Assembly (NCBI GenBank): GCA_965112155.1
Contig: OZ218100.1
Source: Podarcis liolepis
Taxonomy: Eukaryota
Direction: 5' to 3' (one strand)
Length of the DNA stretch: 64,000 nt
How positions within the stretch are numbered: the first letter of the stretch is position 1; each line of letters begins with the position of its first letter. The notes under the pieces were generated by a model that was given only the letters and a program-made list of their open reading frames with translations, was not told the origin of the DNA and made no database searches. Made by a program: the position numbers and the translations under genes. This document shows, one piece after another, positions 1 to 64,000 of the stretch.

Positions 1-792
1 TGTTTTTAAAAAAAACTATACAAAATCATAATTCATATTTAGTTCTTTTATTGTTTCACTTTCATTCTTATTTCCAAGAGACAAAAAGTTTCAGTGTGCA
101 AGCCAGAAAGGGGAACCATGGATTGGTAAAGGGAAAGTCTTTGGGCCATTATTTCTTTGGATCAAAACAAGTAAAGCCTATGTTGCTTCTGCAATTGCAT
201 TTCTAAAACAAAACCCTAGATGTTTTCGCCCAATTAAAACTTGCCTTGTCGTGACACCTGTAGTTACTGTGGAGAGAATATGATATAGCCTCAGGCATCC
301 CCACAGTTGGGCTTGGCTGTAAAGTTCTCAAACCAGCAGGAAGATTTTGTCATTGCCGTGTAAGGTGCTAATATTCTCTGCTGCCTGGCTGGTTACCCCT
401 TAACCTTAAAAATGACATTCAGAACAAAATGGGAATGGGCTGATATGCCAGGTGGCAGGCATGAAGACAAAGAGGCACCAAGTATGTGAGAAGAGAATAA
501 AATCAAAATAATAGAACATATAAATTCATTTGGCCCACAGCTGGCACAATATGTGCACGCGCACAGTGCAGAACCTGGAAATAAATCCATTGTAAGCTGT
601 GATTTATGTTTACCATTGTTGCATGTTGACAAGAGAGCTGAAATACATCTCCGTGCTTTCACATCTTTCTTTTTCCCCCTTCAGAGGACCATCCTGAACT
701 GTTTGCTTTTTTTCAGTGTCTTCTGACCTGGAACATAACCCTCTATTCTTTGCCCTAATCTTGCACCTCTGAAGAATACATGCACTGCACAA

Positions 793-795
<3 letters not shown>

Positions 796-869
<74 letters not shown>
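796..869 (+). repeat. (AAT)n microsatellite
   Basis: About 25 perfect units. Confidence 0.98.
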
Positions 870-872
<3 letters not shown>

Positions 873-1854
873 GATGAAGAAGAAAAGAGATTCCATTTTT
901 CATGGAAGTGTAAAACTCTTATTCCAAGTTGTGTCTAAAAACAACCCATCTCCTTTAATTATTTGATATAATGGTGGTTGGTGTACATGAATTCTCCTAT
1001 CCAGTGAAAATAGCCAGACGCACGGAGACCCATTTATTAAATACAAACACAGTTGTGGTTTTCATGGAAGAAATGGCCTGCCTGCACATGCAGTAGTTAT
1101 GTTCAAAACATGGATGCTCTTGCAACATATAATTTTGTTGTAAGCCACCATATGGAAACATTGTATTTTCATCCGTGGCTAATAAATTTACAAAGGCAAC
1201 CAAACAGTCAAATAAATAACAGTAGGTGCCATAAATCATGCCTGGGTCCTTAGGAAGCAGCCAGATGTTTGCCTTAAGGCTATTGATAGAAGATCAGGAC
1301 TGCAAAAAAGAGTACTTTATGTTATTTTCAAAACTGCTTTTTTGGGGGGTGGGGGACAAAAAACAAAGACCCCTTAAATATACTCCCCACAGTGTCATAA
1401 ATTTCTTTACTACTTTCCTTGTTAAGAAATACTGCCATTGGGTTCAGTACATTTGAGATCTTGCATAATTTATTTGGGCATGTTAATCCTGATGCTAAAC
1501 TTTTGGACTCAGATCAGAGTCACTGGAACTTTAATGAGCATATCCCTACAAATGCCATCAGAAGCATTTGTATCATCATATCCTTAAGATACAATTTCAA
1601 CATGAATGCAAAACAACACCTGCTTCACTAAACCCTTTGATTACCTCCATTTCTTTTCTGGACTTCAAAAGTATAAATATATCAGAAATTACATGGCAAG
1701 AAGGTTTACACAGAACAAAAATGTACCACTAATTTGCATCGACAGAGCTTTTTCAATCGATTTAGATTAATGGGAGAAAGGGGAAAGTTTGTGGTGGGTG
1801 CGCCACCCCTAACCTAGGAACATTCAGTAGCCTGTATTAAGAGATCCACTATAT

Positions 1855-2520
1855 TGTTACAAGTTTGTGGGTGCTAGACATCCTAAATTATTAGTTCCAG
1901 TAGGTGTGACAATTCAATTAAGGCTTAGAGTGTCAAAAGCTAGCTAAGCTAGGCTGGTCTCCTGTGTGTAGTGATAACTAGATCCTGTGTATTAGGCTGA
2001 TGTGTATTAAACCAGTACGTGTGTGCTGGATTATGTGCTAGATAATGCTAAACCTATGGAATCAGCATGTGTTAAAAGCTAATTAAGCCATGCTGTGTAA
2101 AATTAGCCTAGGGATGGGCCATCAAGAAGAACACAAAGCATCAAAGGGAACTGTGTGAGAAGGCAAAGGTGTGGGTCACCCTTCGCTCTAAAGATAAAGG
2201 AAAAGATTAGAGAAGCTTAGGGCTAGGAGTGATGTAATGTAGGAGTAAGTAATGAGATAGAAAGAGAGTCAGAAAGCACAATGCTGGTGTCTGAATGGAG
2301 GGCTGCAGCTGTGGGGCAAGCAATACCCTCTTGGAGTGTTAAAGCGGGAAGCCCTTCCATCATCGACTCAGGTTGTATATATGTGTAAATAATCTATACA
2401 TCATAAAGATACTGCAGTCTCCACTGTGCCTCATTTCCAAAAGGAAACACTGACCCTGAATAAGTGTGCCTGGAACCCCTAGAATCATGCACCGCTCAGA
2501 GATTGGGGTGGAGTGTAATA
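1855..2520 (+). mobile_element. Solo LTR, same family as 25306-25894
   Basis: Starts tgttaca, ends tgtaata (imperfect terminal inverted repeat); ATAT on both sides (1851-1854, 2521-2524); 3' ~140 bp aligns by eye with 25761-25894. Confidence 0.65.
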
Positions 2521-2695
2521 ATATGCATAGTTCTCCCAATGAGTTTGTCTAGCTTCTTCTTTTGCATAACTGGCCTCTTCACCCAGGCTATTGCATACAC
2601 ATGGGTGGTTGGAGGGAGATCTGTTGTTGTTGGTCCTCCTTTCCTTTCTGCACACATATGTTCAGACACCTTGGATTGGTTGCCTGAAAAGAGCT

Positions 2696-2908
2696 TAAAG
2701 GTAAAGGTAAAGAGACCCCTGACCATTAGATCCAGTCATGGCTGACTCTGGGGTTGTGGCGCTCATCTCGCTTTATTGGCCGAGGGAGCTGGCATACAGC
2801 TTCTGGGTCATGTGGCCAGCATGACTAAGCCGCTTCTGGTGAACCAGAGATGCCGTTTACCTTCCCACTGGAGCAGTACCTATTTATCTACTTGCACTTT
2901 GACGTGCT
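2696..2908 (-). mobile_element. Sauria SINE, 5'-truncated
   Basis: (ACCTTT)n tail and body match the full copies at 11328, 22544, 50489 and 52935. Confidence 0.92.
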
Positions 2909-3341
2909 TAGATTTTCCTTAATCTCATTCAGAAATGTCAGGAATTTTGAAATGGTTACAACTTCAGCTGATCCCGGGAGCAGGGGCAGGATTGTGTGTC
3001 CTGCTTCCCTGTGCTAATGTGATGTCCTGTTAAGGCAAGTAAAAGTAGCCAGAGATATAGAAGCCTAATCAATCATTACTACCTTCCGTGATTAACTCTG
3101 TGCGAAATGAAGAGCACTGCTGTGCTTTACTGCCCCTGTTCATGTCATCACATCCTTGATGGACCCATCTACAAACTTTCCTTGCATGGTAGTCTACATT
3201 CTGAAGCTGGGATCCTGATCTATATGCATAGTATCTGCACAAATTTAGAATGCTGTGCAGTCAATCAAACAAGTAGTGGGGGGAAATGGTAGAATGACAT
3301 GTAATGTTGAAAAGTTGTAGGCCTTGTTTACTGAAAAGTGA

Positions 3342-3372
<31 letters not shown>

Positions 3373-3410
3373 GGAGGGAGGGAGAGAGAGGGAGGGAGGG
3401 AGGAAAGGGA
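3342..3410 (+). repeat. (GT)n(GA)n(GGGA)n compound simple repeat
   Basis: Seen directly. Confidence 0.9.
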
Positions 3411-3972
3411 AGTATAATTCTAATGCCAGAGAGACTTAAAGTTGTTATGTTCTTTGCAGTCAGACTGCATAACACTTCACCCCAGGTAAAAAGTTTGATC
3501 AGATTAGAGTTTAAAATAAACTGACAGAAACCTTAAAATGCTTTTTTGCTTGTAAATGCCCTCGTATAGGCTGAGGAATTACTATTAGAATAGACAGTTC
3601 ATTCTCTGTGATGTACTGGACAGGTTATGACACAGAAAGGGGATAAAGAATATTATTCTGCAGTTGGTGTTCATGTATATTTACTTTATGGGCCCTCTAC
3701 CTGAACTCTGGTTTTTCTTGTTTACAACCCTCAAAAGGTATATTGTCATTTGACAATACAGCTCATTGGCATTTATATAGAGCAAGATACCCTTAAAGGA
3801 AGAGATTGAACAGTGTGATAACAGGACACAACAGAAACACCCATTCTGTGAAAGAAAAGGCATAATTTTACCTCACTTGGAGCTTTCCCTTGCTGTTATT
3901 CAGAACACTGAACAATTGCTCACTTCAGTTCCTTCCATATGAAGGTTGATACCTAAAATACATCATCTAGAG

Positions 3973-4809
3973 CAGTGTTTCCCAACCTTTTTTGGGCAAA
4001 GGCACACTTGTTTCATGAAAAAAATCTTGAGGCACACCACCATGCCAGATGGGGAAAGGTCACTTTTTACTTATGCAAATAAAAAATAAAAAAATAGTAA
4101 CAGCATAGAAGGTAATGGTTAGGCTAGCATCCCTCTTCCAAATATGCTAGGTTTTTATTTGCAGGGACTGTTCTACATGGGAAAGCATTCAGCACTGTCA
4201 TTCTCCCATCTGCAATCTGAATTGGTACTATTCTGGGTCAACTTACTCTGCTGCATGTGTAGATGAAAATGGCACCAAGTGTGGGGGAGGGGGCAGAACA
4301 GGTTTCAGATACAGGATATTAAGCATACACGTACTTCAGATTGAACTGGTTGCTTGCTTTGCAAGTTTTCATTTCCCAAATGACTGCCTTGGCAAGCGCA
4401 ATACCTACCAGGCTCAACGCCGGTCTCGCGCTGCCGCTTCCCGCGCTCTCAAGGACCCGGGAGGAGGAAGGCGTGAAGGGAATCCCGAAGGCGTGAAAAC
4501 CTCGCGCATGCGCAGGCCTTCCGCCTGCGACAGCCCAGTAGGCCGGCCGAAGCGAGCAGCAATGGGATGTGGGAGGGAGGGAGCTCGCCGCCCCGCGTGT
4601 GCCTATGTGGGGCACGTTACAGCCCCGTGACGTCAGCGCCACGCAGGCAGCCAGGCAGGCAGACGGCGAGAGCCCCGCGCTGGGCGGCCTCTCCTCGCCG
4701 CCGCCGCCCCGCCTCTCGCCGCCCGACTCGCCCGCCTCCCTCCCACGGCACACCAGGCAACGTCTTGCGGCACACTAGTGTGCCGCGGAACACTGGTTGG
4801 GAAACACTG
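3973..4809. mobile_element. Non-autonomous hAT (Charlie-like) DNA transposon with CpG-rich interior
   Basis: Perfect 15-bp TIRs cagtgtttcccaacc/ggttgggaaacactg; 8-bp TSD atctagag at 3965-3972 and 4810-4817. Confidence 0.92.
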
Positions 4810-5589
4810 ATCTAGAGTTCTGTCGCTACAATTACCTTTTCCAGACTTAAAGTGATAACAATATGGCATGAAAGGAAACTCAGTGGTCAGAGGAAGATCA
4901 GTTTAGTCACTGATAAGGAATGGAAGCAGACCCAGTGCACTATGAAAGGTTCCTTCAGTTACTTTCCACCATCTCCACAGCACACTCTAGTTATTCTTGC
5001 TTACTTCCTGAGATATATGGGGCTCAACAGGGAAAGGAGTAATCTGTGATTATTTGGTCCTTACTTCCTGTCAAGTAATACTCTTGGATCTCCAACCCTC
5101 ACCTCAGCATCACAAAAGCAGCTGCTTTTTTAAAGTGATTGCCTTTCCTTCTGGAAGATGGGAAGAGATGCAATGGGGATGGGGGGTGGTTCTGTGTCCT
5201 CCTTTGCCAGAAAGCCATTGTGTATTCTGATCTGTTGAAAGAAAAACAGCTCAGCTTTCACTGTGAACAAAACTAGCCTTTCTGTGCTCAAGATTCTACA
5301 GCAACTGACAACAGAAAATCAGATTGTAAATTTTATTTTGGACAGTCTAGACTTCTAGCTGAATTAAAATAGTGTTTGGTGCTTCCAGAGTTCAGCTGAA
5401 CAAAAGTAAAGAAGCAGAAAAGTTTAAAATGAAAAGGTTCCAGTACTCTTTATCAGTGAGCACAGTCACAAAAAGTACTGGGTTTAAGTATTTGGATAAG
5501 CTCTCATGTGAGTGAGAAAAAGTGAGGGAAAGAACTTGAAACTTCCTGTGCAGGGTAAAGAAAGACAATGAGTAGTTGCAGCAAGCATT

Positions 5590-5991
5590 TGGGTTGGGAG
5601 AGAAATTTGATTCAGTGCACAATTTAATGGCAGACCTACCTAATTCTCATTTTCTGAAACAATAAGAGAGCAGAAAGATAGCCAACCTTTGAATGTTTTC
5701 TGCATTTTTCAGTGCAGTCAAGTAATATATAATGGGTTAAATTGTGCAGACAGCGCATGTATTCCTAAAATACACAAGTGCATTCTGTTAGGGGGAAATT
5801 GCCTTTACAAAAAATGGTTATATTCATCACAATTGCATACAAAATTAGGATAAATTTGAACTAAAATGCTAATGAATTTTCATGAGGATTCCAAAAAAGA
5901 GAAAAGTGATTTGGAAGTGCAAAGAACTGAACTTATGACGTAAAGAATTAGAAATTGGGAGAAATGAAAATTGGCATATTCGCCCATTCCT
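5590..5991. mobile_element. Old interspersed repeat, probably a non-autonomous DNA element
   Basis: Collinear similarity with 21535-21882 (gacctaattc..., taggataaat...aaatgct...aattttcatgag, aaattggga...aaaattg). Confidence 0.55.
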
Positions 5992-6367
5992 TTGGAGCAT
6001 AGAAGCAGTAGCTGGCAGCACTGGGGTCAGTGAAATGCTATGCCTGGGTCCTCCACAGGACCAAATGGGAAGAAGCTAAGTGAAGGTCTGCTGGCTATTT
6101 TGCCACATTTATTTACAACAATATCTAAAGCAGTGGATGGGTACATGATTGGAATTACCTGGGAACTGGCTGGATAAATCCAGGTAGATGTAGTGTTGCT
6201 TGCTCTCCTTGCTGACTTTGTCCTCTTGTGGCCTACAGGATATTTTTTACAGCAGGGGTGACAAAGAACATGTCTTAAGCTGGAGGCAAATGAGAGTCTA
6301 CAGTGCCATGAATACGCTCTCAGCTGCCCTGGAAACCAAACACCTGCCTGCCTGCCACCCACTCCCT

Positions 6368-6399
6368 TACCTACCTACCTACCTACCTACCTACCTACC
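6368..6399 (+). repeat. (CCTA)n microsatellite
   Basis: Seen directly. Confidence 0.9.
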
Positions 6400-9187
6400 T
6401 GAGTCCACTACTGCTTTCACAATCTCCTCTTCCAGCTGCACAACAAAATGACTCACAGCCCCATGTCACAATCTCTTCCCCACTTCAGAGTGCCTATCTG
6501 CAGTACTCTGTTTCCCAGTCAAAGGAGGAGAAGGCAGTGACCAGGAAGTCAGTGAGTGGGAAATGGCCAAGGCTTCCATATCAATATTCAGATTGTTAAT
6601 ATGCTACAGCTCTAACAGGGCTGCACAGTATTTTGAATTATCTTTTTATTGCATGTGTTTCCAGCCTTAGTTTTTCCCCTTCCACATTTTCTAATTGGTG
6701 TCCGCTGGGGAGGAGACATAGGGGACCATCTTCCTGGCTAAGTACTGGTAAGTGGTCCCCAGTTAGCAACAGCAGTCAAACTTCTGGTTCAGAATTTTTT
6801 GGCATTTAAAATGCATTTCTCCTCACATCTCTTCCCTAAGGAGATTATACCCAAGTGCATTGTTAGGGGTCACCTCTTTTCTGAAAGGTAAATGCATCAT
6901 TTCATCTTATTATTATTCTTTTTCTGTGGCAAGGTGAAATTGCAGGGACACGCAAGCCTTCAAGTTCAGATTCAGCCTTGTGGGCAATCCATTTGACTTG
7001 AAGCTTTTTAAACCTAGTTGTGTTGATATTTTGCCACTAACAAATTTGACAAGTGGTTAAGTATAATGTTTTTGACACACAATGTATCACTGCTTATACA
7101 TTGGAAGGAAATGTTTCTTTTCTGTATACAGCGTTTGTTACAGTAAACAGTGTGCAGTCTTGACAAATAACACTCAGAGCTGACTTGCCTTCTAATATGT
7201 CGACGGGTTTTTCTGAGGCTACTTATTACCTACCCATCAAGGCACCTGGTTGCAAATAAACAGATTCATCATGTTTTCATGTCTGTATGATTGACATCTG
7301 TTGCTGAGAATCCCCAGCAAGTTTGCATTGCAGTCATTTGAATCGCAGATCACGTAATCAGAAATGTTCGCTTATTTTCACTTATCTGTGTGGCTCCAGC
7401 CCAAAGAAGCACACAGAATGATGCAGGCGTACATCTGCACCTTTTAACTTTACTTTTACAGCAGCAACTCTGTTCTGCTGTGCTGTGCTGCATTTGAAAC
7501 CATTTCTGAAACTTCCTTCTTTGTCATCTGGCTGCAACTGAGTTTCTGATTTGGCACAGATGATATGATCATGCTGTTTTTTTTTATAAACAACAACTCT
7601 CCCAGTGCTTGAAAACTGATGCCTAATTTTGGAGGCTTTTAAAAATGTAGTGGTGTTAGATGTCAGCCTACCACAAATCTTATTAGTTTAAAAATAAAAT
7701 GTTTAGGGAAAAGAGTTAAATAGGTTCTTACAAACAAAACAAAACAGGTCAGATAAACCCTTGGTCAGATATGTAGTATTTATATTTTAAAAAATCTCCC
7801 TCACTTGACTAAGTGGTAGTTTAAAAGTAGTGTTTCAGGGCTGTGTTTGGCTGGTTTTGGCTTTTGCCAAACACTTTTTGAGGCAGTGTGAGTAGTTAGA
7901 GGGGAAAACCAAACTAATAATAATAATATGATATGGATATGGATCCACACCTATACACACAATAATGTAACCCTTTGTGAGCAACTTAAACCTTTTTATT
8001 TAAGGGGGCATTTGGGGCCCAGCTCATATTTATTAGAAGTGCTGTTGTGCTATGCTTTGTATGTTGCTTTCGTATTCTATAGTACCTAAATATATTTTCC
8101 CCAAGTTTTATTGATTTCAACTTGAGGTGCATTTTCACAGTACGACAGGATACAAATACTTCAAAAAATAAGGGGGGAAATACATAATACATTGCTATTT
8201 GTAATTTCCATGTTGAAATATCGTCATAAATTTAATGCGCCAATGACATAAGTTGATGGCTGTGCCTTATTTCTTCAGTAATTAATAAAAGGTGTCCAGT
8301 TTTCAAGAGATCATCACATTTTTGTTTTCTGACATTGACTTCATGGCACAGGAAGGAATAACATCAGAAGAGCCCCAAAATTGGACAATAGTGAGGTCAA
8401 ATTTGAGGATCTCATTTATGTGAAATGAAGATACTTTTGGGGTCGAATTGGATGATATGCTCACCATTCTTATCCCCCACAAGTGGCGAGAGAGTGAAAA
8501 CTCAACTTCCCACCCTGCCCTCCAGGTATGCCTGCCCCACCTCTAATTCTCCCAGATGTCCCCGCAGTGGGTGTAATGTTTGAATAGGGTATACATGCCT
8601 TAACTCATGTGGGCATGAACAGCGCAATATCTGATTTAAAATCTGAAAACCCAATTAGGGACTCTGTACATTGGATTTTTACATGTGTTCATATTCACAT
8701 GGTGCACCCACATGTGGACCTAGGATGTCAGACATGGAATAGGCATATCTGGTGGGCAAAGTTCTAACTCCCCGCACTGCGCATAAAAACAAAACTAGGG
8801 AGACTATAATCTTTGAACTTACTGATAACACGTAGCCTCAAATTTTCTCCCTATGCCACACTGCCATCCACTCATGAAAGAAGATGGATTCCCCTCTTCC
8901 CCACGCAGTTCCTGTGTCCCCTTCTCCCCACCCCAAAAACATTATGTTCCAAAGGATTAGAGGAGCCTCAACATCAGCATGGAAGGCGAAATGTGGGAGA
9001 GCTGCAAAGGGAAGGGAAATTGTGAATATCTCCCTGTTTTTCTCTTCTGTTAGAGGTGGTGTCGAAAGCCCTCCCCATGAGCAGACAGACATGGGGAATC
9101 ATCTCTGTTATTGGTAGGGAAATGACTAATTGTGTGCCGCAATACAGAATTCAAATGTGTGCTTCCATGTTTTGCTTTCCTTTATAG

Positions 9188-9379
9188 GCTTTGATTTAGT
9201 GAAATGTGAGGATTCCGGAACACCAAACTATGGCTACAAGATTCGCGATGAAGGCCATTACACAGATACGGTTGTTTTGTACAGTTGCAATCCAGGCTAC
9301 ACAATGCATGGTAGCAGCACTATTACCTGCCTAAGTGGAGATCGAAGAGTTTGGGACAAGCCTTTGCCGACTTGTACAG
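9188..9379 (+). CDS. CSMD1: CSMD1 exon, Sushi/CCP domain (FDLVKCEDSGTPNYG...WDKPLPTCT)
   Basis: Acceptor tttatag at 9187, donor gtaatg at 9380; 192 nt, phase 1-1; matches recalled human CSMD1 FDLVKCEDPGIPNYGYRIRDEGHFTDTVVLYSCNPGY. Confidence 0.96.
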
Positions 9380-9814
9380 GTAATGTTAGATAACACGGTA
9401 ATCTAAAAGTTTGTTAAACGCTTCATAGCTCTCTTTATGGATAATGCATTATTACATATGAGATAACGATGCTTTGAAATGGTATATAATCTATCTCAGG
9501 TTTCCCCCAACCACCACCATATACATATATTGAAACTAAATATGTGGGCCATCTCTGAGGAAATCTGCTACTACTCTCCCTGAAATTCTTTTGGCTTTTC
9601 TTGAAATTCATCTGGTATGCTTTTACCTTGATTTCTGAAGGACATTTGATGCAGCCTAGGAATGAATGGACTACAGACTACAATAAATTTTGACGTCCCT
9701 ATCAAAACTCTTTCAGTTACAGATAGGTAGCCGTGTTGGTCTACCATAGTCAAAAAAAAAAAAAAAAAAAAATCCTTCCAGTAGCACCTTAAAGACCAAC
9801 TAAGTTAGTTCTTG

Positions 9815-9852
9815 GTATGAGCTTTCGTGTGCATGCACACTTCTTCAGATAC
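9815..9852 (-). ncRNA. Minimal type I hammerhead ribozyme motif (identical antisense copy)
   Basis: Exact reverse complement of 9989-10026. Confidence 0.75.
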
Positions 9853-9988
9853 ACTGAAACAGAAGTTGCCAGATCCTTCTATATAGTGAGAAGGTGGGGA
9901 GGGGTATTACTCAGAAGGGTATTCCCACCACCCTTCTGAGTAATACCCTTCTCACTATATAGAAGGATCTGGCAACTTCTGTTTCAGT

Positions 9989-10026
9989 GTATCTGAAGAA
10001 GTGTGCATGCACACGAAAGCTCATAC
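9989..10026 (+). ncRNA. Minimal type I hammerhead ribozyme motif
   Basis: GUAU-CUGAAGA-A-GUGUGC(AU)GCACAC-GAAA-GC-UC^AUAC: core boxes, stem II, stem I (GUAU/AUAC) and palindromic AGCU mini stem III. Confidence 0.75.
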
Positions 10027-10283
10027 CAAGAACTAACTTAGTTGGTCTTTAAGGTGCTACTGGAAGGAAAACTCTTTCAGTTTTCTTCACATTTCTTACC
10101 CAATGAGAAATCTCCAGATTCACCTCATGTTTTGCCTTGAAGCAAAATTCTGTGGTAATTCTTACTAAAAAGAGTGCTCGTTCTCTGTGAGGTCTCCATG
10201 AATTATTTTGTCCTATCTGGTGTTGTCTATACTGACCCCCTGCAAAATTGGTGGCAAATTTGGGTCCATAGCTAGAAGATTGT

Positions 10284-10314
<31 letters not shown>
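10284..10314 (+). repeat. (AAC)n microsatellite
   Basis: Seen directly. Confidence 0.95.
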
Positions 10315-10315
<1 letters not shown>

Positions 10316-10710
10316 ATAATTTTATTGCCCTTGTTCCCAAAGATATGTGTCTTCTTGAATGTACAAAAGTATCCCTCCATCTCTCCCTGTCCCTCACTGA
10401 AACACAGGCCAGTTTTTTAACAAACCATCATTTAGCTGTCTTGTGGCAAGGGTAATATTTGTGTATTGTTCTTTGCATGGATTTTTACTATATCATATTC
10501 TACTCATTTTCTGTTCACAAGGTATATAAGACTAGATCACTCGTATGCTTTCTCCATTAATAATGGGATTAATGTGAAATTCAATATCTGAGTTGCTCTT
10601 TATCTCAATTGTTTGTTTTCATGAGGTCACACATAAAACCTGGTCTTATTATCCTGCTGAAAAGGGGAGATAATGAGCTTTCCAAAGTAATTCAGAAATT
10701 ACTCAAGCTC

Positions 10711-10762
<52 letters not shown>

Positions 10763-10763
10763 A
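10711..10763 (+). repeat. (AAAG)n microsatellite
   Basis: Seen directly. Confidence 0.97.
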
Positions 10764-11103
10764 ATGGCTGGCAGTTGTTCTGAGCCAGTCCAGTATCTTT
10801 CCAAGTCTTCGGATCCTTTCCGCTATCCCTGTATGAGGAGTGAAAAAATGTTGTGAGGGCAAAATAGGAAGTGGAGACCTACAGCCATTCTCATGAGCCA
10901 TCTGAGAGGAAGGGGCTGTTGCTTCTCCCATTTCACCCATGCAGTGCCTGTTTTCTGTCCCCATAGGAACTAATGACTCTAGTAGTTTCTGTGCGGTGAG
11001 GAAAAAGCTCTGTGTGGGCAAAATTGGAGGTATAGTCCAGTTTTCATAGTCTTTTCATACGGTTAATCCATTAGAGGGCGAGTAACCTGGAACTTTAGCT
11101 GCT

Positions 11104-12269
11104 TGTCTTTCTTTTGAGGTGGGCTTTTGAGGCTGATAGCTAAAACAAACACTGAGAGACATATAGTTGGGTTGAATAAGTGACACTTTTATTTATATAA
11201 ATCCAAACCTGCAGAGCAAAACTACTGGTATGGGAAGTGCTTATGTTTATGGGGCTTGTGCAGCTATAAGGGTGACCAAACCCCTACCAGGCCAGAAGCA
11301 AGCATATTTGCCTAGCCCTAACTCCAGTACAGGTGAGGCTGTGGGTTAAACCACAGAGCTTAGGACTTGCTGATCAGAAGGTCAGCAGTTCGAATCCCCG
11401 TGATGGGTTGAGCTCCCGTTGCTCGGTCCCTGCTCCTGCCAACCTAGCAGTTCAAAAGCACATCAAACTGCAAGTAGATAAATAGGTACCGCTCTGGCGG
11501 GAAGGTAAACGGCATTTCCGTGCGCTGCTCTGGTTCGCCAGAAGCGGCTTAGTCATGCTGGCCACATGACCCAGAAGCTATATGCCGGCTCCCTTGGCCA
11601 ATAAAGCGAGATGAGCGCCGCAACCCCAGAGTCGGTCACGACTGGACCTAATGGTCAGGGGTCCCTTTACCTTTACCTAACTCCAGCCACACCTTGAAGG
11701 TAAGTAGAGAGACCTGCCCACCCCCACCCCCTTAGGGGTCTACAAGGTTGAAGAAACCTGCTCTCACGTTCAGGCCTTAAGCACTGACAGTCATCCCCAA
11801 GGGTCACTAACAAGCTATCCTAACATGCTCTGCTTCCTATACCTTCCTGCAAAAGTGACATGATTAACCTGTTTAAAAGGGGTAACAGTGCAGGAGCCAA
11901 ATTAACCTGGGCCTAATGGCTGAGTGGACAGACACCATGGCTAATCAACTTCCTTTCCCAGCCCTACAGCATGGAGAAGGTGAGAAAACCCACTTGCCAA
12001 ACCAGACAACTGAGTCAGAAATTCCCCTGTGGCCCAGAAGTGACCACTGAAAGCCAAACTGCAAAAAAGGGAGGGAGGATGCCCTCAAGCAGAGGTTGAG
12101 GAGGAGGGGTGGGCTTAAATGAGCCCCCCATAGCCACACCTAACATGCTGGTGCATTGCACGTCACGTGTATGTGAACACCAGAATCCAAAATGGCGCCT
12201 TTGGCACCAGCTGCAAACTTGCCCCATCACCCAGAGTAGGCTTGGGCAGTGGAACTGAGATTATGGACA
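11104..12269 (-). mobile_element. Candidate LTR-like element interrupted by a Sauria SINE; left boundary uncertain
   Basis: Minus-strand start tgtccataat...cctactctgggtgatgggg resembles the start at 49775 (tgtctgtataat...cccattctgggtgggtgg); minus-strand AATAAA near 11190; no TSD found. Confidence 0.35.
11328..11675 (+). mobile_element. Sauria SINE, near full length
   Basis: tRNA-like head (B box gttcgaatccc), ACCTTT tail; 11-bp TSD cctaactccag at 11317-11327 and 11676-11686. Confidence 0.95.
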
Positions 12270-13346
12270 CTTGGAATTCTTTTCCAGGTCTAATGCAAGA
12301 CAGCTTTGCCAGAGTTCCCACTGACAACAAAAGGTTCTATTTAAGAGGGTGGGAACAGACATGTATAATGCATAAATTCATTTCTTTGTCATCACGTGTT
12401 CCGTTCAATTCTAATCTTTCCTGCTTTAAGCACATTGTACACATTAAGTGGCATTCTTTGATTCTCCACCCCCGCCCTTTCTCTCTCTTTAATTGAAAGT
12501 CTGGTATGATCTGTGTCTGAACAAAGGGAAGTGGCTGAGTAGATACATTCTTTGCAGAATTCTCTGTCTGGGAAAATATCTTTTCAATCTCATGTAAGAG
12601 AACCATCAAACCTGGAAACATGAAACTAATTTGAGTACCCTTATGTGTTTCATCTGTGCTCTTAGCTGTTTCAAGCTCCTCACTTACACATGACATAAAG
12701 ATTGTGTCATCTTGACTTGCCAGTTACGAAAACTCTGGATTCTGACTGAGCAAGATGTGAACTAGCTTGTCTTATGTTGCTATCAAAAGGTATATGTGCA
12801 ACACGTTAAAAAGTGAGAAGAAAAACATTTCCATCAAGGTAAAGAAAAGGTTACTCTTATTTTCCAGCCGTATGGCTACAACCCATGCAAATGCTGTGGG
12901 CTATTCGTGGAGTGTATTTTGCTCATCCATGCGAGAAGCATATTGTCAGGAGGACGAGTGCTAGATAGCACATATCTGAATGCTAACACTTTAGGTTAAT
13001 TCCATAGGACAGTGCTCACAGGGAAGCTCGAATTATAACTTCTTAAAAGTATAACAAGAAAATATTGTTCACACTACCTGAGCTGGTTCTGGGTTACTCA
13101 GATACTGCCTTATCATCAATTGATGTACCTTTGCTTGTAAAAAAAAATAAAAATCCCTTTTGGTTCTCTGAGGCTTAAATCCTAAGGTTTTTATTTATTT
13201 ATTTTTTTGAAGGGGGGACAAACCATAGGTGGTTTTCCCAGTTATTCACTGCCCTGCCAGACAGCTGCCAGCAGTCAGAACTGTGGGTGGAATAATGTCT
13301 TTGTACTTCTCTATCCTTCCTCTGGTTTTAAAAAACTAACTATACC

Positions 13347-14019
13347 ACGAAGATCATGGCCTCTGGTCCCATCACCTCCTGGCAAATAGAAGGGGAAGAA
13401 ATGGAGGCAGTGAGAGATTTTACTTTATTGGGCTCCATGATCACTGCAGATGGTGACAGCAGCAACAAAATTAAAAGACGCCTGCTTCTTGGGAGAAAAG
13501 CGATGACAAACCTAGACAGCATCTTAAAAAGCAGAGACATCACCTTGCCAACAAAGGTCCGTATAGTTAAAGCTATGGTTTTCCCAGTAGTGATGGATGG
13601 AAGTGAGAGCTGGCCCATAAAGAAGGCTTATCGCTGAAGAATTGATGCTTTTGAATTATGGTGCTGGAGGAGACTCTTGAGAGTCCCATGGACTGCAAGA
13701 AGATCAAACCTCTCCATTCTTAAGGAAATCAGCCCTGAGTGCTCACTGGAAAGACAGGTCCTAAAGCTGAGGCTCCAATACTTTGGCCACCTCATGAGAA
13801 GAGAAGACTCCCTGGGAAAGACCCTGATGTTGGGAAAGATGGAGGACACAAGGAGAAGGGGGCAACAGAGGACGAGGTGGTTGGACAGTGTTCTCGATGC
13901 TACCAGCATGAGTTTGACCAAACTGCGGGAGGCAGTGGAAGACAGGAGTGCCTGGCGTGCTCTGGTCCATGGGGTCACAAAGAGTCGGACATGACTAAAC
14001 GACTAAACAACAACAACAA
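13347..14019 (+). mobile_element. Bov-B (RTE-clade) LINE, 5'-truncated 3' end
   Basis: MASGPITSWQIEGEEMEAVRDFTLLGS...IKRRLLLGRKAMTNLDSILKSRDITLPTKV...RVPWTARRSN...WRALVHGVTKSRT is the characteristic Bov-B ORF C-terminus; in-frame TGA at 13635; (CAA)n tail. Confidence 0.96.
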
Positions 14020-14329
14020 ATACCCCATCAGAAACAACATGGTGGGGATAGATTGGATAGTGTGCTGCTGCTGCCAGGGGACAGGGAAGGCACAAGGTCT
14101 ACCCTTGTCACACATTGATTTCAAACTTACAGGCATCATCTGAACTAGGGCTGCAAAAGTTTCTCCTAGAGGCTGCTTACTTGTTCACAAAGTCCGAAGT
14201 TTTTATCTGCTGCTCTTTCCTAAAACAGTAATAGCACACAAGCAAACTAAATCTCTTGGGCTCTTTCATACACTTGGCAGCACATATAAAAGTAAATGAA
14301 CCCTACTTTGAAAGTGTTGCTTACTAGTG

Positions 14330-14365
<36 letters not shown>
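14330..14365 (+). repeat. (TAC)n microsatellite
   Basis: Seen directly. Confidence 0.95.
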
Positions 14366-14712
14366 CATAACTAAGAAAGAACTTTGATAGAAGTAGAGAT
14401 GCTTGAAGTATTTGATTTATGTGAGTTGTTACACAAACTGACTTGATTCACACTTCTGGATGAAAGTGTTGATGGTTATTCTTTGGACTTCTTTAGATTT
14501 TCCAGTGCAATTCTTGGATTTTAAAGTGCACATTTTTAGATTAAACATGTGTAGGTGTATTTATTGTTTGAGAAAATATGTTCAAAAATGTGTTTGTTTT
14601 TTACAGATCCCCCCCAACCCCTCCAAAAAAACCACACAAAAACTTTCAAAGGATTGCACTGCACCACTTTTTGCATTTTAGAATTCACCTTGCATGTCCT
14701 AGGTGGCTTAAT

Positions 14713-14982
14713 GCGGGGTGGCACTGTGGTCTAAACCACTGAGCTTTTGGGGCTTGCTGATCAGAAGGTCGGCGGTTCAAATCCCCACGATGGGGTGAGC
14801 TCCTGTTTCTCTGTCCAAGCTCCTGCCAACCTAGCAGTTTGAAAGCATACCAGTGCAAGTAGATAAATAGGTACCGCTGCAGGGGTAAGGTCAACGGCGT
14901 TTCCGTGCGTTCTGGTTTCTGTCACAGTGTTCTGTTCTGCCAGAAGTGGTTTAGTCATTCTGGTCAGGGGTCCTTTACCTTT
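14713..14982 (+). mobile_element. Sauria SINE, variant subfamily with internal 3' deletion
   Basis: Head and core match other copies; sequence jumps from ttagtcat to tggtcagggg and the tail. Confidence 0.9.
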
Positions 14983-15134
14983 TAGCTAATGTTTAATACA
15001 AGACCCCATAAAGTTATTCCAACTTCCTTTCTTTATTCTATTTTTTTCTTTTCTGGCTCTTGGCCGTGCATCATTTCACCAAACTGCTTGGTATATTACA
15101 AGCAATCAGGTTCTACTAAAATTAAGAGTTCTAA

Positions 15135-15362
<228 letters not shown>

Positions 15363-17674
15363 TAAATTTAGTATTATCCAAGTCATAGCACTATAGGTTT
15401 TACCATTATATACATACCTCGTTCTTGTTTGATCTTTAAAGGAGTAAGTTGCAAGATTAAAAGATGCCTGATTCACTATATTAAAACAAATACTTCCAAA
15501 AATCATGGGCTTCCATTGGTTATATATGTATTGTAGGACCAAAAGGGACAACCTTTGATGTGCAAACATACTAGGATGTAAGCCTTACTGAACTCATTGG
15601 GACATACTTGTGACTGAACATGCTTAGATCTGTGTTGTAAATTTCTTTGTGGGCAGATAAGCCCATCATATCAGAAGTAGCCATTAATGCTATTCTACCC
15701 ATGCTTCGTCTTTATTTTTGCCATGAAGTGGCAAAAGAAATGAGAGCACAGGATCCCAGCCTGTCACCTTTCATGGCATCTTATAGGATCTACTCTACTT
15801 ATTAGAACTGGATCTAGTTTTAGCAATGAAAGTAACTATATTGGCCTCACTGAGCTAAACTGATCTGCAGAATCACATTGGAAGGGTTTCTCAGGAAGTA
15901 ATTCACAAACTATTAGAGAAGTCATTTCCACATCAAGAAAACTGCCCATTCTTCAGGTGGAGGAGAGATAGATGAGCCTATATAGCAGTGCAGATGCAAT
16001 CTCTCAGGAATGATAGCATATTAGAATTTTTGTAATGCATTCTAACTGCAGTAGAATGAAAATCCTAATTCATTGTACTTTTAAGTATCATGTTTACTCT
16101 CAAATAGTTAATATTCTTACATAAATAGGCTAGAGTTTAGCTGGGGAGGGAAACTGTTTGCTAAAATACTTTCCTTATACATATTCAGAGGAATTCATAA
16201 TTTTTTTTCACACAATTTCATTTTCTTCTTCCTAGAATAGAAAGATAACTGTATTCCCCTAATACTAGACCAAAAGACACCCACTCAATCACGAGCAAAT
16301 TCATTGCTCCATTTGCATTTTAATAGGAATGGCAAATGTGAAATTAATATAGAATGAAATAAGAAATTACAAACAACCATCTGTAGGTAGAAAACAGATT
16401 TAATATTTACTTATTAGCAGCCTTCTGAGTCAATATTTATTACAGCAAGTGGAAAAACGGCACTGAACTGTGACCATTTCCAATAAGTGTGGCTCTCTGG
16501 GCAGTGTTTTACATCGTCACATGTAATGTTTAATGTTTAAGAAATGTGGGTGGTGCTTCACAGTGTGGAAATGGTAACAAAATCTATGAAAGATCATGAC
16601 ATGCTTATCAGCATAGTAGGCATTGTCATGCTTCAAGTGTATTCAGGTCTCCAAGGTCTGACTTATAATGTAACTGATCAGACATTGAACTTGATATGGG
16701 AAAAGGTAAAACAACCCACCAATATTCTTGTTTACTTGCAGTTGTGAATGTCTAATGTTAAGGAACGAGTGAGGCCCTGAACAAAGTGGCGTAATACAGT
16801 GTGCACATGTTCAGGGTTTCAGCCACTCCACCACATACACACACCAGATTTTCATCCTCCTGCAGTCAATATGTTGCGTCCACTGAACATGTTTGGTCCT
16901 CAGCAGTCTGGTTTGAGAGGGTGTTGGTTTGAACACACTGCTGCCCAATCCCAATTCCATTGGGTTCCAGCACAGATTTCTGTGGGCAGCTCTAGGGACA
17001 TTTAAAAATGGCTTCTTAGCGTGAACCAGGAATGGCCTTCCCAGTCAAGCAGGTGGTTGTCTCTTTTCATCTATGTGTCTCATCCTTTGTCTTTCTCCAT
17101 GGCATTCCCTCTCCCACCTCGCCTTCAGTGCCACCATCTCAGTAGTTTCCAGTTCATTGGCACTGAGCAGACTTGGTCTTCATTGGGATATTTTGGGGTC
17201 ATTTCTGCCCTTTACAATTTATTTTGTGCTTACGTTTGTTGATTATATGCTCAGAAATAAGACATTCCTTCAGTAGTTCATTTTGAGCTGTGAACGTCCA
17301 ATGTCAAGTAATGCTTCTGAATTTAAAGGAGGGGTTGTGGCGACAAGGCACTTAGAAATGAATTCCTAAATGTATGTTGGTTTTCTTTTTCTTCAAATTA
17401 ATTCAGTCCTTTGAAACACTTTATTTCTGGGTATAAAATAAGTTTTGGAATAAAGGAGATTTTTTTGGGGGGGAGAGCTAATTGATGCTACCAGCTTATT
17501 TAATCTGGAAGAGAAATGAAACTGATGCAGTGTGCAGCTAATGGTTGTAGCACTGCTGGGGGTGCTACAACTACAATGTATAATGGTAGGTGAGAGGGGA
17601 GGCGACAAATTGTGGTGTCACACACGGTGCCAAGGTCCGCCACTGTGTAAGTCAGTGTTATTGGGATATGTCTG

Positions 17675-17765
17675 GTGGCATCCACATCTTGAGGATTGTC
17701 AATCAGTTCAGCAAGTGTTCCAAATAAAAGGTCATGTGTTGTGGAGTTTGCATACATGTACCCCA
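17675..17765 (-). pseudogene. MORC1/MORC2-family N-terminal (GHKL ATPase N-box) coding fragment insertion
   Basis: Translates [30 protein letters not shown] versus recalled MORC2 [30 protein letters not shown]; flanked by 10-bp direct repeats gatatgtctg (17665-17674, 17766-17775). Confidence 0.85.
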
Positions 17766-17983
17766 GATATGTCTGCAACTAACCAAAGAAGAATGCTGAT
17801 AAACCAGGTTTTCTTCCTTTTTTTCTGGACGTAATTTGTAGCTTCATGTTAATTATTATAACCACAATGAAACAAAGAAGATTCACACTTACATTCATTC
17901 AGATTAATGGATTTAATCATGGTTAATTATGTGTTGTTACATGCCTGTCATTCCTTTTTATTTAGCACCAAAGGTAGTCATGA

Positions 17984-18358
<375 letters not shown>

Positions 18359-18553
18359 TGAATTAGCTGACATCTGCTAAAAATATAAACAAACAGTTCC
18401 CCCAAATATTCTACTTTATGCTTCTTGACAAATAGCATATTTCAATTTTGTATTCAAATGACAAAATGTTAACATACGTTGTAATATACAGGGGTGTCTC
18501 AGATCAGATTCTGCCTGAAAAACTTGGCTGTGCAAATTGCTGCATTTCACATC

Positions 18554-19021
18554 TGTCAGATGCTGGGTGGTGGTTGCTTGTGAGTAACCAGGCAGGACTC
18601 TGACCTGTCTTTTACAGGTTTTATTGTGCAGACTATTTACAGTGCAGATACACAAAGTTCATGTCTGTCTGAGTCACTTGCAGAATCCGGGAGTGGCCCC
18701 TTCCGGCTTCTCCCCCAACATAAGAACTTAGACACCCCAAATCTCCGCCTCCCCTCCTTGTGTTTCACCCCTCTGTGCAAGCTGGGCAACAGAAGTGGAG
18801 TGTGTGCCTCCTGGCCAGCCAGGCTAGGTGAGGCGCTTGGGCTCTCAGCAGCATCTTCGAGCCCTCTCCTCGCTTGGCTGGCCCCTTCCCGCTCTTCCCC
18901 ACTGGAGGTGTGGCTTTTCCCCTCGCTGGAAGAGGAACTGCTCCTCAGAAGCGTAGGAGGCTCCCTGTATCCCAAGGGCATCCCTGCCTCCCTCCCCTGT
19001 TCCGATGGCAGTCCCTTGACA
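18554..19021 (-). mobile_element. Solo LTR
   Basis: Termini tgtca...tgaca; 5-bp TSD acatc (18549-18553, 19022-19026); minus-strand AATAAA at 18620-18625. Confidence 0.88.
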
Positions 19022-19395
19022 ACATCGAATAAGGCATTTACTTCAATCATAAACATTTCATTCTTGAAGGGAAGCAAGCTGTGCAGAGTAAGAAGCCACT
19101 GCTTCCATTCCGTTGTTCCCCAATACACTGAACCATTTCACTGATGACCGCAGCAGCATAGGAGTTGTTTCTGGCAGCGCTCATCCCATGCTACTGTGGC
19201 AACATGTGAAAGGCTGGAAATGTGGGTGGGATCTCTATCTCATTTTTTACCTAGTTGAGAAAGGGAGGGGAAAGGACTCACACAGCTGATCCTGTGCACA
19301 TGGTTTTGGCCTTTTAAACATTTCCAGAGTGACACAAAATAAAACCATTAGAAAGTGGCTCTTGAGCTGCTACAGTAATTCATCTTCATCAGTAG

Positions 19396-19822
19396 CAGTG
19401 CCGGATTTACGTATAAGCTAAACAAGCTATAGCTTAGGGCCCCACTCTCTTTGGGCCCCCCAAAAAAATTAAAGGGAAAAAACCCTGGATGTACATTTCC
19501 AAAATATAAGATAAAAAACAAATAAAATAAAATCTACATACAGCAACAGTGTTTTGTGTGGTATAGGCTCCTATGAGTAATGGGCCTCGCCTGCTAGCCT
19601 GCTCCCTAAAATATCACTGGTTTGCTCATTTTTGTATATAGGGTGACTACATTCTGCCTGTGCAAATGGCTTTAGATACCTATTAGGTCCATAAATTACC
19701 ATATAGCATATATTCAACAGAAAAACAGCGACAATTTGTTCTTGACAAAGGACAGCTGGACATATAAAGGGCCCCATTATCTTCAGTAGCTTAGGGCCAC
19801 ATCAAACCTAAATCCGGCCCTG
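19396..19822. mobile_element. Non-autonomous hAT element (Tip100-like ends)
   Basis: TIRs cagtgccggattta/taaatccggccctg; 8-bp TSD atcagtag (19388-19395, 19823-19830); subterminal agcttagggcc repeats. Confidence 0.92.
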
Positions 19823-21534
19823 ATCAGTAGCACCAGTATCTCTTCATGACACTGCGATCCATGAATTGTCTGGCGTTGGCATTGCTGCACATACTGGCCT
19901 CATATTCAGCTAAAATAAACTTGCTAATTCAAAACAATGCCAGTTTTGTCCAGTATAGGGAAAGAAAAATGTTTGGGTTGGGTCAACAATTGCTAGGGGA
20001 AATGCAACTTGGACCTTCTTATGCCCCCAGTTTTGCTGTTTACATTGTTCCTGTGCCTAGCAACTGTGCATTTTAGCAAAGGATCTATCGGCAAAGGATT
20101 CTTGAGTGATCTACTGATGGTGGTAGTGTGTGTGTGTGTGTGGGCATGTCCAATCAGAGAACTTGATTGCATTTTGAACTGCAGAGTTATCAGAGCTCTG
20201 ACAAGCCTTTCATGGGATTCCTTAGTATAGAGTCTTGAAGTAAAAATAGTCACTTTTATGAGAGATAATGCTTATTTATATGTTACCATAGTTGCATAAT
20301 TGAGGACTGGATGTCATTGACTCCGACCACATGGTTTGGTCATCTGTACCAAAGCAGTGTGGAAAAAAGTCATGACATTTTTCTTCCCATACAGTTACAG
20401 TAACACAAAATGGCTCTTAATGTTGCTCTTATGAATAATCTTCATGGCCTTACAGCTTGGTTGCAGATGTTTACCATTTTTCAAAGATTAATTTTTATGT
20501 GCATAAATTTATGCTACAGATTCCTATACATAAGTTTCCAACACACACACCCCTGCTTTAATAAGTATGCTGATGTAGATGATTAATTGGATGAATGCAA
20601 ATGTATTTTGCTCGCAAAATGTTTGGACCCCATCAAGAGTCCATTGTCTCACCAGCTCAGCACAGCATGTAAAACACCACGAGGACATGAACTGACTGGT
20701 GTGATTATGTTAATTGTAATCAGCCTAACACTTTTCATTAAAACTTAATTACCATTTAATCATGCATAAAAGGATAGAAAATGGAGTTCAGTGTGCATCC
20801 CTGACCTTTACTTTGCAGGGTTAAATATATTTAAACTAGTTATTAGAAACTGGGGTTCCTAACTAAACATCTCCCATCAAGTCAGAGATGTACTGGTATG
20901 TGTAAGAAGGTAGAGAATGAAATGCCTGTTAACTGAATAACCAATTCTCTTTAGCCACAGTAGACCTCTGACCTTAAGAGTATCCAAGATCAGATTAATT
21001 AATTAGCAGACTTAGAGTTTGCTGGCCTTTTCATCCCTGTTTATTTATTATATTATTTGCTGCCCTTCATTGCCACTCATGTTGGGGCAGATGACAGCAA
21101 TAAATAATACAATAAGATGTCAGATACAGTTAAAACTGTCAAAATAATCAAGCATAATACAACAAAATGCAAAACAAAACACTTACCCTACTTCCCGACA
21201 TTTCTAACAAAGTAGATTATTTGTTGATGATGGCATTTATGACAATCAGCAAAAGAAAAGAAAAGAAATATTAGCATCAGACTGCTAAAAATGTTTTCCA
21301 GTCATTTATGCTCTCTACAATTATACCATATAGCACCTTAATTGTACCAAGGCGTTTGATACTCATAGATGCAAACAGTTAACCATAATGGTTTAGGAAA
21401 CAGCAAGTGAATGTATGATTCCTTCTCTGTTTTCATTTACCTTCCTCCTGGGTTGAAACATCAGATCTTGAGTAATTGTGGAGTGGGAGGAACATACTCA
21501 GAAATCATAATTGTTTATTACAGTTCAGTAAAAG

Positions 21535-21882
21535 TAATAAATTAGGTTCAGTTTGCCTTTAATGTGAACTGACCTAATTCACACTTTCCCAAACATTACA
21601 TGAACTGAACACCCCTTAAAATTTGTGCTTCTCTGAATTTTACAGTGCAATTCTCTAACCAAATAACATGTACGAAACAACATAAAAACACATTACATTA
21701 GGTCAAACTGCTTGCAAAAATGTGTACTTTAGGATAAATGCAGACTGAAATGCTGGCAAATTTTCATGAGTATTTTTTTTTAAAGTGCTTTCAAACTGAT
21801 GCAGAAGTGCAGAGAAATTAACTTAAGATTGGAAAATTGGGAACCTGAGAGGAACCAAAATTGTCAGATACGTCTACCCCTA
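21535..21882. mobile_element. Old interspersed repeat related to 5590-5991
   Basis: Collinear similarity by eye; boundaries approximate. Confidence 0.5.
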
Positions 21883-22543
21883 GTTATTTCTTTTTGTGAA
21901 GCAGGCTTTATTGATTAATAATCAATAACACAATTGTTCTTGAAGTTCACACATCTAGAGAATTACAATAGATCTGCAGTTATATTGTTGAAGCACACAT
22001 TTTACATAGGAGGGGCAAAGCTGGTGATTTCTGCTCATGCAGTGGGATTTCCCCTTCCTCTCTCCCCCCTTTAGCCCCTCAACAATCTCTCAAGCTCTCT
22101 CTGGAAATAGATTTTGAGGGCATGGGGAAAGGCTTCAAGAGGAGGGGGAGGAGAGGAGTGGAAGCCTGTTCTGTTCATGTACTCCACCATTAGATATAAC
22201 CCAGAGCTTGCTGATGGGAAAGATGCCAGGCCATAGGAACAGCCTCTCTCCCCTGTATTCTGAGGAGTCTAGTTTAGGAAATTAATGCTTGACCATAATT
22301 TTCTTAGCCATTTTGAGAGTTGCACCATGTTATTGAAATGAATGAACTACTGCCTACTTCAGTGGAAAGGAAGTAGTGGCGGAAGGAGCGGGAAGCTGGC
22401 TGGAAAGGAAAATTATATTAAATTTTTAAAAATAACCTCAATCAATCATTTTATTCGCATGCTGCCTTTACAAAGTTAAAACCATGCTCAAGGCAGCTCA
22501 CAACATATAAAAAATATACATAACTGCAAACATAACAGAAGTA

Positions 22544-22897
22544 AGGTAAGGTAAAGGGACCCCTGACTGTTAGGTCCAGTCGTGGCCGACTCTGGGGTTG
22601 CGGCACTCATCTCGCTTTATTGGTCAAGGGAGCTGGCGTACAGCTTCTGGGTCATGTGGCCAGCATGACTAAGCCGCTTCTGGCGAACCAGAGCAGCACA
22701 CAGAAACACCGTTTACCTTCCTGCTGGAGCGGTACCTATTTATCTACTTGCACTTTGACGTGCTTTTGAACTGCTAAGTTGGCAGGAGCAGGGACCGAGC
22801 AACGGGAGCTCACCCCGTCGCGGGGATTCGAACTGCCGACCTTCTGATCAGCAAGTCCTAGGCTCTGTGGTTTAACCCACAGCATCACCCGCGTCGT
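22544..22897 (-). mobile_element. Sauria SINE, full length
   Basis: 12-bp TSD ataacagaagta (22532-22543, 22898-22909). Confidence 0.96.
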
Positions 22898-25305
22898 ATA
22901 ACAGAAGTAGTCACAGACAATAAACAAACCATCAAAAGGACACAACCAAATTGATCAAATTTCCACATTTATAATAGGGTACAAAATAAAAATTTAGAAA
23001 AATAACAGCAACAACCTAATCCTTGTAAGAAAACACTATCGGCCCATGATTCTGTTCAGCAGCCTCAGCTTTTGTAGCTGGAGTCGGTCAGGGACCTGCC
23101 ATCCCCGGCCAGATGGGAAAAGACCTGCAAGGCAGGGAGGGATTCACAGCAATGATGGTCTAATACTTAAAAAGAAATGAAACCAAACTTCTCCATTTCT
23201 TTTGGTACATCTTAAAGTTGACTCATATACTATTTTTCTTTATGCTGTAGCATAAAGGTTTTGCCCTCCCCTCTCCTTACTCAGATGCATAAGTTTCTTC
23301 TTCAAAGTGTTACTTTTAAATAAATTGTTCTGTCACTGCATGGATTTCTCCACCTTCTTCTCACCCTGCACACCCGCTAAATCTGTCTCGGAGTTTCCCC
23401 AATCTTCTGCAGCAGATTTAGGGAGTAGGCAGAGTGTGCCTGGAAAGAAGAGAGGTGTCAAACAACAACAACAACAAAAAACACAACCCTGTTGAGCAAG
23501 CAGAAATCCTTGCATTGTTAGGTCTCATTAATGGAATACTTCCATGAGACCTTATATCTGCCTATCAGTTATTGTGATTTCCTCCCGTACTTTCATTTTT
23601 GTGAGGGTAGAACTGAGACAGAGTGAAGCAGAATGGAGCAACAGTATTCAATATGCAGGTTTCTACATTCCCATACTTAACCACATAAACCATTATGGGT
23701 GTTATTTGTAAGAGAGATCTGATATGGAAATATTATAAAACATCCCCTGTACAGGTAAAAGAAAACAGAAGGAAGCATGAAAAATCAGAGAGATGCAAAA
23801 CTTATCTGAAGTATCAATGGGAAACTTGGTCTAAAATGACCTGTTTTCTTGATGATTTAAATCTGCTTTATTTCAGTTAACCCTCCCTGGTGTTGAAGTG
23901 GTTAGCTGTTGGCTTAGATGGATTGCCTTTGTTGGCTGAGCACTAAACGCTTGGTACGCCTAAACCATTCTAGAAAGAATCAGAACCAAGCTGGAGCAGT
24001 CCCATGAATTGTGTTAGGTTTGTGGAGTTGGCAGCAGTTAATGAGCTGTACTATTGAAGGCTGCAGGCAAGTCTTAACACAATCAGTCGTGTGAAACTGC
24101 TCCTAACAGCCTTGGTGGGTGGTTAGTCAACCAGGACTACTGTCAGTGCAACTGCCAGGCCAAAAGATTGATGATGTCCTTGTGTGCTGTGCCTAGAGCT
24201 GGAGACCAACCACTCAGTCAATAATCACCCACTACCAGGATCCCTCCAGCCTCCGGGGAAGTATCATTGGCACGGTAGGATAACTGTTCATCCCCACCCC
24301 ACCCCAAGAATCCTCAGAACAATGTTTTTCCGCCCTCGTCCTTCATTCTCCCTGACAGCAAGGAGTTATTATGTTGGAAGTGAGGGGTATCTAGATCTCA
24401 ATCATCAACCTCCCTATTCCTATTAGCTTTTCCAAGTCTGCCATCTTGACCTAATAGGGGAAAATACTTGTTCCCAGAGAACCTGGAGCTTATTGCACAT
24501 CAGAAATGCCCACGATATCTGTTCAACAGGTAGATAGCTGTACATGTGACAGAGAGTGTGAAACGCAGGGGAGTCTCCACATCCCTACTGGAATTCTACC
24601 TGCACCATTGTTTTGGATTGATTGAGTTTACTTATATACAGTATGCTGCTTTTCCACAATGAGCTGGGCCCAAAGCAGCTTACAGCAAACATTCAAAACA
24701 TCGAAATACAGGGCGCTGGAAATGCAAATATGCAAAATGCAGAACATGTCAGTAAATGCTGTAGTTTAATTTACTTAATTGGGGGTTTGAGGTTTTCTTT
24801 AGATAATGGAAACGAGGGGCGGAGTGGTATGTCCTGACCTCCTTGTCCTGCTGCTGAACTTGCACATCTGCTTAACTCACCTTGTCCGCTGGTTCTCTCT
24901 GTAGCTCCCCACACTAGGTTGCTCTTAATTTATATGCCTGGCTAGTTCCTTCCAGTCTAGATAATCAGTACTCTCCAGGAATGGCTGCAACTGCTGTGCC
25001 ATGACTTTCTCCAGTACTGTACCTAAAAAGGGTAGGGACTACTGACCAAGAGTTGTTGTGTGTCCATGAATCCAGGGTGGGCTTCTAGAGGAAGGATAGC
25101 AGGTGATTCCCACTCATGTAGAGACACAATAACTACATTATGAATCCACCCAGTCTGCTCTGATTTTTGTTCTCTGTTTTTTATGTTTTCAGTTGTATCT
25201 GTGTATGATAAAATTAAACACAACAAATAAATATTTTCTACCTAAGATCAAGAGGCCAATGGCTTACTTACTGTATCTTTGGTTAGCACCTTTATGCCAA
25301 AATAC

Positions 25306-25894
25306 TGTTATGGATTTGTAGATTCCCTGCTTTCTCCAGGTTTCTGGGTGCCCTGCCTCCCCCTAGATTCCTGGGTGTTGGGTTTTAAATCAGTGTTTAG
25401 AGAAGGAAGGTAACAGACATTGAAATTAACAGTGTAAAACTACAGACAAGACCAGGTCATTTAGAGCAATTGATACTACAGATGCTGTCCTTCCCCTGGC
25501 CCTGAGTAGTGGGCAGGGACAAAATAGTAGGGAGGGGGAGGTTGCCAGGGTTACAGGGGGTGTGATGTCACCACAGGAATTTTGCAGGAGCTTTTTGGAA
25601 AGAGCATGAAGGAAGTGGGGGCAGGATTGCATGTGGAAGACCAGGGACATGGCTGGTTACAACTCTGGAATCAATCTTGCTGAAGCTATGGGAGAAGCAG
25701 CAGCAGACACTCATAGCGTGTAAGATTCTGCACTTCTTCCATAATGGCTTGGGTGTGCACATGTGTAAATAAAACTATATATCTTAAAGACACTACGGTC
25801 TCCACTATGTCTCATTCCAAACACGAACCCTGGTTAAGTGCCAAGACCCCTGGAATCCTGCATCGCTCGGCAGAGATTGGGATGGCCCATAACC
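25306..25894 (+). mobile_element. Solo LTR related to 1855-2520
   Basis: Termini tgttatgg...ccataacc; AATAAA near 25768; 3' part aligns with 2381-2520; flanks atac/acac; a further related 5' fragment near 27090-27180. Confidence 0.65.
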
Positions 25895-26654
25895 ACACAT
25901 CACTTAACAGCCATCAGAAGAGAAGTGCTACACCTGCTCAAGAGTCTGTAATGGCCCAGATCTTATAATGGCAACATTATCACCAGGCACTATAATGTGA
26001 AGCTTGATAAGAAGAGTAGGCAGAAGTGTGCAGCCCACCTGGGGGAATGGGGCTTCAGATGATAATGATCATATCAGCTAACCAACTGGTCAGAAAGAGA
26101 GCCATGTTCCTACTTAAAGACATTCATTAAGGGACATGGAAGCTGAGCGAAAAGGGTAAACAAAGCAAATTAACAAATTCTTTTGATTGGATTAGCAATT
26201 TGGGAGCCAGCCACTGCTGTCGCTGAGTATGTTGCTGCCTCTCCTCGCTCCTCTAGGATGATCTTAAGCATCACTGGCTGCACATTGAGCACATTTGTCA
26301 GTTTCAAGAGCCACAGGACATAGTCTGGCAAAAAGACTGTTTCAGCAGCAGCATCTGTCTCTGCGTCTGCCTTGTTGGATTCCCGCTGACTGCCTGACGA
26401 GATGTAGGGACGTGGATCATGACTGTGGCAGGCTATGCTGTGTGCTCTTGCCAGGCCGCTGTGAGATATTTTCAAAATGATTTTTTCTGTGAATGGCATT
26501 TGTTTTGCATGAAAGTAATATTAGTATTCCCTCTTGAGTAGCCTCATTTGTATTAGCATTTCAGTTGTGGCAGGATGGAAGGGAAAGCCTCCCTTTCCAA
26601 GGTCTCTGTGAACTAAAGTACAAATTACATGTAATCTGTTGCTCACTATGGTTT

Positions 26655-26741
26655 CAGACATGGGGTTTCCCCAAGCGTACCAGAGATGCCCCGGATTTGA
26701 CCTGGGCTTTTTTTGTATGCAAAGGAGGTGCTCTGCCACTT
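26655..26741 (-). mobile_element. Degenerate tRNA-derived squamate SINE head (Squam3-like)
   Basis: Minus strand reads agtggcagagcacctcctttgcatacaaaaaagcccaggtcaaatccggggcatctc. Confidence 0.6.
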
Positions 26742-26824
26742 TTGTTGTGTTAACACCTGAAAGTTTAGCGTTAACTCTCACTCTGATGACTGAACACGGC
26801 AACTGCCCTAATAGATAATAGATT

Positions 26825-26942
26825 CAGGTAGGTAGCCATGTTGGTCTGACACAGTCGAAATAAATTAAAAAAATGTCCAGTAGCACTTTAGAGACCAACT
26901 AAGTTTGTTCTGGGTATAAGCTTTCGTGTGCATTCAGATACC
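26825..26942 (-). mobile_element. Second Penelope-like terminal fragment with a broken hammerhead
   Basis: Aligns with 9720-9852; 10-nt deletion within the ribozyme motif. Confidence 0.8.
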
Positions 26943-28982
26943 ATATATGCCATCACTATAGGATAATGGCAATCATAGAGGAATATGTTGGTGAGTTTGT
27001 AATGAACTGTGAAATGTCTACAGTAGGTACTTAATACCATACAATCTGAACAGCGAAGTAAGAAAGCACTCATTACATATAAGGATATTCTTATGAGTTA
27101 GTGGGGGGAGAGGAACCCACCCCCCCAAGATCTGTGGGTGCCCATTTCCCCCTCTAGATTCTTGAGTGCTGGGGTTTAATCATAGCTGACAGTCTGAGCT
27201 TATTTTCCGCTAGACAAAAGGGCATAGGGAAGTGATGGCCCTGCCATTAAGCCATATACAAGATAAAAGACCCTACAAATAACTGAGGAGAGTTTACCTG
27301 GGCAATGTGGGCATGATGTGGTACAGAGGTGTGTTTTTTTTTTTGGGGGGGGCAATGTGTTATGAGAACAAGAATGAGGAATTCAGGAGAACTCCATGTG
27401 GTGCTGGCTGGAGGAGTCTGCACCAACAGACCAAGACCAAGACAAAGTATGAGTATCAGAACCATCTTGTTGTGAATTTATTTTTGCGCAATCAGTGCCA
27501 ATGACAGTGACTTGCTGTGGGAAGAAGACTTAGTGATGCTATCTCTCTGACTTATGTGGTGAATTCAAATAGATGAGCAGGGCCACATGATGGGAATTCA
27601 GTGAAGGAATGCCTCTCCCTATGGTGACATAATGTTTGCAGCAGTTCTAAGCCCTGCTGGGGAAATAAAGGATTGTCTGTGCTCATTCGGCAATTGAACT
27701 CCAAACCACTTACATTTCCATTATTTGGATTGCTGGGAATATAATATTAAAGAGTCCCTGTTCTAGTCTTCCTGCTACCTTTTTATTCATAGCCCAGTTC
27801 TTCTCTGCAGTTAGCACCACTATTTTAGCCAGCTGGGGAAATTTTGACCCATTTCCCCAGGCATCTGACAGGGATGGTCACCATCTTGCAAAGAGGTACA
27901 GTGACTGAGCCTTGAGAGAAGCAGTAGTTAGGGATGCCACCATCCTCATTTTTCAGTTCATCCCAAGAGTAATAATTCTTGGTATTTCAAAGGGAGAGGG
28001 GATCTGCTCTCGGCTGACATGTTCATTTGAATCACTCATTTCTGGTGACTAGTTACATGATAGTTTATGAAGCTTGTGGGAGAGAACTTTTCTTTAACTA
28101 TCCTTGAATATTGTTGCTACATTATTTCTTTTATTAGTATTAATAATAATAACATGCATTAACAACTTTCTGTCTGATTTGAAAATAGTCAGTTTAGAAA
28201 GGGGGGGGAGGAAATAAACATATCTAGCAGGTAAAATACTCAGCTGTGATTTGGATACAGGTTTCGCTTTCTACAGACACCAAAGCTCATTTTATCCTCA
28301 GAAGGCTTTTGATATACAAGAGAAATATCACTGTGACTTTTGTTGGCTCCCGATTCTCTCTTCAGACTTCCCCCCACCCACCCCCAGACCTTCCACATTG
28401 ACCAGGAAGATCTGAAGAGAGCTTGTAAGCATGTTTGGGTAACTGTACTTATAACCATTCTTATTATTGGGAAATTTGGATGCGAGTATTAAAATCAGAT
28501 TTTGACTTAAATTGAAGTCATGGTATGCAATATTCCCAGCAAAATGATTTAATTTCCATGTGATTAATAAATGAATGAATGAATTCTGAAATGTCATTTG
28601 GTTTTATTTTTTACTTTGGGTATGTTTTCTTCTTTAATACATTCATAAAACCAAAAAGACATTAGGTGTATTATTCTGTTTGTTCTATTCCGAAAATGGT
28701 GGTGAAGTTTAGATGACTGACAGCTGAAGTATTAAAGGGAATAAGAATGATTTTGGTAGGTTAGTTGTACAGAAAATGTAAACCCTAATGTTATTTTCTA
28801 ACCTGCCATCATTACCCTTCCCGGAGGAAATTGGAAGGAAATTGGAACATGATCCATCACAGTGGGCAATTTCCTACAGAAGCAGTCATATACACAACTT
28901 TCCTGACATAACACACAAATAACAAAGAAATGGTTCTGTTACAAAACATGTAGTGCAATGCAAGGCTTTGAAATATTCATAA

Positions 28983-29231
<249 letters not shown>

Positions 29232-31265
29232 TAGGTTCTCTTTAAGGTTTTAATCTAAGATACCACTGCATTCTGATATTCAAACTGGGTCATTCAGGGT
29301 GGTGTAACACTTAATGCAGCAGACGTGGTTGTGGTGGCTTAGACTGAAAATAGATTACTTTTTGTGTCCTTAAACACTTGGGCCCATTTGTTAATCTTCT
29401 GTGGCCTGGATCGAGATAAACTTTCACCACTGTTTGTAATGTAATTGTTCCCGTGCGCTATAACATTAGTGTATGTGCCATGTGGTACTGCCCAAACAGA
29501 TGACTAGCTGGAAAAAAACCAGCAATGTTCTGCCTTTGCATGGTATTCCAAATCATCTACCCCTACTATGCATCCTGAATAGGATGAGTTCAACCTTGGA
29601 CCATTTTCCGTGAGAAACATACTTCACAGTTTTGCTGGGTAGTTTGAAAAAGCAGGAGCTTTGTCATGGTGAACTGTTGGAAATTCACTTTATGACCCCT
29701 AGGAGCAGCAATTTGGTTTGCCTTAATCACAGAAGTGGCTTGTCAGGTGGGGTGGAGTCACTGTACCTGCTTACTGGGAAAGGGAGGAACCTGGCATCAG
29801 GGAGGTCAACGCGGTGCAAAAGCACTAGCGGAGCCAATCCAGCAGTCCTGCTGGTTTGTTTACACCATGCTGACCTCTCTGTTCCTTTGCCCCTCCAAGC
29901 AGCAGCCTCCCCCCATTGCCACTGAAATGCTAACATAGCAGCCCCCTTCTACTTAATCTGGAGTGCGAACTAAATTTTCCGTTGTAGAAATGAAGAGGAA
30001 AGGCCAGACTTGCTAGTGTATCAGAAAGAAGTAATACTTAGAGCCAAATAGATGTGAAGTCAGTGGTGCGAATGTAATTAACACTCACAATACTGTTACT
30101 TAAATAGCAGCCAAAGGAAAGCCACAGGACTGTGGGCCTGGAGACAGAATATATTCTTTCTCTTTCTGTCATTACTCTCTGAAGCTGCTATTTGCATTTC
30201 AAGGGGGAAAGCCATTGGAGCCAATGGAAGCAATGTCATCTCTAGTTCGACCTTTAGACAAGGGATGTAAAGCCGACTGATTAGCCTATTTGGTTTTCCT
30301 TTGTTTGTTGTTTGTTTTTGATGCAAATAGTTCATTTAGGAGAGTCATTATGGCGAAGTACCATAAGTGTATTTTACTAAGAAGGATGACCTTGAGGATT
30401 ATGTAGTTTAAAATGTTCATTATACTAAACATAGCAGTACTTCAAGCCTCAGAGGTTCTATAAAGGCAGAATAAAATAGAGCATTTAAAATACTCACAAA
30501 GTATTACTCTTGTATACTAGGGTAGCTGAGATTTAATAGCTCTTCTTTTTAGCATTCTGACTGTTGTCAAACAGACATTCATGTTTGTTTAATTCTTTTT
30601 CTTCACTTTTTTGCTGCGTTCACATTTTATAACTTATCTGAGAGCAGCTCTGTATTTTACCTCAGGCTGAGTCATCAGAAGATGTGGAAAATTTTGAGTC
30701 TTCACTAGAGTAATAACTTACAAAAGAGCTATTTTGTTAGCGTGATCTATTTTTAAACAAAATAGCCGCCTGGACTGATTACTATTGTTACTACAATGAG
30801 AATTATAGGTGTTCAGTACCACTGTTAACAAGACCCCTAATTTTAAGTGCATGATTGCAGATTTAGTTGCCTACCTGCCAGCACAGAATTGTTTTTTTTT
30901 CCTGTTAGTGTCTGCCTGGATACTTGGATTGGGAAACATCTTTTTTTAATCAAGTAAAGTGATTTTATTGGCTTTCTTTTGTCTAAAGAAAGATAGACGA
31001 GAATATAGACAAATCCTCAATTTTGAATGTTTCTTTATGCAGAAGCTCTGCAATGCTGAAGGAATTTGTTAGAGGAATAGCCAGACACATTATTAATACC
31101 TTCTCAGGAGGCCTTCCTTCCATAGGATTGTGTGACTATGGTTTGGGGTTGTTTTGCACTTACCCAAAATATAACGTTTTCATTCCTGGAACCCAAATTA
31201 TGGAATTCACTTCCCAGAGAAGAATTCCTAGTTAGAACAGGATGCAATTTTAAATAAATCTTGAA

Positions 31266-31617
31266 TAAAGGTAAAGGTACCCCTGCCCGTATGGGCCAGT
31301 CTTGACAGACTCTAGGGTTGTGCACTCATCTCACTCTAGAGGCCGGGAGCCAGCGCTGTCCGCAGACACTTCCGGGTCACGTGGCCAGCATGATGAAGCT
31401 ACTCTGGCGAGCCAGAGCTGCACACGGAAACGCCGTTTACCTTCCCGCTAGTAAGCGGTCCCTATTTATCTACTTGCACCCGGGGGTACTTTCGAACTGC
31501 TAGGTTGGCAGGCGCTGGGACCGAGCAACGGGAGCGCACCCTGCCACGGGGATTCGAACCGCCGACCATGCGATCGGCAAGTCCTAGGCGCTGAGGTTTT
31601 CCCCACAGTGCCACCCG
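31266..31617 (-). mobile_element. Sauria SINE, distinct subfamily
   Basis: Same architecture and ACCTTT tail, with many diagnostic differences in the 3' part. Confidence 0.92.
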
Positions 31618-32683
31618 TACTTGTCACACTTCAAAGGAAAGGCCTTAACACTTTGTCATACTTTGACCTATTTAATAAGCAAAATCTCTCCTTTCATACG
31701 TCTTTGCTACCCCAACCCCTGCTCCTGATACGTGACATATTTTACAGATGTTCCTTTTCTCTTCCATCAGGTTTTAGGAACCTGGATGTGAAATGACTAT
31801 GTTGCTGCTTCTGTCTTACCTTATCTTTCTCCTATTATTTTGCAGCTGATTTATTAATGCTTTGTTGTTATTTGCTTTGTTGTGTTTCATTTCTACAGTA
31901 TTAGAATGGCAGATTTTGGCAGCAGTCCTGCGCACAGTTCCTCTGTAGCTGTGGAGAGAGAAAGGCAGTGTTTGCAATCCTCCCCAGTGTTGAGGATGCT
32001 GCCTTTTACTCTTTATCTCTAAATAGCAGACATAGCTCATTATCTCCTAATTTTAGCAGGGTGGTGGTCAGCGCTAGGATTGGGAAATGAAGCCCTCTGG
32101 CTGACCTTTAGGTAGTGATCTCTACTGAACAAGCAGAGGGCTTTATCTCTCAATTGAAGTCCTGAGAACCACAGTACTGAGGGGGGGGGTAAAGCTGTGG
32201 GGGCTGGCCACTTCCTGTGGCTCGGTGGGCCATAGCCAGCCTATGGTTTGTGGGTTGGCTACCCCTCTTGTATCAGAATAAGGTGGTAGCTGCTTCATAC
32301 ATGCAGAGAGCATTTAACTTCTTTAAAAACACACACACACACACAAAAACCCTTCTAACAGTGTGTACCTTGCAAAACCTAGTCCAATAGTGGACTAGGC
32401 TAGAATTTTTGTCCCTGTTATGCTGTTTCGATTTGCACATGGTGTACATATCTGGGGGAAGGGAAGGGTAATATTGGATAGTGATATACTGTATGCACAT
32501 AGTACATGCATGCGTACGTAAACACGTTGCAAACACACACAGTCCTATATGTGCTTAGTTCTTCTTGCTCTTGGATTATTGAATAGCCATTAGCTAAAAA
32601 GTAAGATGCTAGAAAGGAATAATTAAATGTATAAGGTCTCAAGTTACTTTGACAATTGCCAGTGCTTAGTGTGACCATTGTGA

Positions 32684-32869
<186 letters not shown>

Positions 32870-33134
32870 TAGAGCCATGCTTTTTTTTATTTTTTACAGC
32901 ATGTATTTATTTAAATGTCACATTCAAAAAAATCACATCATTTATCACTTCACAGCATTTCTAATTACTTTCCCCCCCAAGCAATGCCTTACAGCCTTCA
33001 TTTAGAACGTTCTGTGTTGTGCTACAGGAAGATTTAGAAGCGAATAAGAACTTAAGAGAAGCTCTGTGGGGGGCATCTAGTTTTGCTTCCAACAGTGAGC
33101 AAATGCCTTCCAGAAGGGCGTCAAAGCTCCTGAG

Positions 33135-33178
33135 TCTAGATGACCCTCAGGGTCCCTTCCAACTCTTCGATTCTATGA
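33135..33178 (+). mobile_element. CR1 LINE 3' terminus
   Basis: ctagatgaccctcagggtcccttccaactcttcgattctatga matches the CR1 3' end with ATTCTRTG motif. Confidence 0.75.
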
Positions 33179-33419
33179 GTCCCAATGCTAAAATTACAGG
33201 GGTGCTGGAGGGGGTCTTGCTGCTTTACTTTTTTGTGATGGCTTTCTTAGCTACTATCCTTAGACAGCTACAGGGGACCATGGTTTGACTAAAATGGAGA
33301 GGGAGAGGAGGTAAGGGCTGGAAACTAGGTTTTATTAAACTCCCCCCACCTGCCTTTTCTGCTGTTTTCCCCTAGTAGCTGATATTCAGAGGGGAAAAGG
33401 TTCCCCTTAATAGTTGCTG

Positions 33420-33900
33420 ATAGACTAAGTTATCCACTAAGATAATGCCCATCATGGCATCGTGCGGCAGTATGTTCTATAATTTAATTATGCATTGTGT
33501 GAAGAATTACTTTATTTTGTCCGTCCCGAAGCTACTACCAGACAACGTTGTTGGATTGCCCAAGTTCTAAAGAGGGGCAACATTTTCTCTCTGCCTAAGC
33601 TCTTCACATTCCCCCCCCCAATCTTATAAAATTTTATCATTGCTCCCCCCCCCCATGCTGTGTTTCCTGATAAAGAATGTGCCCTTAATTATTTTGGTTT
33701 CCCCTTTCTCTCTTTTTGACATGGGGCCATACACAGAACTATACACAATATTGTGAATTCTTTGCACAATAGATTTATAAAGACATCATGAGTATTTGCG
33801 CTCCACGTTCAGTCCCTTTCCTAATAATCTCTAACATGACATTTGCTTTTTTAGTACCACTGTACAATGACTTGACATTTTCACTGAGCCTCCTGAGGTC
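33420..33900 (-). mobile_element. Old degenerate CR1-like LINE fragment (approximate bounds)
   Basis: Recognisable antisense CR1-type motifs; similar to 46390-47200. Confidence 0.45.
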
Positions 33901-36289
33901 TCCTTCCTGGTTAGTCACAGACAGTGTAACTTTATAGCAGTATATTTATACAGTTAGATTTATGGTATGGTGGGTGAAAATTTTCATATGTTTGCTTTAA
34001 TAGTGCTAAATACACAACTTGTGCATTAGAGCTTAGTGTCATCTGCCAAGTAAATCCTTTTTAAGTTGCACTTAGAACAGAGCTTCCCAAACTGTTGGTA
34101 CATATGCCACAAGGTATTCTAGGGGGTATCTGTATACTTTCTTCTTCAGGAAAACGTCACTATCCATATATTGACAGAGAAAGTGGAAATAAGTATTGCA
34201 CAGGGCTTCCACACTGTGAAAGCCGTAGAACAGTGAGGATGTCCAATGCAGTGATTTAATTTTTCAATAGAGCTGCTAGCACACCAGCTTAGGAAGGATA
34301 CAAAATGTGATTTGCTACTGCTGATACAGGGCAGTATTAGTACATCTGTGATTTAGTCCATCTCTTGAAGTCAGTGTGAGAACTCTTGACTGACTGCAGC
34401 CTTCTTAAATTGGGAGGTGTGTGTGTCATATTTGATCCTGAAGAGCTACAGAAAGGTACATTTCTTTCTTCTAACCAGCACTCCATACACATAAGGGAAT
34501 AGATTGTTCTGCGGCACTTCTCCCTCCCCCTTTCTTTGAAAATTTCATTAACAGGGTATAAGAATTAATTAAAGTGAATGTGGGATGTAATCACCGCATG
34601 CTAAAGGTGTTGAGTATCTATATTACTGTACTAGTTTACTCAAAGCAACAGAAAAAGTATAACCCCCACCAAGTGCAAATCAGGCAGTGGGGAGACAACA
34701 TTTAAAAATATATTTTGATACAGGTAAAAAAGCAGGAGAAATTAATCTCTACTTCCCCAAAGACTGCTTTATATTTTCCAAACTCTATCAGCTTTTTACC
34801 ATAAATATTGGCTTTCACCAGTTTGGGTTTTCTGCTTTTTATTTCCTTTTTGGTGCTACAACTATATTACCCCAAATGTTATATGAGATCAGGAGCATTT
34901 TATAGAAGATAATTCTGCTCATAATTTCTACTGAATCTTGTCTTCCTATGGCATCTCCCTGCACTATGCTCTATGGGGAGACTCTCCCCAAAATACCAAA
35001 TCAGTCAATTATGAAAAATACGGGTAGAACCACAATTACCATACAAGTGTTGGGCTCCTGTTTATATTCCTAGTTGTTAGGACTATGCTTAGTTTGTAGT
35101 TTTCTCTCTCTCAAGGGACTTACTGCACTCAGAATATTCTGATACTGAGCCAAAAATGCCCCTCTACTTCCACAACAACATTTGCAGGCCATAACACGGG
35201 TACCATTACAGTGATCAGGGGTGGGAATGATAATAGTAATGTTACAACTTATGGAAGAAAGTGGTGTAATTTTGCTACAGCTACAAGTTGTCACAGTCTC
35301 TTCTTAGTAATCCAGTTATTGCCATTTTCCTTCAAAATACCACCCTTGTAACAATGCTGCAGGGTTCCATAACTTTGTTTCAGGGCATCGTGAGACTCAG
35401 GTGGCAGTTTTACTGCCCAATAGATAACTTTGTTTGCTCAGTGCTGAGATATTTTAGCAATTCAGCCTGGCATTCGTGAAGACCTATGTGGGTTTTGCAT
35501 TTTAAAAACCTGATTTGAGCACTCCCAGGCATGTGCTGGGATCAACGTCTTAATTTCCCTTTAAAGTTCATCTCAAACAGATTAATTTGCACAATTTTTT
35601 GAGTAAAGTAAATGTCTTGATTCCCTAAACTCCAGTAAACAATGCTGTTGGACCTGTTTAGTAATAGGTAGGTAGGTATGTGGATAGGGCAGAGAGACAC
35701 AGAATGGTGATAAATGCAAAAAAAAAAAAAAAAAGTAATTTAAGCTTCTAAACTTTGAAGGAGTTACAAAAGAAGTTCCAATTACTTTAGTTAAAACTGC
35801 TTTCTAGGGATCAGTTAATAGCTCCAGTTAAGGTACTGTTAAAGTAGATAGTGACATTATCATCCTCAAATGAAACATCAACGGAACCCAAAGTTCTGAG
35901 AAGACTTGTGACTACGTAGGAAACACCCTTAAGCCACTGGAATCTAAGGAACAGGCAAAATATATAGAGGCAAAGGGCTCCATGCCAGATTCTTCCCCAT
36001 GAAAATGCAGCTTGGGTTGGCATATATAGGATTTTAGTTGCCCATCTTCTTGTCCCTATCCAGAAAACACTGAGGGCCAAAACATTCTCTAATAAATATT
36101 AATAAGGAATGGTGGGGGGGAGCTTGAACAAAATAACAGTGTGGCATTCTGAAATAAATTGCAGTATAATAAGTTAGACTTTACCATTTGTTCAAACTTT
36201 AGAGTGTGGGAGAGAGAAATCCTTTATAAAAGTGCACCACAAATCTTAGAAGTAGAGTTGGAATGTTGATGCCATTATCTTTTTTTTAA

Positions 36290-36556
<267 letters not shown>

Positions 36557-37348
36557 TGAAATGTAAACACAAGATTTCCCCCCATCTAGTTATACTTGAC
36601 ATGTTGTGAGGGATCATGCATAAGTTTCTGACAAAGTTTGTGAAAATTAGATACAGATTCGTAATCAAGTATAGCTGAAGAATATTGATGGCGTTACTCT
36701 CTCATGTATGGTGCATATCATCAAAGTGGCTATGATCACAAAAAGAACCAACATCATTATAATCATATCAGCTGAACTGATTTTATCGTGTAAGCTCTTG
36801 TAGGAAAGGCATTTACATAGGCTACAAAAAAAGCCATGAGGTCATCCATTTGTGATGGAAAGCTCTTTTTTAGACAACTCTCTGCTCCCGAAACACTTGA
36901 ACGCCATTTTTAGAGTCATGCTGTATATAGATGTGGAAGCCATTTTTTAGTCCAGTTATTTTTTTAAAATATATTTATTTATTCATAAATCATCTACTTC
37001 ATTTGTTTAGTTGCTAATTTGCAACTGGTTCATACATTTCTGTAGTTACAGTTCATTTTTGTTTGCCATTGTTTCCAATGGAAAACCCGGCCAGTCTTCT
37101 GCATCCTGATACTTCATTGTTTGCCTCCAAGCTACATTAAATTTTCAGGTATTCTTCAAGGGGAATATATGGGATATACAGTGGTACCTCCGGTTGCGCA
37201 CGGGTCAGATCCCGAGGTGTGCGTATCTGGAGATGATGCTTCTGCGCATTTGCAGGTTTAGCGCTTCTGTGCATGCGCGTGCTGTGAACCCCGAAAAATA
37301 CTTCCGGGTTTGCCGCGTATGTATCCCAAAGGATACGTAACCGGAGGT

Positions 37349-38245
37349 TGTGGCGATCACACAGGGTCCCCGGACGTTTCACCGTCTATGTCCCATTAAA
37401 CTTTAATTAGTTTAATGCTAATCAAATGTCCAGTGCGCTTCCGATGCCACAATGTCCCATTACAGCAGAGCATTTCGCACAGCGGCTCAAGAAGGGCTGG
37501 AGAGTCAGCATCTTTTCAATAAAGGAATCTTGGAGCAAGCGGTTTGGAACTCAAATAAAAGGTTTATTTACACAAAACAAAAAACCCTGGTGAAGAATCA
37601 CACATTTCAGCAAACACGCCCCAAAAGAAAGGGGAAAGGGGGAAAGGGACAAACACATGAGTGAGCTGACTATTTATACAAACTCACATTCCTGGAAGCC
37701 TAACGACCTCCAGCTGCTCAGTGACTAGAGCGTCTTGATTAGAGCTTCTTAACCCTTTAATACCAACAGTCTATTGATCCCTGTGCCACCACTTTATTTC
37801 TTGCTGCCACCACCCAGGCCCTACCTGGTACAATACTGAGTCTAGTCAGGGTTAAATTGGAACACAAACTTTTGTTTATTTATTGCAGTTTAACAAGCGT
37901 GTGGTTTCATAAACGGTATCGGTCAATTACAATCATGGGGTGCCTATCCAGACCTATAACTTCTGCTACCTGCTCTCACTCACTAAACCACCTCTCAGAT
38001 ATTTACTTGTCTGCCTTGCCCCTAACTATTCCTGACTCAGCTTATTTCGCTATACTAACTCAACCTACCCACAAACTCTATCCCAATTCACTCCCACTCC
38101 AACCAACCACCCAATTCCCAACGAACTCCTCCCTTCGCCCCTCCCCTTTGCCCCCTTTTATACTCCCTCTGACTCCACCCCCTGAGTGCTGATTGGGTAA
38201 CCTGTTTAACTATTTCACCTCCAGCGCTCTCATGTTAACGTCACA
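37349..38245 (-). mobile_element. Solo LTR (outer) inserted in the MITE
   Basis: Termini tgtggcg...cgtcaca; 5-bp TSD gaggt (37344-37348, 38246-38250); minus-strand CCAAT, TATAAAA (~38160) and AATAAA (~37880). Confidence 0.88.
37389..37768 (-). mobile_element. Solo LTR (inner) inserted in the outer LTR
   Basis: Termini tgtcccattaaa...tttaataccaaca; 5-bp TSD gtcta (37384-37388, 37769-37773); minus-strand TATAAATA (~37675) and AATAAA (~37565). Confidence 0.85.
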
Positions 38246-40165
38246 GAGGTGGAACATAAGTAGAGGTAGCATTGTATATATGTTATGCATGCGTATATAT
38301 GTAAGGTATGCTCATGCTTCCTCCTTACACAAACAGCAGGGTTCAGAGAAGTTACTTGTGGATAAATAACACATATTGTGCAGAACCCTAACTCTTATAT
38401 GCTGCTGTCCCTAACACACCTAAGCCAAGTAGTGGTTATATGTTTTATTGATGCAGTGAGACCAATGTACCATGCCACATAAGTAAGTCACAGCATTGGA
38501 TCGAGACGTGCCCTCTGGGTTCCATTTGAACGTTGTTCTGAGGGAAACGGGATTCCTCATTTTCTCTTTCTTCTCCAGTGTCCACTTACAGCTATTTTGG
38601 AGGATTCAAGGACCCTTCAGAACAGCAGAAGAGTTAGCACTGGAGACTGCAGGGGGATCAGTCAAAATTGCCTCCCCTTTTCCTTTTGCAGGAGCCTCTG
38701 CTGGACCCAAGTCCCTTCTAGGAATGGAAGAAGCCTTCCATTCATAAGCTGGCAGTACTGGAAGCAACTGCTTATGCTAGATTCTGAATCTTTCTTGGGG
38801 GGAGTGTGCACAGTAGAATCTCAGTTCTGGAAAGGTTTTATGATTTGATGAATGCACTTACTTTCTGTTTGTCTGCTTGGTTTCTTGCACGCCTAAACGG
38901 CTTTTATGCTGGGTAAATAAGAAGAAGAACTGCTCTTGAGGGAAGATCTTCTCAAACAGAAATGACTTGCACAATTTAAATACGAGAAAATGATGTACAT
39001 CTGTTTAATACATAACAGTTTCATACATTCTGGGTGCAGATTATTTGAAGACCAATTTGCATACATGTTGTTTATTTCTCAAAGCTATATAAAATGAGAA
39101 TATTTCTGCTTTATCTGACAGACGTTCCCAGCCAATCAGGAGATAGTCATTTGCATAATACCTTTTGGGTTGTTTCTGAAAAGATACTGTGAACATGCAG
39201 ATTTCTCTTGTCTCATTAGCTGTTTTTCTTTGCCTGGGTTTGCATATGTGATTAGAATTCCCAAGCCTTTTTCTCTTAGAGCAGCTCTAGTTTCTTTGTG
39301 GAAATAGTATCAAAATGTACAGGACAGATGTAATTAAAGAAAAGGAGGAAAAGCCCCGTTGAATCATGTGTACCACAACTGCTTTATCAATATAGTTATA
39401 TAAACATTCTAAAACAATGCTCATTTGTTCAAAGGGGTTCACATGCTCCTGCTATCTGCATAGAAAGGATGTTAAAAGGATGTTGCAGTGCCAGGCTACA
39501 AGGGACAGCCCTCCCCCTGCCTACATTAAATGGGCAGCCATGCTCCCTGAGGTCCATGCATATAACATACACCACTGAATATTTGGCAGGGCGTAGAGAG
39601 AAAACAGAGGGAAAATGGACTGGAGTAGCTGGAACCCTGAGCATTTTGTAAGATATATTTCCTGTTCTTTAAGTTATGCTTCAAAGTGCCCTGGTTCCGT
39701 AAAATGTTCTTTAAACATAGTACATAAGCAGCCCTGAAATGCTGGTACAATTCAGGGAATTAAATCTTTTTAAATGCCAGCTGTGGGGCTTCAGTGCCCT
39801 TCATAATCCCCCCCCCATCTCTATTACTAGCTGAAGTGGAATAAATTATGCACCAAAAGCAAATACATACTTGTATTATTTATATAGGCCACAAATTATC
39901 AGTTGTTTTAGTGCTTAATACACACAGCCTGCTTTCTAAGGCTGTGCTCCTATAGTAAGGCTTGACTCTTTGATGTGCATCCTGTTCTGATTGTTATTTG
40001 CCATACTGTTTTCTTGGTTTGTTTGTTTGTTGTCACCATACCACAACGACCACACACAGCCTCAGCTATGCTATGGCTGCTCTTGTATTGAACTTCAGTC
40101 AGGATTCTCCGACTGCTGAGTTTGAATTATCTCTACGTTTGCCAGCACATTGACTTATAATTATG

Positions 40166-40310
40166 AGCCAATGATTGCCAATAGAATTTTAAAAACCCGG
40201 CCAATCAAATATTTTAATTGTCCCGTCCAGTATAAAAAGCAGCAGCTCTAACTGAACTACTAAGTCCTATAACAGCTTTCTTGTAACTGAACTGATTTTT
40301 GGCCATTTTT
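40166..40310 (+). promoter_or_regulatory. Candidate intronic Pol II promoter (3 CCAAT boxes, TATA box, YY1-like site)
   Basis: CCAAT at 40168, 40178 and 40201; TATAAAAAG at 40231; GCCATTTT at 40302. Motif evidence only. Confidence 0.4.
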
Positions 40311-40545
40311 CTTGGACGGTGTCTCTATTTATTATGCCTTTAATTGCTCTGGCAACATAAAGAATAACAGATTTCTTCAGCTAGAGTTGAACTCTCACAT
40401 GTTACTGTTACACATTATCGTTCTTAGTTCTGTATTTACAGAACATTAGACTTTTTTTTACCCAAAATTTCAGATTCTCCACTTGCAAGCATAAACATAT
40501 TTACACATTCAGAGACGCAAAGGTTTCCCTTCTCTTAGACCAATA

Positions 40546-40874
40546 CAGTAGTGCCCCGGAAGATGAATGCCTCACAAGACAGAAAACTCGCTAGACGAAA
40601 GAGTTTTCCGTTTTGGAGGTGCTTTGCAAAACGAATTTCCTATGGGCTTGCTTCGCAATGTCTTGTGAGTTCCTGCTGTTTTTTTTTTCCTTTCCCCCCC
40701 TTTTTCTAAGCCGCTAAGCCGCTTATCAGCTGATCCGATCAGCAGATAAGCCGCTAAAAGCCGCTAATAGCGCTAATCCGCTAATCCTTCAATGGGCTTG
40801 CTTCGCAAGACGAAAAAACCGCTAGACGAAGAGAATCACAGAACGGATTCTTTTCGTCTTGCGAGGCACCACTG
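40546..40874. mobile_element. Tc1/mariner-type MITE
   Basis: TA TSD; TIRs cagtagtgccccggaagatgaa/ttcgtcttgcgaggcaccactg; related to 63182-63531. Confidence 0.88.
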
Positions 40875-41262
40875 TACTCTTACTACCCCAGCAGAGCCCC
40901 AAGCATATCTTAACTAAACAGATTATATATGGAAGCATTTTATACTTAGACCCAAGACACAGACTCCTACTCCCCTTGTCTTCTCTTGGAATAACAGAAA
41001 GCCTGCTGCAGGTCTGTATTTATTCCAGTTAATAAATTTGTTCATTGTTCAACCTGCTACAGTAAGGGTCAACAAACAACAGAGGACACACACCCCTTCC
41101 ATTCCCCAGATGTGCAAACCACATTCCTTTCCAGAGTTCAAGGCACTCCATCCTCTGTGATAGCTTTAAGGCCAAAGACATGGATGAGCTTAGTTCCTTT
41201 CCCCTTTGCCCTGAAGCAATCATGGGCATCTATCCTAAGTTGTTCCCTTTAGCCTAACTCTC

Positions 41263-41824
41263 TCTCTCTCAATAATTTTTATTAAGTTTTCCATTTTCCA
41301 TTTCAAAATAAACATTATACATAATACCAGTTTCCAAAGACTTCCCTCCTTCCCCTCTGTGGTTCATTTTGCTTGTCTACCAATCCTGCGTATTTTACTA
41401 TAGCCATTTTGGTCAGTTTTCCAATTTTACACCACTCAAATATTAGTTACATTGTTGAATTTATCTTAATGCTGCCAGCGTTTTCAGCTGTGTGCAATTA
41501 TTTTCCATAAACTCAGCAAAAAAAATCCACTCTTTGAATACTTGTTCTTTTTGCTCTCTTATTATATATGTTAAACATGCTAGTTCTGCATATTCTGTCA
41601 TCTTAAGTTGCCAGTCCTCCTTGCCTGGGACCCCACAAAAGAAAACTCGAGCCGCCATTGTTGCATACATATATATATATTTTCTGACACCGGGAACCTC
41701 TGTCTGAACTATTCCTAACTAAAAGGCCTCTGGTCTTTTTGGGAAGGTTGTTTTAAACATTTTTTTTCCAGCTTATTATAAATCATTCCCCGATATTCTT
41801 TAACCTTTTTACATGCCCACCACC
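41263..41824 (-). mobile_element. L1/Tx1-type LINE 3' fragment
   Basis: Minus-strand peptide MYATMAARV...KEDWQLKMTEYAELA...EWIFFAEF resembles squamate L1 ORF2 C-terminus; A-rich tail; 18-bp TSD ccct(t/g)tagcctaactctc (41245-41262, 41825-41842). Confidence 0.8.
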
Positions 41825-41955
41825 CCCTGTAGCCTAACTCTCATCCATAGCCAGTTACAGGCTTGCAGCTGTTTGCCACTCTTTGTTACCGATATTCTGA
41901 GAGAGCATGAGGCCCTTTGTATGTTGGAGAAACAGGCGTATAGAGCACATGTATA

Positions 41956-42075
41956 AAGCACATGACTTCCCTCAAAGAATCCTGGGGACTGTAGTTTCAT
42001 CCTCAGGGAGCTACAATTCGCAGCCCCCTTAATAAACTACGCTTCCCAAGATTCTTTGTGGGAAGTTATGTGCTT
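41956..42075. mobile_element. Palindromic MITE-like repeat
   Basis: ~42-bp imperfect inverted arms aagcacatgacttccctcaaagaatcctgggg.../...cccaagattctttgtgggaagttatgtgctt. Confidence 0.7.
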
Positions 42076-42348
42076 CAAACGTGTGCTGGGTGTGCTTTAA
42101 ATGTATGGTGTGGATCTGCTCTAATTCATCCACCGACTGTTATTGGAAAAGATAGGGGTCTCTACGCTGCTGTCCTCCCCTTTCATGTTTTTGCTTCTCT
42201 AATATATTTGGAAGTGATAACAGTACTCAAATGAAGAGTGATTATCACGAAAGCTCAGCTTGATTCTTACATTTTATCCCACGAGTGCTTGTGGACTGGC
42301 ATCCCTAATGACTTAATTCTCCTTCTCTCTCTTTCTCTTTTTAATTAG

Positions 42349-42543
42349 AAAAACCACGGGAAGCTTGTTTTGACCCTGGCAACATAATGAATGGAACTAG
42401 AATTGGAGCAGACTTTAAACTCGGATCGAGTATTACTTACCAGTGTGATTCTGGCTACAAAATTATCGATCCTTCCACTATCACTTGTGTGATTGGTGCG
42501 GATGGAAAACCTGCGTGGAACAGAGTGTTGCCATCTTGCAATG
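42349..42543 (+). CDS. CSMD1: CSMD1 exon, Sushi domain (EKPREACFDPGNIMNGTRIG...WNRVLPSCN)
   Basis: Long polypyrimidine tract then ttag acceptor, donor gtatgt; 195 nt; read directly from sequence. Confidence 0.96.
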
Positions 42544-42768
42544 GTATGTAGTGAACTGGAAGGTGCTTCTCTCTGCAATTGCAGGCTGGAAGAACTAGTT
42601 CCATGTGCACTGCCATGCTATTAGCCAGCATGAGCCAGTGTGATGGGCCAATGGGGGAAGGAAGGGGAGGGGAGTGGGGAAAAACCTACCCTCTTTGCTG
42701 CTCACCTTTACTGCTGTTCTCATTACTGATGATATAAGGAAAGGAAAGACTGGAGTGTGACTACTCCC

Positions 42769-42870
42769 TGTAGATCAAGACCACCCCCAGAAACATCATA
42801 TATACATCACAGAAGGGGTGTAGCTCAAGACCACCACCCCAGATACATCATACCTACATCACAGAAAAGG
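42769..42870 (+). repeat. Two-copy ~50-bp tandem duplication
   Basis: tgtagatcaagaccacccccagaaacatcatatatacatcacagaagggg followed by tgtagctcaagaccaccaccccagatacatcatacctacatcacagaaaagg. Confidence 0.9.
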
Positions 42871-43159
42871 CGGTCTAAAACAGAAATTTGAATGTTGTTT
42901 TTCCTGTTTGCCAGGTTATCTGATTGCCTTTGCTGATAGTCTGTCACCCATTAAAATGTTGATTACTCAATTCCTGAGACAATGGGAAGGCTCCCTGACC
43001 CCCCCCCCCTCCTTGCAGGGAAAACATTTGGTCAGTTTGGGAATCAAAATGGTTTCAGGTCGGTCTTCTTGTGCTGATCTATGTACGTTCTTGGTTGGTA
43101 TACTTATGAACATTACCATATATCTAAAACCTCAAAATACCTATCACAAACCCATCTCT

Positions 43160-43350
43160 GTTGAGTGCCCACTGCAATATCCCAGGTTCAATCCCTTGTG
43201 TCTCAAGTTAAAAGAATCAGGTAGTGAGTGGAAGTGAAATACTATTGCCTGAGATCCCACAAGGCTTCTCTCAGTCAGAGTAAACAATATGGGACTAGAT
43301 GAGCAAATAGTCCTATGAGATAGCAGGCAGCTTTCTATGTTATGTTCCTA
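43160..43350 (+). mobile_element. Degenerate tRNA-derived SINE (Squam3-like)
   Basis: B box ggttcaatccc, body cagtcagagtaaacaatatgggactagatg, tail ctatgttatgttccta. Confidence 0.6.
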
Positions 43351-45834
43351 AATCTTCCTTCAGTTAGCAGATGAAGAAGATCCTGTTGAACCTAATTCTA
43401 ATTTAGTAAAGCCAGGCGGATGGCCTTCCTGCTGCTTCCCCCCCAGGTTTAGTGCTGAATCAGAGCAAACATCCATCAAATTTGTTCTGATTTATTGCTA
43501 AAGTGTAGGTTTTCTGGGGGAATGCAGTGGGGCAAAGGGAAAACCACTCTGACACACAACAAGTGAAAAACTGCTTGGACCTGTGCTTTCTAGGCATGGA
43601 ACAAGCAAAAGTGTTAGTGAGCCCTTAGTGACATTCTGTGGCAGAATGGAGTTCTTAATGGGGTTTTATTGAAAGTGAAGCACTAATTGTTTTTATATTT
43701 AAATAACTTAAAATATGCTAGTTGCACCGAGGGAAAAGACAGATGTCTTAAATCAATAAATTGTGAAAGATTTTCTCTCTCTCTCGCTCTGTTATTTCTT
43801 ATTTATCTAAAGACTTACCAAAACTTCTCCAAATTATTAGTTTTCCTCCCAGAGGTATTTGCCAATGGAGATGCAGTATTGTTGCTGATGATGATTGTCG
43901 ATGATGATAATGATATACCAGTACATTTTAAAGTAGTAAATATCAATACAGTTTAAAAACAGAAAATTATTTCTCAAGTTTAGCTCATGATTTCATTGCA
44001 TGAGACGGGGGTTAGTTTAAAGCTTTTGATTGATAGAGTGTATAATAAAAGGTTAAAAACCAGATACTGAAGCCTATTGAAACATTAATTACTTCTCAAG
44101 AGAATACATTGACAGAGCAGTCCAGCTACTACCTCCACCACCCCTTACACCAGTCTCAAGGGTTGGATTGAGTGGAGGTGTCATTCTATTCAGTTCTTCA
44201 GGCTGAGCTGTCCTCCCACTGGTTGCTGAACAGACAGGCGCGTTTCAAGGGAGGGCGTGGGCAACTGTATATAATCCTGCCCCCTTTCTGAAGCCAATGA
44301 AACGATGTGGTTTCAGATATGGCAGGGGCTCCACCTCTCTGCGGAGCCCTGGAGGCAGTAGGGAGTTTTGATTGCACCTTAAGTCTGGAATTCTGCACAC
44401 CCTCATCTTGGAAGCAGGCCCCATTGAAGAAGTGGCTCTTACAGGATTGCACTATATTTAGAATTATTTTGAAGGCAGTATGCTGGATTTCTATTTCTTG
44501 AATAACTGCTATTCCCTATATTTTAGCTTGAAAGCTTTTATGTCTCAAAGCAGGATATGAATGCAGGTTTAAAAATCTAAAGAGAATGTAGTTACTTGCT
44601 GGGAAAAAAGTCTTGGCAGCTACAAGAAAGATGCAGCCTTTGGCAAATAATGGACATCTTTCATCTGATTGCTGACAACTCCATTTCTGTGTTTCAAGCA
44701 AACATTGCAGCACAATCCCATTTGGCTATAAAATGCATACATATTTCCAGCTATATGCACAGACTATCACCCTGTAGCATCACACAAGAAAATTGTCCTT
44801 CCCCTGAAAAATGTCAGGCCACATTTTCTCTCACCTACCCTGAAATTGTTTTCTTTTTTTAAAATAAAAAGGCTGGTTTTATACCTTTGCCCAGCTCTAA
44901 TATAGATAGATAGTATTGGATCCAATGAAGAGTAACCGGAACTCAGTTCATGCAACTAGTCTTTTCCGCCTGCAAAGTAACTCTTGAGGGCCAAGGGACC
45001 ATGCCATTCTGGCATGAGATACGGCACTTGAGCTCTCATGGGGAGGAGAAGTTGGCAGAAGTTGAGGGAGGAGGCTTCTCATGTGGGTAGAAGTGTCTTT
45101 CTGTCTTCTTTAAACCACTGAGTTTTTCGAATGGGGAATATCATTCTTCGAAGCTGCAGTTGAGAAGCTGTGAAATGTGCGTACATCAGAGAAGTGGCAA
45201 ATTAGCACCTCGGTTCCACAGCGATCTTGCTGCACACAGACTGCAGACTTGCACGCAGTTACGTTCAAGGATGTTTCTTGGTAACTAGGGAAGGGATGTG
45301 TTGAGGATTTTGGTCTAAATCGCTATTTATTTTCTTAGTGCTATTTGAGAGAAGAAAATCTGAGAGTAGTGTGTCACTTGCTTCTCTGCACACAAAGGCT
45401 TCTGTAATATCAAGTCTCCAGGGATACTTTCATTTTCTGCTTTCAAAGCTAAAACCCTCACATTCACTCAAGGATATATGTTCCAGACAAGTTCGGAAAT
45501 CATTTTTGCAGGGCCGTCAGAATGGAACTAACTTGTACAATTAAGTTGATTGTGCAACAGTGATTCAGAACAACCTTGGGCCTGTTCGTTACATTGCATA
45601 AGCCAGATCTATGGTTTGAATCAGATCAGGGAAGTAGAGCTGGAGAAGTGGTCATTTAACAGTGCAATCCTATTTTTGTTTACACCACATTTTGTTTACA
45701 TCACATAAAGTTCAATAGGCGTTAACTTCAGGTAAAATTTTAAGGTTCCAGCTTAAGTCTCCCTGTGTCATATTTTCCTAATCTAAATTACTCCCAAGGT
45801 TGGTTTTGTTTGTTTGTTTGTTTGTTTTGGCAAG

Positions 45835-45885
<51 letters not shown>

Positions 45886-45892
45886 CGCGCGC
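45835..45892 (+). repeat. (AT)n(GT)n(GC)n alternating purine-pyrimidine tract
   Basis: Seen directly; preceded by (GTTT)n. Confidence 0.95.
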
Positions 45893-46389
45893 CTGTATTT
45901 GAACAGTAATCATGGCAGATTCCATCACAAATCTCCCAGTGGCTCATCAAGTTTGGCCGTAAATGGACCATCTTGGTTGATTTCAGGTATTTTAATCTAT
46001 CCATCCATTTTCCCTTCTCAAAAATGTCCTCATCAAAAAAAAGAAGAAGAAAAGATTGTAACATAGTTCACTTCAAAGTTCTGTGCAGGACCCAGCACAC
46101 AGTTGGGAAGGAGGACTAATAGAAGGAGCAGCAGGAGGAAACACAACTCACCTTCAGGGTTCTTCACTAAAATGTTATTATTTCTGCATGCTCCTTGAGC
46201 TGCATGCTGTCAGCACTTACCAGGCAGAGACATCTGTGGAGTTTGCACAGAACTGAGTTGTGTAATTTTTTCACCTTAGTGGGCAATGAGAAGCATACTG
46301 AATATGGAGTTCCATTTTTAATATAAAGGTTAATAGCCACTGACAGAAATTTTTATTTAAATGTACTCTACATATTTGTCTAGTCCCCC

Positions 46390-47200
46390 TTTTTTTTAAA
46401 GCCATCTAAACTAGTGATCACCACTACATTGTGGGGTAATTTATTCCGTAAATTAATTAGGAATTATATGAAGAAACACATTACTTTGTTTGCTCTGAAC
46501 CTACTGTCAATCAGCTTCACTGGGTGACTGCATCCTGGGAAAGAGTAATATCTACTGTGTTTCCCATGGCCATCTTTTTTTCTAAAGGAGAAAAAGCTTG
46601 GATCTTTTAAGGTTTTCTCTGCAGAGAAGATTCTCTAACCTGCCGATCATTTTGATTGCCCTGTTCCATAGGTTTCCCAGAAATACAATAAAGCAATACA
46701 GTGTCTTTTTTGAGATGGAGTGGCCATAACTACAGACCATATTCTTAACCTGAGTCCACCATACATTTATATAATAGCACTGCAATATTTGCCATCTAAT
46801 TTTTTGTTTCTTTCATAATAATCCTAACATCAAATTTTCCTTTTCACTGTCACAGCAAAGTGAGCTGATGTTTTCAATAAGCTTTCCACTGTGACCTTGA
46901 GTAGTGACAGCCAATTTAGACCCCATCAATGTGCATATATCTATTTCAAGTGCATCACTTTGCATTTAAAGTAGACATATACATTGAATCTAATCTGCCA
47001 TTCTGTTGCCCAGACACCCATGCTTTTGAAATGTACTTTTCGAGAAGTTCACAGTCTGCTTGGTATCCTCTGTCATGTTGGCTTCTTCAGTATTCATTCC
47101 TGATTTATTAAATCTATTATAAATAACTTTAATAACACCAGTCCCAAAACAGCTTCATGGGACCTCATTCATTGCATACATTCATTGTGAAACCAATCAG
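46390..47200 (-). mobile_element. Old degenerate CR1-like LINE fragment (approximate bounds)
   Basis: Minus-strand residual peptide RAIKMIGRLENLLCRENLKRSKLFLL resembles CR1 [26 protein letters not shown]. Confidence 0.6.
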
Positions 47201-48148
47201 TTGATTCTTTGCCTTTTCCTCCTGTCGCTGCTACTTTATTCTAGCTAGTATTACACAAGATGATTATGATTATTTCAATTTACATTCTCTCCTAAAGGAG
47301 TCCAGGGCACTAGACACAACCGTCATATACATTAAGAAAACAAAACGTGTTTTAAGGCATTCTGAAAACAGCTTAAGCCTTCTCAGCCAGTGATCTCTCC
47401 GTGTCAGTTTCCTCACTAATATTTGGAGTTGGATGAACTATAAAGGAACTCTTCTCTCTTAACTCGACTTAGTGATATGCCGCTGTTTGAATGAAAAGTA
47501 TAAAGCATTTTTGCACCAGTCTATGGCCCCAGGTTTCATTGGAGGCTTCAGTACTTGGAGTAACTTATTCACTTGTACTGTATGTTCTAATTTAAAGTTT
47601 TCTGCTCTTGTTGCCTGGTATGTTCCTCCCTGCAACACTTACTCAGTTTCCCAAGCCACCTAAAGGCTCCTTGCTTGTCCTTTCTCCCTTGCTTCTTCCC
47701 TTTGCTGCTTCTCTCACTTCAAATCCCTCTGAAAAATCCCTCTACTGCAAAACCTTCAGCACAATCCCTTAGTCTTCATCCCCGGCAGAAACATTTTTGT
47801 TCTGTTTGGCCGTTCTGAAATGGTCAGGGTTTGTAGGTAACAGGTGATAGATATGTCGAAGTATTGGAACTCCAAGAATTTTTTACCCGATGTAAAAAAA
47901 GTGTTGTTGTTTTTTATAGTCACAAATCCCAGCATACATAATCATGTGGATGGATGTCAGCAAAACCCACAGAGCACATGATCCGTCATGGATTTTAATC
48001 TCTCTGTTTTGCAATTTAAATTATCCTATATATCTTTCTATCACATATTAATTGAGCAGAGAGCAGGATAGGAAAGGAGCTAGATAGAAGTTTGGTTATA
48101 AGCTTTATATTGTCAGTGGAGATGTTGTTGAAGAGTACCACGAGAATT

Positions 48149-48170
48149 CGGTCAGGGGTACCTTTACCTT
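48149..48170 (+). mobile_element. Extreme 5'-truncated Sauria SINE tail (22 bp)
   Basis: ggtcaggggtacctttacctt between 13-bp TSDs tacca(c/t)gagaatt (48136-48148, 48171-48183). Confidence 0.85.
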
Positions 48171-48358
48171 TACCATGAGAATTATAGTGTATGACTTTTC
48201 TCTCCCTCTCTTTCTCAAATGCAGGCTTGTGTGTTTATCTTTGCAGAATGCATTGAGTACATTCCATATAACTTACCTCTTTGCAAATTTTTATTTATTT
48301 TTAAAAAAATAATTTTGAAACCATTTTTCAGTCAGAGAATACCAGAGCACTTCACAGG

Positions 48359-48360
<2 letters not shown>

Positions 48361-48417
<57 letters not shown>
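48361..48417 (+). repeat. (AC)n microsatellite
   Basis: Seen directly. Confidence 0.98.
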
Positions 48418-48419
<2 letters not shown>

Positions 48420-48960
48420 AAACAAAATAATAAAACATTCTAAGAAGACATGCAACTAAAACATTGTCTTTTAAAAAAACCAAACTGAAGATGCTAAAGA
48501 ACTTGTACTAGTGGCTAAAAACACCTGAGTGAACAGGTATGTCTTTCTTGATGCCACACAAGCATCAGTGGCTTCCTAATCTCCAAAGGGAGGTGGTTCT
48601 AACAGGATAAGACTACTGAAGGCTACTAGCCATGATGGGTGTGCTTTGCTTCCACATTCAGAGGCAGTAATGCTTTTGAATGCCTGGAATGCTAGAAATC
48701 ACAGGAGGGAAGAGTGTTCTCATGCTTGAACCTTGCTTGTGGGTTTCCCACAGACATCTGTTTGGCCCCCATGAAGAAGACCCGCTGACATGTGGCTATA
48801 ACTGTGGACTTCAACTGGCTGAAATCCTAAACAGCTTCCAGAGAGTAAGCTTCACTGAACACAGTGGGACTTAACTTCTGAGCAAACATGCATTGCCAGC
48901 ACATTAAATGTGATGAGTTCTAATCTGATTGCAGTTCAATAGCACTTTCCCTCGGTTTAA

Positions 48961-49122
<162 letters not shown>

Positions 49123-49774
49123 TAGCAGTCACTAATTCTTTCATTCTGATTTTGTTCTCGGTGTACAAGTTGCTGAGCTAAACCAAAAGTATTTTGTTTC
49201 TCATGAATGAACACAGCTAACATTGTACGTAGCTCCTGAATATTTATCAAGATTATTATTTTTATTCTATTTTGCAAGAATAGTTTTAAGGCTCTACAGT
49301 CTCCAGGGCAATCAACAGAGCAGAGTTAACCACAGAAGATACCAATAATCAGAACATATAATGAACTATAACTGAGTACATAAGTTTTTATATGGGAATA
49401 AGAATTCATTCATTTTTGCTCATACACAGTATCAGAGACAACAGCAACAACGTATTAGGGTTTCTTTTATTAAAACATATGGCATAATCGAGTTTCCAGT
49501 TCTACCTGCCAAAGGGAGTATTGCCTCCTTTCATTCAAACAGTAACCCACTACCACTATCTAGTAACCTTGAGTAAACTTTCAGGATGCATTTACAATAT
49601 GGGATTTGGGGAGGACTTGCCTACGACTGAAAACAAAAAAGTCAAAAAAATCACACTGGGTGTACACAAGCTCTTTTGAATGCCAATAATTGCTTTTGGA
49701 CCCTGATCCATGTACTCCCTCCCCCCCCCCAAAAAAAATTAACACACACAAAATGAAATACAAATTAGAGGTGA

Positions 49775-50408
49775 TGTCTGTATAATGGCTGATTTCCCCC
49801 ATTCTGGGTGGGTGGCGTTAGTGGCCCCTCGTGGTCTTGCACAATCCCTGGGCAGCCAGATTGTTCAGGTCAGCTGTATGTTAGCATCCACCCCCCGGCT
49901 GGCTGCATCATAGGGCAGGATTGCCTGCCAAATCTCCCAATCACTGGACCCCTAGTGGGTGAAGCCTTGCTGGTGGACCATGAGTCAGAAGTTCCCACTC
50001 TGGTCCACCAGTGACAGTAAAAGCCAACCATGCCAGCACCCTTCCACGTGGTCTTCAGCATATTCAGGGTACCGTGTTAAAATTGTCTCGTTGGAAGCCT
50101 CTGTCCAGAAGCCATGGGTGGAGCATATGGCCATAGAGGTTCCAGCAGCAGCCTTAGGGTGGCCTTCACACTAGATAGGCATCTTGTAGAGGCAATAATC
50201 CCCGGCACAACCCTGAAATGTCTCAGCCCTCCAGCAGGAGGCTGAGGCAGATATGCACCCAATGTCTGAGCCGAAATCCACCTATGTCTGGAATCAATAA
50301 AGTTGTGGCCAATTTTATCCCAGGTGGTTGTCCGATTGACTTTATTCAGCACACACTTGCTATAGACATGGCACCCGGAGTGGTCTTGGTGTTGCGACTG
50401 GGATTACA
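49775..50408 (+). mobile_element. Candidate LTR-like element
   Basis: GC-richer block, TG start, AATAAA near 50296, ends ...gggattaca; start resembles the minus-strand start at 12269; no TSD found. Confidence 0.4.
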
Positions 50409-50488
50409 ACTTGTGGAAACACCATAGAAATTTATGACATACATTTGGCCCAGATTGGGATTGAAGGCATCTATTTCTAAAATAAACT

Positions 50489-50841
50489 GGGACGCAGGTG
50501 GCGCTGTGGGTTAAACCACAGAGCCTAGGACTTGCCGATCAGAAGGTTGGCGGTTCAAATCCCCGCGATGGGGTGAGCTCCCGTTGATTGGTCCCTGCTC
50601 CTGCCAACCTAGCAGTTCGAAAGCACTTCAAAGTGCAAGTAGATAAATAGGTACCACTCCAGCGGGAAGGTAAACGGCGTTTCCATGCGCTGCTCTGGTT
50701 CGCCATAAGCGGCTTAGTCATGCTGGCCACATGACCCGGAAGCTGTATGCTGGCTCCCTCGTCCAATAAAGCGAGATGAGTGCCACAACCCCAGAGTCAG
50801 CCACGACTGGACCCTAATGGTCAGGGGTCCCTTTACCCTTT
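50489..50841 (+). mobile_element. Sauria SINE, full length
   Basis: gggacgcaggtggcgctgtggg head through ggtcccttta tail. Confidence 0.95.
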
Positions 50842-52566
50842 TTAAACATAGCATGCTATAGAATGAAAGGATACATTAGTTAATTGGATTTTTAAAAATC
50901 TTCTTGTTGTTATTGTTGCTGCTGTTGCTGTTATTTGTTAAATTTCTAAACCACCCTTCTTCCCAAAGGAGCCCAGGGTGGCAAACACCAAAACAGTAAA
51001 ACAATACTGTTAAAAATAAAATAAAGAAATCAGGTTTTTAGCAGACCAATGTTTCTTCCAAACCAGTAGTAAACAATGGGTTTTCACATGGAAAGCAGCA
51101 GAGCACCCCCCCAAAAAAAACCCCCCGCCCAGACCCATTACTTGAAATTGAGGGACAAATAGAAGTTTGGATGGGACATTAATCTAGGCAGATTTTTTTA
51201 GACTCAGCTAGTTTGACTTCTGCGTCATGTGGTGTCAAACATAAGATTTGTGGGCCTCATCAGGTCACTTTAGAGGGTTCCAGTGTGACCCACAGCTAAC
51301 CTACCATTCTTCATACACGTCGTTCTGTTTTCTGTGCTAGAAATCCACTAATTCACTCTTTGCTGTTGTGTTCCAGCTACAAATGCTTAAGGATAGACAT
51401 ATTGCCACAGCTGTAAGAACTGTATTTCAGCTTCCCCAATTTATGGTGGAATTGATGGCTTGGTGTTGAGTTCAAGTAGAACTAACATTTTTCAGTGGAA
51501 AATTATTGGCTTTGCCTCAGATGTCTACACTGGGTGGGAATTTTCCATCCAACTCATTTGAGTTTGACACCACTGGATTGGGCTAATAAATTGTTCCTAT
51601 AAGTTCTATATCCATGAGAAATGTTTATTTTAACTGAAGTGTGTGTGTGTGTTATGTGCTTGACATAAATAAAATTCCCCCTTTAGAGATATGAATGGGG
51701 GGAGTGGGTGGAAGGGGGTGGATGGCCAAACTAACAAAAAAAAGAAATAGATTTTGTTGCAATTTAAAAATAAGCTTATTTTTAAAAAACCAAAACCAAA
51801 ACGGAATTCTCTTTTCCCTTGATACCGAGGAGATACAATTTCACAGTAGGTAAATGCAGTTTTGTCAATGAGGGAATTAACTAAATTTGATCAGATAACA
51901 CATTTCAGTGATTCATTGTCTCACTCAGCTAACCCCACTGTGCATCATGGGAAGCACTGCATTACTCTTTGACTGAGGGTGGATTTTTGTTGACTTTAGA
52001 CCTGGAATAAAGTATGAGATAATGTGTCTACAACATTATAGTTCCCAACAGATAACAGTACACTTGGTTACTGTGTTTTTCTTTCCTGCCAGCTCTAGAG
52101 GGTATAAACGAGAGATGGATAAAAGACTGGTGCATTGGAGCATTTAAATAAGAAATCACTGAGCATTCAGAATTATTAGTGTCCTGAGATGGCAATTACA
52201 ATAAAAGCCTATTTGAGTTTTATACAGGAGACATATTTACGACATTAAAGTATGAGTTACAAAGTGCTTTCCCCCACTCACCTTGTGGTCAAATAGACAT
52301 GTAATTTCTTTGCATCATAGTACTGCTGATGAATTCTCTGACATTTCCCCATACATAATACTTTTAAATCTCATTAAATTTGCTGAGAAAACCTATGGCT
52401 GGACTAATATTTTAATAGTTAATAAGGAGATAACCGTTAGAAGTAAATATTTCTACTAAATGAAGATTTAGTATTTATTACTTCTCAAAGGAAATGGATA
52501 TTTTTATCATTATGTTACAAAGAAACAGTATGAACATTTATAGTAATAGAAAAAGCAATGCCAGTA

Positions 52567-52808
52567 CAGTCGCACCTTGGATCCCAAACGCCTTGCGAGT
52601 CAAACATTTTGGCTCCCTAACGCCGCAAATGAGTGTTCCAGTTTGCGAACGTTCTTTGGAACCCGAACATCCAATGGGGCTTCTGCAGCTTCTGATTGGC
52701 TGCAGGAGTTTTCTGCAGCCAATCGGAAGCCCTGATTTGGTTTTTGAATATTTTGGAACTCAAACGGACTTCTGGAATGGATTCCGTTCAACTTCCAAGG
52801 TACCACTG
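52567..52808. mobile_element. Tc1/mariner (Tigger-like) MITE
   Basis: TA TSD; ends cagtcgcaccttgga/tccaaggtaccactg; central palindrome gattggctgcagg...ctgcagccaatc. Confidence 0.85.
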
Positions 52809-52934
52809 TATTTTGAAACCTAGTTTATAGCAAAGGAAAACCATGAGACAGAGTAGAATGAGTTCAATTTTGCCCATGGCTTTTGCTGTTGGACGCACAT
52901 GAAGGCTACTTGGTGTTTTGATTAACATAACAAT

Positions 52935-53276
52935 GTGGGTGGCACTGTGGGTTAAACCACAGAGCCTAGGAGTTGCCGATCAGAAGTTCGGCGGTTCGAA
53001 TCCCCGCAACGGGGTAAGCTCCCGTTGCTTGGTCCCTGCTCCTGCCAACCTAGCAGTTCGAAAGCACATCAAAGTGCAAGTAGATAAATAGGTCCAGTGG
53101 GAAGGTAAACGGCATTTCCGTGCACTGCTCTGGTTTGCCAGAAGCGGCTTAGTCATGCTGGCCACATGACCCGGAAGTTGTACGCTGGCTCCCTCGGCCA
53201 ATAAAGTGAGATGAGCCCCGCAACCCCAGAGTCGGCCACGACTGGACTTCATGGTCAGGGGTCCCTTTACCTTTAC
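52935..53276 (+). mobile_element. Sauria SINE, near full length
   Basis: Matches the other copies; ACCTTT tail. Confidence 0.95.
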
Positions 53277-54436
53277 TATCATTAAGACTACATAAACACC
53301 AGTCTTTGAGCATGTGGATCTTTTGCATCTGCTTGGTGTATAGTAATGAGCCGAAGCAGGTTATTCCTCTCTACATTGTTTTGTTGGGAAAACAGAAGGG
53401 ATCCATTCTGTTCTGTCAAGGTTCTGGTGTGAATGCCCTCTTTGAACCAACTCAGTTTGGAGTATGCAAGGAAAGGACCTAGCATGGGCTGTTCTGGGAT
53501 GGTACCTTACTGGCAAATCACGGCTGTTTACCAAGAAAAGAAAGTGGGGAGGTGGTGTGGTGCAAATACAGCACAGAAGTGCCAGATTGGCTTCACTGCT
53601 CAGATTCCAGGTGTAATAGATTTTGGAAACATCCGTATAGGTGTGCAACTACTGTGAACAGAAGAAAAGTAATACATTTGACATCTCAGCTATACTTCTC
53701 CCCCCCCATCCCCTCATTCAGAGATGGTGAAAATCTTGAATGGCAACTTGCCTTTCCCAGAAAGCACAACCCAGGCATTCAGTCTTGTTGCCTAGAAGGC
53801 AGCAATGCCTATGCTGTACTCCCCAGACATGTATTTTTTCTGACAGGAGAAGCGTTGTCATTGCAGCAATCAGATCTGCAGAGACCTTGTATGCTTGGAT
53901 CCACTGGCTGGAATGAAGGTCTGACCCTTGCCTTGGGAGACTCTTTTACATATACTCCATGTCATTACCTCTCCCCAGCCTTGGGCATATTAAAATGAAG
54001 CCCTCTGCCACCTCACCCTTTCTTTCAAATTAAAGTCAAACCACAACTCCAGGCACAGTGCAGGCAAGTCTGATACCAGAGCTGGTCTTCAGGCAAATTC
54101 CTGCAACTCTTTTTGTACCTTCCCAGAATTATTCTGCTGGCTTCCAACTGAATAAGTGGATGCCACACAAAATGTAACTTCTTTGCATTTATATTTTCAA
54201 ATTCATAGATCTTATTCTAGTTTTATGGAGATTTTCATTATGCCAACAGCCAGGATTTCCACAATGTAATCATTATGTCAGGATATGTCTGTGCACCAAA
54301 AGATTTTTAGAATATTCCCTTACTGACAATACTTTCCAAATGTCAGTGCATGGAAGATTGTTGAATTATTGGCACTCACAATGAGAATCAGTAATGTACA
54401 AACAACAAGTTGCTTTAGAAAAAAACAACAACATAG

Positions 54437-54742
<306 letters not shown>

Positions 54743-55590
54743 TAGCCATTGCCGCCGTTCCTGTCTATAGTTATTCTTTTTCTTTAGTAGATCAATGTGA
54801 GATTATGCTGCGAAGTCAGTGACATGATAACCATATAGATTGAATTTCAGTATGATGTAATCAGAGCAAATAAAATAAGTTAGGAGTGAGGACAATGCTT
54901 CTTGGATTAGTTACATATCTCATTCCACTCAGTCAGGAATCCAGTAGGTAGCTACTTAGATGTGTGTATTCGTTCTCTCTTTTTCTGAAGTTCAGAAGTG
55001 AATGCCAGAACTTACATTCCAAGAACAGAGACATTCACATATGAGAGATATATGAACATGCATGGAGGAACCCCAAGGTTTTCCAGTATAAAACATACTT
55101 AGGGGAAAAACAACCTTTCCTAAGTATACTCAATAGGTATGGAATGCTGCCTGTTGGAGGCAGTGGGAGGGGGACAGAAACCTAAGCAGGAGAGGGAGTA
55201 GAATATTGAGGAGGAAGGCATATGCAACTCACTGGAACAGTGAATAGGAACATTCCACATCACCAACATTTTGTTGCAAATCTCAGGGCTAAGCCCCAAG
55301 CAAGTCATTGTAAGTAAGAAGGAAGCAGTGCAAATAAGCAGGTGGATGTTTTCTTCAAGCTGTTTAGAAATGTAATTTTAAAAAGGTGTTTTTGAACATG
55401 CTGCAGTTTATTTATGAAAAACGGTACTTAGTTTCAGCAAAAGCGAGTGATTTTATTGTATTACGTCTACCAATAAAACAGTACATAAAAACAACCCATC
55501 TCAAATGTAAATGTTTCATGCCAGTGTGTATAGAACATAGGCTTCTGTTCTCTAGTTATTTTGTTCATGATTTCTCTCTGTTCATTTTAA

Positions 55591-56389
<799 letters not shown>

Positions 56390-58445
56390 TATGTATGGTC
56401 TCAGTAGCACTATATATATATATATTTGTCTCAAATAGTCATGGGGAATTCAGTATATTTTTAAGTGCCTTTGTAATTGATTCATGGCGTGTTTTGCAAT
56501 CTTAGCTATTTTCTTTTCATTCACAAGGTGTGTTATTTATTGTCATGATTGTCTTCAGAGATTAGATTAGGCACCTATAGGGTACACAGTACCATGCAAC
56601 CTGATGTCTTAACCCATGTGCTGAACTCCTCATGTTCAGCATTCATATGCCAGTGATTTACAGAACAACCCAAAACCTCTTTGGGCAGTGGTGGTGGTGG
56701 TGGAGGACATAGATGTCCCTCTGTCCAGCCCTGCAAGGCTAACTTCGCCACCTGCTAGCTACCACCCTCATTGTTACATTCTGGTGACGATCCCCACCTT
56801 CTACCTGTCAAACAAATGGGTGTGGGGTGGAGTTTCCACTGTTAATATCACCTCTGCTGCCGTTGTGTGATTCCTCTTAGCTTGAACTCTTGAAGCCAAT
56901 TTTCATGAGCATTGGAGGCTACAGGAACTGGGAGGGATTGGCCAAAATCTCCTTCCTTCCTCTTCCATTAGTGAAGTCAATCACTGGATCACAAATTCCT
57001 TCTGTGATCAGAAGAAGTAACTGAATTCCATCCTACAAGACCTGCCCCCAAATAAGGTGTATGGGATTGCAGCAATCATGATTTCGAATGCTTTGGACAG
57101 CATCCAATGTTTTTCTGTTTAAATGAAGGCACCCCCACTAGAGTTGTGCTATTGAAAGGGGTCACTGTAGGAGGGGAAGTCATTGGATTTGACCCTATGT
57201 GTTTTTTTGTCTTCTGCTACTTATAAAAATATAGTTCCAGATTCAAAGATTGGGGGTGGGTAGCATTTCATTATCATGTAACAAATTGTTCAGCAGTGTT
57301 GTATTGTTTGCTAGTTTGGGGAGGGAGGGGTAGTGTTTATGTTTATTCATCACTGGCATTAGGATATAGGATTACTGTGTCTAGTGGCATTTGAGAATAG
57401 GAAATGCTATTCTCAGCATCTCGGAATGAATCAAGTAAGTAAGCCTGCTTTATTTATCTCTGGAGAACCTTGCAGCTAGTCAAGTTTCCATTTTTGGAAG
57501 ATGAATGCATTAGGATCCCTAGCTGCTAAAGCTTTAGCCAGGGCCATGCGGCTTGTGGCATTTAATTAGATTTAATAAATATGCTACCACAATTTGGGGA
57601 TTTTCAATCTTCTTGTGAAATATAGGAACAGATTTCCCAGGACTGCCTGCCTGCTAATGTTAAGATACCTCTGAGAGCAGCATCCCCATTCCTGAATGAA
57701 CACTCTAATCTGGCCTGCAAAGTCAATCATTTTATTTATCACCCAGTATTCCAGATTGACCCTATTACATGTTTGCTTTTCCACTAGGCTGATTTCTATT
57801 TTGTTTCATAGCACTAAAAGATGAATAATAATTACTACAGAAAATGCAATTTCTCTCTGATACCATCTAAGAAGACTAACTTGTCAACATTATGGTTTAG
57901 AATTAGACTGAGGATTAGGAGGGAGAGGTGCCCATAGCTAGCCTGATTGTATATTCTGTTCACAGCTAGTGAAATATTAGATTTCAAGCTTTGGATTTTG
58001 ATATAATGGCCCTTCCTCCCCCCTCCCCACAAACTAATGCCATTTTCTCTACATATTTCTTTTTGTCTCCAGTAAACTGCCCTCCTTTTTGTGATGACTC
58101 ACATTTCTTTATATTTCATACTTCACAAAAAGCAGGGTGATTAGCTGTTACATGAATGAGCGGAACCTCTACAAAAAAATCCTCAAAGAAGACTGTTGAC
58201 ATTTTATAATGTTAACTACCCTCACATTTTCAGTACAATTGGGTTTTAAAGGGAGTCATTTGCTCTCATTTCCATAATTATGCCATGCTGGCTTATTTCC
58301 TATAGCTCTCTGAAACACCCAGTGCTGGCCCAAGACATTAGCCCTTGCAAAGCCTATATGGTTTACTCTAGCAAGAATGAACTCACATTCTACCATTTCA
58401 GGGCCTTTCCACAAATGCAGTTTGTTTGCTTGTTCATTTGTTGTA

Positions 58446-58685
58446 CAGTGATACCTTGGTTTACAACCATAATCCGTTCCAGATCCGTCTGGTTGTAAAC
58501 CAAAGCAGGTTGCAACCCAAGGCATGCTTTCGCCAATGGGGCCTCCCCCCCAAAAAAACAAGTGTTGTAACCCAAAAATAAATGGGCTGTAATAAATTAA
58601 AAAAAGGGATACGCACTTCCGGGTTTGACGTGGTTGTAATCTAAAACGGTTTTAATCCAAGTGGTTGCAAACCAAGGTACCACTG
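58446..58685. mobile_element. Tc1/mariner (Tigger-like) MITE
   Basis: TA TSD; TIRs cagtgataccttggtttacaacca/tggttgcaaaccaaggtaccactg. Confidence 0.88.
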
Positions 58686-60238
58686 TATTTATTAAATTTA
58701 TATTCTGCCCTCCTCCCCCCCAAAGGAGCCCAGGGCAGCAAACAACAAGCAATAAAACAATGGAAACTGCTTTGTATTAGTATTTGTATTTTTAAAAAAG
58801 TATCTGTCATCATTCAAAGAAGTTTTGTAGGTGTCCCAATGGGTTCCCCATTTAAATCAGGCAAATCTGTGATCAGTAGTTGCTGGACTACAATTCTCTT
58901 CATTGTATGATGGCTAGGGTTCATGGGATTTGAAATCTAACACCATTTGGAGGGTCACATGTTTTACAGTGCTTCTTTAAGAAGCAGTATGATAATCATT
59001 GCTTCTTCTTTAAAATATACATGGAAACACAAGGGTTGGAGCTTTGTGGCATTGCTAGTACTTCCTAGATATTCCACATGTTATCCTATGCCGTAATGGG
59101 CATAGGCAACACTTGACCAAGAGAATGAGCTTTAGTATCGCCTCCATTTGCTATGTTGATGGACAGATACTAAGAAAAATAAGGGATACATGTCATGTGG
59201 CAAAGGTATTTGAGAGCAGAAGCAGTAAAGGAAGCAGTAAAGGAGTCTAGAAATGTTGTGAAATGCTGAAAAGCTGCGGAATCATTTAGCATGCTGAGTC
59301 ACTGTGACTTATCTTGAGGATGACTCATTCTCTGTATAAGTATTGTATCTGCTTGCAGGCAGACTAGGTGTCTCACTCAGTCTCTGTGACTCAGTATCTG
59401 CAGTGTGTCTGTGTGAGGTGGAGCCTGTGCTCTGTGAAGCCTGTGCTCAATGGAAACTCTGTATGCTCTGAAGCTAGTTTAATCTTCTGTTCATTATGCT
59501 GTTATTTGCAAACAAGTTTAATTTTAACTTAGTGAAGCTTTTATTCTTTTACTGAAGAAGACTCTGCATTATTAATTTACGTTGCGCATCAGTACATCCA
59601 GTTTGGACTTGTGTGGGACTTCTACAGGGCTTCTACTGCTAAAAAGCAACTGAATGGGAGAAGGCCTATTACTCTGTATATTGTATTTTGCTACTGAATA
59701 GTGAGGAGCTGGGATGTAGCCACTCTAGGCAATAAAGGTCATCCATATTGCCAGGGCCTGTGGTGGAAGCATAAGCATGCCATCAATGCAATCGTGTAGA
59801 CTGAGCCCAGTTGTGAAGTGTGTGGAGTCCAAAAACCCATACTTTGTCACTTAGCAGCAAATGGTGTTGTACATAGAATGCAGCCATACAAAAGCCCTAT
59901 TTGCTTATCCAGCGGTTTATTCCCCCCCCCCCCGCTGCTTTTAGCTGAAATCAAAAGAATATTTCTTCTCCAAAGTAGTCTGAATCAAATCAGTCACACT
60001 ACATTCCACCCAAAAGGTGTGTTTCTTGTGGACTTGGTCTGTCGTACTCATCTATTTAAAGTTTAGCTGTCAAAATTAAAGAGTGGCTTGACTGAATTTT
60101 GGTGTGACTGTTGTGGAACAAAAGTGACTCAAGGAATTCAACCTGATCGGTATAATGATGCTTTTAGCCAACAAATCATCTTTCAGTTTGTTTAAGGAAG
60201 CCTCTGTTAGTGCAAACTAAAATCTCTGTAGTTTCTAG

Positions 60239-60562
<324 letters not shown>

Positions 60563-61818
60563 TAACACTTAAATTCTCTCTCCATTGATTAATACTGGTC
60601 GTGTCCAATTTAAAAGAGCAATTTGTCATTTCAAAAGTAATTGAGTACCAGCTGGTTGGTAGGCAGTATAGTGTTTCACATAATAACCTATTAGATTAAC
60701 AAGGTTGATGCATGTTTTGCTGAATATTTATTATCAGTGTGACTGCCTCTAAAATCATAAGTATAATATGGAGCATAATGTCAATGTCTAGAAATCACCC
60801 TTCTGTTAATTAATTGATTTTTTCCCCATGAAACATCCTTTATAGCAGATTTATAACTGATACAATTAGAAGTCTGCTGTTACAATGTCATATTTTAGAA
60901 TAACAAGATCCAAAATAAATTCATCCAAACAATGCACTTAACACTGTGTTTTGTCAGTGAAACTCGCTAATGGAATTGTGTTTACTGTTTTGAATTCTTT
61001 TGCATGTATTAAGTGTCCCCCCTTTTTTTTTTTACTCAAGACTTGTGCATTACAATTATTAATAATACTGACAGGGACAGTGTGACTTTAGCGAGAATAA
61101 AATAAGATCATAGTGATTTGAATCATAATAGCTAATATAATTTTACCTGAGTACATTCAGCTCCTAGTATATTGTCACAGGGCAGAAGAAAGTTCTGTTT
61201 TCCACCTTGGACATAACTAATTCCAAGACCACGGAGTTTCATCTTTATTTTTATTGAAATTCTCTTTAATCTCGATGTTAAGAAGCATTCATCCTCTCTC
61301 TGCTTCATATCCAATATAAATATAATTAAAATTAATATATTAATGTTGCATGGGCAGGCCTGGCAAGCAACCACAGTCCGTCCTGTCTTGGCTGATCTGG
61401 GGCAGGTAGCTGCAGGGTAGCTTCAAACCTACCTCTCTTCTGTGGCACAGACCCTATTTCTCTGCCAGCTTCAAAGAAGGGTTTTGTTTTATTTTTCTCT
61501 CTTTCATTTTGTCTGTCTACCTCTCTTACTCTGAAGACTCTGTGGCTGTTTTCCTGACCCATTCTCTACAACCTTCCCCTTCCTCTGTGGTGCTTTTTCC
61601 TACTCCAGTCTCACCATGAATTTTGTGGGGAAATTGGACTGGAATAAGAAAAAGGAAGAAATTCTGGCATAAAGTCACCTGAATTTAAAATATCATTTCC
61701 ATGGTTTGGCAGCCATGGTCACTATTAGAGAAAATTTAATTGAATGTTCATATTTCTGTGCATACATATATTTATAGATACTTCCTTTGAATGTGAAAGT
61801 GTGTCTTACTTTGGTTGA

Positions 61819-62061
<243 letters not shown>

Positions 62062-62856
62062 TGAACTACTTCATAATAGTAGAAATGAATTGATTGTTGA
62101 TTGATCACTCCTCTTCCCAAACCCCAGCCAAATCTAAAGAAAAACATCAGCTTGCTTACATGTGTTTATTTATTTATGGCATGTATATGCCATCCCATCA
62201 ACTATTTTCCCAGGGTGGTGTAAAACAGTAAATTACAGTTAAAAACAATCAATACAAAAATATAAAGGAAAACAAATCACACAAGTGTAGCAGCCCAAAC
62301 AGCATCATGAAAGCATCACAAGGCAGCATAAAACCAATAACCCTATGATGTAGATCTCTTAAGTCTGGGCAAGTATATAGTTCTCCATGTTCCCAGAGTT
62401 GCAGAGTATCTTTGGCTCAGAGCCAGTCCAAGAAATTTTGCTGTCCATGGCAAAGGGCAAGATACCACCATGTAATTCCATGAGCAGAGGCTGACTAGAT
62501 TGGCAGTTGAATCTTCTTTCAACACTGGCAATGGAATAACATCCTCCACTGTGCCTGGGGATGGCTGGCTGCTTCAAAGAGCGCATGATAGGCTGTGTAG
62601 CATGCAAGTCTCTGATATCCAGTAGAAGGGAATAGGTAGGAAGCTTAAGAGGAATGCCACTGCTGCCTCACCTCAGCACCCGCTGCCTGAGTGCAGCATC
62701 TTTTTCACTTTGTCTAATGGTAAGTCTGGCCTGGTCAAGTAACACACCCTCTCATTTCACCCCACATGGCGCAATGAAGCTAAAATCACTCCTGTCTACC
62801 CCACTTATTATGCTTAAAAGAACCAGTTGCAGAATCAGGATTGATGTTGCAGGGCA

Positions 62857-62916
62857 TTGGGCTAGATGACTATCGGGGTCCCTTCCAACTTTACAGTTCT
62901 GTGATTCCATGATTCT
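62857..62916 (+). mobile_element. CR1 LINE 3' terminus
   Basis: ttgggctagatgac...ggtcccttccaact...ttctgtgattccatgattct. Confidence 0.78.
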
Positions 62917-63181
62917 TTGTTCCTTTTATCAAAGCATTATTTTATACATAGTTAAATAAAGCAATATCACCATCTGCTGACAGCTAGAGAAACAACTAAC
63001 GAGGGCATCCAAGTGCATTCGGTTAATTTAACACCATAAATAAGATGGAAATAAAATCCAGCTGTGGGGTACTGATTAGAAGTGGATATCAGCTATGTGT
63101 GGAGGCCAAAAAACGAGGCAGATGGAAGTGCCAATATCCCCTCACCCTCAAGTCAGATCAGGGCCTCCCAAAAGTCTTGTA

Positions 63182-63531
63182 CAGTGGTATCCCGCAAGAC
63201 GAACGCCTCGGAAGACGAAAAACTCGCTAGACAAAGGAGTTTTTCATTTTCTTAGCCGCTTCGCAAGAAGCATTTCCCTATGGGCTTGCTTCGCAAAACG
63301 AAGCTTGCTGGGCAAGCAACAGGGAGATTGCTGGGCAGGCAACAGGGAGAAGCAATCTTCTCCCCGCCACCCCTTGCTTTAAACAGGTCCGGGGACAGAG
63401 GGGAAGGCGCGCGGCGCTTCCCCTCTGTCCCTGGACGGTCTCCATAGGAACGCATTGATTGATTGATTGAAAAACTCGCAAGAAGAAAAAACTTGCGGAA
63501 CGAATTAATTTTGTCTTGCGAGGCACCACTG
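63182..63531. mobile_element. Tc1/mariner-type MITE
   Basis: TA TSD; TIRs cagtggtatcccgcaagacgaa/ttgtcttgcgaggcaccactg; shares arms with 40546-40874. Confidence 0.88.
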
Positions 63532-64000
63532 TATTGTTCTTTTTTTATTATTACTTGTTTAAGACGGAGCATACACTTGAACAACATGAAAGAAAGAAAG
63601 AGAAAATTGAATTAAAATCAAAATTAAGCATGTTCTGTTTTTAATTCATTTTTCTATTCAGAATAACTCCAAGTTTTTGTATATCTGTTTCTCTAGGGAA
63701 GCTGGCTTTGCAAGAAGTGAGGTTGTCCCACATGTTGTCAGTAAAGCACCAAAGAGCTCTGGACTGGGTTTTTGTTGTTGTTAAAACCCGGCAGTACAGG
63801 ATTTTATTTTTATTTTTTAAACCCTCGAAGTCATAAAAAACCCAGAGCTGTTCAGAACTTCACTGGCAATGTTCTGGACAACCTCATATTGTAAAGCCTC
63901 TTGGAGACCTGTAAAACTTATATTGGAAGCATAAAGTCTATCTCAGAGGATACAAACAAACTCTGGAAAGGTTTTTAAAATGTACAAACAAGAATAAATA

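Follow-up and report, generated by a model that had tools for sequence, protein, structure and literature searches.

The window analysed here, a 64-kb stretch of DNA, carries exons of a CSMD gene; on the + strand, exons for Sushi domains take turns with exons for CUB domains between 9188 and about 62 kb. At 3973–4809 it also contains an element of 837 bp that is delimited by perfect TIRs and a TSD. The two TIRs (3973–3987 and 4795–4809), which start with CAGTG, are identical at 15 out of 15 positions, and the two copies of the TSD (3965–3972 and 4810–4817) at 8 out of 8. The following features were assigned, with published elements used here and below as far as the accessible parts of the cited papers describe them:

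3965–3972, no strand: 8-bp TSD, low-coordinate side, of the NTCTAGAN or nnnTAnnn type (PMC3014272 Table 1; consensus in PMC3499496)
3973–3987, + strand: 15-bp TIR, presumed right (3') end, then a T-run; polarity by analogy with AnBT and OC1_Das
3988–4043, + strand: right subterminal module with the T-run and two direct 7-bp repeats
4044–4408, − strand: AT-rich, CpG-depleted interior, putative intron start and/or 3' UTR or filler, with a donor at 4246 and a sense AATAAA at 4159
4403–4411, − strand: splice donor 1, first intron base 4408
4409–4503, − strand: putative non-coding exon 1 with presumed start site; the stretch from the NRF1 motif to the donor lacks an ATG
4504–4744, − strand: CpG-rich promoter-like block with an NRF1-type site (4504–4513), an ETS-type site (4518), a CRE (4628–4635) and GC boxes (4588, 4682, 4704, 4719)
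4745–4794, − strand: left subterminal module with a 20-bp dyad (4767–4786), in which the 7-bp subterminal motif recurs
4795–4809, − strand: 15-bp TIR, presumed left (5') end
4810–4817, no strand: 8-bp TSD, high-coordinate side
9188–9380, + strand: nearest host exon, at a distance of about 4.4 kb, coding for a Sushi domain of the CSMD gene

Ahead of the exon at 9188–9380 there is an acceptor, and the sequence further upstream showed no CUB/Sushi frame. Therefore the element is intronic, and the promoter-like cassette on its minus strand lies antisense to the CSMD gene, as the original prediction had it. Going by the exon sequences, we take the host paralogue to be CSMD1 rather than CSMD2 or CSMD3; a check of its identity confirmed only a Sushi domain. 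The Sauria-SINE-like and Bov-B-like repeats of the window suggest that the host is a lizard, presumably of the lacertid type.

Class of the element and other repeats of the window

A scan of the 64-kb window for TIRs with TSDs yielded 11 rows, one for the element and ten nested ones from a single foldback at 9.8–10.0 kb, and this leaves the element as the window's sole TIR-plus-TSD element of the hAT kind. No second copy was detected within the window by blastn, nor were TIRs beyond the two known ones when up to two mismatches were allowed. The 8-bp TSD and the short TIRs with a YARNG terminus, the latter a criterion for hAT TIRs (PMC3014272), are those of the hAT superfamily. The TSD agrees with the NTCTAGAN type of the Anolis Charlie-like hATs (PMC3014272) and with the nnnTAnnn consensus of TcBuster (PMC3499496), and the junction codons of two related copies, P0001 and P0002, which are described below, are also compatible with a TA-centred target. 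By eye, the element further shares with Buster/Charlie elements TIRs of 14–16 bp starting with CAG and asymmetric subterminal ends. On these sequence features it is likely to be a hAT transposon of the Buster/Charlie type, and the earlier call of a hAT element with perfect TIRs and TSD stands. The two direct 7-bp repeats of the right subterminal module start at 4001 and 4031, 30 nt apart, and are likely candidates for transposase-binding sites.

With its 837 bp and without a transposase ORF (BED, DDE and dimerisation domains) the element is non-autonomous. Scanning 25 of its 26 frames of at least 20 aa in Pfam gave three sub-threshold matches, none to a transposase. Within the collections covered, no autonomous partner or cognate transposase was found; GTDB scans with either end, aimed at host-derived contigs, returned 0 and 0 matches; plasmid blastn gave no match, and over the whole window Rfam at gathering thresholds and ARAGORN gave 0 matches each. 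Folding of 4400–4809 resulted in a z-score of −2.3, which may simply reflect short inverted repeats and the dyad at the terminus. Inside the element there is also a 12-bp perfect inverted repeat (4073–4085 and 4152–4163, 66 nt apart). It is the source of an AATAAA on either strand, and an octamer-like word overlaps with it. A match of 4255–4296 to 58016–58056 (43 bp, 81%) was dropped because its 31.9 bits were beaten by 3 out of 40 reversed-sequence controls.

Several other repeats are present in the window. The foldback mentioned above (9773–10068) consists of perfectly complementary 122-bp arms (9773–9894 and 9947–10068) around a rearranged centre of 52 bp; one arm resembles 26825–26936 at 80–90%, and the whole looks like two inverted copies of a presumably Penelope-like element that were paired very recently. 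Seven SINE copies of about 350 bp (2699–2909, 11330–11682, 14716–14966, 22540–22895, 31258–31621, 50491–50849 and 52937–53276), which we assume to be Sauria/Squam1-like, belong to at least two subfamilies, with about 90% within and about 79% between them. From its translated frames, the region at about 13330–14000 is taken to be the 3' fragment of an RTE/Bov-B-like LINE; it had no Pfam match. TA-flanked MITEs of the Tc1/mariner kind, presumably Tigger-like, are located at 40546–40876, at 63181–63533 and from about 37179, and their CpG o/e is 0.94–1.16. The first two share termini (79%) and have different interiors, and the one at 37 kb has ETS and NRF1-like words.

The CpG-rich block and its exon-like layout

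The original prediction had placed the most CpG-dense block of the window at 4400–4790, and this proved to be right: 4401–4800 holds 48 CpG per 400 bp, the window maximum, against 26 in the best independent block elsewhere. The block 4400–4790 has 391 bp, 71% GC and a CpG o/e of 0.98, and the CpG-rich part starts 66 nt from the presumed 5' terminus (4809). A CpG island according to Gardiner-Garden and Frommer is longer than 200 bp, with a GC content above 50% and an o/e above 0.6, and a stricter rule sets the length at 500 bp. With the thresholds as they are commonly quoted, the block exceeds all of the former values and stays below the 500 bp of the latter. A CpG o/e near 1 is not special in itself. 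As the three Tc1/mariner-like MITEs of the window show it as well, it marks young repeats generally.

Motifs within 4400–4790 were evaluated against 5000 dinucleotide shuffles of this block; it should be noted that they were chosen after the fact. The CRE at 4628–4635 (P = 0.0026) and the NRF1-type 10-mer at 4504–4513 (P = 0.0028) each occur once in 64 kb, and none of the 5000 shuffles contained both. Weaker values were obtained for the four GC-box hexamers at 4588, 4682, 4704 and 4719 (P = 0.036) and for the ETS-type site at 4518 (P = 0.21). Five out of ten patterns tested are missing from the block, namely the extended GC box, E-box, CCAAT, YY1 and TATA. NRF1, ETS, CRE and GC box are to be understood as the names that we assume for the motifs in 4504–4744. 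All three kinds of site that had been named before, CRE, NRF1-type and GC box, could thus be located, the GC boxes without their extended form.

The minus strand has two splice donors, with first intron bases at 4408 and 4246 as predicted, and the + strand has none. This pair is borderline, since at least two donors per strand were found in 5.1% of 3000 shuffles (P = 0.051) and at least one is expected with P = 0.30. On the far side of the first donor, 4044–4408 contains 2 CpG where 15.7 are expected, and its o/e of 0.13 is host-like (window median 0.20). The sense AATAAA at 4159 is located 186 nt from the presumed 3' terminus. The proposed order of promoter, non-coding exon 1, donor and intron is supported in this arrangement, each unit being putative and read from the sequence. 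The element also has long open frames of 112–159 aa, which are by-products of its GC richness.

Related copies, age and methylation

The long open frames of the element served as probes for other copies in protein-level searches. They matched 1 out of 100, 1 out of 638 and 1 out of 81 candidates, with two matches among 1.84 billion representatives, one of these being spurious. The real matches are two Logan ORFs, P0001 and P0002, which come from related TIR-bearing copies. The spurious one, P0003, is a repeat-protein match (27 bits pairwise) and was dropped, and the single match of the minus frame in the ESM Atlas, at 0.75, is uninformative. None of the three long frames matched a named gene or predicted protein, a result of low power for a protein-level search of non-coding DNA.

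P0002 is 93% identical over 126 aa. It lacks about 4681–4775, that is three GC boxes and half of the dyad, and retains the CRE, the NRF1 site, an intact donor at 4408 and the downstream sequence to at least 4322. It reads through the TIR at 4809 out of a flank that is unrelated to the window, and hence comes from an independent locus. P0001, with 91% identity over 66 aa, lacks about 4604–4701 including the CRE and retains the TIR and the NRF1 region. Both deletions show microhomologies of 2–3 nt. Since each of the two copies lacks a different part of the cassette and the flank of P0002 differs, the cassette belongs to a multi-copy family and, judged from these two records, is dispensable for at least some copies.

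P0001 departs from the window sequence at about 4413, which is some 4 nt inside the putative exon and not exactly at the donor. Residues 1–40 of this record, which are joined to the cassette at that point, are absent from the window and may stem from a host exon, from the 5' UTR of an autonomous element or from a genomic flank. An exact splice at 4408 was rejected, as it needs two adjacent non-CpG changes, of which at most one is seen in 231 codons. The break is suggestive of donor use; a small indel combined with splicing and a genomic breakpoint are both possible.

The window copy differs from P0001/P0002 by 13 amino acids over 231 aligned codons, and 10 of these differences are single CpG transitions. 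These transitions occupy nine sites, one of them at a deletion junction, with five CpGs lost in the window copy and four in the others; the remaining three differences cluster in slippage at 4580–4586. The CpG-type share would be expected at 10–22%, and the probability of at least 9 out of 10 is at most 8e-6. CpG-type differences amount to about 0.10 per visible position compared with an upper bound of 0.008–0.012 at other sites. The CpG rate is therefore in excess by at least 8–13-fold, and non-CpG divergence is at or below about 1%, both figures being derived from the two protein-level records.

From this mutation pattern, which concerns germline history and not the somatic state, the family appears to be very young and germline-methylated. 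The original prediction had left youth or hypomethylation as reasons for the undecayed CpGs. Because 10 of 13 differences are CpG transitions and five distinct CpGs were lost in the window copy, youth is retained and hypomethylation is disfavoured as the cause of CpG survival. A germline-unmethylated CpG island would be free of CpG-biased decay, and by this indirect measure such decay is evident here. The window copy itself is likely to be methylated and mostly silent. Binding of NRF1, CREB and GABPA is methylation-sensitive.

Origin of the cassette and comparison with known systems

The ends of the element give it a polarity. In AnBT (PMC12637253 Table S3) and OC1_Das (PMC3621081 file S1) the 5' end is a TIR with a dyad and the 3' end a TIR with a T-run, which in AnBT is accompanied by two direct repeats about 30 nt apart. 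In the window the 4809 end has the TIR and the 20-bp dyad, and the 3973 end the TIR, the T-run and two repeats at a distance of 30 nt. From this asymmetry, compared by eye with two published elements that are not close relatives, we infer that the 4809 end is the 5' end and the minus strand the sense of the element. The cassette would then sit and point where a transposase promoter does, and promoter, exon, donor and AATAAA are all oriented as a transposase transcript would be. Random capture would place a cassette at the 5' end in sense orientation about one time in four.

A natural counterpart is found in OC1_Das, whose ORF (565–2370) codes for a transposase of 602 aa (PMC3621081). According to the sequence given there, the region between left TIR and ORF contains three ETS-type sites, an NRF1-like core, two CRE half-sites and a GT donor, followed by an AT-rich stretch and an AG just before the ATG at 565. 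A count by eye gave the first 480 nt about 26 CpG, compared with about 20 for the 1.8-kb ORF. By analogy, a CpG-rich head on a CpG-poor body can also be native. Furthermore, most non-autonomous hAT families of Anolis are deletion derivatives of autonomous ones (PMC3014272). The best reading, to which we assign a probability of roughly 55%, is therefore an internal-deletion MITE that keeps the promoter, the non-coding exon 1 and the start of a 5'-UTR intron of its parent. Between the two origins originally offered, Pack-type capture and a retained transposase promoter, end polarity and the parallel to OC1_Das thus tip the evidence towards the latter. Against it count the host-like CpG o/e of 0.13 in 4044–4408, which fits a captured intron, the uptake of foreign DNA by lizard hATs, the fact that eight Anolis families share only their TIRs with any autonomous element (PMC3014272), and the negative outcome of the searches for an autonomous partner and for a transposase-like frame.

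The CpG depletion and the uptake of DNA also lend some weight to a multicopy Pack-TIR. In this case a host gene of the housekeeping or zinc-finger kind would have supplied its CpG-island promoter, non-coding exon 1 and the first part of intron 1 (about 4044–4744), captured as one piece and spread by transposition. An NRF1 site adjoining an ETS site, together with a CRE and GC boxes, is the classic set of vertebrate housekeeping promoters, and the CpG content falls sharply at the donor. A precedent exists in the frog, where hAT-N8_XT took 291 bp of the CAPSL 5' UTR to three chromosomes (PMC8277862), and Anolis hATs incorporate genomic DNA. Position and orientation of the cassette nevertheless fit a native promoter, OC1_Das has the same motif kit natively, and multicopy cases were only 4 (1.4%) of the Pack-TIRs catalogued from 100 animal genomes (PMC8277862), so that we regard such a capture as possible and clearly the less probable origin. 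That the three long frames had no named match says little here, as the search was at the protein level on non-coding DNA. In its boldest form, to which we give rather little credence, the whole front end of a host housekeeping gene (CpG-island promoter, exon 1 and donor) was captured by a young lizard hAT family and is being sown genome-wide as a portable promoter-exon that is spliced to host sequence in its flanks, with P0001 as a chimeric transcript. Native and captured origins are not fully exclusive, since the promoter of the autonomous parent may itself be an earlier acquisition from a host.

The break in P0001 bears on a mosaic structure as well, in which the CpG block, native or captured, forms one module and filler of unrelated, AT-rich sequence was attached to it near 4410. 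The order of exon and intron would then be a by-product of this junction, and the donor incidental. In P0001 the shared part of the block ends at about 4413 and gives way to sequence that the window lacks, donors are near their chance frequency, and recombination between elements is common in Anolis hATs. Yet P0002, from a different locus, keeps the donor and the sequence behind it to at least 4322, and the break in P0001 may equally reflect splicing of an RNA whose source copy had a small indel where the exon ends; a mosaic of this kind appears doubtful. Still far less probable is an insertion that is unmethylated, active and selected as an antisense promoter regulating the CSMD gene. The NRF1, CRE and ETS sites and the donor are indeed intact here, whereas P0001 and P0002 each lost part of the block. 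But with five distinct CpG losses and non-CpG divergence of at most about 1% the copy is too young for constraint and has been methylated, and it is oriented away from the nearest exon, far inside an intron.

Under the preferred reading of a retained transposon 5' end, the following course can be envisaged. In the parent, NRF1, ETS, CRE and Sp1 sites would have started transcription near 4500 on the minus strand, and, if the layout of OC1_Das is a guide, the donor at 4408 would have been spliced to an acceptor ahead of the transposase ATG; this promoter segment may itself come from host recruitment long ago, since OC1 swaps the region between lineages. Interrupted gap repair may have removed the transposase ORF and spared at least some 400 bp at the 5' end, after which a Buster/Charlie transposase acting in trans would have moved the element into a TA-centred 8-bp target in the CSMD intron. 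The result would be a latent TATA-less promoter firing toward lower coordinates. New copies would become methylated, their CpGs decaying at least 8–13 times faster than other sites, and methylation of the sensitive motifs would silence them. Any antisense RNA would be weak and, if unspliced, would likely end early at the internal poly(A) signal at 4159. Germline methylation, the methylation-sensitive motifs and this poly(A) signal argue against antisense transcription of the CSMD gene, antisense activity at the locus is predicted to be likely low, and an effect on the CSMD gene, although possible, is hypothetical and unsupported. Rather than a working antisense promoter, the element is probably a young transposon copy of an ordinary kind.

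In the likely case of an ordinary young MITE, vertebrate Charlie/Buster elements appear to bring their own CpG-island-like promoter, non-coding exon and donor, and host-gene capture should not be the default reading for reptile MITE interiors that resemble promoters. The family would also provide a natural series for timing the methylation-driven decay of a mobile CpG island. Should capture together with chimeric splicing be true, the family would count among the rare multicopy Pack-TIRs, with a regulatory module in place of coding sequence as its cargo, and would offer a testable route by which the promoters of DNA transposons turn over. The same process would then explain the swapped lineage-specific 5' regions of autonomous Charlie elements such as OC1; DNA transposons would recruit promoters much as L1 replaces its 5' UTR. 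In the literature covered (Repbase, Dfam and most subscription papers lay outside its scope) we found no description of this element family or of a promoter in lizard hAT MITEs.

Among known systems, the Anolis Charlie-like families hAT-HT3N1/N3_AC, hAT-N3_AC and SPIN_NA1_AC (PMC3014272 Table 1) have a TSD of the same type and the CAGTG terminus, and with 600–830 bp they are in a size range akin to that of our element. By eye, and for the TIRs only, the match is 14/15 to hAT-N3_AC and SPIN_NA1_AC and 12/14 to hAT-HT3, with no Anolis family listed there being identical; the words promoter and CpG have 0 occurrences in that paper. Buster elements such as AnBT and TcBuster (PMC12637253, PMC3499496) likewise have TIRs of 14–16 bp, the nnnTAnnn TSD and asymmetric ends, with 12/15 TIR positions shared by TcBuster as judged by eye. 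Unlike our element they are autonomous and 2.5–3 kb long, and the 5' end of AnBT (about 400 of 500 nt) is AT-rich and not CpG-island-like. The ends of hAT2_NA, a MITE of Manduca sexta (PMC3845634 Table 1), which were the part compared, are identical in the TIR at 14/14 positions and come with an 8-bp TSD; this MITE, however, is from an insect and only 277 bp long, and its authors found no autonomous partner either. Pack-hAT-N8_XT with the CAPSL 5' UTR (PMC8277862) resembles our element in having hAT ends around an interior like a gene 5' end at several loci. Multicopy Pack-TIRs are defined by a known host parental locus, and the element described here is known without one. A parallel in layout is offered by OC1_Das/OposCharlie1 (PMC3621081), with the same arrangement of dyad and T-run at its ends, a 5' subterminal region that is rich in CpG from about position 66 on and contains ETS, NRF1-like and CRE-half motifs and a GT donor, and a CpG-poor body, although its TIR belongs to a different family and it encodes a transposase. 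Its positions 66–565 may be read as a promoter region with a donor and a pre-ATG acceptor, even if PMC3621081 uses neither the word promoter nor intron. According to its authors, positions 66–447 are unique among the OC1 elements, so the 5' region turns over between lineages, and this variability hints at promoter swapping in Charlie elements.

What the first reader, a model, noticed from the sequence alone, without database searches (positions are those of the whole stretch)
9719..10067. Penelope-like hairpin insertion carrying twin hammerhead ribozymes, one on each strand, in a CSMD1 intron
Seen: a 349-bp insertion bounded by a perfect 15-bp TSD. Its two arms are exact reverse complements over 138 bp (one 9-nt bulge, 9-nt loop). 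Each arm holds CUGAAGA-A-[stem II]-GAAA-GCUC^ closed by GUAU/AUAC. Known: Penelope-like elements carry minimal hammerheads whose very short palindromic stem III favours dimeric folding, and an extra A after A9 is tolerated in natural hammerheads. Inference: the sense copy sits ~610 nt downstream of an exon and could cut the pre-mRNA, but the antisense arm is transcribed first and would lock it in long dsRNA. This is a self-silenced ribozyme cassette whichever strand is read. Identical arms and an intact TSD suggest a young, possibly polymorphic insertion.
Basis: partly seen in the sequence, partly recalled or inferred. Interest (0 to 1): 0.85.

Follow-up and report, generated by a model that had tools for sequence, protein, structure and literature searches.

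The report
Young palindromic Penelope-like retroelement insertion
A 349-bp fragment of a very abundant Penelope-like retroelement recently landed in an intron as two back-to-back truncated copies, each carrying the minimal hammerhead-ribozyme motif usual for these elements; this layout is already described and is not a new ribozyme device.

Summary
Element 9719-10067 is flanked by a perfect 15-bp duplication. It has 138 bp of exact inverted arms and an identical 38-nt minimal hammerhead motif on each strand.

It is best read as an ordinary Penelope-like element (PLE) insertion: two inverted, 5'-truncated copies of the element's 3' end. The left copy carries the optional PLE "tail" (33 nt plus A21); the right copy does not. 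The literature describes this layout and this type of hammerhead.

New here:
- Contigs from three related samples join 9703 directly to 10068. That is an exact empty site, so the insertion is young and specific to a lineage or an individual.
- The family is hugely repeated in those genomes, and many other copies are palindromic.
- The "9-nt loop" is templated sequence belonging to the right copy.

No Rfam hammerhead model matches. Cleavage was not tested. The two motifs never lie on the same RNA, so they cannot dimerise with each other. The 138-bp duplex (-271 kcal/mol) would bury the sense copy.

"Self-silenced cassette" therefore describes a by-product of integration, not a function. First-stage notes of this scan list 76 hammerhead/Penelope notes elsewhere in this genome, several of them palindromic. 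Interest is low.

The parts
9704..9718 (.). Left copy of the 15-bp target-site duplication. Its last 8 nt (9711-9718, TTTCAGTT) also match the tail end of other copies of the family.
   Evidence: perfect direct repeat; empty-site contigs hold one copy only, and the tails of other copies match on to 9711.
9719..9751 (-). PLE 'tail': a 33-nt extension present at this end only. As RNA (minus strand) it forms a small stem-loop with an AC-rich loop.
   Evidence: coordinates; stem-loop at -8.8 kcal/mol, z -2.1; word depth is a fraction of that of the element body. PMC8557442 and PMC11167929 describe the tail.
9752..9772 (-). A21 on + (U21 in the element's sense RNA): the internal T-rich linker between body and tail, not a poly(A) tail.
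   Evidence: other copies continue with a T-rich run after the position equivalent to 10067/10068; the older copy has a mixed T-rich linker here.
9773..9920 (-). Left 5'-truncated copy of the element body (sense on the minus strand). It includes 9 nt (within 9895-9903) that the right copy lacks.
9815..9852 (-). Minimal hammerhead motif on the minus strand; predicted cut between 9819 and 9818.
9921..10067 (+). Right 5'-truncated copy of the element body (sense on the plus strand). It is 9 nt longer at its 5' end (9921-9929) and ends at the short 3' end with no T-run and no tail.
   Evidence: loose ends after 9920 in three runs read the reverse complement of 9921-9929.
9989..10026 (+). Minimal hammerhead motif on the plus strand (the strand of the host gene); predicted cut between 10022 and 10023.
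   Evidence: Fold of the motif alone.
10068..10082 (.). Right copy of the 15-bp target-site duplication.
9199..9381 (+). Context: upstream Sushi-domain exon of the host gene. Two more Sushi exons on + lie at about 29040-29216 and 42366-42545.
   Evidence: Pfam Sushi, E 2.9e-09; splice signals and the other exons.
26825..26945 (-). Older single copy of the same family (about 80% identical) with linker and tail. The 5' half of helix II is deleted and the cleavage-site C is changed to T.

Best explanation
This is a dead-on-arrival insertion of a very abundant Penelope-like retroelement, or of a short non-autonomous derivative that PLE machinery mobilises.

How it formed (inferred). The element's endonuclease made staggered nicks about 15 bp apart in the intron. 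Both free 3' ends then primed reverse transcription of the element's 3' region. The top strand started from the distal start site, giving tail + T-linker + body (9719-9920). The bottom strand started from the proximal start site, giving body only (10067 back to 9921). The two short cDNAs were joined end to end at 9920|9921 without filler. The result is a palindrome with a tail at one end and a target duplication.

What the hammerheads are. The motifs are passengers. In a full element this region lies in the pseudo-LTR, where the ribozyme is thought to process tandem element transcripts as a dimer or with help from the element's protein. Here each strand has only one sense copy, so no dimer partner exists in cis. 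In the host pre-mRNA the sense copy is buried in a 138-bp duplex, so self-cleavage of the intron is not expected.

Likely consequence. The only probable effect is a long intronic double-stranded RNA, a possible substrate for editing or small-RNA pathways, carried by this lineage alone.

Shown: the structure, the motif, the empty site, the abundance of the family and the frequency of palindromic copies. Inferred: two-strand priming, lack of cleavage and lack of function.
For: - Structure and TSD.
- Exact empty site: one contig in each of three DNA runs (organisms A, C, D) joins 9703 to 10068, with about 1% flank differences.
- Abundance: summed word depth over the element is 1e5-2e6 against 8-16 in the flanks, and 2477 of 6188 laid contigs in X1 are >=99% alike.
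- Tail: its word depth is only a fraction of that of the 3' body.
- Palindromes: hundreds of joints between near-mirror positions, such as 9852->9989, show that other palindromic copies are common.
- A second, single, degenerate copy with a tail lies in the window.
- Literature on layout: PLE insertions are highly 5'-truncated, often have an inverted 5'-truncated copy adjacent, and carry a 30-40 bp tail often at one end only (PMC8557442).
- Literature on mechanism: the Anolis Poseidon protein cleaves and extends both DNA strands, and its two RT start sites bound the tail, in an AC-rich stem-loop (PMC11167929).
- Literature on the motif: metazoan PLE minimal hammerheads have a nucleotide between 9 and 10.1, a G10.1-C11.1 pair, palindromic 15.2-16.2 and a 4-5 bp helix I. 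Dual motifs on opposite strands 100-700 bp apart were already seen (PMC4209133).
- All of these motif features are met here. The Poseidon_Ac junction in the paper's supplement has the same architecture: CUGAGGA-U-helix II-GAAA-CG-UC.
- Energetics.
Against: - No sequence link to an RT/GIY-YIG-encoding element could be made. None lies in the window and no Repbase or Dfam copy is on hand.
- No read of the source individual was available, so the filled allele rests on the assembly and on its internal logic.
- Palindromic copies across the family are nearly symmetric. Independent priming on two strands does not by itself predict this; it may need template RNAs with discrete 5' ends.
- No Rfam hammerhead hit.
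Confidence: 0.85

Rival explanations
1. One reading: a functional or regulated intronic ribozyme cassette, able to cut the host pre-mRNA and held in check by the antisense arm.
For: A complete minimal hammerhead core lies in the sense orientation about 610 nt after an exon. The core and helix II show no variant at >=10% among laid family copies, whereas 7 sites vary in the next 30 nt.
Against: - The insertion is absent from three related samples, so no conserved host function exists.
- There is no sense partner for dimer formation in cis.
- The HHR fold costs +86 kcal/mol against the hairpin.
- PLE hammerheads are weak or protein-assisted (PMC4209133, PMC11167929).
- No pile-up of RNA ends at 10022|10023.
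- The layout is a frequent by-product of PLE integration (PMC8557442).
Confidence: 0.04
2. Same element, different origin of the palindrome. One cDNA was made, and the polymerase turned back and copied it (snap-back, or hairpin-primed second strand), rather than two independently primed cDNAs.
For: Palindromic copies of the family have nearly mirror-symmetric junctions (first-stage notes). Self-copying explains this directly. The arms here are identical at all sites that vary within the family.
Against: - The outer ends differ. Tail and linker are present only on the left, and copying either arm cannot produce this.
- The right arm stops exactly at the family's body/T-run boundary.
- The central 9 nt are in the sense orientation of the right copy.
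- The arms differ by a 9-nt indel.
Confidence: 0.12
3. A foldback or MITE-type DNA transposon with long terminal inverted repeats and a target duplication; the hammerhead resemblance is incidental.
For: 138-bp inverted arms and a TSD.
Against: - The termini are asymmetric, with a tail at one end.
- A 15-bp duplication is long for cut-and-paste elements (general knowledge).
- Single 5'-truncated copies exist (loose ends at 9989).
- Junction points among palindromic copies are variable, and coverage across the family is biased toward the 3' end.
- The motif matches every feature of the PLE minimal hammerhead.
Confidence: 0.02
4. An assembly artefact: the inversion or the whole insertion is not present in the animal.
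For: None of the three DNA runs laid shows the filled junctions. PLE inverted structures are known to trouble assemblies (PMC8557442).
Against: A perfect TSD whose single copy is exactly what the empty sites hold, family-typical outer ends and a blunt templated junction are what a real insertion gives, not a mis-join. The runs laid come from other organisms or samples with about 1% flank divergence.
Confidence: 0.04

Closest known systems
Complex inverted / 5'-truncated insertions of Penelope-like elements with a one-sided 30-40 bp tail (Arkhipova 2006; Craig et al. 2021, PMC8557442)
   Same: TSD-flanked, strongly 5'-truncated, with an inverted truncated copy abutting, a tail at one end only, and a hammerhead motif in the retained pseudo-LTR region.
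   Different: Here both copies are tiny (about 150-200 nt), so the whole insertion is a bare hairpin with no ORF. Sequence homology to a named PLE clade was not established.
Minimal dimer-type hammerheads of metazoan PLEs (Cervera and de la Pena 2014, PMC4209133; Lunse et al. 2017 as cited in PMC6765202)
   Same: Core CUGANGA/GAAA/UH, one extra nucleotide between 9 and 10.1, G10.1-C11.1, no helix III hairpin but a palindromic A-GC-U, a 4-bp helix I, and reported pairs of motifs on opposite strands.
   Different: Helix II is 5 bp (a 14-nt perfect palindrome) rather than the 7-8 bp of the Schistosoma examples. Activity was not tested.
Poseidon_Ac (PAc) of Anolis carolinensis (PMC11167929)
   Same: Same hammerhead architecture at the pLTR/ORF junction. 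Two RT start sites bound a tail around an AC-rich stem-loop. The protein nicks and extends both strands, which would give exactly one tailed and one tail-less end.
   Different: Different sequence family. The ends lie 45 nt and about 100 nt after the cut site, against about 82-89 nt in PAc. The ATG in helix II opens only a 9-codon frame here. An 8-nt target/tail identity is seen here, whereas PAc initiation was reported as non-homologous.
L1 twin priming (Ostertag and Kazazian 2001; from my own knowledge)
   Same: Both nicked strands prime cDNA and the two cDNAs are joined, giving an inversion within one TSD-flanked insertion.
   Different: In L1 the second primer anneals internally on the same RNA, so the two parts cover different regions. 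Here both arms copy the same 3' region.
Animal non-LTR retrozymes (PMC7229834; bioRxiv 10.64898/2026.07.22.740005)
   Same: Short non-coding units with type I hammerheads, related to PLE pseudo-LTRs, abundant in reptiles, amphibians and fish.
   Different: Retrozymes are head-to-tail tandem repeats that give circular RNAs. This is a single inverted pair.

Membership tests
Penelope-like element insertion | Target-site duplication and a precise empty site | tested here: met
   Perfect 15-bp repeat. Contigs of three runs join 9703 to 10068 with one copy of the 15-mer.
Penelope-like element insertion | Strong 5' truncation; family coverage biased toward the 3' end | tested here: met
   Both copies keep only about 150-200 nt of the 3' end. 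Word depth is highest at 10012-10079, and many copies start at 9987-9991.
Penelope-like element insertion | Inverted 5'-truncated copy directly adjacent | tested here: met
   Copies 9719-9920 (-) and 9921-10067 (+) abut with no filler.
Penelope-like element insertion | Optional 30-40 bp tail, often at one end only | tested here: met
   33 nt (41 if counted to 9711) beyond the T-linker, at the left end only. Tail word depth is a fraction of body depth.
Penelope-like element insertion | Parent element encodes a telomerase-like RT plus a GIY-YIG endonuclease, or the sequence is homologous to such an element | not testable with these tools
   No such ORF lies in the window next to this family. No Repbase or Dfam copy and no other part of this genome is on hand. 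Metagenome scans were blank.
Minimal (dimer-type) PLE hammerhead | Core C3-A9, G12-A14, A15.1/U16.1 and a cleavable H17 | tested here: met
   CUGAAGA ... GAAA-GC-UC on both strands.
Minimal (dimer-type) PLE hammerhead | One nucleotide between 9 and 10.1, a G10.1-C11.1 pair, palindromic 15.2-16.2, and a helix I of 4-5 bp | tested here: met
   Extra A, G...C closing a 5-bp helix II, AGCU, GUAU/AUAC. The descriptor gives 2 hits against 0 in 200 shuffles.
Minimal (dimer-type) PLE hammerhead | Stems supported by compensatory changes among copies | tested here: inconclusive
   Among copies >=90% alike, no site in 9993-10021 varies at >=10%, so there is conservation but no covariation. The older copy has lost half of helix II.
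Minimal (dimer-type) PLE hammerhead | Self-cleavage, as a dimer or with protein | not testable with these tools
   The RNA run shows no pile-up of ends at 10022|10023. A weak start pile (13 of 63) at 9818 is one nt off for a 5' product.
Canonical hammerhead (Rfam Hammerhead_1/3/II, HH9, HH10) | Match to the family covariance model; helix III closed in cis | tested here: not met
   No hammerhead hit at E<=10 on 2 kb or on the arm alone. Helix III is reduced to A-GC-U.
Non-LTR retrozyme | Head-to-tail tandem repeats, each with a hammerhead | tested here: not met
   The two units are inverted, not tandem.
Foldback/MITE DNA transposon | Equivalent termini at both ends | tested here: not met
   The left end has linker plus tail and the right end has neither.
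miRNA precursor families hit by Rfam (MIR2646, MIR1222 and others) | Score at or above the gathering threshold | tested here: not met
   141 against 245 bits and 58 against 90 bits. The hits only reflect a long perfect hairpin.

The most novel reading that the evidence does not exclude
This copy may be a clean natural footprint of the still unresolved PLE integration step. Both nicked strands prime cDNA, one from each of the two alternative RT start sites. The distal start would be guided by about 8 bp of annealing between the nicked target end (TTTCAGTT) and the terminus of the tail. A census of such one-tailed palindromes could then settle how PLEs make their inverted structures.
Probability: 0.25. 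Interest if true: 0.4.

Novelty: new member of a known kind. Interest (0 to 1): 0.17.

Why it matters
As biology it is ordinary. It is one of a very large number of copies of a PLE-type repeat, in a layout and with a ribozyme motif that are both published.

Its modest uses are three:
- It is a dated, lineage-specific presence/absence marker in a neuronal-gene intron.
- It is a 138-bp perfect intronic double-stranded RNA that may attract editing or small-RNA pathways.
- Its ends are unusually readable: one tailed end, one tail-less end, a blunt templated junction and an 8-nt target/tail identity. These bear on how PLEs build inverted structures, which the literature still calls undefined.

Tried and rejected
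- Rfam at E<=10 on 9000-11000 and on 9960-10067 gave no hammerhead. Only sub-threshold miRNA-hairpin hits appeared, and I reject them as generic hairpin matches.
- A full-text search for the 34-nt motif found nothing.
- Two metagenome scans, one for the motif with a free helix II and one for the conserved 3' block, found nothing. No independent copies were therefore available for covariation or for a covariance model.
- The search of earlier findings by sequence, and by the words RT/GIY-YIG, was blank.
- Lunse et al. 2017 (PMC5785218) is not held. I cite it only through PMC6765202.
- I rejected the snap-back origin as the main model because the outer ends differ, because of the orientation of the central 9 nt, and because of the 9-nt indel.
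- I rejected reading A21 as a poly(A) tail. It is internal to the unit: the older copy and other copies have a T-rich linker followed by the tail.
- RNA ends: the start pile at 9818 is weak and one nt off, so I do not count it as evidence of cleavage.
- I did not build a joined spliced model of the host gene. Exons were examined one by one by reference, and the CSMD1 name was left untested.

Full report
**1. What is there**

The sequence at 9719-10067 is bounded by a perfect 15-bp direct repeat, AAAACTCTTTCAGTT, at 9704-9718 and 10068-10082. Read along the + strand, it consists of:
- a 33-nt unique stretch (9719-9751);
- A21 (9752-9772);
- a left arm running to 9920;
- nine central bases (9921-9929);
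- a right arm running to 10067.

The arms pair exactly over 121 bp (9774-9894 with 9947-10067) and 17 bp (9904-9920 with 9930-9946). Nine extra bases occur only in the left arm.

The 34-nt string CTGAAGAAGTGTGCATGCACACGAAAGCTCATAC occurs once on each strand (9993-10026 +, 9815-9848 -), and none is expected by chance. As a + strand RNA the element folds into one hairpin of -270.9 kcal/mol, z = -32.7. I make three small corrections: the A run is 21 nt, the unique end is 33 nt, and the "loop" is explained in section 4.

**2. The hammerhead motif**

Each arm reads GUAU-CUGAAGA-A-GUGUG(CAUG)CACAC-GAAA-GC-UC^AUAC.

Cervera and de la Pena (PMC4209133) define the minimal hammerheads of metazoan Penelope-like elements by four features:
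- the conserved core;
- a G10.1-C11.1 pair;
- a palindromic 15.2-16.2 with no helix III hairpin, so that two copies must pair to build helix III, together with a short helix I of 4-5 bp.

All are met here. I coded these features as a descriptor. It hits only the two arms in the 64-kb window and nothing in 200 dinucleotide-preserving shuffles.

The pLTR/ORF junction of Poseidon_Ac, given in the supplement of PMC11167929, has the same architecture: CUGAGGA-U-helix II-GAAA-CG-UC.

Rfam 15 gives no hammerhead hit at E<=10, either on 2 kb or on the arm alone. That is expected for a motif without helix III. It does mean that membership rests on the published descriptor, not on a curated model. The Rfam hits to MIR2646, MIR1222 and similar families are far below their thresholds and only reflect a long perfect hairpin.

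**3. It is a mobile-element insertion, it is young, and its family is huge**

I laid Logan contigs of three DNA runs (coded organisms A, C and D) on 9400-10400. In each run one contig runs from the left flank to 9703 and continues directly at 10068:
- X1 record 2;
- X3 record 8, 2483 nt long;
- X4 record 16.

That is the exact empty site with a single copy of the 15-mer. These flanks differ from the window at about 1% of positions. Two of the differences (9610, 10174) are shared by all three runs. The window therefore comes from a somewhat different lineage or individual, and the insertion arose after that split or is polymorphic.

No run showed the filled junctions, and reads of the assembled individual were not on offer.

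Over the element the summed word depth is 1e5 to 2e6, against 8-16 in the flanks. The tool warns that this is not a copy number, but it does show a very abundant repeat. In X1, 2477 of 6188 laid contigs are at least 99% alike, which points to recent activity.

**4. Anatomy read against other copies**

- *Right end.* Contigs of other copies leave our sequence after 10067/10068 and go on with a T-rich run. The right copy therefore ends exactly at the body/linker boundary. The A21 at the left end is the complement of an internal linker, not a poly(A) tail.
- *Older copy.* The copy in the window at 26825-26945 has the same order: body, mixed T-rich linker, tail.
- *Tail abundance.* Word depth over the tail is only a fraction of that over the 3' body, so the tail is optional in the family.
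- *Centre.* After 9920, other copies continue with GGTGGGAAT..., the reverse complement of 9921-9929. The central nine bases are thus nine more templated bases of the right copy. The two copies abut bluntly at 9920|9921.
- *Tail end.* The tails of other copies keep matching as far as 9711 (19-22 contigs per run, with unrelated flanks beyond). The last 8 nt of the left TSD copy (TTTCAGTT) therefore equal the canonical tail terminus. The duplication is either 15 bp, or 7 bp plus an 8-nt identity between target and tail.
- *Other palindromes.* Hundreds of joints link near-mirror positions, for example 9852 to 9989-9991. Other head-to-head palindromic copies are therefore common in these genomes.
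- *5' ends.* Many copies, single or palindromic, start at 9987-9991. That is the 5' edge of helix I, not 10023 as would be expected if hammerhead cleavage made the template's 5' end.

**5. What it is**

These are the published hallmarks of Penelope-like element insertions:
- a high degree of 5' truncation;
- often an inverted 5'-truncated copy immediately adjacent;
- a 30-40-bp tail, often at one end only;
- hammerhead motifs in the pseudo-LTR (PMC8557442).

The in vitro work on Anolis Poseidon (PMC11167929) adds three points. The protein cleaves and extends both DNA strands. Reverse transcription starts at two internal sites whose interval is the tail, in an AC-rich stem-loop. Hammerhead cleavage is protein-assisted and is not needed for insertion, and no RNA-seq reads end at the cut site. 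Our tail also folds into a small stem-loop with an AC-rich loop (-8.8 kcal/mol, z = -2.1).

Dual minimal hammerheads on opposite strands 100-700 bp apart were already noted in 2014.

I could not link this family by sequence to an RT/GIY-YIG ORF. None lies in the window and no repeat library is on hand. It may be a non-autonomous derivative, of the kind discussed for retrozymes in the 2026 preprint.

**6. How it most likely formed (inference)**

- Staggered nicks about 15 bp apart were made in the target.
- The top-strand 3' end (...TTTCAGTT) primed at the distal start site, possibly by annealing to the 8-nt tail terminus. This cDNA ended at 9920.
- The bottom-strand 3' end primed at the proximal start site. 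This cDNA ended at 9921.
- An end-to-end template jump or host repair joined the two.

A snap-back of a single cDNA is less likely, for four reasons. Neither arm can template the other's outer end. The right arm stops exactly at a family boundary. The central nine bases have the orientation of the right copy. The arms differ by a 9-nt indel. The near-symmetry of palindromes across the family is not predicted by independent priming and remains unexplained. Template RNAs with discrete 5' ends would account for it.

**7. What it does**

The host gene lies on the + strand. A Sushi exon (Pfam E 2.9e-09) with acceptor and donor signals ends at 9381, and two more Sushi exons follow at about 29.0 and 42.4 kb.

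The pre-mRNA would carry the antisense arm first, then the sense motif. Three computations bear on activity:
- Forcing helices I and II of the sense motif costs 85.6 kcal/mol relative to the hairpin.
- The motif alone folds no better than shuffles (z = -0.4).
- Two sense copies prefer a 14-bp trans duplex of the palindromic helix II (-32.6 kcal/mol) over the AGCU/AGCU helix III (-3.9).

The two motifs of this element are never in the same RNA, so they cannot serve as each other's dimer partner. The only other copy in the window is antisense and degenerate.

In the RNA run the flanks have no depth, and the element is covered on both strands by reads from other loci. No pile-up of ends occurs at 10022|10023. 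A weak start pile at 9818 (13 of 63) is one nt off for a 5' product, and I do not count it.

I conclude that the motifs are inert passengers. "Self-silenced cassette" describes the thermodynamics of a by-product, not a function.

**8. Novelty**

Both the kind of insertion and the kind of ribozyme are known, so this is a new copy of a known kind. The scan's own first-stage notes list 76 hammerhead/Penelope notes on other pieces of this genome, several of them TSD-flanked palindromes. They are unchecked, but they agree with the palindromic joints I saw. The small residual interest lies in the readable ends and the 8-nt target/tail identity.

Noticed in passing
window 26825-26945 (-): An older single copy of the same repeat family (about 80% identical) with T-rich linker and tail. 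The 5' half of helix II is deleted and C17 is changed to T. A possible short duplication (ATTATC[C]TAT) flanks it.
   Followed up: partly
window 10040 and 10051 (RNA run X23): A>G in 27% and 18% of reads of one mate direction (4% in the other), while DNA contigs of three runs show about 0.1%. This is either ADAR-type editing of hairpin copies of the family or one expressed variant locus.
   Followed up: no
window 9987-9991 and mirror 9850-9854: The 5' ends of many family copies, and the junctions of many palindromic copies, pile up at the 5' edge of helix I, about 34 nt upstream of the predicted hammerhead cut. This suggests a discrete template 5' end that is not made by the ribozyme.
   Followed up: partly
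window 9711-9718 versus 10075-10082: The last 8 nt of the target duplication equal the terminus of the tail in other copies. This is a possible target/template annealing at the distal RT start, at odds with the published 'non-homologous' initiation.
   Followed up: partly
window 9899 and 9914 (RNA run X23): About 100 reads carry G>T at 9899 and leave the element at 9914 into one common sequence. A fragment of this repeat is part of a well-expressed transcript elsewhere in the genome.
   Followed up: no
window 29040-29216 and 42366-42545 (+): Two further Sushi-domain exon-like stretches on the same strand as the exon at 9199-9381, 13-20 kb apart. This matches the tandem-Sushi part of a CSMD-type gene.
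   Followed up: partly
window 10274-10310 and about 10740-10800: A (CAA)n microsatellite just downstream of the insertion, where no contigs were laid, and a (GAAA/GGAA)n-type run further on.
   Followed up: no

Follow-up and report, generated by a model that had tools for sequence, protein, structure and literature searches.

The window, that is, the whole stretch of DNA analysed here, is 64 kb long, and it contains part of CSMD1. An exon at 18019-18221 is 99% identical to Varanus CSMD1, and its translation matches the CUB domain (E 3e-10). In the neighbouring intron, the minus strand of 17665-17775 can be translated without a stop into 37 residues, and these residues resemble MORC proteins. 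The features are as follows; exon numbers of MORC1 are those deduced here.

18019-18221, plus strand: CUB-domain exon of CSMD1, the host gene, with AG and GT borders; 243 bp downstream of the insert and on the opposite strand.
17785-17787, minus strand: TTT preceding the upstream repeat copy (positions -10 to -12) and resembling the RTE-clade signature; a weak feature, as 8-10% of random sites have TTT.
17766-17775, minus strand: upstream copy of the direct repeat, which is a likely target-site duplication; the L17 codon of MORC1 begins with the last base of this copy.
17670-17766, minus strand: MORC1-derived segment of 97 bp (residues 17-48 plus one base), without a stop or frameshift and with at least 8 replacement changes.
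17744-17766, minus strand: 23 nt predicted to be the end of MORC1 coding exon 1; gene models break at S24|T25, and a contig match ends at 17743.
17690-17743, minus strand: whole second coding exon of MORC1 (54 nt), predicted from breaks in gene models.
17670-17689, minus strand: predicted start of the third coding exon of MORC1 (20 nt), where the copy stops; gene models break at R42.
17665-17674, minus strand: downstream copy of the direct repeat; as judged from protein residues, it opens with 5 bases that keep the MORC1 codon register (T47-R48-L49) and are a likely priming microhomology.
About 17530-17645, strand not assigned: multi-copy MITE-like repeat, separate from the insert; it starts 20 bp past the downstream repeat copy, and its left border is approximate.

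Two identical copies of a 10-bp direct repeat, GATATGTCTG, bound the insert; they lie at 17665-17674 and 17766-17775 (spacing, 91 bp). An earlier, sequence-only reading of this DNA had reported the repeat, its spacing and the lack of a poly(A) tail. These points were borne out: the repeat is exact, and no poly(A) or A-run, which is expected of a classical processed pseudogene or a class 1 templated insertion, was found at the 3′ end of the insert. The same reading was right that the homology (threonine and arginine codons) runs into one repeat copy and that the insert lies antisense in an intron of CSMD1. The homology extends from 17766 to about 17670 (97 bp), overlapping the upstream repeat copy by 1 base and the downstream copy by about 5 bases. 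The copy ends at codon 48-49 of a 944-residue protein and is thus 3′-truncated. It should be mentioned that 10-base repeats 50-200 bp apart are common in the 64-kb window (33 pairs). Therefore, the repeat by itself means little, and its position at both ends of the insert is what counts. When a 97-bp segment was slid along both strands of the window, an exact repeat of at least 10 bases hugged both of its ends at 108 of the 127,520 placements outside the locus (8.5e-4, about 1 in 1,200). A third copy of the 10-mer, far off at 54282-54291, was taken as chance.

The MITE-like repeat next to the insert holds a 10-bp inverted repeat at 17544-17571. In a DNA sequencing run (X2), its depth was 300-370 as compared with 70, and several partial contigs fell at 17553-17632. 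An 85-residue open reading frame at the locus was rejected as a real frame, as it is a chance read-through into this neighbouring repeat. Six stop-to-stop frames of at least 150 codons, in the regions 18584-19144, 4151-4774, 53483-53998 and 55908-56387, gave no Pfam match above the cut-off. No Rfam family was found in the window.

The sequence-only reading had assigned the peptide to MORC1 or MORC2. The MORC homology was confirmed: in a PDB search, residues 4-35 of the translation matched residues 16-47 of human MORC2 (E 2e-8), and MORC3 and MORC4 were matched only at E 0.05-0.26. The peptide presumably belongs to the GHKL N-box, and a Pfam scan of its 37 residues gave no match. The sole homologue found with a 42-residue translation as query was the same locus in another assembly (1 of 5 candidates). 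In a protein search of the whole library, Tiliqua MORC1 showed the highest identity (69%) after the locus itself. We used the first 70 residues of this Tiliqua protein as a query and collected 95 MORC proteins. Over the 32 copied codons, the insert is identical to Podarcis muralis MORC1 at 24 positions, to Zootoca MORC1 at 23, to other squamate MORC1 at 20-22 and to MORC2 at 20; the MORC2 side of this comparison consists of five rows, which are nearly invariant over this span and come from outside the lacertids. At residue 21, lacertid MORC1 possesses tyrosine and nearly all other MORC1 and MORC2 rows possess histidine. The tyrosine of the insert at this residue was found in 3 of the 89 anchored rows, all of them lacertid MORC1. 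Because of these residue matches, this tyrosine and the base changes required (at least 8 from the insert to Podarcis MORC1 versus 13 to MORC2), the parent, judged by its protein sequence, is a lacertid-type MORC1 and not MORC2, and the window probably comes from a lacertid. Thus, of the earlier assignment to MORC1 or MORC2, only the former stands. It is very improbable that MORC2 was the parent, although the top PDB match is MORC2 and although the leucine at window codon 21 and the aspartate at codon 32 also agree with MORC2. The 9 PDB matches held no MORC1 chain that could compete, and five columns (L17, Y21, A22, D28 and I38) agree with Podarcis MORC1 and disagree with MORC2.

The copy had been described as looking spliced, and two indirect approaches bear this out. 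In the first, faulty MORC gene models were taken to break at exon borders. Among 99 MORC rows, 13 had a missing block or gap inside the copied span; one of these was merely divergent and was dropped. Of the remaining 12 broken models, 11 break at S24|T25 or R42. For example, just the 18 residues from S24|T25 to R42 are missing from an opossum model, and a kangaroo-rat model possesses 10 extra residues at R42. The 54-nt exon predicted in this way agrees with what we take to be the human exon map. Three MORC sequences break just past the copied span, which places a third junction at about residue 53-54 (a retained intron or a skipped exon). The second approach used run X2, in which a 285-nt contig aligns with the insert over 17695-17743 and nowhere else; 55 and 181 letters on its flanks stay outside the alignment. 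One end of this match lies exactly at the predicted junction. The other end is 5 bases short of the junction, at a place where the copy has two changed codons. Between contig and insert there are 7 differences in 49 positions (about 14%). The contig has the appearance expected of the parent exon with an intron on either side, and we presume from the span of the alignment, rather than from splice signals, that it is the MORC1 exon. The insert thus appears to join 23, 54 and 20 nt of three exons and was likely copied from spliced RNA; as it crosses two junctions, it would have passed through such RNA.

The sequence-only reading had proposed counting other copies as a check. In run X2, it proved to be single-copy, and it does not behave as a multi-copy transposon. 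Its depth in this run is accounted for by the contig that spans it (70.3) and the single 285-nt contig (42.1), and nothing further needs to be explained. No second processed copy was found in X2 at 80% identity or more, in contigs that can drop rare or filtered records, and tblastn found no other MORC piece in the 64-kb window.

A short, tailless insert of this kind has published counterparts. Noll et al. (2015; PMC5322556) described 2,402 human tailless retropseudogenes, including 5′-truncated copies of histone mRNA, with duplications of 8-35 nt and 2-18 nt of complementarity to the target site. In the passages of that paper cited here, green anole is the only non-mammalian vertebrate in which the class was found. 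Like these retropseudogenes, the insert is a 3′-truncated RNA copy without introns (the parent mRNA itself being deduced), exceeds 30 nt, carries no oligo(A) and is flanked by an exact repeat, whose 10 bp fall within the range of 8-35 nt. It differs from them in two respects. The cross-species screen, anole included, dealt with 5S rRNA and U2 according to the same passages, whereas the insert comes from spliced protein-coding mRNA. Moreover, the target site agrees with the tailless L1 consensus TT/WAAAAWW (PMC5322556) at only 5 of 9 positions and, with 2 A in its first 4 bases, is not A-rich. The sequence-only reading had called a 5′-end fragment without poly(A) atypical for a retrocopy. This structure was confirmed, but it is not unexplained, because it matches the published pattern of tailless retropseudogenes, which is reported from a lizard also (PMC5322556). 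Thus, the insert is a tailless, 5′-truncated, spliced retrocopy fragment of MORC1, and a known class explains it.

Related cases are known from other templates. Doucet et al. (2015; PMC4476161) explained 3′-truncated snRNA pseudogenes by internal priming, in which the RNA pairs with the nicked target; their templates are snRNAs, in contrast to the spliced mRNA here. The anole genome has such 3′-truncated snRNA copies, and L1, L2 and RTE have all acted on U6 there (PMC4476161). The insert also resembles templated sequence insertion polymorphisms (PMC5110952), which are short insertions from distant loci, including spliced cDNA. As described in the cited part of that work, poly(A) and an L1 site mark class 1, and class 2 lacks a duplication, whereas the insert has a likely duplication and neither poly(A) nor an L1 site. 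The rodent retrogene Morc2b (PMC5785033) is likewise a germline-fixed copy of a MORC-family mRNA. Morc2b is full-length and essential, according to that report, whereas the insert is a decayed MORC1 piece of 32 codons. In our searches, we found no report on this locus in the literature on a MORC1 retrocopy in CSMD1 or on tailless mRNA copies in squamates, although the supplements of PMC5322556 could hold lizard mRNA cases.

From these data, we consider it probable that the insert is a decayed, single-copy MORC1 fragment made when a LINE reverse transcriptase primed internally, on about 5 matching bases, in spliced germline mRNA, and that the 10-bp repeat is a target-site duplication. The RNA origin is well supported; the priming, the duplication and the enzyme are what we infer. 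In this mechanism, an endonuclease nick in the intron would free a 3′ end, which could pair with about 5 bases of MORC1 mRNA at codons 47-49. Reverse transcription would then proceed for about 97 nt toward the 5′ end of the mRNA, and a match of 1 base at codon 17 would serve to join the product. A cut of the second strand 10 bp away, followed by fill-in, would create the duplication, and neutral decay would follow. Mouse Morc1, a transposon silencer, is specific to the male germline (PMC5785033), and such expression agrees with the copy being heritable. The first 5 bases of the downstream repeat are compatible with the T47-R48-L49 codons, as are 2% of random 5-mers, with the parent nucleotides being deduced from protein. 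Assuming a decay of 10-12% per copy, a perfect 10-bp duplication would survive with a chance of 8-12%; this is a mild point against reading the repeat as a duplication.

The candidate enzymes are L1, RTE or repair enzymes. L1 is the default from the literature. Because the target site is not that of L1, we do not call the insert L1-made. The site hints at RTE. In anole, RTE LINEs and their SINEs are reported to insert with about three T at -10 and a duplication of 10-12 bp (PMC6007223), as seen at the insert. In those insertions the duplications start with T or A, whereas C is the first base here; an RTE-like tail is also absent from the insert. Given that the duplication has 10 bp, that the site is not A-rich and that a T stretch lies at -10, a non-L1, nominally stringent LINE (RTE/BovB) might have primed internally on spliced mRNA through a 10-base hybrid with a 3-nt bulge; this is a tentative and rather doubtful reading. 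All 10 bases of the repeat are compatible with codons 47-51 if one such bulge is allowed, and 11% of random continuations pass the same comparison. L2 and RTE are stated, in the cited text of PMC4476161, to make only template-switch chimeras and no 3′-truncated copies. Therefore, L1 stays the default, and an origin through RTE would be the more novel one.

Two other routes from MORC1 mRNA to this structure have to be weighed against internal priming by a LINE enzyme. A staggered double-strand break may have been repaired with a cDNA or RNA patch, no LINE endonuclease taking part, as in class 2 insertions, with fill-in making the duplication. The absence of poly(A), the microhomology at both junctions and the dissimilarity of the site to the L1 consensus would all fit such repair, and spliced cDNA pieces are known templates of class 2 insertions (PMC5110952). 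However, class 2 is described in the cited sections of that paper as having no duplication and as having microdeletions, whereas a clean 10-bp repeat is present here at both ends. We regard this route as unlikely; the 10-bp duplication favours a LINE enzyme over RNA-templated break repair. The insert could also be what later deletions left of a longer, ordinary poly(A)-primed retrocopy, or it could have been copied as DNA from another processed pseudogene, with the repeat as a chance event or by-product. With this decay, a repeat that is still perfect is somewhat surprising, and a MORC1-like YTV is found in frame 15 bp beyond the downstream repeat copy. However, such a tripeptide match occurs at 2.7% of random sites, and the end of the adjacent MITE-like repeat overlaps the YTV. 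The putative extension of homology past the 3′ repeat (in-frame YTV and DL, minus strand, 17650-17630) was set aside for these reasons. Other MORC sequence was not seen in the 64 kb, nor was a second processed copy at 80% identity in X2; moreover, the placement of the repeat would be expected by chance at a frequency of only 8.5e-4. Trimming or DNA-level copying is thus quite improbable, and we prefer internal priming on spliced MORC1 mRNA.

After insertion, the copy seems to have changed freely. Its 8 replacement changes in 73 replacement sites (about 11%) affect residues that hardly vary among squamate MORC1 proteins. The middle exon shows 3 replacement differences and, by subtraction, 4 silent ones, a pattern that fits neutral change in the copy and silent change in the parent. 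The open frame was rejected as a sign of selection; it comprises only 32 codons with 8 replacement changes. No editing-like skew was evident in these 8 inferred changes, and the predicted RNA fold of the insert did not exceed that of shuffled sequences (z 0.63). The sequence-only reading had pointed out that CSMD1 transcription would yield RNA antisense to MORC mRNA. The geometry is real, CSMD1 is reported in mammalian gonads in the cited part of PMC6789153, and the insert appears on both haplotypes of X2 and under two organism labels. It might be supposed from these facts that the insert was kept because antisense RNA from the CSMD1 intron acts in germ cells to tune the transposon silencer MORC1. 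However, a role for such RNA is unsupported and in our view scarcely credible: the insert has only 97 bp, is about 14% diverged from the presumed parent exon (7 differences in 49), forms no fold beyond shuffles and has lost conserved residues. Because 8 replacement changes have accumulated at conserved residues at the rate expected without selection, the comparison of sequences argues for neutral decay rather than an antisense role. Probably, the insert is inert and does nothing. The fact that it was copied from the RNA of a transposon silencer is likely due to germline expression and not to function.

As a dead fragment, the single locus matters little. If primed as proposed, it indicates that spliced protein-coding mRNA can undergo internal priming in squamates, and it is a fossil record of MORC1 expression in the lacertid germline. 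The VGP retrocopy screen drops alignments shorter than 120 bp, as stated in the cited part of PMC13320880, and because of this discard, pieces like the insert are uncatalogued there. A genome-wide set of such pieces, if their sites carried a signature other than that of L1, would help to tell which LINE clades are the source of retrocopies in reptiles. Should the RTE reading be true, lizard genomes would hold a hidden class of tailless mRNA micro-retrocopies below 120 bp that current pipelines discard, and these would record both germline transcripts and a retroposition route thought to be closed to RTE.

The insert could also serve as a presence/absence marker. The stretch is present in 6 of the 21 listed sequencing runs, from three studies and under two organism labels. 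Two runs that might represent RNA, X13 and X18, yielded no contig over it, a result without bearing on expression or on the parent. A run with the other organism label (X1) carries the upstream junction of the insert as well; it covers 17726-17950 at a depth of 2.2 and may represent DNA or intron RNA. The spanning contig of X2 has no differences over 17506-17950, and X2 may be the window's own source rather than an independent one. Near the insert, X2 splits into two haplotypes of about 30 depth each. Both appear to carry the insert, and no joint that skips it (an empty allele) was seen in this run. X2 is heterozygous at 17412-17535, where 4 substitutions and a 2-base insertion separate the haplotypes, and it has one sequence across the insert.
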